In this document: positions 1 through 29,553 of the stretch, one piece after another | How the letters are laid out: the number at the start of each line of letters is the position of its first letter | Position numbering within the stretch: the stretch's first letter is position 1 | Notes under the pieces: model-generated | Told to the model about the DNA's origin: nothing | The model's input: only the letters and a program-made list of their open reading frames with translations | Databases searched by the model: none | Position numbers and translations under genes: made by a program | IMG/VR virus record: IMGVR_UViG_2740892031_000002 | Reading direction: 5' to 3' (one strand) | DNA length: 29,553 nucleotides | Source of the DNA: a virus | Taxonomy: Duplodnaviria > Heunggongvirae > Uroviricota > Caudoviricetes

Positions 1-127
1 GCCGGGCAAAGTGTTGCTCATTCCCTGAACCCGCGGGCCAGCGTGATGCTGGCCCGGTATTGTGCAAAACAGATCATTCACCAATGGTTCCCCTTCGTTT
101 ACACTAGCCACAATTGAATATGGGTAA

Positions 128-907
128 ATGACGATGAATTCATTCGAGCGAAGGAATAAGATCATCCAATTAGTGAATGAACAGGGAACCGTGCTTGTTC
201 AGGATCTGGCGGGAGTATTTGCTGCCTCGGAAGCGACAATCCGTGCCGATTTGCGCTTTCTCGAACAAAAAGGCGTGGTTACGCGCTTTCATGGCGGTGC
301 GGCGAAAATAATGTCAGGTAATAGCGAAACCGAGACCCAGGAAGTCGGGTTTAAAGAGCGATTTCAGCTCGCCAGCGCGCCGAAAAACAGAATAGCGCAG
401 GCGGCAGTCAAAATGATCCACGAAGGGATGACCGTTATTCTCGACAGCGGAAGTACCACAATGCTTATCGCCGAAGGATTAATGACCGCCAAAAATATCA
501 CGGTGATTACCAACAGTCTCCCGGCGGCGTTTGCCCTTTCCGAAAATAAAGACATTACTCTGGTCGTCTGCGGTGGCACGGTCCGCCATAAAACGCGCTC
601 GATGCATGGATCTATTGCTGAACGTTCCCTGCAGGATATTAATGCCGATTTAATGTTTGTCGGTGCTGATGGTATTGATGCGGTTAATGGTATTACGACC
701 TTTAATGAAGGTTATTCCGTTAGCGGTGCGATGGTGACAGCGGCGAATAAAGTGATTGCCGTTCTTGATTCATCGAAATTTAATCGTCGCGGTTTTAATC
801 AGGTACTGCCAATCGAAAAAATTGACATTATTATTACCGATGATGCTGTGTCTGAGGTGGATAAACTGGCATTGCAGAAGACACGGGTAAAATTAATTAC
901 GGTGTAG
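128..907 (+). CDS. gatR: DeoR-family transcriptional repressor (N-terminal HTH, C-terminal sugar-phosphate-binding domain); position next to yegS matches galactitol operon repressor GatR
   Basis: 259-aa ORF; DeoR-like N-terminus (NKIIQLVNEQGTVLVQDLAGVFAASEATIRADLRFLE); sits convergent to yegS as gatR does in E. coli. Start could be ATG at 128 or 134. Confidence 0.7.
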   Translation: MTMNSFERRNKIIQLVNEQGTVLVQDLAGVFAASEATIRADLRFLEQKGVVTRFHGGAAKIMSGNSETETQEVGFKERFQLASAPKNRIAQAAVKMIHEGMTVILDSGSTTMLIAEGLMTAKNITVITNSLPAAFALSENKDITLVVCGGTVRHKTRSMHGSIAERSLQDINADLMFVGADGIDAVNGITTFNEGYSVSGAMVTAANKVIAVLDSSKFNRRGFNQVLPIEKIDIIITDDAVSEVDKLALQKTRVKLITV

Positions 908-919
908 TATTGTTCTGTA

Positions 920-951
920 TGCCGGATAAGGTGTTTACACCGTATCCGGCA
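920..951. repeat. REP-like palindromic hairpin between convergent gatR and yegS (possible bidirectional terminator)
   Basis: 9-bp stems tgccggata / tatccggca flank a loop that is itself palindromic (ggtgt..acacc); GCCGGATA-type sequence is typical of enterobacterial REP elements. Confidence 0.5.
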
Positions 952-988
952 TTACGGATTCTCTCTGGTTCAACAGAGAATAGTTTGA

Positions 989-1888
989 TTAACGCAACAA
1001 TGGACAATCTGGTGGTAATCGACAACGCAACGCCGCCGGAAGTATTTCAATATGGAAGTTTTGCCCACTCAACGGTTCGCCATCAAGATTAAAAGTGATT
1101 TCGTGTGGGGCTTGTATATCAAACCACGACGAAGCACCTTCGATAATATTCGGGTTATCTTCGTCAGATTTTAAGGTTGATACGAGAGTCGGAATAATTT
1201 CATCGCCGGTAAAAATGCGCAGTTGCAGCAAGCCATCGTTAATTAATGCGTTCGGGCACAATTGTTGACCGCCACCGGCCTGACGCCCGTTACCAATACC
1301 AATGACCAGGGCGTCACCTTGCCAGTGAAAGTTTTCACCGCGGATTTCACAACGGTCCGGTTGCAGAGTGTCCATGCGCATTAAGCCATGAATGATGTAA
1401 GAGACGCCACCCAGCGCGGCTTTTAATTTTTCCGGCGTTTCTGTGGTAATACGCGTCCCAAACCCGCCTGTCGCCATATTAATAAAACAGGTTTGTTTGT
1501 TGACCTGCGCCATATCTATCGCAATGGCGTTACCGGCAATTGCCAGTTTCAGCGCCTTATCCAGTGCCTCAGGAATCCCTACACTAGTGGCAAAATCATT
1601 GGCAGTTCCTAATGGTAAAATTCCCAGCGCGGGTATGTCATCCCCCTCACATTGAATCAATGCCGTAGAAACTTCATTAATGGTGCCATCGCCACCACCG
1701 GCAATCACTGTTGCGACGCCTAACTTCCGGGCCTCCTCTACAAATCGTGCAGCATCGCCTTTCTCCCAGGTGATCCGCACATGGATCGTCATTCCTTCCT
1801 CACGCAACAGCATAATTGCTTCGCGCAAGGGTAGATTGTCAGTACTTTTGCCATTAAGAATCAGTAAGCTGGCGGGAAATTCTGCCAT
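989..1888 (-). CDS. yegS: Lipid kinase YegS (diacylglycerol-kinase catalytic-domain family)
   Basis: 299-aa ORF with the DAGK_cat glycine-rich motif ([13 protein letters not shown]); full-length match to my recollection of E. coli YegS. Confidence 0.85.
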
Positions 1889-2302
1889 GATCGTATGTGC
1901 CTTTATGATTGGTCTGTAGATAGTGTAGAGCAGAAAAGAAAAGGTGGAGTCAGAACAGGATGAAAGTCGGAGGATAAAAAGTCAGTTCAGGTATGGGGAT
2001 TCAGTGCTTACCACCAGGACCTTACAATGGGGACAGCGAATATTAACGGTAGCCACTGATAAATTTTAAAAAAGAGAATATACCTAATATTCAACTAAAC
2101 AGTGGCATCTTCAATATACTATTCAAAATATATTAAAGTCCCCCATGGGGTTACCCGGAAGGGCCTCTATGTCTGTAATTCCTACTTATGTAGGAAATGT
2201 TGTACAGAACATTTATTATAATCCTATTCAATTATAATAATCATGCCATTATTATATTTAAACACCAGAGCGTGTCGTTGGTATTTAATGGGGGAAGGTG
2301 AG

Positions 2303-2620
2303 ATGAAAAAGATAGCTGCTATATCATTAATTAGTATTTTTCTTATGTCTGGGTGTGCTGTACATAATGATGAGACAAGTATCGGTAAATTTGGTCTTGC
2401 ATATAAAAGTAATATTCAGCGTAAACTCGATAACCAATACTACACCGAAGCCGAAGCTTCTTTAGCCAGGGGCAGAATATCTGGTGCAGAAAATATAGTA
2501 AAAAATGATGCAGCCCATTTCTGTGTTACTCAGGGCAAAAAAATGCAGATAGTTAAATTGAAGACAGAAGGTGCAGGATTACATGGCGTTGCTCGTCTGA
2601 CATTCAAATGTGGAGAGTGA
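2303..2620 (+). CDS. yegR: Small secreted/lipoprotein-like protein, likely host yegR
   Basis: Tracked ORF 2243..2620; internal ATG at 2303 is preceded by a GGAAGGTGA Shine-Dalgarno and gives 105 aa starting with a signal peptide ending LMSGC (MKKIAAISLISIFLMSGCA). Size and position next to yegS match E. coli yegR; AT-rich. Confidence 0.55.
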   Translation: MKKIAAISLISIFLMSGCAVHNDETSIGKFGLAYKSNIQRKLDNQYYTEAEASLARGRISGAENIVKNDAAHFCVTQGKKMQIVKLKTEGAGLHGVARLTFKCGE

Positions 2621-2948
2621 GAATAGATTCAAGACTACCATGCACATATTTATTTTATCTGTGATGGGATATTCTTCAACACCATTATTGAATGTGAGTA
2701 ATAATGACAAACAGATAGATGAAACTAAAGCAGAATTTTTATTTTATGCAGCCATCAGAAAATGATGTCAAAAATATTCCAATGCTTTAGGTTCATTTTT
2801 TGGTAAGCGTCAAACATGCGCGTTCTGGCTGTGCGTAACCGGAACCTGTGCGAGCACGATGTCGATAAGTGAAAGGCATCGTGCTATTAAGGGAGATTCT
2901 ATCGATGTGGTCAATGGAAGACGGTGACCAGGGATAGGGCTTATGCAT

Positions 2949-2975
2949 AAAAAATAAGCCTGTGTAAGGGAGATT
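2949..2975. other. P2-type att core-like sequence (prophage left junction, attL)
   Basis: aaaaaataagcctgtgtaagggagatt differs at one position from the 27-bp P2 attP core as I recall it (AAAAAATAAGCCCGTGTAAGGGAGATT); lies about 80 bp beyond the 3' end of int, as in P2. Confidence 0.6.
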
Positions 2976-3054
2976 TAGGGTGTCACCAGTAGGGGCTTTC
3001 AACGGTACAATGCGGGTTTGAGCGGCATAAATTACCACTGAAAGCCCTTAAACG

Positions 3055-4068
3055 TTACTCTACTGTGGACACTGTGTGGACACTCTCGGCCTCAGTACCA
3101 CCTCTTAGCGGATTAAGAGAAATGGCGTCCTGAAGGTACTCTGGCGCAAAATGAGCGTAAACCATAGTTTGCTCAATCCGCGTGTGACCTAGTATCCGTT
3201 GTAGCGTGATAATACTTCCTCCATTAATCATGAAATGAGTGGCAAAGCTGTGCCTTAGTGCATGTGTGGCTTGCCCCATTGGCAAATCCGGTTTTATTGC
3301 TTTCATTGTTCGTCTGAAGCGAGGGTAATCAGCATCAGGGAATAAAAAACCTCGTTTGTTATCCGCGATCATTTTGGCAACAGCCTCTGAGATCGGGACG
3401 GTGCGTGGTTTGTTTGTTTTCGTTTTAACAAACGTGACGCGGTTATGGATGATATTTTCTGCTTTCAAACGAGCTGCTTCTCCCCAACGTGCTCCTGTAC
3501 TTAGGCAAAGAATCGCAATCTTTTTATTGTCGCCGTCAAGTGCTGCAAGCAGTAAGGCTATTTCTTCCTGTGTGAGATAGCCTGTTTCTGGTTTTTCCTC
3601 CTTAAGCCTCTTTGTCCCTCTGATAGGATGTTCACCAAAGAATAACTCCGCTTCAATCAGGGCTGTAAACATGCCGCTAATACATGTTAAATCACGATTG
3701 ATACTCGAAGGTTTAATACCCTGACTTCTTCGGGTGGCGCAGTACTGGCTGATAAGGGATTTCGTGATTTGAAATGCGCATGGGTCATTCGTTATTTTTG
3801 TGAAGATTTCAATTTTTCCAAGATTAGATTTCCCATGCTCTTCGTGTTTACCCTTTAAATCCCACCAGATCTGTGTCAGTTCCGACAGACGTCGTTTGTC
3901 TGTTGGTTTTGATAGCCATTCTTTATTGTGGTGGTTGTACAACGTGTATTTTTCGAAAGCGACAGCTTCGCTTTTCTTATCAAACTTCCTACGGATGCGT
4001 TTTCCGTTACGTCCAGTAGGGCGGATGTCCACTTCATATCGACCATCATCGAGTTTTTTGATTGCCAT
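3055..4068 (-). CDS. int: P2-type tyrosine integrase
   Basis: 337-aa ORF; N-terminus MAIKKLDDGRYEVDIRPTGRNGKRIRRKF and C-terminal catalytic region (HALRHSFATHF ... RILGHTRIEQTMVYAH) as in P2 Int. Confidence 0.95.
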   Translation of the reverse strand: MAIKKLDDGRYEVDIRPTGRNGKRIRRKFDKKSEAVAFEKYTLYNHHNKEWLSKPTDKRRLSELTQIWWDLKGKHEEHGKSNLGKIEIFTKITNDPCAFQITKSLISQYCATRRSQGIKPSSINRDLTCISGMFTALIEAELFFGEHPIRGTKRLKEEKPETGYLTQEEIALLLAALDGDNKKIAILCLSTGARWGEAARLKAENIIHNRVTFVKTKTNKPRTVPISEAVAKMIADNKRGFLFPDADYPRFRRTMKAIKPDLPMGQATHALRHSFATHFMINGGSIITLQRILGHTRIEQTMVYAHFAPEYLQDAISLNPLRGGTEAESVHTVSTVE

Positions 4069-4183
4069 CAGAAAACCCTCCGAGTGGTACTTTTTTTTGC
4101 TACTACTAATCGCTTTTTTCGTGGTGGCTGAAATTTAGCCACCAATAGTAGGCACTTGTGATGAATATATTCACGATAAATTG

Positions 4184-4483
4184 TTAACCAGTCTTTTGAC
4201 CGGAGTGGGGCGACGTTGTTTCGTTTTGCCCAAAGTGTGCGAGAGCGGGCGCAATTTGCCCGGCTTCTGGAGCTACCTGATCAGTCATGAACCACAAAGT
4301 ATATTTAGTAAATCTAGGATGTTGTAAGACCTTCATTATGGCTTCAACTCCAGCGTTTTTTGACCGGCTCTCATAGCTCGAAAGTGAGCTGTAGGCTACA
4401 CCAGTTAATTCACTGAATTCTTTACGGTTTAACCTTTCAGATTCACGGATTAGCTTCAACTTCTCCGAAACGTCTATTGACAT
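4184..4483 (-). CDS. C: Immunity repressor C (P2 C family)
   Basis: Tracked ORF 4184..4555; ATG at 4483 has a GGAG Shine-Dalgarno 5 nt upstream and gives 99 aa (MSIDVSEKLKLIRESE...). The C-terminal part (FTKYTLWFMTDQVAPEAGQIAPALAHFGQNETTSPHSGQKTG) matches P2 C from memory. Confidence 0.85.
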   Translation of the reverse strand: MSIDVSEKLKLIRESERLNRKEFSELTGVAYSSLSSYESRSKNAGVEAIMKVLQHPRFTKYTLWFMTDQVAPEAGQIAPALAHFGQNETTSPHSGQKTG

Positions 4484-4604
4484 AATTACTCCGATTGCGT
4501 AATTTCTTGCTGATAGTGTGAAATGTTGTGCTTCTGGAGTTATCCTTTTAGGCAATAATTAGCCATTAGGAGCCATTAGAAGCACTAAGGGAGAATCGTA
4601 GCAG
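4484..4604. promoter_or_regulatory. C/cox intergenic switch region (face-to-face Pe/Pc promoters with direct-repeat operators)
   Basis: Divergent C and cox start codons flank a ~120-bp region with a tandem direct repeat agccattag(g/a) at 4561-4569 and 4571-4579, the operator arrangement expected for P2-type C repressors. Confidence 0.55.
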
Positions 4605-4880
4605 ATGAATAGACAGCTTGTAAGCGTGACTGATGCCGTGCCTTATCAGGAGTTTGCAAAACTCATTGGTAAAACTCCAAGAGCTGTAAGGGGCATGATT
4701 GAGAAAGGGAAATTACCAGTTATTGAGATTACTGACCCTCAGTCAGTATCGGGGCGTGCTGGTGAATATTGGGTATACCTTCCGGCATGGAATAACGGAC
4801 TAAAACTGGCTTATGAAAGCCGTCCTAAAGAGATTCGTGACGGCTGGTTGATGTGGTTAGGTCTCGGTGAACCACGTTAA
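4605..4880 (+). CDS. cox: Cox (excisionase / transcriptional switch protein)
   Basis: 91-aa ORF; AVPYQEFAKLIGK...GKLPVIEITDPQSVSGRAGEYWVYLPAWNNGLKLAYESRPKEIRDGWLMWLGLGEPR matches P2 Cox. Confidence 0.9.
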   Translation: MNRQLVSVTDAVPYQEFAKLIGKTPRAVRGMIEKGKLPVIEITDPQSVSGRAGEYWVYLPAWNNGLKLAYESRPKEIRDGWLMWLGLGEPR

Positions 4881-4890
4881 GGAGAACCGT

Positions 4891-5061
4891 ATGAATGAGC
4901 CTCGTTGTATTGCTCAGTTATTGCGTAACGAAAGCCCCAGGGCGATTGACTTCACCATCACCCACGGTAAGGGGCGTAAGGGAATCATTATCCGCACCAA
5001 AAAACAGAGTCCGTTAAAAAAGGCTCTGACCTTTCTGAAAAGCCGGAGGGTCTGGAAATGA
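4891..5061 (+). CDS. Small early protein at the P2 orf78 position
   Basis: Tracked ORF starts at GTG 4867; ATG at 4891 is preceded by AAGGAG (4878-4883). Position between cox and B. Confidence 0.55.
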   Translation: MNEPRCIAQLLRNESPRAIDFTITHGKGRKGIIIRTKKQSPLKKALTFLKSRRVWK

Positions 5062-5558
5062 CAGTGATGACGCTCAATCTCGTTGAAAAACAGCCAGCAG
5101 CTATGCGCCGGATAATTGGCAAGCATCTTGCCGTCCCTCGCTGGCAGGATACATGTGATTATTATAATCAGATGATGGAACGCGAACGGCTAACGGTTTG
5201 CTTCCATGCGCAGTTAAAACAGCGTCACGCAACGATGCGTTTTGAAGAAATGAACGACGTCGAACGTGAACGGCTGGTTTGTGCAATTGATGAATTGCGT
5301 GGGGCATTCTCAAAACGCCGTCAGGTTGGCGCAAGTGAGTATGCATATATTAGTTTTTTAACAGTCAGTCAGCGTCGTACTTTATTTATGCATGCCGGAT
5401 TGACTGAAAAAGAATTCAACCAGCCATACTGGCGAATTAATGAAGAATCATGTTACTGGCGTGATGCTTTATTCCGTGCATTACGTGAATTATTCAGCCT
5501 GTTTGAGTATGCACCGACAATTCTGACGTCGGTAAAACCAGAGCAATATCTGCATTAA
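5058..5558 (+). CDS. B: Replication protein B (DnaB helicase loader)
   Basis: 166-aa ORF, same length and position as P2 gpB; start overlaps the upstream stop (ATGA-type coupling). Confidence 0.85.
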   Translation: MTVMTLNLVEKQPAAMRRIIGKHLAVPRWQDTCDYYNQMMERERLTVCFHAQLKQRHATMRFEEMNDVERERLVCAIDELRGAFSKRRQVGASEYAYISFLTVSQRRTLFMHAGLTEKEFNQPYWRINEESCYWRDALFRALRELFSLFEYAPTILTSVKPEQYLH

Positions 5559-5621
5559 ATAATTAACCAGAGTTTTTAACGCACTTAATCGTGCGGGGCT
5601 TCTTTTTGCCTGGAGAAAGTC

Positions 5622-5846
5622 ATGCATACAGTTTCTGAAAACAAGTGCGGTAAATACGCATTACTGCTGCAACAGGCCAGAGCCGAAGCACAGGCCGACG
5701 CAGCGACACGCTTTTCTTCTCATCTTGACGCCATGATTCGCCATATCACAAAGGCGGAGTTATCCCGCGTGGAGATAGTCGAGCTGCTCAGTCAGGAGTC
5801 GGAAAAATTTCACAATATCGGATTGTCTCGCGGGGAGGTGCTTTGA
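5622..5846 (+). CDS. Small early protein at the P2 orf80 position
   Basis: 74-aa ORF in the orf80-83 block between B and A. Confidence 0.6.
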
Positions 5847-6145
5847 TGTCCTGTTCTCATTCAGTTGTATTACTGAATAACGCCTTAAAAATCGCCGTTA
5901 TGAAAAATGGCGATTTGTCTCTTATTCAACTTTGCCTTGATAAAGAAAAACGCGACATAACTGAATCTGTTATCGCGATTTATCAGAATGAATTAAACCT
6001 CCTGTCTGATGTGGTCAATTTACTTGTTAAACGCGCTGTATTCCACAAGCAAATTTCCTCAGTGGATGAACTGACAAAATTAACGACAGAACTTGCCAGT
6101 TATTGCGCTGATGTATCCAGGAAACTTAACGATAAAAGGAGCTGA
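5843..6145 (+). CDS. Small early protein at the P2 orf81 position
   Basis: 100-aa ORF; start overlaps the upstream stop. Confidence 0.6.
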
Positions 6146-6147
6146 TA

Positions 6148-6372
6148 ATGCCGGACAACGTAGATTTTATTCAGGAACAACAGGCTGAATTACTGGAGCG
6201 CCAGATTAACGCGGCAAGGGTAAAACATTGCGGTGCTTCTGCGCTGGTTTGCGAAGAGTGTGACGCGCCAATACCTGCTGCCCGTCGTGCGGCTTACCCG
6301 TCAGCCACGCGTTGTGTTTCCTGTCAGTCAGTCTTTGAAGCAAAAAACAAACGTTACCGGAGAACGGCATGA
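6148..6372 (+). CDS. C4 zinc-finger protein (TraR/DksA-like) at the P2 orf82 position
   Basis: 74-aa ORF with CEEC...(17 residues)...CVSC four-cysteine motif. Confidence 0.7.
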   Translation: MPDNVDFIQEQQAELLERQINAARVKHCGASALVCEECDAPIPAARRAAYPSATRCVSCQSVFEAKNKRYRRTA

Positions 6373-6644
6373 GTATTCGTATTGAAATTGGCGAACGTTA
6401 TGTCGTTACCAGTGACAGCTTTCAGTTTATTCTCCACGAGAAAAAGAGAGCGGAAAGCGGTAAAAACGCCGGTCAGGAATGGCTGGCGGTGGTTGGTTAT
6501 TACCCGAAATTAAGCCAGCTCGTTTCCGGCCTGATGCATCACGATATTCTGACCGGAAGCGCAAAGTCTTTTGCTGATTTAAACGCGCAGGTTGAGCAAC
6601 TCAGCAAGCGTTGCTCAGAGGCTTTTGGCTCATATGGCCGTTAA
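6369..6644 (+). CDS. Small early protein at the P2 orf83 position
   Basis: 91-aa ORF; stop overlaps the start of A. Confidence 0.6.
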   Translation: MSIRIEIGERYVVTSDSFQFILHEKKRAESGKNAGQEWLAVVGYYPKLSQLVSGLMHHDILTGSAKSFADLNAQVEQLSKRCSEAFGSYGR

Positions 6645-8934
6645 AGCCTCCGGGCGTTTTGTCCCTCCGTCAGCATTTGCTGCAGGCACCGGTAAGGCGT
6701 TTACCGGTGCTTATGCATGGAACGCGCCACGCGAGGCCGTCGGGCGCGAAAGACCCCTTACACGTGACGAGATGCGTCAGGTGCAAGGTGTTTTATCCAC
6801 GATTAACCGCCTGCCTTACTTTTTGCGCTCGCTGTTTACTTCACGCTATGACCACATCCGGCGCAATAAAAGCCCGGTGCACGGGTTTTATTTCCTCACA
6901 TCCACTTTTCAGCGTCGTTTATGGCCGCGCATTGAGCGTGTGAATCAGCGCCATGAAATGAACACCGACGCGTCGTTACTGTTTCTGGCAGAGCGTGACC
7001 ACTATGCGCGCCTGCCGGGAATGAATGACAAGGAGCTGAAAAAGTTTGCTGCCCGTATCTCATCGCAGCTTTTCATGATGTATGGGGAACTCAGTGATGC
7101 CTGGGTGGATGCGCATGGCGAAAAAGAATCGCTGTTTACGGATGAGGCGCAGGCTCACCTCTATGGTCATGTTGCTGGCGCTGCACGTGCTTTCAATATT
7201 TCCCCTCTCTACTGGAAAAAATACCGTAAAGGGCAGATGACCACGAGGCAGGCATATTCTGCCATTGCCCGTCTGTTTAACGATGAGTGGTGGACTCATC
7301 AGCTTAAAGGCCAGCGTATGCGCTGGCATGAAGCGTTACTGATAGCTGTCGGGGAGGTCAATAAAGACCGTTCTCCTTATGCCAGTAAACACGCCATTCG
7401 TGATGTGCGTGCGCGCCGCCAGGCAAATCTGGAATTTCTTAAATCGTGTGACCTTGAAAACAGGGAAACCGGCGAGCGCATCGACCTTATCAGTAAGGTG
7501 ATGGGCAGTATTTCTAATCCTGAAATTCGCCGGATGGAGCTGATGAACACCATTGCCGGTATTGAGCGTTACGCCGCCGCAGAGGGTGATGTGGGGATGT
7601 TTATCACGCTGACCGCGCCGTCAAAGTATCACCCGACACGTCAGGTCAGAAAAGGCGAAAGTAAAACCGTTCAGCTTAATCACGGCTGGAACGATGAGGC
7701 ATTTAATCCAAAGGATGCGCAGCGTTATCTCTGCCGCATCTGGAGCCTGATGCGCACGGCATTCAAGGATAATGATTTACAGGTCTACGGTTTGCGTGTC
7801 GTCGAGCCACACCACGACGGAACGCCGCACTGGCATATGATGCTTTTTTGTAATCCACGCCAGCGTAACCAGATTATCGAAATCATGCGTCGCTACGCGC
7901 TCAAAGAGGATGGAGACGAAAGAGGAGCTGCGCGAAACCGTTTTCAGGCAAAACACCTTAACCGGGGCGGTGCTGCGGGATATATCGCGAAATACATTTC
8001 AAAAAACATCGACGGCTATGCACTGGATGGTCAGCTCGATAACGATACCGGTAAGCCGCTTAAAGATACTGCCGCGGCTGTTACCGCATGGGCGTCAACG
8101 TGGCGCATTCCGCAATTTAAAACGGTTGGACTGCCGACAATGGGGGCTTACCGTGAACTACGCAAATTGCCTCGCGGCGTCAGTATTGCTGATGAGTTTG
8201 ACGAACGCGTCGAGGCTGCTCGCGCTGCCGCAGACAGTGGTGATTTTGCGTTGTATATCAGCGCGCAGGGTGGGGCAAATGTCCCGCGCGATTGTCAGAC
8301 TGTCAGGGTCGCCCGTAGCCCGTCGGATGACGTTAACGAGTACGAGGAAGAAGTCGAGAGAGTGGTCGGCATTTACGCGCCGCATCTCGGCGCGCGTCAT
8401 ATTCATATCACCAGAACGACGGACTGGCGCATTGTGCCGAAAGTTCCGGTCGTTGAGCCTTTGACTTTAAAAAGCGGCATCGCCGCGCCTCGGAGTCCTG
8501 TCAATAACTGTGGAAAGCTCACCGGTGGTGATACTTCGTTACCGGCTCCCACACCTTCTGAACACGCCGCAGCAGTGCTTAATCTGGTTGATGACGGTGT
8601 TATCGAATGGAGTGACCCGGAGGTTGTGAGGGCGCTCAGAGGTGCATTAAAATGCGGACTGAGAACACCAAATCGTCAGCAAAGAAACGGAAGTCCGTTA
8701 AAACCGCATGAAATAGCGCCATCAGCCAGGCTGACCAGGTCGGAGCGATTGCAAATTACCCGTATTCGCGTTGATCTTGCTCAGAACGGTATCAGACCTC
8801 AGCGATGGGAGCTTGAGTCGCTGGCGCGTGGGGCAACCGTAAATTATGACGGGAAAAAATTCACGTATCCGGTCGCTGATGAGTGGCCGGGATATTCAAC
8901 TATAACAGAGTGGAATCAATTTGATGACGGGTAA
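6634..8934 (+). CDS. A: Replication initiation endonuclease A (rolling-circle initiator)
   Basis: Tracked ORF 6592..8934; P2 gpA begins MAVKASGRFVPPSAFAAGTGK, which corresponds to ATG at 6634 (766 aa). Long-range identity to P2 A by eye. Confidence 0.93.
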   Translation: MAVKASGRFVPPSAFAAGTGKAFTGAYAWNAPREAVGRERPLTRDEMRQVQGVLSTINRLPYFLRSLFTSRYDHIRRNKSPVHGFYFLTSTFQRRLWPRIERVNQRHEMNTDASLLFLAERDHYARLPGMNDKELKKFAARISSQLFMMYGELSDAWVDAHGEKESLFTDEAQAHLYGHVAGAARAFNISPLYWKKYRKGQMTTRQAYSAIARLFNDEWWTHQLKGQRMRWHEALLIAVGEVNKDRSPYASKHAIRDVRARRQANLEFLKSCDLENRETGERIDLISKVMGSISNPEIRRMELMNTIAGIERYAAAEGDVGMFITLTAPSKYHPTRQVRKGESKTVQLNHGWNDEAFNPKDAQRYLCRIWSLMRTAFKDNDLQVYGLRVVEPHHDGTPHWHMMLFCNPRQRNQIIEIMRRYALKEDGDERGAARNRFQAKHLNRGGAAGYIAKYISKNIDGYALDGQLDNDTGKPLKDTAAAVTAWASTWRIPQFKTVGLPTMGAYRELRKLPRGVSIADEFDERVEAARAAADSGDFALYISAQGGANVPRDCQTVRVARSPSDDVNEYEEEVERVVGIYAPHLGARHIHITRTTDWRIVPKVPVVEPLTLKSGIAAPRSPVNNCGKLTGGDTSLPAPTPSEHAAAVLNLVDDGVIEWSDPEVVRALRGALKCGLRTPNRQQRNGSPLKPHEIAPSARLTRSERLQITRIRVDLAQNGIRPQRWELESLARGATVNYDGKKFTYPVADEWPGYSTITEWNQFDDG

Positions 8935-9065
8935 TCGAATGGAATGATCCGGCGGTCGTGAGGGCGCTCAGAGGTGCATTAAAACACGGTCTGAGAATAC
9001 CAAATCGTCAGCAAAGAAACGGAAGTCCGTTAAAACCGCTTGCATTTGTGCCATCGCGAGGCTGA
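8921..9065. repeat. Degenerate direct repeat of the 3' end of gene A (partner copy at about 8588-8734)
   Basis: ~145 bp starting ttgatgacgg...atcgaatgga...gtgagggcgctcagaggtgcattaaaa... recurs just after the A stop codon, similar but clearly diverged by eye; the second copy is out of frame and non-coding. Confidence 0.85.
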
Positions 9066-9351
9066 TCAAATCAGGTTTGTGATAAATTACTAGTATTTAT
9101 ATAGACCTCGCTCAGTATGGCATCACACAGAAGTAATGTAAGCGTGGGGGGCGTGGTGTACCATTGATATACGACGGTCGAAAATTTACATAGCCGATTT
9201 CCTGTGATTGGTTTTCGTTATGCACTCTTTTCTGAAGAGATTAACTACTGATAGACTCAGGTTGGATGTCAGAATCGCTATAGATTTCTTGCTATATATG
9301 TATTTTTCAATGAAAATGATCTCTGATTTAAACTGTAGTAAGGTGATTGGT

Positions 9352-9840
9352 ATGGATGGTTTATGGGAAAAAATATCGTCATATAATATATTTAATAATC
9401 TTTTTCCAGGTGCTCTTTTTATTTATCTTCTTGAGAGAATGACGAATATCGTTTTATCTGGCGATGATTTAATAAAAAATGTTGTCCTCTATTATTTTGT
9501 TGGCTTAGTCATTGGCCGGATTGGTTCTATCGTATTGGAACCTTTTTTAAAACTATCGCGTTTGATTAAGTTTGCTCCTTATAAAGATTATGTGTCAGCA
9601 TGTGGTGTGGATGGAAAAATTGAAACTTTGCAAGAGATTGCGAATATGTATAGGACGATATTTTCAATGTCAATTATTCTTTTGGCGACATTGTGCGTTG
9701 TAGGACGGTTTACTGGCGAGACATATGGCTTATCTAAAATAACGTTGGCGGTTTTTGCTATTTTGTTTGTTGTCTCATATATTAAACAAATAAGATACAT
9801 AATATATAGAGTAAATGCTGTTAATAATAAGCTGCCGTAA
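9352..9840 (+). CDS. Hypothetical small multi-pass membrane protein (about 4 predicted TM helices); hotspot cargo
   Basis: Tracked ORF 9208..9840; ATG at 9352 has an AAGGTGA Shine-Dalgarno 5 nt upstream (163 aa). Four hydrophobic stretches (LFPGALFIYLL; VVLYYFVGLVIGRIGSIVL; IFSMSIILLATLCVV; ITLAVFAILFVVSYI). AT-rich; no homolog recognised. Confidence 0.65.
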   Translation: MDGLWEKISSYNIFNNLFPGALFIYLLERMTNIVLSGDDLIKNVVLYYFVGLVIGRIGSIVLEPFLKLSRLIKFAPYKDYVSACGVDGKIETLQEIANMYRTIFSMSIILLATLCVVGRFTGETYGLSKITLAVFAILFVVSYIKQIRYIIYRVNAVNNKLP

Positions 9841-9850
9841 GGCAGCTTTT
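9829..9850. terminator. Bidirectional intrinsic terminator between convergent cargo genes
   Basis: Perfect 8-bp stem aagctgcc / ggcagctt with a gtaa loop that contains the stop codon of the membrane-protein gene, followed by a T-run. Confidence 0.7.
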
Positions 9851-9853
9851 GAA

Positions 9854-10945
9854 TTATTCTTCGGTTCTATAGTTACTAATGTATGATCGTGGAGTGGCTG
9901 TTTTCCATCCTGCCCTTTCAGGAGCATTATAAAAATGGTACTTACCAAGCCCCTCGGTGGCGATAACTTTCGCTCCTCGTCGAGTAAAGGCATTAATTAC
10001 AGCTTGATGGGGATGTTTATCTGAACCTGGGGCACATGATACAAATGCGGTTATCTCCCTTTTTTCGCCTTCATTTACAATGTTACCAACAAGTTTATCG
10101 AGAACATCAGGGCCTACATTTCTCCGGCTACCATGATGAGGTACTTGAATGAATCTTAATGATTCTTTATTAATGTATTGGGAGGCTTGATCTAAGGCTG
10201 TTATACCAGCATCGCCAGTGAACACTAACGTTCTTCCATCAATCTCAAGTTTCAAAATGACACTTGAGTTATTTTGTGCCGAGGTGGTATCTTCATTATC
10301 AATACCTTCATCAGTAAACCATTCAGCAACGTAATCAATAAATTTCTTCGTTTTTTCAACTACAGACTCAAAGACTGCTTTTAGTACTTCAAATCCAGCT
10401 GTATCCTCAGCTTTTTTGGGCATTCTTGCGAAATCAGGTATTAGAGTCTCATAGTAAGATTGGGTTGGCCCGATAACAACCAGAGTAGCATTATCCCAGG
10501 TCATTCCTTGAAAAGGCTCTTTTATTTCAATTCCTTTTTTTTCCGCTAATTTGACAGCGTCATAAGCTTTTTGTAAGTTTTCTTTCATTCGATTTGCAAT
10601 ACTGGCATCAGTTATCCTGCCATCTGCAAACTCACTTGCGAGACCTTGATTATGTTCCCAAGGCTTATGAATCCAAAACTCTTTTACTTCTGCATTTTCT
10701 AGAACAGATGTAAGTCCACCGACGTGGTCACCATCGGGGTGTGTGGAGATAAGCAAGTCAATAGTTTTTGTGCGGTAGTATTTTTCAATATGCTCAATGA
10801 CTTGTTCTCCGGTGCTGGCATATCCTGCATCAATAACGACAACTTTTTGTTCATCTCTTGAACCATGTAGGTTTCCCCATCTGATGCAGATCGCATCGCC
10901 GCTTTTTTTTTCGCCAACAGCTAGAAAATCAATTTCGTAACCCAT
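9854..10945 (-). CDS. Metallo-beta-lactamase-fold hydrolase, ComEC/Rec2-like subtype (putative metal-dependent nuclease); hotspot cargo
   Basis: 363-aa ORF. ComEC-type MBL signatures in order: IDFLAVGEKKSGDAICIRW, KVVVIDAGY, LISTHPDGDHVGG (variant of the HxHxDH motif), LVFTGDAG, QVPHHGS. AT-rich. Confidence 0.8.
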   Translation of the reverse strand: MGYEIDFLAVGEKKSGDAICIRWGNLHGSRDEQKVVVIDAGYASTGEQVIEHIEKYYRTKTIDLLISTHPDGDHVGGLTSVLENAEVKEFWIHKPWEHNQGLASEFADGRITDASIANRMKENLQKAYDAVKLAEKKGIEIKEPFQGMTWDNATLVVIGPTQSYYETLIPDFARMPKKAEDTAGFEVLKAVFESVVEKTKKFIDYVAEWFTDEGIDNEDTTSAQNNSSVILKLEIDGRTLVFTGDAGITALDQASQYINKESLRFIQVPHHGSRRNVGPDVLDKLVGNIVNEGEKREITAFVSCAPGSDKHPHQAVINAFTRRGAKVIATEGLGKYHFYNAPERAGWKTATPRSYISNYRTEE

Positions 10946-11107
10946 TCCATATCCTTATTAAACTGTGAATTAACATGAATCCAAGATGTTAAATCATATG
11001 GATAATAACGCAACTTTTCCGCAGTAAACACTGTGAGCGGATTTAATCTCGTCAGAACTAAAAGCAAGTAGTGTGACGAGGGACAATGAGTCTCTTTGGG
11101 GCGTTGG

Positions 11108-11545
11108 CTATGACACTGACGCAACCAGATTAACGCCGTGAGTCAGCAGATTTGTAATCACACCGGCAATGACCCCAGGAGTCCCATCTTTCACCGCACT
11201 GATCACTTTATCCCCCATCGTTTCATTTCCACCAAGCACCTCGGGTTTTTTGTTAAGAACTGTGAGCGCTTTTTCAGTAAGTCGAACATCGTAAAAATAC
11301 GACTGATGGTCTGTGTTGTACTGAATGTACCCGTTTTCACAGAGAAAATTGAATGTACCTTCAACCACACTACGCAACTGATTTAACGCTTTCATTTCTG
11401 GTGAGTTAAGTTGGTCAAAGTAGTCATCAGGTAGCGCGGCGTTAAATTTGTCGTAGTTAATCACCTGTGGTACGGGAAAATTTTCCCATAGTACTGCAAA
11501 GATTTCCGCCGTTTGTTGGTTAAATAAATCGAGATTTTTCGACAT
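11108..11545 (-). CDS. Hypothetical protein (~145 aa), upstream of and co-directional with the MBL hydrolase
   Basis: Tracked ORF 11108..11647 (179 aa). In-frame ATGs at 11557 and 11545 give 149 or 145 aa; none of the three starts has a convincing Shine-Dalgarno, so the start is uncertain. Hydrophobic, glycine-rich C-terminus (GTPGVIAGVITNLLTHGVNLVASVS). No homolog recognised. Confidence 0.6.
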   Translation of the reverse strand: MSKNLDLFNQQTAEIFAVLWENFPVPQVINYDKFNAALPDDYFDQLNSPEMKALNQLRSVVEGTFNFLCENGYIQYNTDHQSYFYDVRLTEKALTVLNKKPEVLGGNETMGDKVISAVKDGTPGVIAGVITNLLTHGVNLVASVS

Positions 11546-11873
11546 GCAAAATTCCATTTCTTTTGATAATGAGTGGGTTAAACGCTGGACGAGGCAGATT
11601 ACCACTCTGGCACAAAACAATGATCTTAGTTCACGCGAAGTTGACATATATACCGATAAGCTGGTTGCGCAGGCAACTAGCGTAGAACTCGCTCAGGTCA
11701 TCAAGATGCTATTGAATTATATTCGAATGAACAAATAAAATGATCTGTATCAATCTGTTAGGTGTCGTTTGTAAAAATGTGTGGACACGATTGTTCTGCT
11801 AATTGTTGTCAACATGTGCGTCAACAGTGAGATTGGTGCATTGCGCGGCCAGTGACAACTTTAAAAATTGGCC

Positions 11874-11903
11874 AAAACCGGCACTATGAATGCCGGTTTT
11901 TTT
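11874..11903 (+). terminator. Rho-independent terminator (right boundary of the cargo hotspot, before cos)
   Basis: Stem aaaccggca / tgccggttt with 7-nt loop, followed by tttttttgtgttttttt. Confidence 0.75.
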
Positions 11904-12061
11904 GTGTTTTTTTCTGCGATACTCCTATTTTTAGCAGTGCATGCAATATGTGCGTGGTTTTGCATGTGCCTAAGTTGCATGTTCTGGCTGTGCACCGTCA
12001 GGACGGACGCCCCTCAAAAGTGGTAATGCACCTGCATTAAAACCGACCTATGAAGCGGGCG

Positions 12062-12080
12062 GGCGAGGCGGGGAAAGCAC
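12062..12080. other. cos site (19-nt cohesive-end sequence of P2)
   Basis: ggcgaggcggggaaagcac is identical to the P2 cohesive-end sequence as I recall it; lies between the cargo hotspot and Q as in P2. Confidence 0.7.
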
Positions 12081-12212
12081 TGCGCGCTGGCGGTGGTGCT
12101 GATTTTATTTTTTCAGCGTCTCAGCGCGTCGTGATGGCATTTAGTCGGCCTGCTCGGGCGTTGGTGTGTCTGCGGGGTGTTTTGTGCGGTGGTGAGGGCG
12201 TGATGACGGGAT

Positions 12213-12236
12213 GTAAAAAAGCCGCCCGCAGGCGGC
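12213..12236 (-). terminator. Rho-independent terminator downstream of Q
   Basis: On the minus strand: GC stem gccgcc / ggcggc with a 4-nt loop followed by a run of six T, immediately after the Q stop codon. Confidence 0.75.
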
Positions 12237-12241
12237 GATGT

Positions 12242-13276
12242 TCAGCCGTTGTCAGTGTCAAGTGAGTAGTTTTTAAAGCGGATGACCTCCTGACCGAGCC
12301 AGTCGTTTATCTCGCGGATCCTGTCCTGTAACGGGATAAGCTCATTGCGGACAAAGACCTTTGCCACTTTCTCAATATCACCCAGCGACCCGACGTTCTC
12401 CGGCTTGCCACCCATCAACTGAAAGGGGATGCGGTGCGCGTCCAGCAGGTCAGCGGCGCTGGCTTTTTTGATATTAAAAAAATCGTCCTTCGTCGCCACT
12501 TCACTGAGGGGGATAATTTTAATGCCGTCGGCTTTCCCCTGTGGGGCATAGAGAAACAGATTTTTAAAGTTATTGCGGCCTTTCGACTTCACCATGTTTT
12601 CGCGAAGCATTTCGATATCGTTGCGATCCTGCACGGCATCGGTGACGTACATGATGTATCCGGCATGTGCGCCATTTTCGTAATACTTGCGGCGGAACAG
12701 CGTGGCCGACTCATTCAGCCAGGCAGAGTTAAGGGCGCTGAGATATTCCGGCAGGCCGTACAGCTCCTGATTAATATCCGGCTCCAGCAGGTGAAACAAG
12801 GAGCCGGACGCGAAGGCTGTCGGCTCGTTGAAGGACGGCACCCACCAGTAAACATCCTCCTCCACGCCACGGCGGGTATATTTTGCCGGTGAGGTTTCCA
12901 GTCTGATGACCTTACCGGTGGTGCTGTAACGCTTTTCCAGAAACGCATTACCGAACACCAGAAAATCCAGCACAAAGCGGCTGAAATCCTGCTGGGACAG
13001 CCACGGATGCGGGATAAATGTCGAGGCCAGAATATTACGTTTGACGTAAATCGGTGAGCTGTGATGCACGGCAGCACGCAGGCTTTTTGCCAGACCAGTA
13101 AAGCTGACCGGTGGTTCATACCATCTGCCGTTACTGATGCACTCGACGTAATCCAGAATGTCACGGCGGTCGAGTACCGGCACCGGCTCACCAAAGGTGA
13201 ATGCTTCCATTTTCGGGGCGCTGGCGGTCATTTTTTTTGCCGCAGGTTGCTGTGTTTTCCCTTTTTTCTTGCTCAT
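12242..13276 (-). CDS. Q: Portal protein
   Basis: 344-aa ORF, same length and position as P2 gpQ; start overlaps the P stop. Confidence 0.9.
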   Translation of the reverse strand: MSKKKGKTQQPAAKKMTASAPKMEAFTFGEPVPVLDRRDILDYVECISNGRWYEPPVSFTGLAKSLRAAVHHSSPIYVKRNILASTFIPHPWLSQQDFSRFVLDFLVFGNAFLEKRYSTTGKVIRLETSPAKYTRRGVEEDVYWWVPSFNEPTAFASGSLFHLLEPDINQELYGLPEYLSALNSAWLNESATLFRRKYYENGAHAGYIMYVTDAVQDRNDIEMLRENMVKSKGRNNFKNLFLYAPQGKADGIKIIPLSEVATKDDFFNIKKASAADLLDAHRIPFQLMGGKPENVGSLGDIEKVAKVFVRNELIPLQDRIREINDWLGQEVIRFKNYSLDTDNG

Positions 13277-15048
13277 CAGTAAAACTCCAGAATGGTGGAT
13301 GTCAGCGGGGTGCTGATACCGGCGGTGAGTGGCTCATTTAACAGGGCGTGCATGGTCGCCCAGGCGAGGTCGGCGTGGCTGGCTTCCTCGCTGCGGCTGG
13401 CCTCATAGGTGGCGCTGCGTCCGCTGCTGGTCATGGTCTTGCGGATAGCCATAAACGAGCTGGTGATGTCGGTGGCGCTGACGTCATATTCCAGACAGCC
13501 ACGGCGGATAACGTCTTTGGCCTTGAGCACCATTGCGGTTTTCATTTCCGGCGTGTAGCGGATGTCGCGCGCGGCGGGATAGAACGAGCGCACGAGCTGG
13601 AACACGCCGACACCGAGGCCGGTGGCATCAATTCCGATGTATTCGACGTTGTATTTTTCGGTGAGTTTGCGGATGGATTCCGCCTGAGTGGCAAAGTCCA
13701 TGCCTTTCCACTGGTGACGCTCAAGTATTCTGAATTTGCCACCGGCCACCACCGGCGGTGCCAGCACCACGCATCCGGCGCTGTCGCCACGGTGTGACGG
13801 GTCGTAACCAATCCATACAGGGCGGGAGCCGAACGGATTGGCGGCAAACGGCGCATAGTCTTCCCATTCTTCCAGCGTATCGACCATGCAGCGTTGCAGC
13901 TCCTCGAACGGGAACACCGACGCCTTGTCGTCAACAAATTCACACATGAACAGGTTTTTAAAATCGTCGGCGCTGTTTTCGCGTTTAAGCTGCTCAATGT
14001 CGAACAGCGTGCAGCCACCTTTCAGGGCGTCCTCAATGGTGACAATCTGCCGCCACTGGCCGTCCGCACAGAGAAGCCCACCGGCAAGGGCGTTATGACT
14101 GACGTCGATTTCCACACGTTCGGCGGCGCTGGCGCGTCCCCGGTTGAACAGTTCACCCGACCAGAACGGGTAGGCGTCGTGCGCCAGCGTGGATGGGGTG
14201 GAGAAATAGGTCGAACGCAGGTGACTCTGTGAGGCCATACCTGATGCCACCTTACGCAGTACCTGAAAATTCGGGATCCAGAAAATCTCATCGACGTACA
14301 GGTCGCCGTTATGGCTCTGTGCGGTGTTGGAGTTGGTGCCGAGAAAAATCAGTTTTGCGCCGTTATTGCCCAGGACAATCGGGTCACCGGTCAGGTCAAC
14401 GTCAACCAGACGGGCAAAGGCGATGATGTATTCGCGGAACACATACGCCTGCGTTTTACTGGCCGACAGAAAAATCTGGTTATGACCGGTTTTCAGGGCG
14501 CGCAGCAGCGCCTCGCGGGAAAAATAAAACGTTGCGCCAATCTGGCGGGATTTCAGAATATCGCGGATGCGGTGCTCAAGCCCGGCGCGATACCAGTGCA
14601 GCTGATAGTCGAAAGACTGCTTAAAGAAAATCTGCTCCAGCTTTTCGATGGCCTCGTCACTGAAAAAATTCTTTTTCGGTTTGCGACGCCCGCCTTTGTT
14701 GCGGTTAGCGACGTTCGGATTAAGGTCTGCCTCGTTGCCGGTCTGACTGTAGCGGTTTACCCGTGCCAGTCGTTCAATCTGGCGTCCGAGCAGGTCAATT
14801 TCCTTGAAGTCACCGCCGGTTTTCTGCGGTTTGATGATGAGCTGGGTCAGTCGCGCTTCCAGACTCATTTCGACACGGCTGATGGGGGCAACGCTGTCCC
14901 AGCCGTCGCGCTGTTTCCAGCTCTGCACCGTCGGGCGTTTCATCTGCAACATGGCGGCAATCTGCGGCACGGAAAACCCCTGCCAGTACAGCAGCGCCGC
15001 CTGACGACGCGGGTCGTGTAAAAGAGTGGTGTCTGTGGTGATGGTCAT
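13276..15048 (-). CDS. P: Terminase large (ATPase) subunit
   Basis: Tracked ORF 13276..15078; P2 gpP begins MTITTDTTLLHDPRRQAA, which corresponds to ATG at 15048 (590 aa). Confidence 0.9.
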   Translation of the reverse strand: MTITTDTTLLHDPRRQAALLYWQGFSVPQIAAMLQMKRPTVQSWKQRDGWDSVAPISRVEMSLEARLTQLIIKPQKTGGDFKEIDLLGRQIERLARVNRYSQTGNEADLNPNVANRNKGGRRKPKKNFFSDEAIEKLEQIFFKQSFDYQLHWYRAGLEHRIRDILKSRQIGATFYFSREALLRALKTGHNQIFLSASKTQAYVFREYIIAFARLVDVDLTGDPIVLGNNGAKLIFLGTNSNTAQSHNGDLYVDEIFWIPNFQVLRKVASGMASQSHLRSTYFSTPSTLAHDAYPFWSGELFNRGRASAAERVEIDVSHNALAGGLLCADGQWRQIVTIEDALKGGCTLFDIEQLKRENSADDFKNLFMCEFVDDKASVFPFEELQRCMVDTLEEWEDYAPFAANPFGSRPVWIGYDPSHRGDSAGCVVLAPPVVAGGKFRILERHQWKGMDFATQAESIRKLTEKYNVEYIGIDATGLGVGVFQLVRSFYPAARDIRYTPEMKTAMVLKAKDVIRRGCLEYDVSATDITSSFMAIRKTMTSSGRSATYEASRSEEASHADLAWATMHALLNEPLTAGISTPLTSTILEFY

Positions 15049-15221
15049 GAATACCTCGCCGTGATGAATACACGGCAAGGCTACTGAGTCGCGCCCCGCG
15101 ATTCGCTAAGGTGCTGTTGTGTCAGTGATAAGCCATCCGGGACTGATGGCGGAGGATGCGCATCGTCGGGAAACTGATGCCGACATGTGACTCCTCTAAT
15201 CACTATTCAGGACTCCTGACA
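15049..15221. promoter_or_regulatory. Divergent late promoter region between P (leftward) and O (rightward)
   Basis: Intergenic region between divergent late operons, as in P2; no specific Ogr-binding element or -10/-35 boxes could be pinned down by eye. Confidence 0.4.
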
Positions 15222-16076
15222 ATGGCAAAAAAAGTCTCAAAATTCTTTCGTATCGGCGTTGAGGGTGACACCTGTGACGGGCGTGTCATCAGTGCGCAGG
15301 ATATTCAGGAAATGGCCGAAACCTTTGACCCGCGAGTCTATGGTTGCCGCATTAACCTGGAACATCTGCGCGGCATCCTGCCTGACGGTATTTTTAAGCG
15401 TTATGGCGATGTGGTCGAACTGAAGGCCGAAAAGATTGACGATGATTCGGCGCTGAAAGGCAAATGGGCGCTGTTTGCGAAAATCACCCCGACCGATGAC
15501 CTTATCGCGATGAACAAGGCCGCGCAGAAGGTCTACACCTCAATGGAAATTCAGCCGAACTTTGCCAACACCGGCAAATGTTATCTGGTGGGGCTGGCCG
15601 TCACCGATGACCCGGCAAGCCTCGGCACGGAATACCTGGAATTCTGCCGCACGGCAAAACACAACCCTCTGAACCGCTTCAAATTAAGCCCTGAAAACCT
15701 GATTTCAGTGGCAACGCCCGTTGAGCTGGAATTTGAAGACCTGCCTGAAACCGTGTTCACCGCCCTGACCGAAAAGGTGAAATCCATTTTTGGCCGCAAA
15801 CAGGCCAGCGATGACGCCCGTCTGAATGACGTGCATGAAGCGGTGACCGCTGTTGCTGAACATGTGCAGGAAAAACTGAGCGCCACTGAGCAGCGCCTCG
15901 CTGAGATGGAAACCGCCTTTTCCGCACTTAAGCAGGCGGTGACTGACAGGGCGGATGAAACCAGCCAGGCATTCACCCGCCTGAAAAACAGTCTCGACCA
16001 CACCGAAAGTCTGACCCAGCAGCGCCGCAGCAAGGCCACCGGTGGTGGCGGTGACGGCCTGATGACGAACTGCTGA
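15222..16076 (+). CDS. O: Capsid scaffolding protein
   Basis: Tracked ORF 15156..16076; P2 gpO begins MAKKVSKFFRIGVEGDT, which corresponds to ATG at 15222 (284 aa). Confidence 0.9.
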   Translation: MAKKVSKFFRIGVEGDTCDGRVISAQDIQEMAETFDPRVYGCRINLEHLRGILPDGIFKRYGDVVELKAEKIDDDSALKGKWALFAKITPTDDLIAMNKAAQKVYTSMEIQPNFANTGKCYLVGLAVTDDPASLGTEYLEFCRTAKHNPLNRFKLSPENLISVATPVELEFEDLPETVFTALTEKVKSIFGRKQASDDARLNDVHEAVTAVAEHVQEKLSATEQRLAEMETAFSALKQAVTDRADETSQAFTRLKNSLDHTESLTQQRRSKATGGGGDGLMTNC

Positions 16077-16134
16077 CCGGCGTCAGTCAGTCCGGGAAAA
16101 CCTTCACGATTAACCCTTAATTTCAGGAAAAACT

Positions 16135-17208
16135 ATGCGCCAGGAAACCCGCTTTAAATTTAATGCTTACCTGTCCCGTGTTGCCGAACTGAACGGCATT
16201 GATGCCGGTGATGTGTCGAAAAAATTCACTGTTGAACCGTCGGTCACCCAGACCCTGATGAACACCATGCAGGAGTCCTCTGACTTTCTGACCCGCATCA
16301 ACATTGTGCCGGTCAGCGAAATGAAAGGGGAAAAAATTGGTATTGGTGTCACCGGCTCCATCGCCAGCACCACCGACACCGCCGGTGGCACCGAGCGTCA
16401 GCCGAAGGACTTCTCGAGGCTGGCGTCAAACAAGTACGAATGCGACCAGATTAACTTCGATTTTTATATCCGCTACAAAACGCTGGACCTGTGGGCGCGT
16501 TATCAGGATTTCCAGCTCCGTATCCGTAACGCCATTATCAAACGCCAGTCCCTTGATTTCATCATGGCCGGTTTTAACGGCGTGAAGCGTGCCGAAACCT
16601 CTGACCGCAGCAGCAATCCGATGCTGCAGGATGTGGCGGTCGGCTGGCTGCAGAAATACCGCAATGAAGCCCCGGCTCGCGTGATGAGCAAGGTCACTGG
16701 CGAGGAAGGCAGCACCACCTCTGAGGTCATCCGCGTGGGTAAGGGCGGTGATTATGCCAGCCTCGATGCACTGGTGATGGATGCGACCAACAACCTGATT
16801 GAGCCGTGGTATCAGGAAGACCCTGACCTTGTGGTGATTGTGGGGCGTCAGCTACTGGCGGACAAGTATTTCCCCATCGTCAACAGGGAGCAGGATAACA
16901 GCGAAATGCTGGCTGCTGACGTCATCATCAGCCAGAAACGCATCGGTAACCTGCCAGCGGTACGCGTCCCGTACTTCCCGGCGGATGCGATGCTCATCAC
17001 GAAGCTGGAAAACCTGTCTATCTACTACATGGATGACAGCCATCGCCGCGTGATTGTGGAAAACCCGAAACTCGACCGCGTGGAGAACTACGAGTCAATG
17101 AACATTGATTACGTGGTGGAAGACTACGCCGCCGGTTGTCTGGTGGAAAAAATCAAGGTCGGTGATTTCTCCACACCGGCTAAGGCGACCGCAGAGCCGG
17201 GAGCGTAA
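16135..17208 (+). CDS. N: Major capsid protein
   Basis: 357-aa ORF matching P2 gpN in length, position and sequence as recalled. Confidence 0.92.
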   Translation: MRQETRFKFNAYLSRVAELNGIDAGDVSKKFTVEPSVTQTLMNTMQESSDFLTRINIVPVSEMKGEKIGIGVTGSIASTTDTAGGTERQPKDFSRLASNKYECDQINFDFYIRYKTLDLWARYQDFQLRIRNAIIKRQSLDFIMAGFNGVKRAETSDRSSNPMLQDVAVGWLQKYRNEAPARVMSKVTGEEGSTTSEVIRVGKGGDYASLDALVMDATNNLIEPWYQEDPDLVVIVGRQLLADKYFPIVNREQDNSEMLAADVIISQKRIGNLPAVRVPYFPADAMLITKLENLSIYYMDDSHRRVIVENPKLDRVENYESMNIDYVVEDYAAGCLVEKIKVGDFSTPAKATAEPGA

Positions 17209-17211
17209 CCG

Positions 17212-17955
17212 ATGACGAGTCCCGCACAGCGCCACATGATGCGGGTCTCGGCAGCGATGACCGCGCAGCGGGAAGCCGCCCCGCTGCGACATGCAACTGT
17301 CTATGAGCAGATGCTGGTCAAGCTGGCCGCAGACCAGCGCACACTGAAAGCGATTTATTCAAAAGAGCTTAAGGCCGCGAAAAAGCGCGAACTGCTGCCG
17401 TTCTGGTTGCCGTGGGTGAACGGTGTGCTGGAGCAGGGCAAAGGTGCACAGGATGACATTCTGATGACGGTCATGCTGTGGCGTCTGGATACCGGCGATA
17501 TTGCCGGTGCGCTGGAGATTGCCCGTTATGCCCTGAAGTACGGTCTGACCATGCCGGGTAAACACCGCCGCACCCCGCCGTACATGTTCACCGAGGAGGT
17601 CGCACTCGCGGCCATGCGTGCCCACGCTGCCGGTGAATCTGTGGATATCCGCCTGCTGACGGAGACCCTTGAACTGACCGCCACGGCTGACATGCCTGAT
17701 GAAGTGCGCGCAAAGCTGCACAAAATCACCGGTCTGTTTCTGCGTGACGCTGGTGATGCCGCCGGTGCGCTGGCTCACCTGCAACGTGCGACACAGCTCG
17801 ACTGTCAGGCAGGCGTCAAAAAAGAGATTGAACGACTGGAGCGGGAGCTGAAACCGAAGCCGGAGCCGCAGCCCAAAGCGGTCACCCGCGCCCCGCGTAA
17901 GACCCGGAGCGTGACACCGGCAAAACGTGGACGCCCGAAAAAGAAAGCCAGTTAA
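17212..17955 (+). CDS. M: Terminase small (endonuclease) subunit
   Basis: 247-aa ORF matching P2 gpM; basic C-terminal tail. Confidence 0.9.
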   Translation: MTSPAQRHMMRVSAAMTAQREAAPLRHATVYEQMLVKLAADQRTLKAIYSKELKAAKKRELLPFWLPWVNGVLEQGKGAQDDILMTVMLWRLDTGDIAGALEIARYALKYGLTMPGKHRRTPPYMFTEEVALAAMRAHAAGESVDIRLLTETLELTATADMPDEVRAKLHKITGLFLRDAGDAAGALAHLQRATQLDCQAGVKKEIERLERELKPKPEPQPKAVTRAPRKTRSVTPAKRGRPKKKAS

Positions 17956-18054
17956 CAACCGAATGCGCCTCGCGCCAGGGCGGCACGCCGGTCAGTGAGG
18001 GTGAATCACCTGACACTGCACCGGCGTCCACCGCCCGACTTTTCAGAGGTAGTC

Positions 18055-18564
18055 ATGATGACGCTGATTATTCCGCGAAAGGAGGCTCCCGTGTCCGGTG
18101 AGGGTACGGTGGTCATCCCGCAACCGGCAGGCGACGAGCCGGTGATTAAAAACACGTTCTTTTTTCCCGATATCGACCCGAAGCGCGTCCGGGAACGTAT
18201 GCGCCTTGAGCAGACCGTCGCCCCCGCCCGTCTGCGTGAGGCCATCAAGTCAGGCATGGCGGAGACGAATGCGGAGCTGTACGAGTACCGCGAACAGAAA
18301 ATTGCCGCCGGTTTTACGCGTCTGGCGGACGTTCCGGCGGACGACATCGACGGTGAAAGCATCAAAGTTTTTTACTACGAGCGCGCCGTGTGTGCGATGG
18401 CGACCGCGTCGCTTTATGAGCGTTATCGCGGCGTGGATGCCAGTGCGAAAGGCGACAAGAAGGCCGACAGCATTGACAGCACCATTGATGAACTGTGGCG
18501 GGATATGCGCTGGGCGGTGGCGCGTATCCAGGACAAGCCGCGCTGCATCGTGAGTCAAATCTGA
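18055..18564 (+). CDS. L: Capsid completion protein
   Basis: Tracked ORF 17995..18564; ATG at 18055 (MMTLIIPRKEAP) has an AGAGGT Shine-Dalgarno; 169 aa as in P2 gpL. Confidence 0.88.
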   Translation: MMTLIIPRKEAPVSGEGTVVIPQPAGDEPVIKNTFFFPDIDPKRVRERMRLEQTVAPARLREAIKSGMAETNAELYEYREQKIAAGFTRLADVPADDIDGESIKVFYYERAVCAMATASLYERYRGVDASAKGDKKADSIDSTIDELWRDMRWAVARIQDKPRCIVSQI

Positions 18565-18767
18565 TGAAGACCTTTGCGCTACAGGGCGACACGCTCGACG
18601 CCATTTGTGTCCGGTATTACGGGCGCACTGAGGGCGTGGTTGAGACCGTGCTCGCCGCAAATCCGGGACTGGCTGAACTGGGTGCGGTGCTGCCACACGG
18701 CACCGCCGTCGAACTGCCCGACGTTCAGACCGCGCCCGTGGCTGAAACTGTCAATCTGTGGGAGTAA
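18564..18767 (+). CDS. X: Tail protein X
   Basis: Tracked ORF 18495..18767; ATG at 18564 overlaps the L stop (ATGA); 67 aa beginning MKTFALQGDTLDAICVRYYG as in P2 gpX. Confidence 0.88.
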   Translation: MKTFALQGDTLDAICVRYYGRTEGVVETVLAANPGLAELGAVLPHGTAVELPDVQTAPVAETVNLWE

Positions 18768-18770
18768 CGC

Positions 18771-19052
18771 ATGACAGCAGAAGAAAAAAGCGTCCTGTCG
18801 CTTTTCATGATTGGGGTGCTGATTGTTGTCGGCAAGGTGCTTGCCGGTGGTGAACCCATCACCCCGCGTCTGTTTATCGGGCGCATGTTGCTCGGCGGTT
18901 TTGTCTCGATGGTTGCCGGTGTTGTTCTGGTGCAGTTTCCTGACCTGTCACTGCCTGCGGTGTGCGGCATCGGTTCCATGCTGGGTATCGCCGGTTATCA
19001 GGTGATTGAGATTGCCATTCAGCGCCGCTTTAAGGGCAGGGGGAAACCGTAA
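18771..19052 (+). CDS. Y: Holin
   Basis: 93-aa ORF with hydrophobic helices, matching P2 gpY in position and length. Confidence 0.88.
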   Translation: MTAEEKSVLSLFMIGVLIVVGKVLAGGEPITPRLFIGRMLLGGFVSMVAGVVLVQFPDLSLPAVCGIGSMLGIAGYQVIEIAIQRRFKGRGKP

Positions 19053-19549
19053 TGCCGGTAATTAACACGCATCAGAATATCGCCGCCTTTCTCGACATGC
19101 TGGCCGTGTCCGAAGGGACGGCGAATCATCCGCTGACGAAAAACCGGGGCTATGACGTGATAGTCACCGGACTGGACGGAAAGCCGGAAATTTTCACCGA
19201 CTACAGTGACCACCCGTTCGCGCATGGCCGACCGGCGAAGGTGTTTAACCGTCGCGGTGAAAAATCCACGGCCTCCGGTCGCTATCAGCAGCTTTACCTG
19301 TTCTGGCCGCACTACCGCAAACAGCTTGCCCTGCCGGATTTCAGTCCGTTGTCACAGGACAGGCTCGCCATTCAGTTGATCCGCGAACGCGGTGCACTGG
19401 ATGACATCCGGGCGGGACGCATTGAGCGCGCCATTTCACGCTGTCGCAATATCTGGGCGTCCCTGCCGGGTGCCGGTTACGGTCAGCGTGAGCATTCACT
19501 GGAAAAACTGGTCACCGTCTGGCGTACCGCCGGCGGCGTACCGGCTTAA
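19052..19549 (+). CDS. K: Endolysin (lysozyme)
   Basis: 165-aa ORF matching P2 gpK; start overlaps the Y stop. Confidence 0.9.
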   Translation: MPVINTHQNIAAFLDMLAVSEGTANHPLTKNRGYDVIVTGLDGKPEIFTDYSDHPFAHGRPAKVFNRRGEKSTASGRYQQLYLFWPHYRKQLALPDFSPLSQDRLAIQLIRERGALDDIRAGRIERAISRCRNIWASLPGAGYGQREHSLEKLVTVWRTAGGVPA

Positions 19550-19563
19550 ACGGAGTAAACACC

Positions 19564-19989
19564 ATGAAGAAATTATCCCTTTCACTGATGCTGAACGTGT
19601 CGCTGGCGCTGATGCTGGCACTGTCCCTGATTTACCCGCAGAGCGTGGCCGTCAGTTTTGTCGCCACCTGGGCGATTCTGGCGACGGTTATCTGTGTGGT
19701 TGCCGGTGGTGTCGGCGTGTATGCCACGGAGTATGTGCTGGAACGCTACGGGCGGGAGCTGCCGCCGGAATCGCTGGCCGTGAAGATTGTCACGTCGCTG
19801 TTTTTGCAGCCGGTGCCGTGGCGCAGACGGGCGGCGGCTCTGGTGGTGATGGTGGCGACGTTTATCTCGCTGGTCGCTGCCGGGTGGATTTTTACTGCGC
19901 TGATTTACCTCGTGGCGTCGGTGTTCTTCCGGCTGATACGTACGGCCTGCCGTCAGCGTTTTGAGGGGCGGGAACCATGTCAAAGCTGA
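19564..19989 (+). CDS. lysA: Lysis timing / membrane protein LysA
   Basis: 141-aa ORF with four hydrophobic segments, matching P2 LysA in position. Confidence 0.85.
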   Translation: MKKLSLSLMLNVSLALMLALSLIYPQSVAVSFVATWAILATVICVVAGGVGVYATEYVLERYGRELPPESLAVKIVTSLFLQPVPWRRRAAALVVMVATFISLVAAGWIFTALIYLVASVFFRLIRTACRQRFEGREPCQS

Positions 19990-20402
19990 TGATTGTACTG
20001 GTTGTGTTGTTATCGCTGGCGGTGGCGGGGCTGTTTCTGGTGAAACATAAAAATGCCAGCCTGCGCGCCTCGCTGGACAGGGCGAACAACGTCGCCAGCG
20101 GGCAGCAGACGACTATCACCATGCTGAAAAATCAGCTTCATGTTGCCCTCACCAGAGCAGACAAAAACGAGCTGGCGCAGGTGGTACTGCGTCAGGAACT
20201 GGAGAACGCCGCGAAGCGTGAAGCACAGCGCGAGAAAACCATCACGAGGTTACTCAATGAAAACGAAGATTTTCGCCGCTGGTACGGCGCTGACCTGCCT
20301 GATGTTGTGCGCCGGTTGCACCAGCGTCCGGCCTGCACCGACGCCAGTGATTGTCGCCAACGCCTGCCCGAAAGTGAGCCTTTGCCCGATGCCGGGCAGT
20401 GA
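19977..20402 (+). CDS. lysB: LysB (Rz-like inner-membrane spanin)
   Basis: 141-aa ORF with an N-terminal TM helix and coiled-coil-like periplasmic part; P2 position. Confidence 0.85.
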   Translation: MSKLMIVLVVLLSLAVAGLFLVKHKNASLRASLDRANNVASGQQTTITMLKNQLHVALTRADKNELAQVVLRQELENAAKREAQREKTITRLLNENEDFRRWYGADLPDVVRRLHQRPACTDASDCRQRLPESEPLPDAGQ

Positions 20403-20547
20403 CCCGCAGACGAACGGCGATTTAAGTGCTGATATCCGGCAGCTTGAGAACGCGCTGGCACGCTGTGCCAGCCAGGTAAAAATGATTAAACACTGTCAGG
20501 ACGAAAACGATGCTCAAACCCGACAGCCTGCGCAGGGCGCTGACTGA
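20257..20547 (+). CDS. lysC: LysC (Rz1-like outer-membrane lipoprotein spanin)
   Basis: Tracked ORF 20140..20547 in the +1 frame relative to lysB; ATG at 20257 gives 96 aa with a lipoprotein signal (MKTKIFAAGTALTCLMLCAGC) and a proline-rich body; overlaps the lysB 3' end and the R start. Confidence 0.8.
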   Translation: MKTKIFAAGTALTCLMLCAGCTSVRPAPTPVIVANACPKVSLCPMPGSDPQTNGDLSADIRQLENALARCASQVKMIKHCQDENDAQTRQPAQGAD

Positions 20548-20977
20548 CGCCGTCACGGTGCTGAAAACCAGTCCCGAGATGCTGCGGATATTCGTGGATA
20601 ACGGGAGTATTGCCTCCACACTGGCGACGTCTATGTCATTCGAAAAGCGTTACACGCTCAATGTGATTGTGACCGACTTTACCGGTGATTTTGACCTGCT
20701 CATTGTGCCGGTGCTGGCGTGGCTGCGGGAAAATCAGCCAGACATCATGACCACCGACGAAGGCCAGAAAAAGGGCTTCACGTTTTATGCAGACATCAAC
20801 AATGACAGCAGCTTTGATATCAGCATCAGCCTGATGCTGACCGAGCGCACGCTGGTCAGTGAGGTGGAAGGCGCGCTACATGTGAAGAATATCCCGGAAC
20901 CTCCGCCGCCGGAGCCGGTTACCCGCCCGATGGAGCTGTATATCAATGGCGAACTGGTGAGCAAGTGGGATGAATGA
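20510..20977 (+). CDS. R: Tail completion protein R
   Basis: 155-aa ORF matching P2 gpR in position and length. Confidence 0.88.
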   Translation: MLKPDSLRRALTDAVTVLKTSPEMLRIFVDNGSIASTLATSMSFEKRYTLNVIVTDFTGDFDLLIVPVLAWLRENQPDIMTTDEGQKKGFTFYADINNDSSFDISISLMLTERTLVSEVEGALHVKNIPEPPPPEPVTRPMELYINGELVSKWDE

Positions 20978-21422
20978 GTTTAAGCGTTTTGAAGACCGGC
21001 TGACCGGACTGACTGAATCGCTGTCACCGTCAGGGCGTCGGCGACTGAGCGCCGAACTGGCGAAACGTCTGCGTCAGAGTCAGCAGCGTCGGGTGATGGC
21101 ACAGAAAGCCCCGGACGGCACACCCTACGTGCCACGCCAGCAGCAGAGCGCCAGAAAAAAGACCGGTCGTGTTAAGCGAAAAATGTTTGCGAAACTTATC
21201 ACCAGTCGTTTTTTGCATATCCGCGCCAGCCCGGAACAGGCATCAATGGAGTTTTACGGCGGGAAGTCGCCGAAAATTGCCAGTGTGCATCAGTTCGGTC
21301 TGTCGGAAGAAACCCGGAAAGACGGTAAGAAAACTGATTATCCGGCGCGTCCTCTGCTCGGCTTTACCGGTGAGGATGTGCAGATGATTGAAGAGATTAT
21401 CCTGGCTCACCTTGAGCGTTAG
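20970..21422 (+). CDS. S: Tail completion protein S
   Basis: 150-aa ORF matching P2 gpS in position and length. Confidence 0.88.
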   Translation: MNEFKRFEDRLTGLTESLSPSGRRRLSAELAKRLRQSQQRRVMAQKAPDGTPYVPRQQQSARKKTGRVKRKMFAKLITSRFLHIRASPEQASMEFYGGKSPKIASVHQFGLSEETRKDGKKTDYPARPLLGFTGEDVQMIEEIILAHLER

Positions 21423-21452
21423 TTTTATCCAGGCAGAGGCTGATGCGCAATT

Positions 21453-21487
21453 AAACATTGAGCGGCCGTGCTGGTCGCTCAATGTTT
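21453..21487. terminator. Hairpin between convergent S and the cargo membrane-protein gene (probable bidirectional terminator)
   Basis: 12-bp stems aaacattgagcg / cgctcaatgttt with an 11-nt loop. Confidence 0.6.
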
Positions 21488-21493
21488 AGAGGT

Positions 21494-22279
21494 TTATGAG
21501 TGGTTTTTATTTGATGCTTTGTATTCTAAAACCTTCTTATTGGCGTAAAGGAATTTTGTGTATGACAGGAATATAAATAGACCTGAAATAAAATAGATTA
21601 GGGATATTATTAATAATGTTTTTCTGTGGCTGTTATTATCTTTAATCTCCTGACTTAACCATTCGGAGTCCTCCTCGTTTAGCTGTAAGAGCTTATTGCA
21701 GGCGATTGCAGGAAGTGTGTCTGTTACAAAAGTGTTCTGCAGTCTCTTGCAATCGGCAATGCTAAAAGCTTTATAGAACTTATCTGTTTTATTGTCGGAG
21801 AACAAAAGAACCTTGTCATTATAAACATGGTACATCATATTTTTATATGGTATGGCTATGGCATCCTCTACTATGGCAGATTGCTCGTTGTGTATGCAAC
21901 ATGCGAAGATAATATAAAGAATTCCGGCCAGGACTGCACTCATTGTTTTTGTGATGCATGGCGGTTCTGTTATGTCTCCCCAGAAGCGAGTAAGGAAAAA
22001 ATCCGATGTTTTTAGTTTTCCATCAATCAGCCCCTGCTGTATCATTCTCACATCTTCGATGCCTGATACATTGATTCCGTTAAGTATTTTAAATAGTTGA
22101 ATGTCGCGCCACTCGCGGTCCAGTCTTTTTAATTTTTTGTCTGAATATCCAAATTTGAAATAATGTGCAATAAGCCTCATAAGGTTACTTTTACCAAAGC
22201 TAAAAAATGCTAATACTGCAAAGACCAAAAGATACAAAACGATTAGCTCCCACACATTAGTCACATTATAGCTGACCAT
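21494..22279 (-). CDS. Hypothetical multi-pass membrane protein at the S-V (P2 orf30) accessory locus
   Basis: 261-aa ORF; AAGGAG Shine-Dalgarno 6 nt upstream of the ATG. Hydrophobic helices near the N-terminus (VWELIVLYLLVFAVLAFFSF), mid-protein (TMSAVLAGILYIIFACCI) and C-terminus (LLIISLIYFISGLFIFLSY). Strongly AT-rich; no homolog recognised. Confidence 0.8.
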   Translation of the reverse strand: MVSYNVTNVWELIVLYLLVFAVLAFFSFGKSNLMRLIAHYFKFGYSDKKLKRLDREWRDIQLFKILNGINVSGIEDVRMIQQGLIDGKLKTSDFFLTRFWGDITEPPCITKTMSAVLAGILYIIFACCIHNEQSAIVEDAIAIPYKNMMYHVYNDKVLLFSDNKTDKFYKAFSIADCKRLQNTFVTDTLPAIACNKLLQLNEEDSEWLSQEIKDNNSHRKTLLIISLIYFISGLFIFLSYTKFLYANKKVLEYKASNKNHS

Positions 22280-22362
22280 TACGCTCTCCTTGAATGTTGT
22301 CTGGTGGTTCTACAAATGAATCCAGATAGCATAACTTTTATATATTGTGCAATCTCACATGC

Positions 22363-22998
22363 ATGGACACTCTCGCAAATATTCAGGAACTCGCGCGCGC
22401 ACTGCGCAACATGATTCGTACCGGCATTATCGTTGAAACCGACCTTAACGCCGGTCGCTGCCGTGTGCAGACCGGCGGCATGTGCACCGACTGGCTTCAG
22501 TGGCTGACCCATCGCGCCGGACGTTCGCGCACATGGTGGGCACCTTCCGTGGGGGAACAGGTGCTGATTCTGGCCGTGGGCGGTGAACTCGACACGGCGT
22601 TCGTTCTGCCGGGGATTTATTCCGGCGATAACCCTGCGCCGTCTGCGTCGGCGGATGCCCTGCATATCCGTTTCCCTGACGGGGCGGTGATTGAGTATGA
22701 ACCCGAAACCAGTGCGCTTACGGTAAGCGGAATTAAAACGGCCAGCGTGACGGCTTCTGATTCTGTTACTGCCACGGTGCCGGTGGTCATGGTGAAAGCA
22801 TCAACCCGCATCACTCTGGACACGCCGGAGGTGGTCTGCACAAACAAGCTGATCACCGGCACGCTGGAAGTGCAGAAGGGCGGGACGATGCGCGGCAACA
22901 TTGAACACACCGGCGGTGAACTCTCATCAAACGGTAAGGTACTGCATACCCATAAACACCCCGGCGACAGCGGCGGCACAACCGGGAGTCCTTTATGA
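22363..22998 (+). CDS. V: Baseplate central spike protein
   Basis: Tracked ORF 22345..22998; ATG at 22363 gives 211 aa matching P2 gpV (C-terminal HTHKHPGDSGGTTGSPL). Confidence 0.9.
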   Translation: MDTLANIQELARALRNMIRTGIIVETDLNAGRCRVQTGGMCTDWLQWLTHRAGRSRTWWAPSVGEQVLILAVGGELDTAFVLPGIYSGDNPAPSASADALHIRFPDGAVIEYEPETSALTVSGIKTASVTASDSVTATVPVVMVKASTRITLDTPEVVCTNKLITGTLEVQKGGTMRGNIEHTGGELSSNGKVLHTHKHPGDSGGTTGSPL

Positions 22999-23342
22999 CA
23001 GCGCGTTATCTCGGAATGAATCGCAGTGATGGCCTGACTGTCACTGACCTTGAGCATATCAGCCAGAGTATCGGCGATATCCTGCGCACACCGGTCGGCT
23101 CACGGGTGATGCGTCGTGATTACGGCTCGTTGCTGGCGTCAATGATTGACCAGCCGCAGACCCCGGCGCTTGAGTTGCAGATTAAGGTCGCCTGTTACAT
23201 GGCGGTGCTGAAATGGGAACCCCGCGTCACCCTGTCATCCGTCACCACTGAGCGCAGTTTTGACGGGCGAATGACGGTCACGTTAACCGGCCAGCACAAC
23301 GACACCGGCCAGCCACTTTCGTTAACCATCCCTGTGAGTTGA
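22995..23342 (+). CDS. W: Baseplate protein W (GPW/gp25 family)
   Basis: 115-aa ORF; P2 position; start overlaps the V stop. Confidence 0.88.
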   Translation: MTARYLGMNRSDGLTVTDLEHISQSIGDILRTPVGSRVMRRDYGSLLASMIDQPQTPALELQIKVACYMAVLKWEPRVTLSSVTTERSFDGRMTVTLTGQHNDTGQPLSLTIPVS

Positions 23343-23346
23343 AACC

Positions 23347-24255
23347 ATGCCGATTATCGACCTGAACCAGCTACCCGCACCGGATGTGGTCGAGGAGCTG
23401 GACTTTGAAACCATTCTTGCCGAACGCAAGGCGACACTGATTTCCCTTTACCCGGAAGACCAGCAGGAGGCGGTCGCCCGTACCCTGACACTGGAATCTG
23501 AGCCTCTCGTCAAACTGCTGGAGGAAAATGCTTATCGTGAGCTTATCTGGCGTCAGCGTGTGAATGAGGCCGCACGGGCGGTGATGCTGGCCTGTGCCGC
23601 CGGTAATGACCTTGATGTGATTGGTGCCAATTACAACACCACGCGCCTGATTATCACCCCGGCAGATGATTCGACCATCCCGCCGACACCGGCAGTGATG
23701 GAATCTGACACCGATTATCGTCTGCGTATTCAGCAGGCGTTTGAAGGTTTAAGCGTCGCCGGGTCGGTGGGTGCCTATCAGTATCATGGACGCAGTGCTG
23801 ACGGGCGTGTCGCGGATATCTCTGTCACCAGTCCGTCTCCGGCCTGTGTCACCATCTCTGTGCTGTCACGTGAAAATAACGGTGTCGCTTCCGAAGACCT
23901 GCTGGCGGTGGTGCGTAACGCCCTTAATGGTGAGGACGTCAGGCCGGTGGCCGACCGCGTGACCGTGCAGTCTGCCGCCATCGTTGAATACCAGATAAAC
24001 GCCACGCTTTACCTTTACCCTGGTCCCGAAAGCGAACCCATCCGCGCTGCTGCCGTGAAAAAACTGGAAGCGTACATCACGGCACAGCACCGGCTGGGGC
24101 GCGACATCCGTCTGTCTGCCATTTATGCCGCTTTGCATGTGGAAGGCGTGCAGCGTGTCGAACTGGCTGCACCACTGGCCGACATCGTGCTCAACAATAC
24201 GCAGGCGTCTTTCTGTACCGAATACCGCGTTGTGACCGGAGGCTCGGATGAGTGA
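23347..24255 (+). CDS. J: Baseplate protein J
   Basis: 302-aa ORF; P2 position and length. Confidence 0.88.
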   Translation: MPIIDLNQLPAPDVVEELDFETILAERKATLISLYPEDQQEAVARTLTLESEPLVKLLEENAYRELIWRQRVNEAARAVMLACAAGNDLDVIGANYNTTRLIITPADDSTIPPTPAVMESDTDYRLRIQQAFEGLSVAGSVGAYQYHGRSADGRVADISVTSPSPACVTISVLSRENNGVASEDLLAVVRNALNGEDVRPVADRVTVQSAAIVEYQINATLYLYPGPESEPIRAAAVKKLEAYITAQHRLGRDIRLSAIYAALHVEGVQRVELAAPLADIVLNNTQASFCTEYRVVTGGSDE

Positions 24256-24778
24256 TTCGCGCCTGCTGCCGACCGGCTCATCACCGCTTGAGGTCGCCGC
24301 CGCAAAAGCCTGTGCGGAAATTGAAAAAACGCCGGTCAGTATTCGTGAGCTGTGGAACCCGGACACCTGCCCGGCAAATCTGCTGCCGTGGCTGGCGTGG
24401 GCGTTTTCGGTCGACAGGTGGGATGAAAAGTGGCCGGAAGCGACAAAACGCGCCGTTATCCGCGATGCCTATTTCATCCACTGTCATAAAGGCACTATCG
24501 GCGCAATCCGGCGTGTGGTGGAGCCGCTCGGCTATCTCATTAACGTAAAGGAATGGTGGGAGACAAACGACCCGCCCGGAACCTTTCGCCTTGATATCGG
24601 TGTGCTGGAAAGCGGCATCACGGAGGAGATGTATCTGGAAATGGAACGGCTGATTGCCGATGCCAAACCCGCAAGTCGCCACCTTATCGGTCTGAACATT
24701 ATCCAGGACATTCCCGGCTATCTGTATACAGGCGGTGTGGTCTGTGATGGTGATGTTATTACTGTTTATCCCGGATAA
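24248..24778 (+). CDS. I: Baseplate protein I
   Basis: 176-aa ORF; P2 position and length; overlaps the J 3' end. Confidence 0.88.
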   Translation: MSDSRLLPTGSSPLEVAAAKACAEIEKTPVSIRELWNPDTCPANLLPWLAWAFSVDRWDEKWPEATKRAVIRDAYFIHCHKGTIGAIRRVVEPLGYLINVKEWWETNDPPGTFRLDIGVLESGITEEMYLEMERLIADAKPASRHLIGLNIIQDIPGYLYTGGVVCDGDVITVYPG

Positions 24779-24788
24779 GTGAGAAACA

Positions 24789-27407
24789 ATGAGCACGAAA
24801 TTTAAAACCGTTATCACTACTGCCGGAGCCGCGAAGCTGGCAGCCGCTACTGTTCCCGGCGGGAAAAAAGTAAACCTGTCTGCAATGGCTGTGGGTGACG
24901 GTAATGGCCAATTGCCGGTGCCGGATGCCGGTCAGACGAAACTGGTGCATGAAGTCTGGCGTCACGCTCTGAATAAAGTCAGTGTGGATAACAAGAATAA
25001 AAACTATATCGTGGCTGAACTGGTTGTTCCGCCAGAAGTGGGCGGCTTCTGGATGCGTGAGCTTGGTCTGTATGATGATGCCGGAACACTGATTGCGGTA
25101 TCCAACATGGCAGAAAGCTATAAGCCAGAACTGGCTGAAGGCTCCGGACGTGCGCAGACCTGCCGCATGGTTATTATTCTCAGTAACGTGGCGTCCGTTG
25201 AGCTGAGTATTGATGCCAGCACAGTGATGGCGACGCAGGATTACGTCGATGACAAAATCGCAGAGCATGAGCAGTCCCGCCGCCATCCTGACGCCACGCT
25301 GACAGAGAAAGGTTTTACTCAGTTAAGCAGTGCAACAAACAGCACCAGTGAGTCACTGGCGGCAACGCCAAAAGCGGTCAAGGCTGCGAATGACAACGCA
25401 AATTCACGTCTGGCGAAAAATCAGAACGGTGCAGATATCCAGGATAAATCAGCTTTTCTGGACAATGTTGGCGTTACCAGCCTGACGTTTATGAAAAACA
25501 ATGGCGAAATGCCGGTTGATGCTGATCTGAATACGTTTGGTCCTGTTAAGGCTTATTCAGGTATCTGGTCTAAAGCAACATCCACCAACGCAACACTGGA
25601 GAAAAATTTCCCGGAAGATAATGCTGTCGGTGTGCTTGAGGTTTTTGCTGCCGGCAATTTTGCAGGTACGCAACGCTTTACCACAAGAGACGGCAATGTA
25701 TACATGCGTAAACTCGCCAATAAGTGGAATGGCACTGATGGTCCGTGGGGCGTATGGCGTCACACTCAATCAGCGACCCGCCCTTTGAGTACGACTATAG
25801 ACCTGAATACGCTTGGAGCCGCCGAGCATCTTGGTTTATGGCGTAACAGTAGCTCGGCTATAGCTTCATATGAACGCAATTATCCAGAGGAAGGCGGCTT
25901 TGCTCAGGGGACGCTTGAGATCCTCGAAGGCGGGAATTATGGAAGAACGCAACGTTATACCACTCGCCGTGGAAATATGTACGTCCGCTGCCTTGCGGCA
26001 AGCTGGGATGCATCAAATCCGCAGTGGGAACCGTGGTTAAGAGTTGGTCATCAGTCAGAGAGTCGTTATTACGACGGGGATTTGAATGATGTGACTTCAC
26101 CAGGTATTTACAGCGTTACAGGTAAAGCGACCAACGGTCCAATACTGGACGGAAACGGCGTGACAGTCCTCGGTATTCTGGAAGTGTTGAGGCGCTTTGA
26201 TGGTGTTAACGTATGGCAGCGTTATACAACTGCCGGAACAGGTGCAACCCTTAAAGGTCGCACGTTTGAGCGCGTCTATACCGGCAGCTCGTGGAGCGAA
26301 TGGCGGGAAGTCTACACCTCGTATTCACTTCCCCTGAATCTGGGTATCGGCGGTGCAGTGGCAAAGCTCACCAGCCTGGACTGGCAGACCCACGACTTTG
26401 TGCCGGGCAGTCTGATAACCGTTCGGCTTGATAACATGACCAACATTCCCGACGGTATGGACTGGGGCGTCATTGATGGCAACCTGATAAACATCGCAGT
26501 TGGTCCGAGTGATGATTCCGGTACGGGGCGCTCAATGCATGTATGGCGCAGCACTGTAAGTAAAGCGAATTACCGCTTTTTTATGGTGCGTATTTCAGGA
26601 AATCCGGGAAGCCGCACGATCACGACAAGACGTGTGCCAATTATCGACGAAGCTCAGACATGGGCGGCGAAACAGACATTCAGCGGTGGTCTTTCAGGCG
26701 AACTGTCCGGCAATGCGGCTACAGCAACAAAGCTGAAAACGGCAAGGACAATTAACGGCGTGAAATTTGACGGCTCGGCAAATATTGAAGTATTTCCGCC
26801 AGGTGTTCCGCTGCCATGGCCATCAGATACACCGCCTGCAGGCTATGCAATCATGCAGGGACAGACGTTTGATAAGGCAGCATATCCGAAACTGGCTATT
26901 GCCTATCCTTCTGGTGTTATTCCAGATATGCGCGGCTGGACAATCAAGGGCAAACCCGCCAGTGGGCGTGCCGTATTGTCACAGGAACAGGACGGGATTA
27001 AATCGCATACTCACAGCGCCAGTGCGTCAAATACGGACTTAGGAACGAAAACGACCAGTTCATTTGATTACGGGACAAAAACAGTCAGTACGTTTAACCA
27101 CGGCACAAAATCAACCAATACTTCTGGCAATCATACACATACCGTCGGTTTTGCTGTGAGCGTGCAATCAGGCGGTGCAGATTATGGTGTTCCGCGAAGT
27201 GATAAAGGTGCTACGACTACAAGTTCATCAGGCAATCATGCACATACAGTCGACATTGGAGCACATAACCATACTGTTGGTATTGGTGCACATTCACACA
27301 CTGTTGCTATTGGCTCACACGGGCATTCCATTACCGTAAATGCTACTGGCAATACCGAAAACACCGTCAAAAACATCGCATTTAACTATATTGTGAGGCT
27401 TGCATAA
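24789..27407 (+). CDS. H: Tail fibre protein H (P2-type N-terminus; extended variable distal part with three tandem modules, a collar-like segment and HxH repeats)
   Basis: 872-aa ORF; N-terminal ~240 aa match P2 gpH ([20 protein letters not shown]...); contains the [19 protein letters not shown] fibre motif; longer than P2 H as I recall it. Confidence 0.9.
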
Positions 27408-27985
27408 TGGCTTTCAGAATGAGTGCAGAAGCACAAACTATCCGCGTTTTCAATTTACTTGATGGAACCAATGAGTTTATTGGCGAAAGTGATGCATATA
27501 TTCCGCCGTATACTGGCCTGCCTGCAAACAGTACAGATATTGCACCACCTGATATTCCTGCTGGTTATGCAGCCGTTTTCAATGCAGATGAAATGAAATG
27601 GGAGTTGATGGAAGATCATCGCGGAAAGACTGTCTACGAAACGAAAACGGGAGCAGCCATTTATATTTCTGAACTTGGCGCATTACCTCCAGACGTGACA
27701 GCCATTTCCCCGGAGGGGGATTATCAGAAATGGAACGGAAATGCGTGGGTGAATGATGAGAATGCAGAGCGTGATGCACTTGTCAGAGCGGCTGAGTCTC
27801 AGAAGAAAGAGCAGATTGCATATGCAGGTGAAATCATTGCCATGCTGCAGGATGCTGTCGATTTAGATATGGCTACCGAGGAAGAAAAGTTAAGCCTGAC
27901 ACACTGGAAAAAATACCGTGTGCTACTTAATCGCGTTCAGCCGGAAAATGCTCCGGATATAGAATGGCCTGAAATGCCGCAATAA
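27407..27985 (+). CDS. G: Tail fibre assembly chaperone (Tfa family)
   Basis: 192-aa ORF immediately after H with 1-nt start/stop overlap; C-terminal ...IEWPEMPQ typical of Tfa proteins. Confidence 0.85.
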
Positions 27986-28313
27986 ATCGTATTAGCTCTG
28001 GTGTGAGATTACTCATCTATGGCACAGAGTAAAACCTAATCTGACTGTCCGCTCTGTGCTAGGAGCGGACGTGATGCATATCTGTCACCAAATTTAATGT
28101 GCCACTACAAACAGAGTATATAGTTGAATATTATAGTGCACCCCGGCCTCATGAATATAACGGTGGATTACCGCCGAACGAGTCGGAAAATAGATACTGG
28201 AAAAACTCTAAAATCGAGGCCAGTTTTTGTTGTTCTCTACAATAATAATCGGATTTTCCCATGACAAGTTTAATAGTATTTAGGTGCCTGAAGTGAAGTT
28301 GAAGAAGCTATTG

Positions 28314-29393
28314 ATGAAAGTTGTGAAAGTGGTAAAGGAGCAGGTTCTAAGTACCGTTATTTCGGGAATAATAGGCATAGCGGCTACAGTAGGGCTTTTC
28401 CATTTCACTTCACAGCCAATACGATCTGCTGATGTTCGCGAAAAATTAGTTGAAATGGCTCGGGAGTGCATCCAGCAGCAGCTTGCCACACATTTGGACT
28501 CAGTGGCGTTTGACTCAGTGGCTAGCGAGTCTCTCGATCTAAGCACCTCAAACTCCGTTGTAGTCTACGGAAGAACTGTGAGCACAAATGGTGCCCTTAG
28601 CCGTTTCCTGATGGTCTTCGAGCCCTCTGGACAGAGTTTGATAGATAAGGTGGTTGGCAGACCTGGATTCTACGATATTGGGTATTGGGCAATCATCCCA
28701 GACGCAGGGGACGACGAGGTTGTGGCTTCTTCAGTAAACATTGAAGACCTCGACAAAGATGGTAACAAGGACATACTAGTCCGCTTAAAGTCAACTTACG
28801 CGGATGGTGTATCCAAAGGGCTTCTTATACTTAAAAAGGATATCCATGATGTATGGCATTTGATGGGGCTTCCATCAATGACAGAGATCATGCATTCCAT
28901 TGCTGCAGGTCAGCCTCCCCAGCCGGAAGGTCTTCACCTTCCACTTCCGGCAATACAATGGTTTAGTAATGACGAAAAACTCAAACCAAAGTCTGATATC
29001 AAACAATATCTTAATTGGGAAATTGACGAAGATAACTTGCAGGTCGCTGATTCCACTGGAAATCATTCTTTTTGGATGTTCAGAAACGGCACCAAGATAA
29101 AAATGTTCGAGAATGGACAAGCCGGCTACAAGCACTTTGGTGTACTGGTCAACATCAATGATGAAGAGGCGATACAGGGAAGGCATCATCTCATGGTCAG
29201 CTTTTTCAAGATAGAGAATAATAGTTTGGTTCCTGATCCGAATTGGAACTGGGCCTATCCCATGTTCTCTATCGGATTAGAGGATAGCCAAGAAGTTGAA
29301 TTAAGTGACATGCAGGAAGCGGGCTTACAAGCTCATGTTTCTGGTAGCTCCGTTTTCGGCCTGACAGAGTTTGGGAAAATGGACTCAGATTAA
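28314..29393 (+). CDS. Hypothetical N-terminally membrane-anchored protein at the G-FI (P2 Z/fun) accessory locus
   Basis: Tracked ORF 28284..29393 starts at GTG; in-frame ATG at 28314 (MKVVKVVKEQ) is equally plausible. One N-terminal TM helix (VLSTVISGIIGIAATVGLF) followed by a ~330-aa soluble domain. AT-rich, separated from G by ~300 bp of AT-rich non-coding DNA; no homolog recognised. Confidence 0.75.
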   Translation: MKVVKVVKEQVLSTVISGIIGIAATVGLFHFTSQPIRSADVREKLVEMARECIQQQLATHLDSVAFDSVASESLDLSTSNSVVVYGRTVSTNGALSRFLMVFEPSGQSLIDKVVGRPGFYDIGYWAIIPDAGDDEVVASSVNIEDLDKDGNKDILVRLKSTYADGVSKGLLILKKDIHDVWHLMGLPSMTEIMHSIAAGQPPQPEGLHLPLPAIQWFSNDEKLKPKSDIKQYLNWEIDEDNLQVADSTGNHSFWMFRNGTKIKMFENGQAGYKHFGVLVNINDEEAIQGRHHLMVSFFKIENNSLVPDPNWNWAYPMFSIGLEDSQEVELSDMQEAGLQAHVSGSSVFGLTEFGKMDSD

Positions 29394-29553
29394 TATTCGC
29401 TAACCTTACCAACGAAGAGCAGGTCACAGGTATGGCCTAATTATGTTTTCAGAGGAGTCAGGGCTCAAGAATGCCCCCTGCGTATTTTCATGAAAGGAGA
29501 TCACTCAATAACTTCCATCGAGATCGGGTAATAACATTTGAACAGATCGCTGA

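Follow-up and report, generated by a model that had tools for sequence, protein, structure and literature searches.

In an E. coli P2-like prophage, the 3′ end of replication gene A runs into a stretch (8914–9250) that is probably a non-functional relic duplicated from the final 333 nt of A, the scar of a single unequal or illegitimate recombination. The downstream copy is a core-gene pseudogene, frameshifted and without an intact reading frame. The duplicate is lineage-restricted and linked to one cargo, and is not a constant feature of P2-like phages.

Gene content between A and cos

All positions refer to the window, i.e. the whole stretch of 29,553 nucleotides that was analyzed (IMG/VR record IMGVR_UViG_2740892031_000002), which is identical to E. 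coli 4/1-1 over 8300–9500. Gene A (6634–8934, plus strand; RefSeq CDS mapped from locus L005 and ORF list) encodes an endonuclease of 766 amino acids with a Phage_GPA domain at residues 133–462 (Pfam PF05840, E = 2.5e-122). It contains the replication-origin core (8467–8511, plus strand), mapped from the P2 record, including the A nick site at about 8492 (GCGCCTC/GGAGTCCTGTCAA; annotated at 29892 in the P2 record). Three cargo genes lie between A and cos, two of which match the PADLOC candidate defense system PDC-M48. PDC-M48A (9352–9840, plus strand; PADLOC PDLC04670, E = 8.4e-51; RefSeq CDS) is a candidate defense protein of 162 amino acids without a Pfam match. PDC-M48B (9854–10945, minus strand; PADLOC PDLC04676, E = 1.1e-100; Pfam Lactamase_B) is a 363-amino-acid protein with a metallo-beta-lactamase fold, and the third gene (11108–11545, minus strand; RefSeq CDS) encodes 145 amino acids with no family match in Pfam or PADLOC. 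The cos cohesive-end sequence (GGCGAGGCGGGGAAAGCAC; 12062–12080, plus strand) is identical to the P2 cosR 19-mer. Between cargo and cos, a strong hairpin with a run of T behind it (11878–11908; AAAACCGGCACTATGAATGCCGGTTTTTTTTG) is a likely terminator. PDC-M48 homologues at 69–79% identity also follow A in distant P2-like phages.

Gene A ends within a copy of its own 3′ part

A repeat search identified a direct repeat of 125 nt (8599–8723 and 8931–9055; 89% identical, spacing 332), extended by the flanking pieces 8581–8597/8914–8930 and 8725–8737/9056–9068. Overall, copy 1, the functional A coding segment that recurs, occupies 8581–8737 inside A, and copy 2 occupies 8914–9068, both on the plus strand. 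MAFFT column identity across the aligned repeat region is 88%. Because BLASTN of 8588–8797 against 8921–9128 gives E = 1.8e-49, the repeat is not a chance similarity. An earlier note, made from the letters of the sequence, had already seen 8588–8734 recurring at 8921–9065 with many substitutions; the duplication is real, but it is larger than the roughly 145 bp proposed there. Weak homology continues beyond the repeat to about 9250 in nucleotide alignments, and tblastn recovers A residues 223–291 from the tail of copy 2 at 38% identity, with stops (copy 2 overall matches residues 190–291). The duplicated segment is therefore an in-frame unit of 333 nt, the final 111 codons of A, arranged head to tail, with 8581–8913 being directly followed by 8914 to about 9250 in the same orientation and with colinear homology. 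Alignments place the functional A tail that completes the unit, here called t1, at 8738–8913 (plus strand); its last ~20 nt are specific to the carrier family of the window. In copy 2, a well-preserved part (8914–9039, plus strand; repeat search, MAFFT and allele comparison) is followed by a decayed tail, t2 (9040–9250, plus strand; tblastn, alignments and counts of private changes).

The position of the repeat relative to the A stop codon (TAA, 8932–8934) also needs correction. Copy 1 is not the end of A, as the earlier note had assumed, but sits 200–350 nt ahead of the stop, and copy 2 does not start immediately after the stop but at 8914, 18 nt ahead of it. Since copy 2 begins before the stop, the final five codons of A (QFDDG) and the TAA itself are copy-2 sequence. 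Copy 2 lacks the equivalent of T8598 of copy 1 (between 8930 and 8931), and this 1-nt deletion shifts the frame and lets the TAA end A five codons into copy 2. With a second 1-nt deletion at about 9055, the second copy is indeed out of frame, as had been noted. The A-homologous frame of its continuation contains at least four stops and further indels and has no start codon, and RefSeq annotates no CDS at 8935–9351. The candidate joint pairs CAGAGTGG|AATC with CAGCAGTGCTT|AATC, a short and imperfect match of which both sides have mutated since.

The duplicate is confined to few loci

The distribution of the duplicate was surveyed in 124 usable A-3′ loci, drawn from 53 species representatives, 80 IMG/VR contigs and reference records. 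A downstream A-3′ duplicate is present in the window's own family (8 loci) and in one unrelated locus, and absent from the other 115. P2 has one copy of the segment only, and no example of the tandem turned up among 88 matching phage records. A tandem shared by P2 and all its relatives, which according to the earlier note would point to a functional element instead of a scar, is thus not what is found. Among 5426 complete E. coli genomes, 1059 have a P2-like A end and 23 carry the duplicate; in all 23 the match extends 69 nt into PDC-M48A. PDC-M48 cargo is present in every carrier examined, i.e. three annotated genomes and five IMG/VR carriers. An extra 112 bp in some of the E. coli matches proved to be an artefact of joining BLAST pieces.

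The unrelated locus is a Buttiauxella MAG (L024, 4891–5650), in which a 132-nt A-tail remnant, 77% identical, lies about 620 nt past an intact A stop and is separated from it by two small ORFs. This remnant is an independent analogue of the scar in the window, indicating that such scars recur but are rare.

Two levels of divergence in copy 2

In the core of copy 2 (8931–9039), 4 of 109 positions are private to this copy (3.7%), against 55 of 211 columns in the tail from 9040 onwards (Fisher p = 1.2e-7). The flanks of the core carry 22–26% private changes, the first 17 nt of copy 2 being heavily altered as well. Private changes in the tail are AT-biased (25 GC>AT vs. 12 AT>GC), and GC content is 0.52 in t1 vs. 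0.41 in t2.

The remaining differences between the copies in the core are ordinary allele polymorphisms, so that the core does not leave the range of the A allele pool: copy 2 has the majority allele at 8944, 8957, 8985 and 8986, where the resident copy 1 has minority alleles. Conversely, a rare T (8694/9026), seen in 4 of 66 alleles, is common to copies 1 and 2, and the ends of t1 and t2 have derived states in common. The core haplotype of copy 2 is a mosaic, with majority-type alleles in its left half and the resident type, including the T at 9026, in its right half. In one carrier (L004), a highly divergent copy-1 allele accompanies an unaltered copy 2.

Given that so little-changed a core sits within an otherwise old and decayed relic, we infer that its sequence was most likely rewritten by gene conversion, with an A allele as template, before the carriers of today separated. 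Ongoing conversion of copy 2 by copy 1 was considered and rejected, because the single private copy-2 change of L004 does not match its own copy 1.

The duplication lies inside the exchanged module

Along A and upstream of it, seven carrier haplotypes are 2–3% apart, with the last left-side differences at 8331–8455. From about 8460 to 12080 they are near-identical, and they differ again 10–55 nt beyond cos. The shared block thus covers copy 1, the A stop, copy 2, the cargo and cos; L004 is the exception, with a left edge between 8749 and 8969. A near-identical block on differing backbones implies that the mobile unit extends from the origin island to cos, with the duplication inside. The earlier note had taken the duplication as the left boundary of the hotspot. 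Present edges, however, lie upstream of it, at the origin island, and both copies are within the block. By contrast, its proposal that the 3′ part of A serves as one flank for homologous recombination and cos as the other edge agrees well with the block edges in the carriers.

Breakpoint mapping across cargo types, as suggested in that note, supported the right edge but gave a divided picture on the left. Pairs of loci (L059–L138; window 12062–12135) with cargo at least 99.5% identical but different backbones were compared around cos. Identical-cargo blocks end at most 70 nt past cos in 56 of 59 non-clonal pairs, which cover six cargo types; with divergence setting in 1–70 nt past cos, cos is the right edge of the exchanged module. 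On the left, the edges of near-identical cargo blocks fall around the nick site (8295–8525) in 11 of 20 distinct cases, from non-independent pairs, and none lies further left in A. For other cargo types, some left edges fall in the origin zone and others within the final 350 nt of A. Overall, tight linkage to cargo is limited to the final ~100 nt of A, the only part in which same-cargo pairs are 10-fold less diverged than different-cargo pairs. The idea that every cargo type has its left boundary at the origin was therefore not upheld. The clustering of left edges at the nick site could reflect nick-stimulated recombination or simply the longest perfect identity; a special role of the origin in exchange is no more than suggestive, and the longest perfect-identity stretch there would suffice.

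In 11W (L001, 3040–3114; window 8840–8934), the A tail is replaced relative to P2, the last ~75–100 nt being cargo-linked.

Function or foreign descent of the repeat

If the repeat were a functional cis element of replication, either an origin-associated repeat or an A-binding site, its location would be apt, as copy 1 is only ~90 nt downstream of the nick site, and the far better preservation of the copy-2 core than of its flanks would follow. We nevertheless give this reading hardly any credence, and it is largely refuted by the distribution of the repeat, which P2 and the large majority of surveyed loci lack. Moreover, the repeat has just two copies, spaced 333 nt apart, and the allele-diversity profile speaks against conservation of copy 1 as a cis element: whereas the true origin core (8467–8511), which served as a control, has a diversity of ~0 among 82 distinct E. 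coli-type alleles and is conserved at the nucleotide level from E. coli to Providencia, the copy-1 region (8587–8736) is more variable than the gene (0.05–0.12 vs. a mean of 0.052). Natural A genes can also do without it. In Citrobacter youngae, Enterobacter bugandensis and Lelliottia nimipressuralis (L041, L042 and L043; site at ~4480–4600 of each locus), A proteins are 82–83% identical to that of the window, but homology is lost right after the origin core (...CAATAACTGTGG) and gives way to 34–41 unrelated residues and a stop, the A tail differing in each locus. The region containing copy 1 is therefore not universally required, and, on sequence comparison, the C-terminal ~100 amino acids of A appear to be replaceable. 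A new role for the copy-2 core, retained by selection, is likewise very unlikely. Under this reading, the 109-nt core would act as a decoy or antisense sequence against gene A of superinfecting P2-like phages, or as a regulatory leader of the cargo; that it is kept as a homology landing pad seems just as improbable. In its favor are the low-divergence island described above, a perfect 41-nt match to copy 1 (8667–8707 = 8999–9039) and the presence of a weak minus-strand hairpin in both copies. On the other hand, the core has no start codon, promoter-like site or RNA family match, all carriers are nearly identical in copy 2 and thus too alike to gauge constraint, and gene conversion would give the same pattern without any function. 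Were selection involved after all, a piece of a replication gene would have been co-opted by the prophage or its defense cargo, and as a landing pad the core would promote the capture of new A-linked cassettes.

A stronger competitor, although we still consider it the less probable account, holds that copy 2 is the A 3′ end of another P2-like lineage, which arrived together with the PDC-M48 cargo and whose left end marks the boundary of that exchange. PDC-M48 homologues directly follow A in 11W, L148 and L144–L147, and in 11W the similarity amounts to 71% nucleotide identity (window 8921–10947 aligned to L001 2789–4820). As homologues of the cargo adjoin A elsewhere, copy 2 and t2 hold the place of A's own end, and the sequences would fit copy 2 having been attached to the cargo. 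The majority alleles of copy 2 at the four positions listed above, where copy 1 has minority alleles, and the general cargo linkage of the last ~100 nt of A also fit such a descent. The earlier note had favored this reading on account of the divergence between the copies. However, recombination swaps copy-1 alleles while copy 2 stays fixed, as seen in L004, so that this divergence is uninformative on foreign origin. A donor lineage for copy 2 was sought among the A-3′ ends of 108 loci and none was identified; global alignment of core plus tail to 49–98% related A genes gave none nearer than the E. coli P2 allele pool. No sampled allele or lineage is nearer to copy 2 than ~89%. Those nearest to the core (L105, L122 and L127) show three shared-polymorphism differences each, compared with five for the resident copy 1. 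For t2, E. coli P2-type A tails are nearest (~68% identical) and not those of other genera (59–66%), nor are the tails of the other PDC-M48 carriers 11W or L148 any nearer. The rare T common to the copies and the end states shared by t1 and t2 also count against this account, as does the position of today's exchange boundaries, which are found further upstream, at the origin island; moreover, homologous recombination alone leaves no duplication.

Several further candidates were examined and dismissed. An Rfam search of 8300–12300 returned nothing relevant and a promoter scan found none in 8935–9351; with no convincing terminator either, an RNA or regulatory element in copy 2 was rejected. The weak terminator-like hairpin found in both copies (8686–8699 and 9018–9031, minus strand; AACGGACTTCCGTT then TCTTTGCTGA) has a stem of only 5 bp and is probably not significant. 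Similarly, no dif-like site (two 11-nt arms separated by 6–8 nt) was found in 8400–12300 on either strand at up to six total mismatches and three per arm, and a Xer/dif/cer-like recombination site at the cassette boundary was rejected. As far as such sequence criteria reach, the analysis shows a relic without detectable present-day activity.

Proposed origin and spread of the relic

Our preferred reading, a recombination scar, would start with one unequal or illegitimate joint between a complete A end (...CAGAGTGG) and a site inside A that lies 111 codons ahead of it (...CAGCAGTGCTT|AATC). The partners may have been sister genomes or co-infecting P2-like genomes, the event being either a tandem duplication in situ or a joint between genomes, formed head to tail at imperfect microhomology. 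The 1-nt deletion after 8930 then ended A five codons into the copy, and the remainder decayed. Later, the core would have been patched by gene conversion from an A allele, while the tail and the first 17 nt stayed diverged.

Today the relic rides in a module composed of the origin, the A 3′ end, the relic itself, the PDC-M48 cargo and cos. This module is presumably passed from one P2-like backbone to another through one homologous crossover in A, for the most part at the perfectly conserved origin island. Because the cargo lies at the right terminus of the cos-packaged chromosome, the other end of the module is set by cos and one crossover in A is enough. The footprint of homologous recombination seen in the earlier note is therefore retained in part: the scar and the A and cos flanks are there, but clean exchange between flanks does not make a duplication. 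As homologous recombination in the flanks replaces sequence cleanly, a head-to-tail duplicate requires an unequal or illegitimate joint.

The relic itself is molecular debris and matters little; its value is that of a marker. Being unique, the scar tags one module, whose edges thereby become readable on different backbones. This provides sequence-level support for the exchange of defense cassettes by one homologous crossover in A, often in the origin island, together with the cos terminus. Together with its analogue in Buttiauxella, it also points to occasional illegitimate joints in the dispensable-looking C-terminal region of A that accompany cargo turnover.

Comparison with known systems

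The locus is the P2 gpA-gpQ (tin/old, 'TO') hotspot next to cos defined by Rousset et al. 2022 (PMC9122126), and the window shows the same kind of cargo turnover. P2 itself differs from the window: its A gene is followed at once by orf91, tin and old, and the duplicate is lacking. Exchange through cos ends and homologous recombination in the flanks was put forward as speculation in that study, whereas the comparisons made here show block edges at A or the origin and at cos.

In comparison with more general models, the relic resembles tandems formed by unequal crossing-over or slippage in its head-to-tail order, the loss of frame and the AT-biased decay, and perhaps in the short imperfect homology at its joint, but differs in that neither intermediates of the process nor conversion in progress came to light. 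Its high-similarity island between paralogues resembles patchy gene conversion. Unlike iterons or other initiator-binding repeats, the repeat is not conserved among relatives with the same initiator.

The closest parallel is offered by the P2/P4 defense loci, in which, according to the portions of a recent report considered here (NAR 2026, PMC13586616), small pseudogenes occur frequently between genes, in some cases with homology to core genes, and are likely remnants of intense recombination. Like those remnants, as far as they are described in these portions, the relic in the window is a non-coding gpA fragment in the gpA-cos hotspot beside intact defense genes. While statistics are given there, the relic is resolved here as an in-frame, head-to-tail duplication of 333 nt that supplies the stop codon of the gene, and its two-level divergence is a structure not described in the portions considered. 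It is one recombination remnant of a recognized sort, an ordinary scar and not a new kind of element.

Follow-up and report, generated by a model that had tools for sequence, protein, structure and literature searches.

The interval between gene A and cos/Q of a P2-like Escherichia coli prophage raises two questions: whether the genes it holds form one unit, and what they might do for the lysogen. The example considered here spans positions 9066–11903 of a 29,553-nt stretch of viral DNA (IMGVR_UViG_2740892031_000002; hereafter the window). In the original prediction, it was described as an uncharacterised three-gene cassette comprising a four-transmembrane (4-TM) protein, a metallo-β-lactamase-fold (MBL) hydrolase and a protein of about 145 aa, set in an AT-rich insert at a P2 defence hotspot. 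The insert is real and holds real genes. Its GC content is 0.35–0.44 over 9001–12000, as against 0.51–0.57 in the flanks on either side, and the site is a hotspot according to Rousset et al. 2022 (PMC9122126). The interval is, however, two unrelated modules brought side by side by recombination, rather than one three-gene cassette. Its features and those at its borders are as follows.

8931–9055, plus strand: partial, degenerate copy of gene A, a 125-nt direct repeat of 8599–8723 with 89% identity.
9352–9840, plus strand: four-TM inner-membrane protein of the PDC-M48A type, 162 aa (module 1).
9854–10945, minus strand: cytoplasmic ComEC-type MBL-fold hydrolase of the PDC-M48B type, 363 aa, a predicted metal-dependent DNase (module 1).
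10946–11107, no strand: module junction, the 162-bp spacer from the 145-aa gene to the MBL gene.
11108–11545, minus strand: 145-aa protein with a hydrophobic C-terminal tail (phrog_2266, E 5e-59; module 2).
11544–11738, plus strand: 64-aa protein (phrog_2454, E 4e-35; module 2).
11874–11900, plus strand: terminator-like stem-loop, a 10-bp stem followed by a T-run, with flanking A and T runs.
12062–12080, plus strand: P2-type cos cohesive-end sequence GGCGAGGCGGGGAAAGCAC, read straight from the sequence.

Both edges of the insert can be placed. The repeat at 8931–9055, whose translation matches the gpA residues around IEWSDPEVVRALRGALK, is a recombination scar that forms the left edge of the hotspot. 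A duplicate of gene A had been predicted at this edge and is present, but it was taken for the 3′ end of the gene, whereas the copied segment (8599–8723) stops 211 nt short of the A stop codon. The stem-loop at 11874–11900 is the right edge, as had been anticipated, and is followed by the 19-mer at 12062–12080, which we take to be P2 cos. The P2 hotspot directly adjoins cos, and its gpA–gpQ interval is also the site of a previously catalogued copy of the TM and MBL genes (Rousset et al. 2022, PMC9122126). By PADLOC and Pfam scans, neither old (ATPase-TOPRIM) nor tin has a homologue among the ORFs in 9066–11903, in agreement with the earlier description.

The three ORFs first recognised are borne out, together with their spacings of 162 bp and 13 bp, and all three are annotated by RefSeq in an identical E. 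coli locus. They are not chance ORFs, given HMM E-values down to 1e-100 and an excess of third-codon-position substitutions in the small genes. For instance, substitutions at the three codon positions number 39/22/167 in the 145-aa gene, which is thus under purifying selection, and 48/42/106 in the plus frame of the 64-aa gene. The latter is a real gene that the original prediction had overlooked; it lies in divergent orientation to the 145-aa gene, with start codons overlapping by 2 nt, and is annotated in the homologous loci of Klebsiella, O157:H7 and phage Midge.

The boundary between the modules falls in the 162-bp spacer, since DNA similarity ends or starts there on either side. Homology to the 12W-type allele ends at the MBL start codon (query 384–2048, corresponding to window 9283–10947), while homology to the Klebsiella/Midge flank begins at window 11124. 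The spacer must hold the MBL gene's own expression signals. A promoter scan of the interval was uninformative, with fewer promoter-like sites than in shuffled sequence.

This break in homology bears on the proposal that the 4-TM, MBL and 145-aa proteins constitute a single novel three-component cassette. The genes are adjacent and share a low GC content, they co-occur at ≥99% identity in 23 complete E. coli genomes, and they are found together in six viral contigs. Even so, the 145-aa gene is missing beside the TM+MBL pair in 22 of 45 pair-bearing E. coli genomes and in the sequenced phages 12W, D8, 11W and P24E6b, and no more than 6 of the 16 viral loci with the P2-style convergent pair contain it. 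Conversely, about 70 E. coli genomes carry the 145-aa gene beside unrelated cargo and lack the pair, such that, within E. coli, most occurrences of module 2 lack the MBL pair. The same gene stands without the pair in phage Midge, as well as beside an HTH/XRE regulator and a reverse transcriptase in E. coli O157:H7 and Klebsiella phages. Its product is restricted to the P2-like phages of Enterobacteriaceae, with 69 protein clusters that are enterobacterial in every case bearing a taxon name, while the pair spans many phyla. A three-component system is thus very improbable. The “leftward pair” of 145-aa and MBL genes once proposed is not a conserved pair, nor do the three genes travel together when A-to-Q intervals are compared. 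Module 2 (11108–11738) instead belongs to the backbone near cos in one P2-like sub-lineage and is no part of the system. The 145-aa protein had no match in PADLOC, Pfam, NCBIfam or the PDB. A likeness to T7 gp5.5/5.7, for which the phage Midge annotation refers to HHpred, was not upheld by hhalign (probability ~0.1%), a weak negative given the shallow profile (Neff 1.7).

The TM and MBL genes, in contrast, are a two-gene unit, and their linkage is conserved across phyla. The distribution of the MBL family was examined in 80 loci from different species of Proteobacteria, Planctomycetota, Acidobacteriota, Bacteroidota, Cyanobacteria, Patescibacteria and Streptomyces. In this one-per-species sample, a small multi-TM protein lies directly beside the MBL relative in about 75 of the 80 loci: an ORF with at least three TM segments is found directly 3′ of the MBL gene in 63, and 12 more were recognised on inspection. 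Spacing in the 63 loci ranges from −58 to +16 nt, and a single locus has the two genes on opposite strands. The linkage also holds in 34 of 35 viral contigs. In Faecalibacillus, in a Porphyromonas conjugative transposon and in an unclassified bacterium, homologues of the window's 4-TM protein likewise have an MBL gene as neighbour, although gene order varies.

Orientation is less uniform. The two genes converge in the window, with stop codons 13 nt apart, and in 16 of 16 viral loci with the same TM type and arrangement (P2 markers in 15 of them), whereas in most non-P2 loci they are co-directional. Convergence in P2-like phages, as opposed to co-transcription elsewhere, is counted against the reading preferred below. 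The TM partners also differ in kind, falling into four or more sequence classes between which no similarity could be detected. In 63 of 72 cases, an MBL and its nearest relative have partners of one class, versus ~32% expected by chance.

Where the pair occurs is informative as to its role. Only 45 of 5426 E. coli genomes carry it, while the flanks are present in 2145, and it is missing from most P2-like phages. This scatter indicates that the two genes are not core replication or packaging genes, and the idea that the MBL protein is an accessory nuclease for phage replication or packaging has little to recommend it. Other copies adjoin type I restriction-modification (RM) genes, a DUF4365 protein, Tn7-like cargo or plasmid genes. 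The carriers include small plasmids, conjugative transposons, Tn7-like elements and prophages, which would suit an addiction or toxin-antitoxin-like stabilisation module, or a narrow superinfection exclusion device against P2-like phages, rather than a general anti-phage system. There is precedent for the latter in another P2-hotspot system that acts against P2 relatives (Rousset et al. 2022, PMC9122126). Many copies, however, reside in chromosomal defence islands beside type I RM genes, and such functions overlap heavily with abortive infection, from which they are hard to tell apart by sequence alone. Addiction or narrow exclusion is accordingly rated as rather improbable. Taken together, the P2 hotspot, the mobile elements and the defence islands count in favour of a defence function.

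Neither gene is new to the databases. On profile matches, the pair is assigned to PDC-M48, a PADLOC “phage defence candidate”, multi-gene no. 48, taken from a collection of candidate systems, some single-gene and some multi-gene, found by “guilt by embedding” (Payne et al. 2024, 10.1101/2024.01.29.577857); we read the “M” as “multi-gene”. Candidates of the PDC series are stated to be untested or unvalidated. Rousset et al. 2022 (PMC9122126) list the same pair in their Table S5B as system #34, “Lactamase_B”, with 107 occurrences; it is described there as a protein pair with “4 TM in protein 2” and falls outside the tested set. The window proteins differ from that entry by one substitution each. 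PDC-M48 and system #34 thus comprise the same two families at full length in the same P2 hotspot, and the window copy is no different. It was already known from RefSeq, the Rousset P2-hotspot catalogue and the PADLOC candidate, and as an object it adds nothing to them. The original view of the cassette as unrecognised therefore does not stand. The family has a name, but it is not a characterised one as far as the literature goes: a search for PDC-M48 or for the RefSeq accessions of the pair found no paper and no report of testing or phenotype. Of the broader surveys, Millman 2022 has a single relevant entry, a COG2333 cluster too generic to be linked to the window's MBL family, and Liu et al. 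2026 assayed HamMAB rather than an MBL+TM pair.

The MBL protein matches the PDC-M48B model PDLC04676 nearly end to end (E 1.1e-100; residues 3–357 against profile positions 5–353 of 357), and its Pfam family is Lactamase_B. The catalytic motifs are complete, and the residues invariant across the family are the HxDxDH motif (H69, D71, D73, H74), D245 and H270/H271. D73 and H74, singled out earlier as active-site residues, fall within this motif. ComEC, through its MBL domain, is the best match both by sequence and by fold. The protein is predicted to be a DNase on account of the invariant residues and of its kinship with the protease-associated MBLs discussed below. Phosphorylcholine esterase is the second-best structural match, which makes a non-DNA phosphodiester substrate conceivable; under such a scheme, the TM protein would position the enzyme at the membrane to hydrolyse a lipid head group, a phosphocholine-type envelope substituent or a nucleotide signal. 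Yet ComEC outranks the esterase, the closest defence relatives cut only DNA when β-lactam, choline ester and RNA were also tried, and no signal peptide is present in the MBL sequence, so that envelope substrates outside the cytoplasm would be beyond its reach. We regard a non-DNA substrate as distinctly improbable.

A second possibility follows from the RefSeq product name, “ComEC/Rec2 family competence protein”, and from the closeness of the ComEC MBL domain, which is the nearest solved fold. In both cases a nuclease domain is tied to a membrane component, and the pair could be pictured as a “split ComEC” serving competence or DNA uptake. ComEC, however, is a single large protein that spans the membrane many times and includes a competence domain, whereas the window MBL is separate, soluble and ~125 residues longer, and its membrane partner is tiny, unrelated and without a Pfam family. 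Neither competence-channel nor OB domains were detected with Pfam, and the equivalog models are far from reached: TIGR00361 gave 49 bits against a cutoff of 190, over the MBL part only, and PRK11539 gave 27 bits against 969. A role in competence, like the replication or packaging role considered above, is extremely improbable; the RefSeq label is not supported and is corrected here.

The membrane partner begins at M49 of a longer ORF, at a start preceded by the Shine-Dalgarno sequence AAGGTGA. It matches the PDC-M48A model PDLC04670 over profile positions 1–162 of 164 (E 1.5e-50) and corresponds to phrog_11864 (E 6.6e-98). An AF2 model (pLDDT 89) places helices at 11–31, 40–68, 77–86, 89–121 and 126–159, and an N-in/C-in topology is proposed. 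Many polar residues are invariant in the family. No informative structural or sequence relative was found, and the database label “phosphohistidine phosphatase” lacks support and is likewise corrected. No fusion to another domain occurs in the best 150 of the 1217 representative clusters, in which every protein is 158–216 aa long. Homology to the ~210–250-aa TM partners at other MBL loci was rejected (hhalign probability 1.6%). A five-sequence alignment hinted at motifs common to the TM partners and is not relied upon. Only 4 of the 80 sampled species loci have a partner that clearly fits the PDC-M48A-type profile, and the PADLOC PDC-M48A models reach just one of the at least four partner classes.

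The reading that we prefer, with moderate confidence, is that the pair constitutes a latent DNase controlled or tethered by its membrane partner and deployed in defence. The DNase activity, its latency, physical contact between the two proteins, the trigger and the defence phenotype are all inferred. Both proteins would be expressed by the prophage. The MBL protein would be a metal-dependent DNase held inactive by its insertions relative to ComEC, by the membrane partner, or by both. The 4-TM protein would bind it through a conserved cytoplasmic face, and would either tether the nuclease at the inner membrane or sense infection there, in the form of DNA entry or membrane perturbation. Upon infection, the nuclease would be released or activated and DNA degraded. 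Either phage DNA would be destroyed or the cell killed by abortive infection, protecting the lysogen population. The original suggestion of a nuclease- or membrane-based defence module remains plausible for these two genes.

A hint of latency comes from the ~125 residues beyond ComEC and from a disordered, variable loop at residues 184–197, which may be analogous to the inhibitory loop of the Hachiman MBL (184–203). The case for latency is one of analogy, since no protease was found among the TM, MBL and 145-aa proteins of the A–Q interval with Pfam, NCBIfam or PADLOC (the 64-aa protein was scanned against PHROGs only), and the Ile/Ser and KSS cleavage-site motifs of pro-nuclease relatives are not conserved in an alignment with the window MBL.

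The pair is a compact ~1.6-kb E. coli module in a P2-like prophage, a good-looking candidate that is cheap to test. Should it protect against phage, it would represent a second control route for this nuclease family, by way of a membrane partner, and there would be good reason to extend the definition of PDC-M48 to the remaining classes of TM partner.

Several known systems resemble the pair in part. One that is similar in layout is λ RexAB, likewise a prophage-encoded cytoplasmic protein with a ~150-aa four-TM inner-membrane protein. By this comparison the 4-TM protein would be a killing ion channel or pore, gated by the MBL protein, which would serve in the cytoplasm as sensor or activator upon meeting phage DNA; death would result from depolarisation rather than DNA degradation. 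In defence systems, a small TM protein is generally assigned the effector role (Rousset et al. 2022, PMC9122126), and the invariant polar residues would suit a gated channel. RexA, though, is not an MBL enzyme, and hhalign gave probabilities below 1% for homology (0.7% for the 4-TM protein against RexB, 0.5% for its partner against RexA). The complete, family-invariant metal site suggests that catalysis matters, and a TM protein exchanged among at least four unrelated classes while the MBL is conserved is more in keeping with a regulator or anchor than with an effector that stays constant. A RexAB-like mechanism is therefore judged unlikely.

Rst_Hydrolase-3TM, from the P4 hotspot, is also a hydrolase with a small TM protein in a cos-adjacent P2/P4 hotspot, and has been validated against T7 (Rousset et al. 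2022, PMC9122126). It had been raised as possibly the same family. It consists of a HAD-like enzyme with a 3-TM protein, whereas the window pair is an MBL with a 4-TM protein in the P2 hotspot, and no similarity was found (hydrolase BLASTP E 0.19; TM partners 0.3% in hhalign; Pfam Lactamase_B rather than HAD).

A further comparison is with the Trypsin-MBL pro-nucleases, namely HamM in HamMAB and the Avs-, Lamassu-, DRT- and ABC-3C-associated proteins. Like the window MBL, they combine a ComEC-like fold with insertions and occur in defence contexts. The families appear homologous over the whole core, judging from PADLOC matches of the window MBL to LmuA (E 1.6e-29), RTasMBL (3.9e-20) and Avs1a (2.5e-14), and from ~20% end-to-end identity and reciprocal HMM hits with the Hachiman- and ABC-3C-linked MBLs. 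By profile score, the window MBL nonetheless falls in a clade apart (335 bits with PDC-M48B versus 101 with LmuA). Membership of Avs1a (NCBIfam, 62 bits against a cutoff of 420) and of 6A-MBL (NF058524, 33.9 against 220) was rejected. The protease-associated relatives are dsDNases by experiment (PMC12642450, PMC12799240, 10.1101/2025.09.03.673762), unmasked on infection. The window MBL is related to these recently characterised, proteolytically activated immune DNases, yet the pair is without their protease and without the STAND, helicase or SMC-type sensor of their modules. More tentatively, and as a possibility that we would not call likely, the window's MBL family as a whole may be a phylum-spanning sister of the protease-activated pro-DNases, licensed by an interchangeable small four-TM protein of at least four unrelated classes in place of a protease-sensor fusion. 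If so, the current PDC-M48 definition of PADLOC would take in only a small part of the family, and the small membrane protein that stands in the window beside the predicted nuclease would belong to a distinct, membrane-coupled switch for an immune nuclease, sensing, for example, phage DNA entry or envelope damage.

The AT-rich interval between replication gene A and portal gene Q of this P2-like E. coli prophage contains two modules: a pair of genes encoding a four-transmembrane (TM) protein and a metallo-beta-lactamase-fold (MBL) hydrolase, and two small genes of 145 and 64 codons. GC content in the interval is 0.35–0.44, versus 0.51–0.57 on either side, and its sequence matches the chromosomes of strains 4/1-1 and O25b:H4 at 100% identity. 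The original prediction had described this AT-rich insert and placed three open reading frames (ORFs) in it; all three are present exactly as drawn, and the RefSeq annotation is identical. The features of the interval are listed below.

Features between gene A and gene Q
End at 8934: replication gene A
8599-8723 and 8931-9055: direct repeat of 125 nt, 89% identity, copying a segment inside gene A near its 3' end
9352..9840, plus strand: 162-aa TM protein, same in RefSeq
9854..10945, minus strand: 363-aa MBL, same in RefSeq
11108..11545, minus strand: 145-aa protein, same in RefSeq
11544..11738, plus strand: 64-aa gene, overlooked in the original prediction; PHROG family match, E 4e-35
11874-11900: terminator-like hairpin
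12062-12080: 19-mer, its position read from the sequence, which we take to be P2 cos
12242..13276, minus strand: portal gene Q, followed by the terminase gene

The edges proposed for the insert, a partial copy of gene A on the left and a terminator plus cos on the right, are likewise found. The second repeat copy (8931-9055) sits just past the A stop codon and is a remnant of the 3' portion of an older gene A. The repeat has the appearance of a scar left by recombination in which the hotspot cargo and the end of gene A were exchanged as one. In 18 E. coli genomes, the same 3.2-kb interval is spanned by ~3513 bp in two aligned pieces, implying ~312 bp of extra sequence, relative to the window, somewhere within it.

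DNA comparison divides the interval cleanly. Window positions 9283-10947, which hold the TM and MBL genes, are ~73% identical to phages 12W, D8, 11W, and P24E6b, and positions 11124-12087, covering the small genes and the cos side, are ~78% identical to Klebsiella phage ST147-VIM1phi7.1, Midge, and Salmonella phage FSLSP004. The contexts of the two modules confirm this division. For instance, the slot is occupied by the TM and MBL genes only in phage 12W and E. coli 118UI. The 145-aa and 64-aa genes adjoin an HTH/XRE regulator and a reverse transcriptase in the Klebsiella phage and in O157:H7 strain FRIK2533, and a DinI-like gene in Midge. Among 5426 complete E. coli genomes, the pair occurs in 45 (23 with the window allele and 22 with a ~72% allele) and the small-gene module in 94, with only 23 of those 94 copies linked to the pair. 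In viral contigs, TM type and orientation are uniform across the 16 loci that have the P2-style convergent pair, and P2 gpA and/or Q lies within the fetched stretch in 15; the small gene is present in only six. The single three-gene cassette of the original prediction thus separates into parts, and its genes do not travel together across the A-to-Q interval of P2-like prophages, the pair lacking the small genes in 22 of the 45 E. coli genomes. A three-gene system that includes the 145-aa protein would account for the linked copies, yet given these counts it is very improbable.

The 145-aa and 64-aa genes are under purifying selection, as shown by a clear excess of substitutions at third codon positions when each is compared with three diverged homologues (39/22/167 in the 145-aa gene, 48/42/106 in the 64-aa gene). 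They are divergent, with start codons that overlap by 2 nt (window 11543..11546), so the promoter of each must sit inside the other gene, and this arrangement is kept in the Klebsiella, O157:H7, and Midge homologues. The 145-aa protein combines a conserved domain at the N terminus with a C-terminal tail that is hydrophobic and rich in Gly, and a profile search found no match for it in PADLOC, Pfam, NCBIfam, or PDB. A similarity to gp5.5/5.7 cited in the Midge annotation was not reproduced. Its family comprises 69 clusters, and all that carry a taxon name are enterobacterial. Together, the two genes behave like part of the phage backbone next to cos in one P2-like sub-lineage.

Elsewhere in the window, host genes at the left end followed by an integrase place the prophage attachment junction at ~2-3 kb. 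A second AT-rich island (GC 0.37–0.42), on the minus strand within the plus-strand block of P2 late and tail genes, is possibly the cargo of a second P2 variable slot; its two back-to-back ORFs have no Pfam or PADLOC match.

Features elsewhere in the window
128..907: DeoR-family regulator, host gene
989..1888: YegS-like lipid kinase, host gene
2243..2620: 125-aa ORF, AT-rich, without matches
3055..4068, minus strand: phage integrase
21494..22279, minus strand: second-island ORF, 261 aa
22279..22665, minus strand: second-island ORF, 128 aa

The TM-MBL pair has already been catalogued twice, and the object is therefore known. Against PADLOC models, the TM protein matches PDC-M48A over its full length (E 1.5e-50) and the MBL matches PDC-M48B over its full length (E 1.1e-100), which places the pair in PDC-M48, a phage defence candidate family. 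This family was derived by Payne et al. (10.1101/2024.01.29.577857) as cassette CAS_00157, on the basis of genes lying inside BREX, DISARM, and type I restriction-modification (RM) loci, and the authors call the whole set "untested"; the DefensePredictor paper leaves out PDC systems as unvalidated. Near-identical sequences are system #34 in the catalogue of the P2 gpA-gpQ hotspot by Rousset et al. (PMC9122126), where the entry reads "Lactamase_B", with 107 occurrences, two proteins, and "4 TM in protein 2". A motif search found these sequences in the catalogue file only and not in the table of tested systems. In the searchable literature, neither a mention of PDC-M48 or the RefSeq accessions nor a functional test of the pair was found. 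The hydrolase-plus-TM family from P2/P4 hotspots mentioned in the original prediction is a different one, since the Rousset system of that description is a HAD-like hydrolase with a 3-TM protein from a P4 hotspot (PMC9122126), with no similarity to either protein of the pair. What stands of the proposed defence system is a good candidate of two genes rather than three, and not a new one.

NCBI records often carry the names "phosphohistidine phosphatase" for the TM protein and "ComEC/Rec2 family competence protein" for the MBL, and neither name is backed by Pfam or NCBIfam scores. The MBL is called "tail protein" by phrog_7043, a profile of 1077 positions matched at 619-901 only; the label apparently stems from fused or mis-merged family entries.

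The pair is a deeply conserved unit. Homologues of the TM protein are immediate neighbours of an MBL gene in three distant settings, each with its own gene order: a Firmicute, a Bacteroidota conjugative transposon, and an unclassified bacterium in which the pair adjoins a type I RM system. An MBL profile search with one genome per species returned at least 464 loci. The 80 that were fetched come from Proteobacteria, Planctomycetota, Acidobacteriota, Bacteroidota, Cyanobacteria, Patescibacteria, Actinobacteria, and other phyla. In 63 of these 80, mechanical ORF calling found an ORF of 157–262 aa with at least three TM segments beside the MBL; its start lies between -58 and +16 nt relative to the stop codon of the MBL gene and, with one exception, the strand is the same. 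Inspection recovered 12 of the other 17, in which the TM ORF had been masked by contig ends or start-codon choice. In Vibrio navarrensis (L006/L007, 7778-13092), a triad of VWA, PP2C phosphatase, and Ser-Thr kinase genes and a large AAA_11/AAA_12 helicase lie directly downstream of the pair and a type I RM system upstream, a dense defence-island context.

Only four of the TM partners are clear matches to the PDC-M48A-type profile (E below 1e-10), with one further weak match. The remaining partners belong to three or more further sequence classes, exemplified by loci L047, L069, L077, and L089 (within L015-L094).

Other TM-partner classes
~210 aa: motifs LVFLR..LPGHR..LLYRDA
~250 aa: motifs GRDLGK..WGG.PTT..NYGFRRNL
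~160-180 aa: motifs YCLRGVYL..VWY.LRP

These classes match nothing in Pfam or PADLOC and, at the profile level, show no resemblance to the PDC-M48A type (hhalign probability 1.6%), and PADLOC would consequently miss most of the MBL-TM family. They nevertheless share a common plan of two TM helices, a cytoplasmic loop, and two more TM helices, and their MBLs all match PDC-M48B (E 1e-88 to 1e-102). The partner class is the same in the nearest MBL neighbour in 63 of 72 cases, versus ~32% expected by chance, a figure that still includes shared ancestry. Such linkage indicates that the two proteins very probably form one functional unit.

The TM protein is modelled as a four-TM helical protein (pLDDT 89), and its distribution of Lys and Arg suggests an N-in/C-in topology. 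This topology would gather its invariant polar residues (K7, S9, S10, and Y11; R56, G58, S59, and E63; E95, N98, Y100, and R101; S142, Y143, K145, and Q146) on the cytoplasmic face, where they would suit a docking surface for a cytoplasmic partner. The PDC-M48A-type family comprises 1217 clusters at 50% identity, and the protein is small and stand-alone in all of the best 150. Since the TM sequence class is interchangeable and the enzyme is conserved, a regulatory or anchoring role is favoured, and the TM protein is tentatively viewed as a regulator, anchor, or sensor and not the killer. A RexAB-like arrangement, with this four-helix membrane protein as the effector, is unlikely given that same pattern of conservation.

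The pair resides in the P2 hotspot, type I RM neighbourhoods, Tn7-like cargo, a conjugative transposon, and plasmids, and these locations make a role in defence or in conflict between elements likely. Such elements might also carry an addiction or exclusion module, although beside RM systems this reading is rather improbable. In the favoured model, the membrane partner would hold or position a latent MBL nuclease; an infection signal arising near the membrane would turn the nuclease on, and DNA would then be destroyed.

The MBL model is confident (pLDDT 89), with a disordered loop at residues 184-197, and the metal-binding residues H69, D71, D73, and H74 (the HxDxDH motif), D245, and H270/H271 are invariant in 40 diverse homologues. 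The protein lacks a signal peptide and should be cytoplasmic. It carries ~125 extra residues relative to ComEC, and the ComEC equivalog model reaches 49 bits where the cutoff is 190, covering the MBL part alone; a competence function, for which the NCBI name might speak, is scarcely credible. The MBL is homologous over its whole core to the MBLs linked to trypsin-like proteases in Hachiman, Avs, Lamassu, DRT, and ABC-3C systems. Three 2025 studies show these to be proenzyme dsDNases, which become active once the protease has cleaved two inserted inhibitory loops (PMC12642450, PMC12799240, 10.1101/2025.09.03.673762), located at 107-129 and 184-203 in the Hachiman MBL. By this homology the window MBL is probably a DNase as well, and a substrate other than DNA is distinctly improbable. 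Its own disordered loop at 184-197 is variable, but the cut-site motifs are not conserved, and the locus of the pair encodes no protease. Taken as a sister clade of the pro-DNases with interchangeable membrane partners, the family could represent a new control logic for immune nucleases.

Follow-up and report, generated by a model that had tools for sequence, protein, structure and literature searches.

Does the small membrane protein encoded between the A and Q genes of a P2-like prophage act alone, and what might it do? The question is raised by a 29,553-nt stretch of tailed-phage DNA (IMG/VR record IMGVR_UViG_2740892031_000002; hereafter the window), in which a short gene predicted to encode four membrane helices (the 4TM gene) points rightward against a leftward gene for an MBL-fold metallo-hydrolase (the MBL gene). 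From the sequence of the window, the 4TM product had been taken for a superinfection-exclusion or abortive-infection protein supplied by read-through from the early operon, with the leftward genes regarded as a pair of their own.

The A-Q slot and its convergent genes

The window carries a P2-like prophage in which the replication endonuclease gene A and the portal gene Q enclose an AT-rich island (9150-11850) with a GC content of 0.31-0.44, as compared to 0.50-0.58 in its flanks. The island contains three ORFs only, the 4TM gene on the plus strand and the MBL gene and one further ORF on the minus strand (Table 1), and RefSeq annotation of an identical locus confirms that the pair lies between A and Q. 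As the original prediction had it, the 4TM gene occupies the accessory slot that in P2 holds orf91 and tin, and also old. P2-like prophages rank among the major reservoirs of immunity genes in E. coli, and the cos-proximal gpA-gpQ hotspot in particular is a reservoir of anti-phage systems, while about a quarter of the cargo of the P2 hotspot is unrelated to defence (PMC9122126).

Table 1. Features in and around the A-Q island, in window coordinates.
Feature	Position	Strand	Details
Replication endonuclease gene A	6592-8934	+	
Candidate sigma-70 promoter of the 4TM gene	9280..9308	+	TTGCTA (9280-9285), 17-nt spacer, GAAAAT (9303-9308)
Shine-Dalgarno sequence	9340-9345	+	AAGGTG, 6 nt before ATG 9352; from sequence and allele comparison
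4TM gene	9352..9840	+	162-aa predicted four-helix inner-membrane protein; PADLOC PDC-M48A; PHROG 11864; RefSeq WP_021561351
Perfect 8-bp hairpin	9829..9848		AAGCTGCC (9829-9836), GTAA loop (9837-9840), GGCAGCTT (9841-9848)
MBL gene	9854..10945	-	363-aa MBL-fold metallo-hydrolase; PADLOC PDC-M48B; RefSeq WP_021561350 'ComEC/Rec2 family'
Leftward ORF, third island gene	11108-11647	-	real start Met35, 144 aa; phrog_2266
Portal gene Q	12242-13276	-	
Large terminase gene	13276-15078	-	

The third island gene was considered as a member of the system and rejected. In P2-like phages of Klebsiella and Salmonella it is present although the pair is missing, and phages P24E6b, D8 and 11W have the pair but not this gene, so that it assorts independently and represents a separate module. 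The two leftward genes thus do not form a unit of their own beside the 4TM gene, as had been supposed; instead, the MBL gene pairs with the 4TM gene.

A mechanically delimited ORF for the membrane protein spans 9208..9840 from a TTG codon, and translation from the ATG at 9352 to the stop at 9840 yields 162 residues. The RefSeq/PGAP coding sequence in loci that are 100% identical comprises the same 489 bp as the ATG 9352 ORF, the PADLOC and PHROG profile alignments start at residue 1 of the 162-aa product, and all homologues begin with MDGLWEK or a similar sequence. Therefore, ATG 9352 is the real start, in agreement with the original assignment of this codon and of the Shine-Dalgarno sequence before it, in which AGGTG does not vary among the diverged alleles of the window, phage 12W and Huaxiibacter. 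The TTG at 9208 was rejected as a mere mechanical limit, since no homologue or annotation backs it. With dN/dS values of 0.12-0.20 against alleles that are 60-66% identical in protein, the 4TM gene is a real coding gene under purifying selection.

The candidate promoter upstream of this gene matches the consensus at 8 of 12 positions and was left uncalled by our promoter scan, whose threshold was 9 of 12. Its TTGCTA-17-GAAAAT arrangement is nevertheless kept in position in phage 12W, and approximately so in Huaxiibacter, among alleles that are 73% identical in DNA. A terminator scan of the plus strand from the end of the A gene to the 4TM start codon (8934-9352) detected none, so that read-through from the early operon during lytic growth is possible, as had been proposed; given the conserved promoter-like element, it is not required. 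In a P2 lysogen the early operon is repressed, yet genes serving the lysogen have to be expressed. A 4TM gene that protects the lysogen would thus need a promoter of its own under these conditions. Upstream of the MBL gene, no conserved promoter was found beyond the Shine-Dalgarno sequence.

The two genes converge at a distance of 14 nt, and the TAA stop codon of the 4TM gene (9838-9840) lies within the loop of a perfect hairpin, with the MBL stop codon (9854-9856) 6 nt further on. The predicted folding energy of the hairpin is -17.4 kcal/mol on the plus strand (z -3.5) and -14.4 on the minus strand (z -4.4). A junction hairpin was present in every convergent homologue that we checked, with arms that are lineage-specific (AAGCTGCC/GGCAGCTT, ACAAGCTGCC/GGCAGCTTGT, GAACTGCCC/GGGCAGTTC and AAAAAAGCAGCC/GGCTGCTTTTTT) and, in most of these loci, with a stop codon (TAA, TGA or TAG) in the loop. 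In the window neither strand has a strong U-tract, as four of the 8 nt past the full stem are T on each strand, and the terminator scan made no call at 9829-9848; the hairpin of an Aeromonas homologue has canonical A6/T8 flanks. The earlier description of a stop-in-loop hairpin common to both genes is accordingly accurate, and its function is probably that of a bidirectional terminator or of a 3'-end stabiliser, which is a softer statement than the shared terminator originally claimed.

The membrane protein and its hydrolase partner

Averaged over 35 homologues, Kyte-Doolittle hydropathy places hydrophobic cores of the 4TM protein at about residues 17-31, 40-67, 104-118 and 127-141, and an AlphaFold2 (AF2) model (pLDDT 90.3, pTM 0.82) contains helices at 2-31, 40-68, 77-86, 89-121 and 126-159. 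No Pfam or NCBIfam family was matched and a soluble domain is absent. These results bear out the description of a small four-helix protein devoid of a soluble domain, which is also how an earlier survey annotated it ('4 TM in protein 2'; see below). Lysine and arginine are concentrated in the second loop (residues 64-101, 7.0 on average) and in the C-terminal tail (4.6), as compared to 0.9-1.5 in the other segments. This distribution predicts an N-in/C-in topology with a basic cytoplasmic loop of about 38 residues (64-101) and a basic C-terminal tail, and it places nearly all of the invariant polar residues on the cytoplasmic face. The conserved motifs are EKISSYNIFN at the N-terminus, SE-NNMYRT within the basic loop and SY-KQ in the tail.

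The original suggestion of a SLATT-like or holin-like family did not survive comparison: Pfam gave no match to the SLATT, S-4TM or holin families, and fold comparison found no similarity to any solved structure, known membrane effectors included. Sequence searches of Pfam, NCBIfam and the PDB returned chance-level matches only (NEMP, ArlJ, CheX). Many homologues carry the NCBI name 'phosphohistidine phosphatase', which we rejected because the protein has four membrane helices only and no His-phosphatase or SixA match in Pfam or NCBIfam. The 4TM proteins instead constitute a single close-knit family, in which 19 residues are invariant across 35 sequences; the window member aligns to phrog_11864 over positions 1-162 of 162. 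This family comprises 189 clusters in a 90% database and 1219 clusters or representatives at 50% identity, and is present, over a broad phylogenetic range, in 268 species-representative genomes. Natural fusions of a 4TM to an MBL domain were sought among 1.84 billion representative proteins, where the best 150 matches were all stand-alone proteins of 158-216 aa. As a side observation that weighs against an effector role, a protein that keeps company with MBL partners only is unusually conserved for a pore-former, and such conservation would fit a dedicated binding partner equally well.

The partner retains the metal-binding motifs of the MBL fold as invariant residues (H69-x-D71-x-D73-H74, D245 and H270-H271), matches Pfam Lactamase_B at 6e-12, and was modelled by AF2 with a pLDDT of 87.6. 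Its closest solved structure is the MBL domain of ComEC (9ic4, E 3.7e-13), with the phosphorylcholine esterase Pce next, and a PDB sequence search with the protein likewise matches ComEC. These nearest relatives point to the chemistry of a binuclear-metal phosphodiesterase, with nucleic acid as the most plausible substrate. There is no signal peptide in the sequence, so that the hydrolase should be cytoplasmic and would meet the 4TM protein on its cytoplasmic side. The name 'ComEC/Rec2 competence protein' was rejected: TIGR00361 (ComEC_Rec2) stays at 49.2 bits (cutoff 190) and covers the MBL part only, the 4TM protein has no match to the Competence domain, and the locus is prophage cargo. The hydrolase also matches models of the MBL components of Lamassu (LmuA), AVAST type 1 (Avs1a) and a DRT-associated protein (RTasMBL). 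We note, as a point against assigning the effector role to the 4TM protein, that in such systems this role is given to MBL domains homologous to the hydrolase; the hydrolase could kill and the membrane protein could be an anchor or sensor.

Profile searches place both genes in a cassette that has been catalogued before. The 4TM protein matches PDC-M48A (PDLC04670) with an E-value of 8.4e-51, residues 1-159 aligning to positions 1-162 of the 164 in the profile, and the hydrolase matches PDC-M48B (PDLC04676) at 1.1e-100, with residues 3-357 on positions 5-353 of 357. The same pair was listed by Rousset et al. in 2022 (Table S5B) as system #34, 'Lactamase_B' with '4 TM in protein 2', which occurred 107 times in the P2 gpA-gpQ hotspot (PMC9122126). 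Indeed, the two proteins given for that entry (MGYEIDF... and MDGLWEK...) differ from those of the window by a single residue in the 4TM protein and by none in the hydrolase. Judged by these sequence matches, the window pair is an instance of PADLOC PDC-M48 and of Rousset system #34. With two earlier catalogue entries as a candidate, the cassette itself is not a new find. Rousset et al. do not include the pair in their tables of cloned or tested systems (PMC9122126), and our literature search found neither a mention of PDC-M48 nor an experimental test of it, and no relevant paper that combines an MBL protein, a TM protein and P2. Papers in which PADLOC PDC candidates were tested took others, several of which showed no defence (PMC12409345; PMC12881386). 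Among 5426 complete E. coli genomes the cassette is found in 45 (about 0.8%), always as a single chromosomal copy, and it falls into two main alleles, at least 99% and 60-80% identical in nucleotide sequence. The diverged allele is found in the same layout in the P2-like phages 12W, 11W, D8 and P24E6b.

Linkage across genomes and the third slot of 6A-MBL operons

To relate the 4TM family to its neighbours, ORFs were called in all of the fetched loci and searched with the 4TM and MBL profiles, yielding 113 4TM genes. An MBL gene was directly adjacent and co-directional in 70 of these loci, in either order and often overlapping, and directly adjacent and convergent in 18. Ten more had the 4TM gene downstream of an MBL gene and a gene for a protein of about 765 aa, an arrangement of the 6A-MBL type, and six had an MBL gene nearby, 66-1438 nt away. 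MBL genes were absent from the remaining loci, five of which are near a contig edge and four of which are not. The linkage extends across Proteobacteria, Bacteroidota, Firmicutes, Nitrospirota, CPR and other groups, and these adjacency counts identify the MBL hydrolase as the functional partner with which the 4TM protein is conserved. The idea of an exclusion protein that works independently of the hydrolase is at odds with this pattern, since the conserved partner, which adjoins the 4TM gene in 88 of 113 loci, is the very MBL gene that converges on it in the window.

The convergent layout is confined in origin: all 16 of the convergent loci whose origin could be traced are enterobacterial or viral (four genome or phage loci and 12 IMG/VR viral contigs), and P2-like flanks were checked in three of them (L001, L002 and L106). 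By gene order, the pair in the window and in other P2-like prophages is rearranged into convergent transcription units with one common hairpin, whereas in other taxa it is mostly co-directional and often overlapping. Clustering separates the MBL partners into 10 or more divergent groups, below about 28% identity. A mirror-tree correlation between 4TM and MBL distances was significant but weak (r 0.26) and was not relied on. Elsewhere the pair is found beside type I restriction-modification genes, DUF4365 genes and the backbones or cargo of conjugative transposons, and a scan of 118 flanking proteins revealed matches to AbiLi (five proteins), AriA-like ATPases (five), MADS and HEC-01. This neighbour content is, as far as gene annotation goes, consistent with defence islands.

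The ten loci in which the 4TM gene is more distant from the MBL gene proved to be bona fide 6A-MBL operons, with NF058523 scores of 513-532 bits (cutoff 320) and, in L030 and L019, NF058524 scores of about 358 bits (cutoff 220). The first two genes of those operons encode the MBL and Cap2/3-like proteins, and the 4TM gene comes third. The 6A-MBL system is reported in secondary sources as anti-phage and as containing ubiquitin-like elements (PMC13276650; bioRxiv 2025.09.30.679545), and the NCBIfam model names also label its components NF058524 and NF058523 as anti-phage. The window MBL belongs to the same broad clade as the 6A-MBL hydrolase, and about 10% of the sampled 6A-MBL loci have a 4TM family member as their third gene. 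The two systems are nonetheless distinct: 6A-MBL has a fused E2/E1/JAB protein, Cap2_3 (NF058523), whereas none of the three ORFs of the island has an E1, E2 or JAB domain; in addition, the window MBL scores 33.9 bits against NF058524 and thus does not reach the cutoff of 220.

A metagenome scan with the Cap2_3 profile provided 80 further 6A-MBL loci, which were sorted by the gene in the third slot. A PDC-M48A 4TM gene stood immediately downstream in eight of them, a patatin-like phospholipase in five (three were scanned against Pfam, and all are PF01734), and another protein of about 200-250 aa with two to five predicted TM segments in about 31, these TM counts being derived from a crude hydropathy rule. 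Such an assortment is typical of effectors that attack the membrane in abortive infection, and the interchangeability of the 4TM protein with patatins and other membrane proteins in this slot, as in CBASS, is our main ground for favouring an effector over an anchor. The N-terminal TM hairpin of PDC-M48A may also be shared with another family of third-gene TM proteins, as an hhalign comparison gave a probability of 77% (E 2e-5), which is only suggestive.

The resemblance to CBASS extends to operon structure, in that the 6A-MBL slot alternates between 4TM, patatin and other TM proteins in the way that TM and patatin (CapV) membrane effectors do in CBASS operons bearing Cap2 and Cap3. It ends at the level of the proteins: the three island ORFs include no CD-NTase, no recognisable nucleotide-binding domain was found, and the 4TM protein resembles the CBASS effectors in neither sequence nor fold. 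In the literature that we found, with the primary 6A-MBL paper outside its coverage, there is no prior report of the exclusive partnership of this family with MBL enzymes, of its position in the third slot of 6A-MBL, of its interchangeability with patatins, or of the P2-specific convergent hairpin with a stop codon in the loop. The ties of the 4TM family to MBL enzymes and to the 6A-MBL third slot furnish a hypothesis for how MBL-based defence kills or signals, for which the two-gene E. coli version offers a convenient test case.

Readings of the pair

Taken together, the membership in PDC-M48, the linkage to MBL genes, the 6A-MBL slot and the neighbouring genes make defence or abortive infection the best-supported function class for the 4TM protein, as the original prediction had suggested. 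We propose, with about as much confidence as doubt, that the two genes form a defence module: infection would elicit a response from the MBL protein, which would in turn control the 4TM protein, and the latter would damage the inner membrane as an abortive-infection effector. The pairing, its conserved linkage, the topological features and the ComEC-like fold of the hydrolase are observations here, and the defence function, the direction of control and the membrane damage are inferred from them. The cytoplasmic hydrolase would be the infection-responsive catalytic component. Upon infection by a competing phage it would act, either directly or via a hydrolysis product, on the cytoplasmic face of the 4TM protein, where the EKISSYNIFN segment, the basic loop 64-101 with its SE-NNMYRT motif and the SY-KQ tail would form the target. 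The 4TM protein would then compromise the inner membrane and the infection would be aborted.

A system from the P4 hotspot offers a precedent for this division of labour. It joins a soluble hydrolase to a small multi-TM protein ('Hydrolase + 3TM/4TM') and likewise resides in a cos-proximal satellite or phage hotspot, and the version with a HAD-like hydrolase has been experimentally validated against T7, with the TM protein read by the authors as an abortive-infection effector (PMC9122126). Its hydrolase has the HAD fold, not the MBL fold, and its TM protein, of 209 aa with three TM segments, is unrelated in sequence to the 4TM protein.

The main alternative is a reversal of roles, which we judge unlikely but deserving of serious attention. 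The effector would then be the MBL protein, as a ComEC-like nuclease or phosphodiesterase, and the 4TM protein would hold it at the inner membrane or gate it, perhaps in response to phage DNA entering the cell or to a perturbed membrane; incoming phage nucleic acid would be degraded with no host suicide. Such an arrangement is suggested by the closest solved relative of the hydrolase, a nuclease-type domain of the membrane DNA transporter ComEC, and by the matches of its clade to effector or enzyme models of Lamassu, AVAST type 1 and DRT. It would also suit a hydrolase that lacks a signal peptide and meets its partner in the cytoplasm, and a membrane protein that associates with MBL proteins only, has a conserved cytoplasmic face and is often encoded by an overlapping ORF, pointing to translational coupling. 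The occupation of the same 6A-MBL slot by patatins and unrelated multi-TM proteins is, however, hard to square with a mere anchor. Moreover, sequence divergence is far greater among the MBL partners than among the 4TM proteins, which is the opposite of the usual combination of a conserved effector with a variable sensor.

We also entertain, tentatively and with much more doubt than belief, a variant in which the hydrolase is not a killing nuclease but an infection-activated signalling or sensor enzyme in a CD-NTase-like role, with the invariant cytoplasmic face of the 4TM protein as the receptor for its product or for the enzyme itself. By analogy, PDC-M48 (MBL plus 4TM) may relate to 6A-MBL with its 4TM or patatin as type I CBASS relates to type II. 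If true, this would constitute a new enzyme-to-membrane-effector axis in prokaryotic immunity, of which the P2 version would be a minimal and, in E. coli, genetically tractable form.

Control of a membrane effector by the hydrolase, as we propose, has further to be weighed against a toxin-antitoxin-like role in addiction or in maintenance of mobile elements. Small membrane toxins are common in modules of this kind, and here the 4TM protein would be the toxin and the hydrolase an enzymatic neutraliser, with any anti-phage effect secondary or absent. The pair is carried by prophages, by a Bacteroidales conjugative transposon and by genomic islands, as such a role might entail, and several of the PADLOC candidates that were tested gave no defence (PMC12409345; PMC12881386). 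Against this stand the chromosomal loci in which the pair adjoins restriction-modification and Abi genes, the ties of the family to 6A-MBL defence, and the convergent, separately promoted genes, which are atypical of a toxin-antitoxin pair. We therefore regard this role as improbable.

Less probable still is the view with which the locus was first described, namely that the 4TM protein is a stand-alone superinfection-exclusion or abortive-infection protein, independent of the hydrolase and expressed by early-operon read-through. Its separate convergent transcription unit, the lack of a detected plus-strand terminator between A and the 4TM gene, and the few homologues that have no MBL gene nearby (L044, L050 and L062) would all accommodate this view. 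It is difficult to reconcile with the retention of an MBL partner in 98 of 113 loci, frequently as overlapping ORFs, with the conserved promoter-like element upstream of the 4TM gene, and with the need for a lysogen-serving gene to be expressed under repression of the early operon.

Finally, a split ComEC-like device for DNA uptake or competence is scarcely credible, as the TIGR00361 and PDB ComEC matches that suggest it involve the MBL domain alone (49 bits against a cutoff of 190), competence genes are absent from this prophage cargo locus, and ComEC, which shares with the pair the combination of an MBL domain and a polytopic membrane part and is the closest structural and sequence relative of the window MBL, has these parts fused and includes a large channel domain to which the 4TM protein has no detectable similarity. 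The analysis also corrects three names under which these proteins appear in databases, 'phosphohistidine phosphatase', 'ComEC/Rec2 competence protein' and 'tail protein'.

Convergent layout and third genes of 6A-MBL operons

The pairing of a four-helix membrane protein (4TM) gene convergent to a metallo-beta-lactamase-fold (MBL) hydrolase gene is also found in a 6A-MBL locus of Aeromonas enteropelogenes (L010), where the 4TM gene faces the MBL-Cap2_3 operon across a canonical bidirectional terminator (A6-stem-T8) and its stop codon again falls within the terminator loop. Therefore, the convergent layout has either arisen more than once or been transferred. In most of the 6A-MBL operons sampled from metagenomes (L113-L192), a co-directional third gene lies directly 3′ of Cap2_3. 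These third genes encode either a patatin-like phospholipase or one of several unannotated families of ~200-250 aa, with two hydrophobic helices at the N-terminus and two at the C-terminus. The NCBIfam models cover only the first two genes of these operons, with none for the third.

Features of the window and of homologous loci
Feature	Source	Position	Strand	Remark
MBL hydrolase gene	window	9854-10945	-	363 aa
Third island gene	window	11108-11545	-	144 aa from Met35 of 179-aa ORF
Strong terminator-like hairpin	window	11874-11900	+	Q-proximal, cos-side island end
Strong terminator-like hairpin	window	12221-12236	-	Q-proximal, cos-side island end; directly after portal gene stop
6A-MBL locus, A. 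enteropelogenes	L010	296-4052		4TM gene convergent to MBL-Cap2_3 operon
6A-MBL third-gene locus	L124	4324-5619		example
6A-MBL third-gene locus	L129	6364-7077		example
6A-MBL third-gene locus	L143	3706-4299		example

Third island gene and island edges

The product of the third island gene matches phrog_2266 (annotated as unknown function) and combines a soluble N-terminal part with a hydrophobic, Gly/Val-rich C-terminal tail (GVIAGVITNLLTHGVNLVASVS). This gene is probably an independent cargo gene of the hotspot, because P2-like phages of Klebsiella, Salmonella and Escherichia (ST147-VIM1phi7.1, FSLSP004, Midge) carry it without the MBL-4TM pair. At the opposite edge, ~350 nt (8935-9282) separate the end of A from the point where similarity to the diverged allele of phage 12W begins, and the first part of this interval matches the P2 backbone; in 12W itself only 115 nt lie between the end of gpA and the start of the 4TM gene.

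Database names

Many homologues (P0010-P0025 and others) of the 4TM protein encoded at 9352-9840 are named 'phosphohistidine phosphatase' in NCBI and UniRef, unlike the near-identical WP_021561351, which is named 'hypothetical protein'. No phosphatase domain was detectable, and the name therefore looks like a propagated misannotation. The MBL hydrolase matches positions 619-901 of the 1077 in phrog_7043, annotated 'tail protein', and its homologue in NC_049389 (RefSeq) carries that same label, while RefSeq E. coli entries use 'ComEC/Rec2 family competence protein'. Applied to a stand-alone MBL enzyme of 363 aa, both of these names mislead.

Follow-up and report, generated by a model that had tools for sequence, protein, structure and literature searches.

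A two-gene cassette in the hotspot between the replication and portal genes of a P2-like prophage may well encode a ComEC-type metallo-beta-lactamase (MBL)-fold DNase effector that is controlled by a membrane protein, a reading of this prophage cargo to which we give even weight. The window (the whole stretch of DNA analyzed, 29,553 nucleotides) is a P2-like prophage of E. coli, and its region 8900-12300 is 100% identical to the chromosomes of E. coli strains 4/1-1 and O25b:H4. One of the two proteins has the MBL fold and a ComEC-type set of metal ligands, and the other is a small membrane protein. The pairing of such MBLs with membrane proteins recurs in related loci, which are carried on mobile elements and in defense islands, and the MBL is homologous to proven defense DNases.

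The MBL gene is located between the genes for the P2 gpA replication endonuclease (6634..8934, + strand) and the P2 gpQ portal protein (12242..13276, - strand), which form the left and right flanks of the cos-proximal old/tin hotspot of P2-like phages (Rousset et al. 2022). This agrees with the defense hotspot location assumed in an earlier reading of the sequence alone. GC content is 0.36-0.42 inside the insert, compared with 0.52-0.57 in the gpA and gpQ flanks. A 125-nt direct repeat with 89% identity is present at the left edge of the hotspot, where 8931-9055 duplicates 8599-8723; the second copy is a partial internal gpA segment that begins at the gpA stop codon, and the repeat looks like the scar of a cassette exchange by recombination. 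Strong terminator-like hairpins (11874-11900, + strand; 12221-12236, - strand) both occur within the otherwise non-coding stretch between a 145-aa gene, discussed below, and the portal gene, the region in which the cos site is expected. Ten terminator-like sites were observed in the region, compared with 3.0 in shuffled sequence. A promoter scan of 8800-12300 is uninformative because it returned fewer hits than shuffled sequence, and Rfam and tRNA scans across the window gave no matches.

Elsewhere in the window, the genes of the host flank (a DeoR-family regulator, 128-907, and a YegS-like lipid kinase, 989-1888) together with the phage integrase (3055-4068) mark the prophage boundary (128-4068). 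A small unannotated ORF (2243-2620) is found in a low-GC stretch ahead of the integrase. A second low-GC island (21494-22665, - strand; GC about 0.39) resides amid the tail and baseplate genes and contains ORFs of 261 and 128 aa, with overlapping ends and no Pfam or PADLOC match; it may be the cargo of another variable P2 locus.

The MBL gene (9854..10945, - strand) encodes a standalone ComEC-type MBL-fold hydrolase of 363 aa (RefSeq WP_021561350); it has an ATG start and an AAGGA Shine-Dalgarno-like sequence upstream. The ORF and the ordered motifs quoted in the sequence-only reading were all found where that reading had placed them (IDFLAVG, aa 5-11; VVVIDAGY, 35-42; THPDGDHVGG, 68-77; FTGDAG, 242-247; VPHHGS, 268-273). 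Matches to Pfam Lactamase_B (E 6e-12) and PADLOC PDC-M48B (E 1.1e-100) were obtained, 1199 homologues were recovered at E<=1e-5, and the motif set, as judged from these comparisons, is far beyond chance. The alpha-beta/beta-alpha sandwich, with five metal-binding motifs in order, places the protein in the metallo-beta-lactamase fold that the same reading had proposed. The nearest relatives in both structure and sequence are ComEC nuclease domains, and the second-best structural neighbor is a phosphorylcholine esterase.

Motif II (H69-P-D71-G-D73-H74; 10724..10741, - strand) carries ComEC-type HxDxDH metal ligands and is invariant across 44 homologues. The Asp at its second ligand position had been regarded as a variant of the canonical HxHxDH motif, an interpretation that we do not retain. 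The ComEC signature consists of an Asp in place of one motif II His together with an Asn in place of the motif III His, and in ComEC Mn2+ binding, DNase activity and transformation all depend on the two motif II Asp residues (Silale et al. 2021). The alignment with the ComEC C-terminal domain that the sequence-only reading had suggested bears this out: H69-P-D71-G-D73-H74 aligns to STHPDADH and N225/N226 to SNNNS, and the solved ComEC domains (9ic4, 30bt) have STHPDADHIGG at motif II. Thus, in the HMM alignment to these two domains, the MBL has both the motif II Asp and the motif III Asn (N225-N226; 10268..10273, - strand). Conservation was evaluated over 143 sequences, the query together with 142 representatives that share 31-50% identity. 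Of these, 122 have D at position 71, 20 have H and one has E, so Asp is the majority state rather than an oddity, at a metal-binding position where the canonical His is also accepted, and it marks the ComEC clade. The other ligand positions are nearly fixed (H69, H74, D39 and N225, 100%; D245 and H271, 99%; D73, 98%; H270, 97%); the stretch 10133..10213 (- strand) extends from D245 of motif IV (TGDAG), the presumed bridging Asp, to H270-H271 of motif V (PHHGS).

The ligand set bears on whether the MBL is a nuclease at all. It could be a phosphodiesterase with a different substrate, for instance cell-envelope phosphodiesters (as for Pce) or cyclic-nucleotide signals (as for the phage anti-defense protein Apyc1), or the cassette could be neutral prophage cargo. 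We consider this very improbable, since the ComEC-specific ligand pattern is present, the related HamM MBL showed neither phosphorylcholine-esterase nor beta-lactamase activity, and the cassette is embedded in restriction-modification (RM) and defense islands at non-phage loci.

The MBL protein has no predicted transmembrane segment in its 363 aa and its N-terminus opens directly on the first beta-strand of the fold, and is thus probably cytoplasmic; no signal peptide was found. In public annotation the protein falls within phrog_7043, labeled 'tail protein', of which only profile positions 619-901 of 1077 are matched; NC_049389 likewise annotates it as 'tail protein', and RefSeq as 'ComEC/Rec2 family competence protein'.

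A long acidic insertion had been described at roughly aa 100-225. [quoted passage not shown] Most of this segment is modeled with high confidence (only 185-197 are disordered, with pLDDT below 50), and it contains family motifs of its own (e.g., F106-x-D-G-R-x-T-D-x-S115). Its least conserved part is a variable loop, aa 176-209 (10319..10420, - strand), which ranges from 12 to 51 aa across the family and is missing from short PDC-M48B forms (297-320 aa).

The true partner of the MBL, overlooked in the sequence-only reading, is the convergent membrane protein encoded at 9352..9840 (+ strand; 162 aa, all-helical; PADLOC PDC-M48A, E 1.5e-50; RefSeq WP_021561351). This assignment is based on the adjacency of the PDC-M48B and PDC-M48A matches, which together supply the genes that PADLOC requires for PDC-M48, and on the recurrent pairing in related loci. 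M48A is hydrophobic by hydropathy, its AF2 model (pLDDT 90) has four long helices, and it has conserved polar motifs (EKISSYNIFN, YYFVGLxISRIGS, NNxYRT and SYxKQ). A fold search against the PDB, full-length ComEC structures included, gave nothing below E 0.4, which leaves the idea that M48A is a split ComEC channel unsupported. Many NCBI records name this protein 'phosphohistidine phosphatase'.

The stop codons of the convergent M48A and MBL genes are 13 nt apart. A perfect 8-bp hairpin (AAGCTGCC-GTAA-GGCAGCTT; 9829..9848) spans the gap and is followed by TTTTGAATT on the + strand; it is a candidate for a terminator shared by both genes. Of 5426 complete E. coli genomes, 45 carry the MBL and M48A pair, as two alleles, one with at least 99% identity (allele 1, 23 genomes) and the other with about 72% (allele 2, 22 genomes). 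Both alleles are convergent and the pair is carried as a single unit; in allele 2 no other gene separates gpA from the portal gene. Allele 2 also occurs in phages 12W, D8, 11W and P24E6b.

These distributions also bear on the upstream 145-aa protein (11108-11545, - strand; phrog_2266), which had been put forward as the partner. Its ORF has no Pfam, PADLOC or NCBIfam match; it is on the same strand as the MBL gene and 162 nt from it in the window, an arrangement that favors a role for its product as a regulator or antitoxin of the MBL. We give this model next to no probability. Among the 79 E. coli genomes with the 145-aa gene, 56 have no MBL pair, and in such MBL-less genomes the gene adjoins cargo encoding an HTH protein and a reverse transcriptase, an arrangement also found in Klebsiella phage ST147-VIM1phi7.1. 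The MBL pair, in turn, occurs without the 145-aa gene in 22 genomes and in the same four phages (12W, D8, 11W and P24E6b), and no relatives of the 145-aa protein were found in 80 distant MBL loci. The 145-aa protein was rejected as the MBL partner on these presence/absence patterns. The ORF is always portal-proximal in the hotspot, beside at least two cargos (the MBL pair, or the HTH protein and reverse transcriptase), and its gene is a module in its own right.

Outside E. coli, 494 MBL relatives were recovered when one genome from each of 185,579 species was scanned, distributed among the Proteobacteria, Planctomycetota, Acidobacteriota, Bacteroidota, Patescibacteria, Cyanobacteria and Actinomycetota, and an exhaustive profile search gave about 700 clusters at 50% identity (E<=1e-30). 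A gene for a small membrane protein is located 3' of the MBL gene in 65 of the 80 loci that were fetched, which span many phyla; the spacing is usually -3 to +10 nt and the two genes are mostly on the same strand, while about 10 of the 80 loci have no obvious membrane partner. The partners belong to three families, the short M48A (about 160 aa) and two others of about 250 aa and about 213 aa. Homology among the three was considered and rejected, and we treat them as unrelated because hhalign probabilities between them are 0.7-28%. Partner type largely follows the MBL tree, being shared by 44 of 50 nearest neighbors, with several switches. PADLOC models only the M48A partner family, and most relatives of the MBL pair with the two other membrane families, which are outside its models; the family is under-called because current tools recognize one of the three partner types.

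The related loci are associated with defense genes and mobile elements. Neighbors include S and M subunits of type I RM systems (16-18 loci), a PARIS/NsnB-like ABC-ATPase and PDC-S08, and full-length MBL homologues are present on 67 plasmids. M48A homologues in Firmicutes and Bacteroidota adjoin divergent ComEC-type MBLs, and one M48A-MBL locus is inside a conjugative transposon.

Several loci depart from the simple two-gene arrangement. A second, divergent ComEC-type MBL is encoded beside the MBL-membrane pair in several distant loci (L042:9868-10872, L083:7049-8029, L082:5091-5921, L054:4163-5407, L050:7797-8627, L049:7825-8652 and L058:7737-8849), and the system may thus also exist in tandem or three-gene forms. 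The three second MBLs that were scanned (L042, L083 and L054) all match PDC-M48B models. In a Firmicutes version with reversed gene order (Faecalibacillus, L084:5001-6436), the membrane gene comes first and overlaps the start of a short MBL gene (297 aa), and the pair is located after a DUF4365 gene. At L055:5833-7845, the MBL and a membrane partner of the ~250-aa family read as one ORF of 670 aa. We discounted this fusion as evidence, since one extra base before an out-of-frame TAA would create it; the contig name suggests a long-read metagenome bin, in which single-base indels are common, and the fused ORF may be an assembly error.

We propose that the MBL half of the cassette, predicted to be a cytoplasmic ComEC-type phosphodiesterase with a binuclear metal site, would serve as an Mn2+/Zn2+-dependent DNase effector, restrained as long as the cell is uninfected, and that the other half, a putative small four-helix inner-membrane protein, would be its latch or sensor. 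An infection-linked membrane event would release or activate the nuclease, which would then degrade DNA and halt replication of the superinfecting phage, probably with loss of the cell. No self/non-self discrimination or trigger is evident, which weighs against this model, as do the related loci with no obvious membrane partner and the phosphorylcholine esterase among the best structural neighbors of the MBL.

The diversity of partners can also be interpreted with the roles reversed, such that the membrane protein kills through collapse of membrane integrity or potential and the MBL acts as sensor or activator (e.g., it would bind or nick phage DNA, or process a small molecule, and would then activate the membrane protein). 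Three unrelated membrane families around a constant MBL could represent a conserved core with swappable effectors, small membrane proteins in two-gene defense systems are usually interpreted as suicide effectors, and a complete MBL catalytic site could equally generate a signal. We nevertheless regard this arrangement as unlikely, as every characterized defense relative of the MBL is a DNase effector and the membrane partners carry conserved polar motifs, unlike simple pore-forming hairpins. The reading that we prefer remains that of an MBL effector under membrane-protein control.

If the cassette defends, it would be a compact two-gene addition to the repertoire of the P2 hotspot, directly testable in E. 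coli, and would place under membrane-protein control a ComEC-like defense DNase for which activation of a zymogen by a protease is the one mode of control known to date. The family is large, spans many phyla and is carried on prophages, plasmids and conjugative transposons. Three names in public records, 'ComEC/Rec2 competence protein', 'phosphohistidine phosphatase' and 'tail protein', are misleading and are corrected by the analysis.

The cassette is already catalogued, both as PADLOC PDC-M48 and as P2 hotspot cargo. PADLOC PDC systems are candidate predictions from guilt-by-embedding, their genes having been selected for a location within BREX, DISARM and type I RM loci (Payne et al. 2024). 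Both PDC-M48 components match here and are adjacent, and the related loci beside type I RM genes fit the rationale by which PDC systems were discovered; the two genes are, however, convergent rather than co-directional. Relative to the P2 old/tin hotspot cargo of Rousset et al. (2022), both the position between gpA and gpQ and the set of proteins are the same. Table S5A of that study contains the exact cargo (WP_021561351 + WP_021561350 + WP_001752367 + WP_023908566), labeled 'hypothetical + Lactamase_B + hypothetical + hypothetical', and this set is absent from the hotspot systems that the study validated. We searched the literature for PDC-M48 and for MBLs of the P2 hotspot and found no experimental report and no mention of PDC-M48.

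In comparison with ComEC/Rec2, the MBL has the ComEC-type ligand pattern (motif II Asp, motif III Asn) but neither the OB-fold nor the competence channel domain. Its motif II-III segment is longer by ~69 residues and its C-terminus by about 21, it is probably cytoplasmic, and it is encoded on a mobile element rather than at a competence locus. Its scores are below the cut-offs for full-length ComEC (TIGR00361, ComEC_Rec2, 49.2 vs. 190; PRK11539, 27 vs. 969). The earlier description 'ComEC/Rec2-type' is thus apt for the ligand signature and not for the protein as a whole, which has no channel domain and reaches 49 bits of the required 190; for the same lack of a channel domain, the RefSeq competence name overstates the match.

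The likeness to ComEC raises the idea of entry exclusion, in which the membrane protein would dock the nuclease at the inner face of the membrane and entering phage DNA would be degraded, much as in a two-piece ComEC with a channel and an MBL nuclease acting on membrane-crossing DNA. The closest relative of the MBL in structure and sequence, the ComEC nuclease domain, does act on DNA at the membrane, carriage by a prophage is in keeping with superinfection exclusion, and the conserved polar residues of M48A are in segments that would be cytoplasmic under the positive-inside rule. We judge entry exclusion quite improbable, given that no resemblance in fold or sequence was detectable between M48A and the ComEC channel or any solved structure, that the ComEC nuclease domain is extracytoplasmic (Silale et al. 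2021) and the MBL here lacks a signal peptide, and that it is difficult to envisage three unrelated membrane proteins all positioning a nuclease at injection sites.

The reading of the MBL as a DNase effector finds its closest precedent in the protease-associated MBLs (HamM/Hachiman, Avs, Lamassu/ABC-3C, DRT and canu) described in three 2025 studies. These pro-nucleases gain activity only when a partner protease cleaves two insertions that occlude the active site. With Zn2+ or Mn2+ the cleaved enzymes are indiscriminate DNases that leave RNA uncut, and the effector stays constant while the sensors to which it is coupled are many and interchangeable. The MBL matches them with E values of 1.6e-29 for PDLC03854 (continuous over aa 13-285), 3.9e-20 for RTasMBL and 2.5e-14 for Avs1a, and the reciprocal HMM match is 9e-20; the MBL is a sister of the protease-activated family. 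It does not reach the NCBIfam equivalog cut-offs (Avs1a, 62 vs. 420; 6A-MBL, 33.9 vs. 220), and identity with the 6A-MBL system was rejected, the match being weak and sub-threshold. The reciprocal matches to MBLs that are proven DNases once activated underlie our view that the MBL is probably a DNase. The 'DNA- or RNA-degrading effector' suggested earlier fits the defense MBLs with respect to DNA; RNA is the less likely substrate, since the relatives cut DNA only.

The homology to the protease-activated MBLs (HamM, CanC, and those associated with Avs1/2/4 and Lamassu/ABC-3C) extends across the segment that separates motif II from motif III, and both groups are standalone proteins of about 330-390 aa in a defense context. 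Loop 176-209 is at the position of one published gating loop. We aligned the MBL with two bona fide protease-associated MBLs from plasmids, one encoded upstream of a hypothetical protein and then a HamB helicase (L093) and the other upstream of a Trypsin_2-CTD4 Lamassu/ABC-3C protein (L094), and the loop is an insertion common to all three. Short PDC-M48B forms lack the loop, and therefore gating by it cannot be general.

The partner here is a membrane protein, not a protease. No trypsin-, caspase- or subtilisin-like protease is encoded beside the MBL, the neighbors of which are M48A and the 145-aa protein, and across the 80 related loci there are membrane proteins in place of proteases; L094, the positive control for this search, has Trypsin_2 as expected. 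It is possible, and we put it forward tentatively, that the MBL is a latent DNase of the pro-nuclease lineage that is unlocked without proteolysis by a partner, from any of the membrane families, that senses a membrane event. Genome injection, depolarization or holin action could be the event sensed, upon which the membrane protein would release or reshape the nuclease. Such a system would represent a new coupling of membrane sensing to a nuclease effector. For our preferred reading of a DNase effector under membrane-protein control, the three unrelated membrane partners around a constant MBL mirror the swapping of sensors around the MBL pro-nuclease module.

Follow-up and report, generated by a model that had tools for sequence, protein, structure and literature searches.

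In the phage P2 record, the slot between the tail-fibre assembly gene G and the sheath gene FI holds fun(Z), annotated as 'cloned gene blocks growth of T5', and the G–FI slot has been described as a known hotspot (bioRxiv 10.1101/2024.10.15.618418; PMC13586616). Single proteins of the inner membrane, P22 SieA and SNIPE, work at the point where the phage genome enters the cell (PMC10883804, PMC13190303). The cytoplasm is the site of action for most characterised defence systems, and few families are known to stop phages in the periplasm or inner membrane (SieA, Imm/Sp, gp15 and SNIPE). Such blockers are informative on the mechanism of genome delivery.

We analysed a gene that occupies this slot in a P2-like E. 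coli prophage, within a stretch of 29,553 nucleotides (the window). The gene is a credible candidate for a new phage-exclusion protein. An earlier sequence-only reading had assigned it to the G–FI (Z/fun) locus and had stated that P2 carries fun(Z), conferring T5 resistance, at this position. Both statements are borne out, the second by the annotation of the P2 record and the first by gene order: H and G lie 5′ of the gene, and intact copies of the prophage continue with the sheath gene FI and the tube gene FII. The locus is composed of the following features.

24789-27407: tail-fibre gene H, located before G
27407..27985, + strand: tail-fibre assembly gene G, the left flank of the hotspot (Pfam Caudo_TAP, E 2.8e-40; RefSeq WP_001516655.1, 'tail fiber assembly protein')
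27986..28075, + strand: P2-backbone segment (~90 bp) after G, aligning to P2 downstream of G
28110..28251, + strand: 3′ remnant of an IS3-family transposase, a pseudogene (IS911/ISEc52-like; RefSeq annotation and blastn)
28250..28292, + strand: conserved 5′ block of the gene (~45 bp leader), near-invariant among orthologues
28293 or 28314 to 29393, + strand: coding sequence of the membrane-anchored protein (ORF; RefSeq WP_001599801.1; phrog_15038)
29394..29478, + strand: DNA 3′ of the cargo, matching the intact prophage copies without differences as far as 29478
29479..29553, + strand: left end of the IS21-family element ISEc12, aligned to the strain KE54 junction and to the uninterrupted prophage

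The DNA between G and the gene had been taken for a non-coding spacer of about 300 bp; it is instead composed of P2 backbone, an IS3 remnant and the gene's own 5′ block. In the alignment, homology to P2 ends at about 28075, and a perfect 8-bp hairpin (GTCCGCTC...GAGCGGAC) is read from the sequence at about 28047-28070, without a T-run. The IS3 remnant (~140 bp) marks the left boundary of the cargo. Over query positions 125-266, blastn places it at 78-91% identity with the transposase genes of IS3, IS911 and ISEc52, and RefSeq annotates the equivalent site as 'IS3 family transposase, incomplete, missing N-terminus'. The 5′ block contains a Shine–Dalgarno-like AGGTG at 28282-28286 and is near-invariant even in orthologues whose neighbourhoods are otherwise unrelated. 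All DNA more than about 45 bp upstream of the gene has been displaced by the IS remnant, and neither a promoter scan nor inspection of the orthologue alignment allowed a + strand sigma-70 site to be assigned upstream of the gene. Expression in the lysogen is therefore uncertain. Downstream, a terminator scan gives a weak terminator-like hairpin at 29421-29438, and in intact prophage copies the P2 backbone homology returns about 230 bp past the stop codon of the gene. In the window, a copy of ISEc12 is inserted between the cargo and FI, and the window ends within this element. The gene has a GC content of 45.0% and the spacer one of 40.4%, against an average of 49.9% over the window and 56.6% in the capsid/tail module; the gene, described earlier as AT-rich, thus does fall below the window average, but only modestly.

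The ORF listing spans 28284-29393 (369 codons counted from the first GTG), but the coding sequence starts at either GTG 28293 (366 aa) or ATG 28314 (359 aa), not at 28284. The GTG start is favoured by fitting Shine–Dalgarno spacing and by an ATG at the same codon in one orthologue (L012). The ATG start is favoured by conservation of this codon in all orthologues and by an orthologue that has no N-terminal extension (L039), and it is the start used by RefSeq and PHROG, neither of whose entries, WP_001599801.1 and phrog_15038, carries a function. The gene is genuine and intact, and no chance ORF, because it has clusters of homologues, low dN/dS values and a confident AlphaFold2 model. The dN/dS values against orthologues are 0.18-0.25, indicating purifying selection, and the model built on a 38-sequence alignment has a mean pLDDT of 90.3; it replaced a single-sequence model with a pLDDT of 33, which was discarded. 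These results agree with the proposal of a real gene of about 360 residues. They also agree with its assignment to no recognised family, since Pfam, NCBIfam and PADLOC searches gave no family match, no catalytic family was recognised and the PHROG family is unannotated. The composition, which had been called aspartate/asparagine-rich, is only weakly so (D 7.4%, N 4.4%). The parts of the protein are as follows.

28344..28406, + strand: signal-anchor transmembrane (TM) helix V11-F31 in the 359-aa numbering (hydropathy, AlphaFold2 and conservation)
28425..28904, + strand: domain 1, about residues 38-197, a long helix and eight strands
28746..28772, + strand: DxDxDGxxD loop D145-D153, an FG-GAP-like putative Ca2+ site (family conservation)
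28998..29390, + strand: domain 2, about residues 229-359, beta-rich (AlphaFold2 and conservation)

The single N-terminal TM helix noted earlier is supported by a Kyte–Doolittle value of 2.13 for V11-F31, by an AlphaFold2 helix spanning residues 2-32 and by its presence in 36 of the 38 aligned family members. It is preceded by a Lys-rich tail with 3-6 Lys residues, MKVVKVVKEQ or, from the upstream start, MKLKKLLMKVVKVVKEQ. Across the family the N-terminal flank of the TM helix is more positive than the C-terminal flank (Wilcoxon p 0.004); in the window protein with the ATG start this bias is small (+2 versus +1). Because the TM helix is conserved, its N-terminal flank is more positive, the tail is Lys-rich and the DxDxDG loop is of a type found in secreted proteins (the FG-GAP proteins matched by the family profile carry T9SS sorting domains), the protein is probably a bitopic inner-membrane protein with an N-in/C-out topology. 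Its large part, earlier placed in either the periplasm or the cytoplasm, is thereby predicted to face the periplasm. The sole Cys lies about 20 residues past the TM helix, in ...ARECIQ..., and no lipobox L-[AS]-[GA]-C occurs in the N-terminal sequence. An Llp/Cor-type lipoprotein (a comparison with Llp-like proteins had been suggested in the sequence-only reading) is rejected on the missing lipobox and the absence of similarity to Llp/Cor.

Selection is distributed unevenly over the protein. The soluble domains show omega values of 0.12-0.19 (0.17-0.19 for domain 2), compared with 0.6-0.8 for the TM segment. Since the soluble domains are far more constrained, the TM helix appears to be an anchor and not an effector. 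This difference bears on abortive infection, in which the large domain would act as the sensor of a phage product, with the TM helix oligomerising or recruiting a partner so that the membrane is damaged and the infected cell dies or is arrested. TM effectors are found in many defence systems (Rousset 2022, PMC9122126), a HEPN-like 245-aa gene lies ahead of several orthologues, and the defence-island and hotspot context described below would apply equally to such a role. However, an N-in protein would leave only 10-17 residues in the cytoplasm, so cytoplasmic events would not be sensed, and the Lys-rich tail argues against the opposite, N-out/C-in orientation. A near-neutral TM helix beside constrained soluble domains is also unlike a sequence-specific pore former, and FG-GAP-type calcium loops are extracytoplasmic. 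We consider abortive infection unlikely.

Domain 1 is modelled as an alpha+beta fold that resembles those of cystatin, NTF2 and CarG. In its DxDxDGxxD loop, D145 and G150 are close to invariant throughout the family. The family profile reaches FG-GAP_3 repeat proteins via this segment, which also weakly matches the calcium-binding repeats of YesW/YesX; judged from this motif, the loop may bind calcium. Domain 2 (about 130 residues) conserves RNG, D283, H291, D308, W311-N312-W313 (WNW) and S319 and resembles nothing in the searches. Foldseek gave nothing significant against PDB and BFVD, and PDB sequence searches with the full and domain-1 profiles gave a best E of only 0.1 or worse. The nearest structural resemblances are to CarG, PliI, VirB8/DotI/TraM, Tim44 and Tim21; these are secreted proteins, or binding domains that an N-terminal anchor keeps in the periplasm or the intermembrane space.

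At about 120-160 aa, the secreted proteins CarG and PliI are small; their biochemical roles are taken here as background. They bring to mind a periplasmic immunity function, in which an anchored PliI/CarG-like binder or inhibitor would counter a threat other than phage, for example a lysozyme, an antibiotic of the beta-lactam kind, or a toxin or bacteriocin aimed at peptidoglycan. The similarities all lie under the family thresholds, however: one of 27 members matches the CarG-like family PF21955 at E 0.0097 and one of 27 matches the PliI family PF16743 at E 0.2, and the window protein matches neither. CarG and PliI are soluble and single-domain, whereas the window protein, at 360 aa, is TM-anchored and has domain 2, some 130 residues long, in addition. 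Moreover, T6SS, Rhs, bacteriocin and antibiotic-biosynthesis genes are present in none of the 16 genomic contexts of homologues, most of which carry anti-phage systems. A role in periplasmic immunity to such non-phage threats is unlikely.

The protein family is rare. Clustering yields 15 groups at the 90% identity level and 72 representatives at the 50% level, and two further profile searches for homologous proteins, each covering up to 8000 candidates, added only a few. A locus search with the close-orthologue alignment returned only three genomes, plus near-identical prophages. The family ranges from Enterobacterales to Desulfobulbaceae and occupies prophage hotspots, an ICE and defence islands. 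A search of 5,426 complete genomes of E. coli places the locus, within its P2-like prophage, in 53 of them, and in the 20 carriers listed the gene is identical over the compared region. Clinical isolates of serotype O25b:H4 are among these carriers; we take them to belong to the ST131 lineage. The gene had no match among PLSDB plasmids, and WP_001599801 was not found in the searchable literature or in the Rousset 2022 and DefensePredictor supplements.

This distribution, together with a direct comparison, addresses whether the product is a homologue of Fun(Z) or an accessory protein of the virion or tail fibre, the two cases that the sequence-only reading had named as refuting it. The position beside the tail-fibre genes, in the fun(Z) slot of P2, is the only support for either. 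Fun(Z) (AAD03288.1) resembles the window gene in its shared G–FI hotspot and as non-essential cargo with a GC content under that of the backbone. It differs in being a 528-aa protein encoded on the opposite strand and, as read from its sequence, in having no N-terminal TM anchor, and the proteins are not homologous (BLASTP best E 6; hhalign probability 0.09% with the 38-sequence profile). The slot alone is shared. The phenotype of Fun(Z), blocked T5 growth and sensitivity to FUdR, is taken from the P2 record's annotation alone. As to a virion protein, tblastn against 50,697 INPHARED phage genomes and a comparison with BFVD structures gave no match, the protein has a TM anchor, and PHROGs yields only an unannotated family. 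Most homologues are found outside prophages; their sites include chromosomal defence islands, non-phage islands and an ICE. Both identities are rejected as highly improbable, that of a Fun(Z) homologue by sequence.

Comparison of the neighbourhoods shows that conserved DNA begins only about 45-70 bp upstream of the gene and that the neighbours vary by context. The gene is therefore an autonomous single-gene module; it was presumably brought in beside an IS3-family element that is now a stub. Four orthologue groups with different neighbourhoods nevertheless have a 245-aa HEPN-like gene 160-180 bp ahead of the cargo orthologue, with which it co-diverges (83-88% identity), and in the window the IS3 remnant takes its position. 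The solitary window copy might thus lack a needed partner; it would then be the orphaned half of a two-gene system, inert or altered in function since an IS3 event parted it from the 245-aa gene. Against this, the 245-aa gene is missing in the L007/L027 type and in all more distant members, which have unrelated upstream genes, and in L012 it is frameshifted while the 366-aa gene remains intact. Selection on the solitary E. coli copy is not relaxed when set against a partnered orthologue (omega 0.18), and the gene's identity in the 20 listed carriers likewise speaks against this reading. We regard an orphaned half-system as distinctly unlikely.

Recognised defence genes lie within about 5 kb of the homologues in approximately 10 of 16 independent contexts. 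These neighbourhoods include GmrSD/HEC-05 with an NgoMIV restriction–modification system; an NsnA-type GmrSD_N with HEPN; a type II restriction–modification system; a PLD nuclease; a Dnd cluster; McrBC with type II CBASS; an AAA_13 ATPase; an ICE with DUF4238, EcoRII and a reverse transcriptase; and DndB-like with YaaC. The earlier suggestion of an anti-phage or surface-modifying gene gains real but indirect support from this setting, which would suit other roles in stress or competition as well. Conjugative entry exclusion is rejected: a single context (L038) lies near tra genes, and there the orthologue sits in the cargo region.

We tentatively propose that the protein excludes phages at the level of the envelope, in the manner of superinfection exclusion, a plausible role that we hold to be somewhat short of probable. 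This proposal is made because the slot is a hotspot documented for defence cargo, including Fun(Z); because homologues adjoin defence genes in independent contexts; because the gene is self-contained and its product has a predicted N-in/C-out topology; because the proteins nearest in fold are secreted or are binders of the periplasm or intermembrane space; because the injection-blocking membrane proteins SieA and SNIPE give a precedent; and because the TM helix serves as an anchor and no catalytic family is recognised. In the proposed mechanism, the short Lys-rich N-tail would lie in the cytoplasm and the single TM helix would be purely an anchor, while about 330 residues, folded as two beta-rich domains, would extend into the periplasm. 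Domain 1, CarG/cystatin/NTF2/VirB8-like, would bear the conserved, putatively calcium-binding FG-GAP-type loop. The two domains would bind something that comes into the periplasm or to the inner membrane while the phage genome is being delivered; candidates are the tail tip, tape-measure or ejection proteins, a muralytic enzyme carried on the tail, or the channel of the host through which these work. Binding would block DNA entry, and the cell would survive. A more specific form of exclusion is improbable as formulated: a calcium-dependent, inner-membrane-tethered periplasmic decoy or inhibitor that neutralises the tail muralytic enzyme or the ejection/tape-measure conduit through its CarG/PliI/cystatin-like domains, encoded by a stand-alone gene moving among hotspots, ICEs and islands. 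With the same low likelihood, it would represent a class of envelope immunity that has not been described before.

As a rare family encoded by one gene, confidently folded and recurrent near defence genes, the protein is a candidate that can be tested cheaply. If exclusion is true, it bears on the phage susceptibility and phage therapy of the carrier lineage, presumably ST131. If the protein has no anti-phage activity, the gene is one more among the roughly 89% of hotspot cargo genes that are unannotated.

Finally, we compared the protein with the remaining known families. VirB8/DotI/TraM and Tim44/Tim21 are likewise bitopic, with an NTF2-like domain on an N-terminal anchor; however, the window protein shares no sequence similarity with them, lies in no secretion-system operon and has an extra domain and the calcium loop. 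With FG-GAP/VCBS proteins it shares one strand–loop–strand segment, DxDxDGxxD(I/L), that fits the repeat consensus. Membership of this propeller family is rejected, as the segment is present in a single copy and forms no tandem-repeat beta-propeller. Only two of 27 domain-1 sequences give FG-GAP_3 in Pfam, short of the threshold (best E 0.11); the UniRef label 'VCBS repeat-containing protein' on one orthologue is therefore misleading. Among defence systems, the 5027 models of PADLOC-DB v2.0.0, which covers systems up to its date of 2023, gave no family at E values up to 1. In PHROGs v4, 37 of 38 members match only phrog_15038, no annotated PHROG is reached at E 0.001, and the superinfection-exclusion families as represented there (SieA, Imm, Sp, Llp, Cor and gp15 types) show no homology. 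SNIPE is a nuclease, and the window protein contains no nuclease domain; no homology to SieA or SNIPE was detected, and SieA is not known to possess a large two-domain part in the periplasm. What the window protein would share with SieA and SNIPE is the proposed mode of action, that of a prophage- or island-encoded protein working at the inner membrane.

The window is a P2-like prophage, and its cargo gene occupies the slot that holds fun(Z) in P2. Upstream lie the tail fibre gene H and then the Caudo_TAP assembly gene G; in uninterrupted prophage copies sheath FI, tube FII, E/E', T, U and D come after the cargo gene. The P2 record places fun(Z), a 528-aa gene annotated 'cloned gene blocks growth of T5', in the same slot on the opposite strand. 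Since the ORF end, the flanking genes and the P2 record agree, the sequence-only reading was right in both coordinates and slot. This hotspot and the idea of defence cargo in it have already been described (bioRxiv 10.1101/2024.10.15.618418; PMC13586616; PMC9122126). The slot comprises the following features.

From the G stop codon to about 28075 (about 90 bp): P2-backbone stretch, from alignment with P2
About 28047-28070: perfect 8-bp hairpin within this P2-homologous stretch after G
28110-28251: 3' end of an IS3-family (IS911/ISEc52-like) transposase gene, an incomplete pseudogene in RefSeq, confirmed by blastn
Directly after the IS3 remnant: conserved leader block of about 45 bp, near-invariant in orthologues from unrelated neighbourhoods
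28282-28286: Shine-Dalgarno-like AGGTG inside the leader
Stop at 29393, + strand: cargo gene, from the ORF listing
29479-29553: left end of IS21-family ISEc12, separating the cargo from the FI tail operon and beginning 85 bp beyond the gene's stop codon

The DNA upstream of the gene had been read as 300 bp of AT-rich non-coding sequence. Its GC content is 40.4%, while the gene has 45.0% and the capsid/tail module 56.6%. It is not a plain spacer, since phage backbone, IS scar and leader make it a composite. The IS3 remnant directly abuts the leader, so nothing of the native promoter region is left beyond about 45 bp upstream, and the position of the remnant suggests that IS-mediated capture brought the cargo into the hotspot. 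In intact prophages, homology to the P2 backbone returns shortly before the pF promoter region, about 230 bp past the stop codon, and the cargo is thus estimated at about 1.55 kb. A 55-aa hypothetical ORF, WP_023908562.1, lies between the cargo gene and FI in such prophages (7683-7850, - strand, in L001, a locus carrying the gene), beyond the IS insertion point and outside the window. The window terminates inside the ISEc12 copy, probably an assembly break; the insertion may also cut pF/FI off from upstream genes and disable the prophage. Segment 27900-29553 matches chromosomes of many human E. coli isolates, O25b:H4 strains included, with 100% identity up to 29478, and at least 80% of it is present in 53 of the 5,426 complete genomes in the E. 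coli set searched.

Two start codons are candidates. GTG 28293 (366 aa) has ideal Shine-Dalgarno spacing and corresponds to an ATG codon in the Pantoea orthologue (L012). RefSeq and PHROG use ATG 28314 (359 aa), which all orthologues keep; one of them (L039) has no extension upstream of it. With either start the N-terminal tail is Lys-rich. The single N-terminal TM helix noticed at first reading is borne out as a 21-residue hydrophobic helix (V11-F31, 359-aa numbering), which 36 of the 38 aligned family members share. The protein sequence contains neither a lipobox nor a signal-peptidase-like site context, and its lone Cys is located after the helix. The more positive flank of a TM helix is cytoplasmic under the positive-inside rule. 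Because the N flank is the more positive in 22 aligned family members versus 8 (Wilcoxon p 0.004), an N-in/C-out topology with a periplasmic ectodomain is favoured.

AlphaFold2 with the 38-sequence alignment gives a model with mean pLDDT 90.3 and pTM 0.84, divided as follows.

Residues about 38-197: domain 1, a 20-residue helix and eight strands after the TM helix
Residues 198-228: Pro-rich linker
Residues 229-359: domain 2, beta-rich

The conserved positions are the DxDxDGxxD loop (D145-D153), D164, W181, N258, D283, H291, D308, S319 and the W311-N312-W313 (WNW) motif. The dN/dS ratio is about 0.2 over the whole gene, with 0.12-0.19 in both domains versus 0.6-0.8 in the N-tail and TM segment. 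As the domains are constrained and the N-terminal part only weakly so, the soluble part is predicted to carry the function and the TM helix to serve as an anchor. The same weak constraint on the TM segment, together with the tiny cytoplasmic part, makes an Abi-type sensor/effector unlikely. Anatomy, conservation, fold class and context are established.

Pfam, NCBIfam and PADLOC give no match, and the sole PHROGs match is phrog_15038, whose function is unannotated. Residues about 132-171 of the family profile match multi-repeat FG-GAP_3 proteins, and the profile also weakly matches the Ca-binding repeats of YesW/YesX lyases. The DxDxDGxxD motif is therefore read as a putative FG-GAP-type loop; as the protein has just a single copy, the name 'VCBS repeat-containing protein' used by UniRef is overstated. 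Homology to Fun(Z), or a structural role, is refuted by sequence and distribution and keeps a negligible probability. Foldseek searches of PDB and BFVD returned nothing significant, with PliI-Ah among the listed matches. Such fold echoes would suit a CarG/PliI-like protein protecting against non-phage agents, although the genomic contexts speak against this role, which we consider improbable.

The family is small, with 15 clusters at 90% identity and 72 representatives at 50% (about 40 full length), mostly metagenomic singletons and one from a Desulfobulbaceae MAG. Neither the 50,697 deposited phage genomes nor the PLSDB plasmids searched contain a member. We read 16 distinct neighbourhoods, and in about 10 of them recognised defence genes lie no more than about 5 kb away; others show no recognisable ones. 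The contexts include the P2 hotspot (E. coli, E. albertii); CP4-57-like integrative islands; GmrSD/HEC-05 with an NgoMIV R-M system, some contigs also having a lambdoid tail-tip gene alongside; NsnA-type GmrSD_N with RiboL-PSP HEPN and an integrase (Pantoea); a type II R-M system; a PLD-type nuclease; a Dnd cluster; McrBC with type II CBASS; an AAA_13 ATPase; an ICE cargo region with DUF4238, EcoRII and reverse transcriptase; and DndB-like with YaaC.

The gene upstream of the orthologues differs between contexts. A 245-aa gene precedes four orthologue groups by 160-180 bp, at these loci.

L003: 5086-5823
L012: 7087-7817 (frameshifted)
L035: 1116-1853
L039: 2441-3175

It co-diverges with the orthologue (83-88% identity), and its product has no Pfam or PADLOC match and bears 'IRNIMAH', an R-N-x3-H motif reminiscent of HEPN RNases. 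It may act as a partner or constitute a separate single-gene system next to the orthologue. The 245-aa gene is missing from the window, the L007 type and all distant family members, and no relaxation of selection is seen in the solitary E. coli copy when it is compared with a partnered orthologue (omega 0.18); that the cargo is the orphan of a two-gene system is, in our estimate, slightly less probable still than the protector role. In the L007/L027 orthologue group, the upstream genes (L007 3921-5507; L027 5922-7508) encode 275-aa and 251-aa proteins without Pfam or PADLOC matches, the latter with hydrophobic N-terminal segments, and a GmrSD/HEC-05 gene lies downstream.

Other features of the window are listed here.

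989-1888, - strand: YegS-like lipid kinase gene (DAGK_cat and YegS_C), at the left end
3055-4068: integrase-size ORF, next to the host-chromosome start of the window
9854-10945, - strand: 363-aa metallo-beta-lactamase-fold protein (Pfam E 6e-12), old/tin-type hotspot
11108-11647, - strand: 179-aa protein without Pfam match, old/tin-type hotspot
21494-22279, - strand: 261-aa ORF without Pfam match, RefSeq hypothetical WP_001599798.1
22279-22665, - strand: 128-aa ORF without Pfam match, abutting the 261-aa ORF
24789-27407: tail-fibre protein H, whose C-terminus (26900-27400) ends in His-rich G-x-H-x-H repeats (…SGNHTHTV…)

The YegS-like gene is outside the prophage, so the window starts in the host chromosome. 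The old/tin-type hotspot, with its two minus-strand ORFs, is flanked by the gpA-like replication gene and the portal gene; its content is probably the first candidate cargo implied by the sequence-only reading, which calls the G-FI gene a second one. A third cargo slot, within the tail genes, is formed by the 261-aa and 128-aa ORFs, with the tail-completion genes on one side and baseplate gene V on the other.

The cargo protein belongs to an uncharacterised family that is not in PADLOC v2, and accession WP_001599801 appears neither in the searchable literature nor in the supplements of Rousset 2022 and DefensePredictor. We would class it as a hotspot-borne membrane protein encoded by a single gene and as a candidate exclusion factor. 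An envelope-level phage-exclusion role is our leading proposal, held tentatively at somewhat below even chances, with the residual probability left to something else; topology, Ca binding, target and phenotype we infer. The inner-membrane-tethered periplasmic protein would bind a piece of the incoming phage's delivery machinery, or alternatively a host element used by it, and this interception would prevent phage DNA entry. Unannotated hotspot cargo is common, and one more would not surprise a specialist; here, though, context, structure and selection give the candidate unusually good support, and it is easily tested. Its architecture is not seen among characterised exclusion proteins; P22 SieA prevents DNA entry in the manner proposed (PMC10883804), and SNIPE acts at the same place as that proposed for the cargo protein (PMC13190303).
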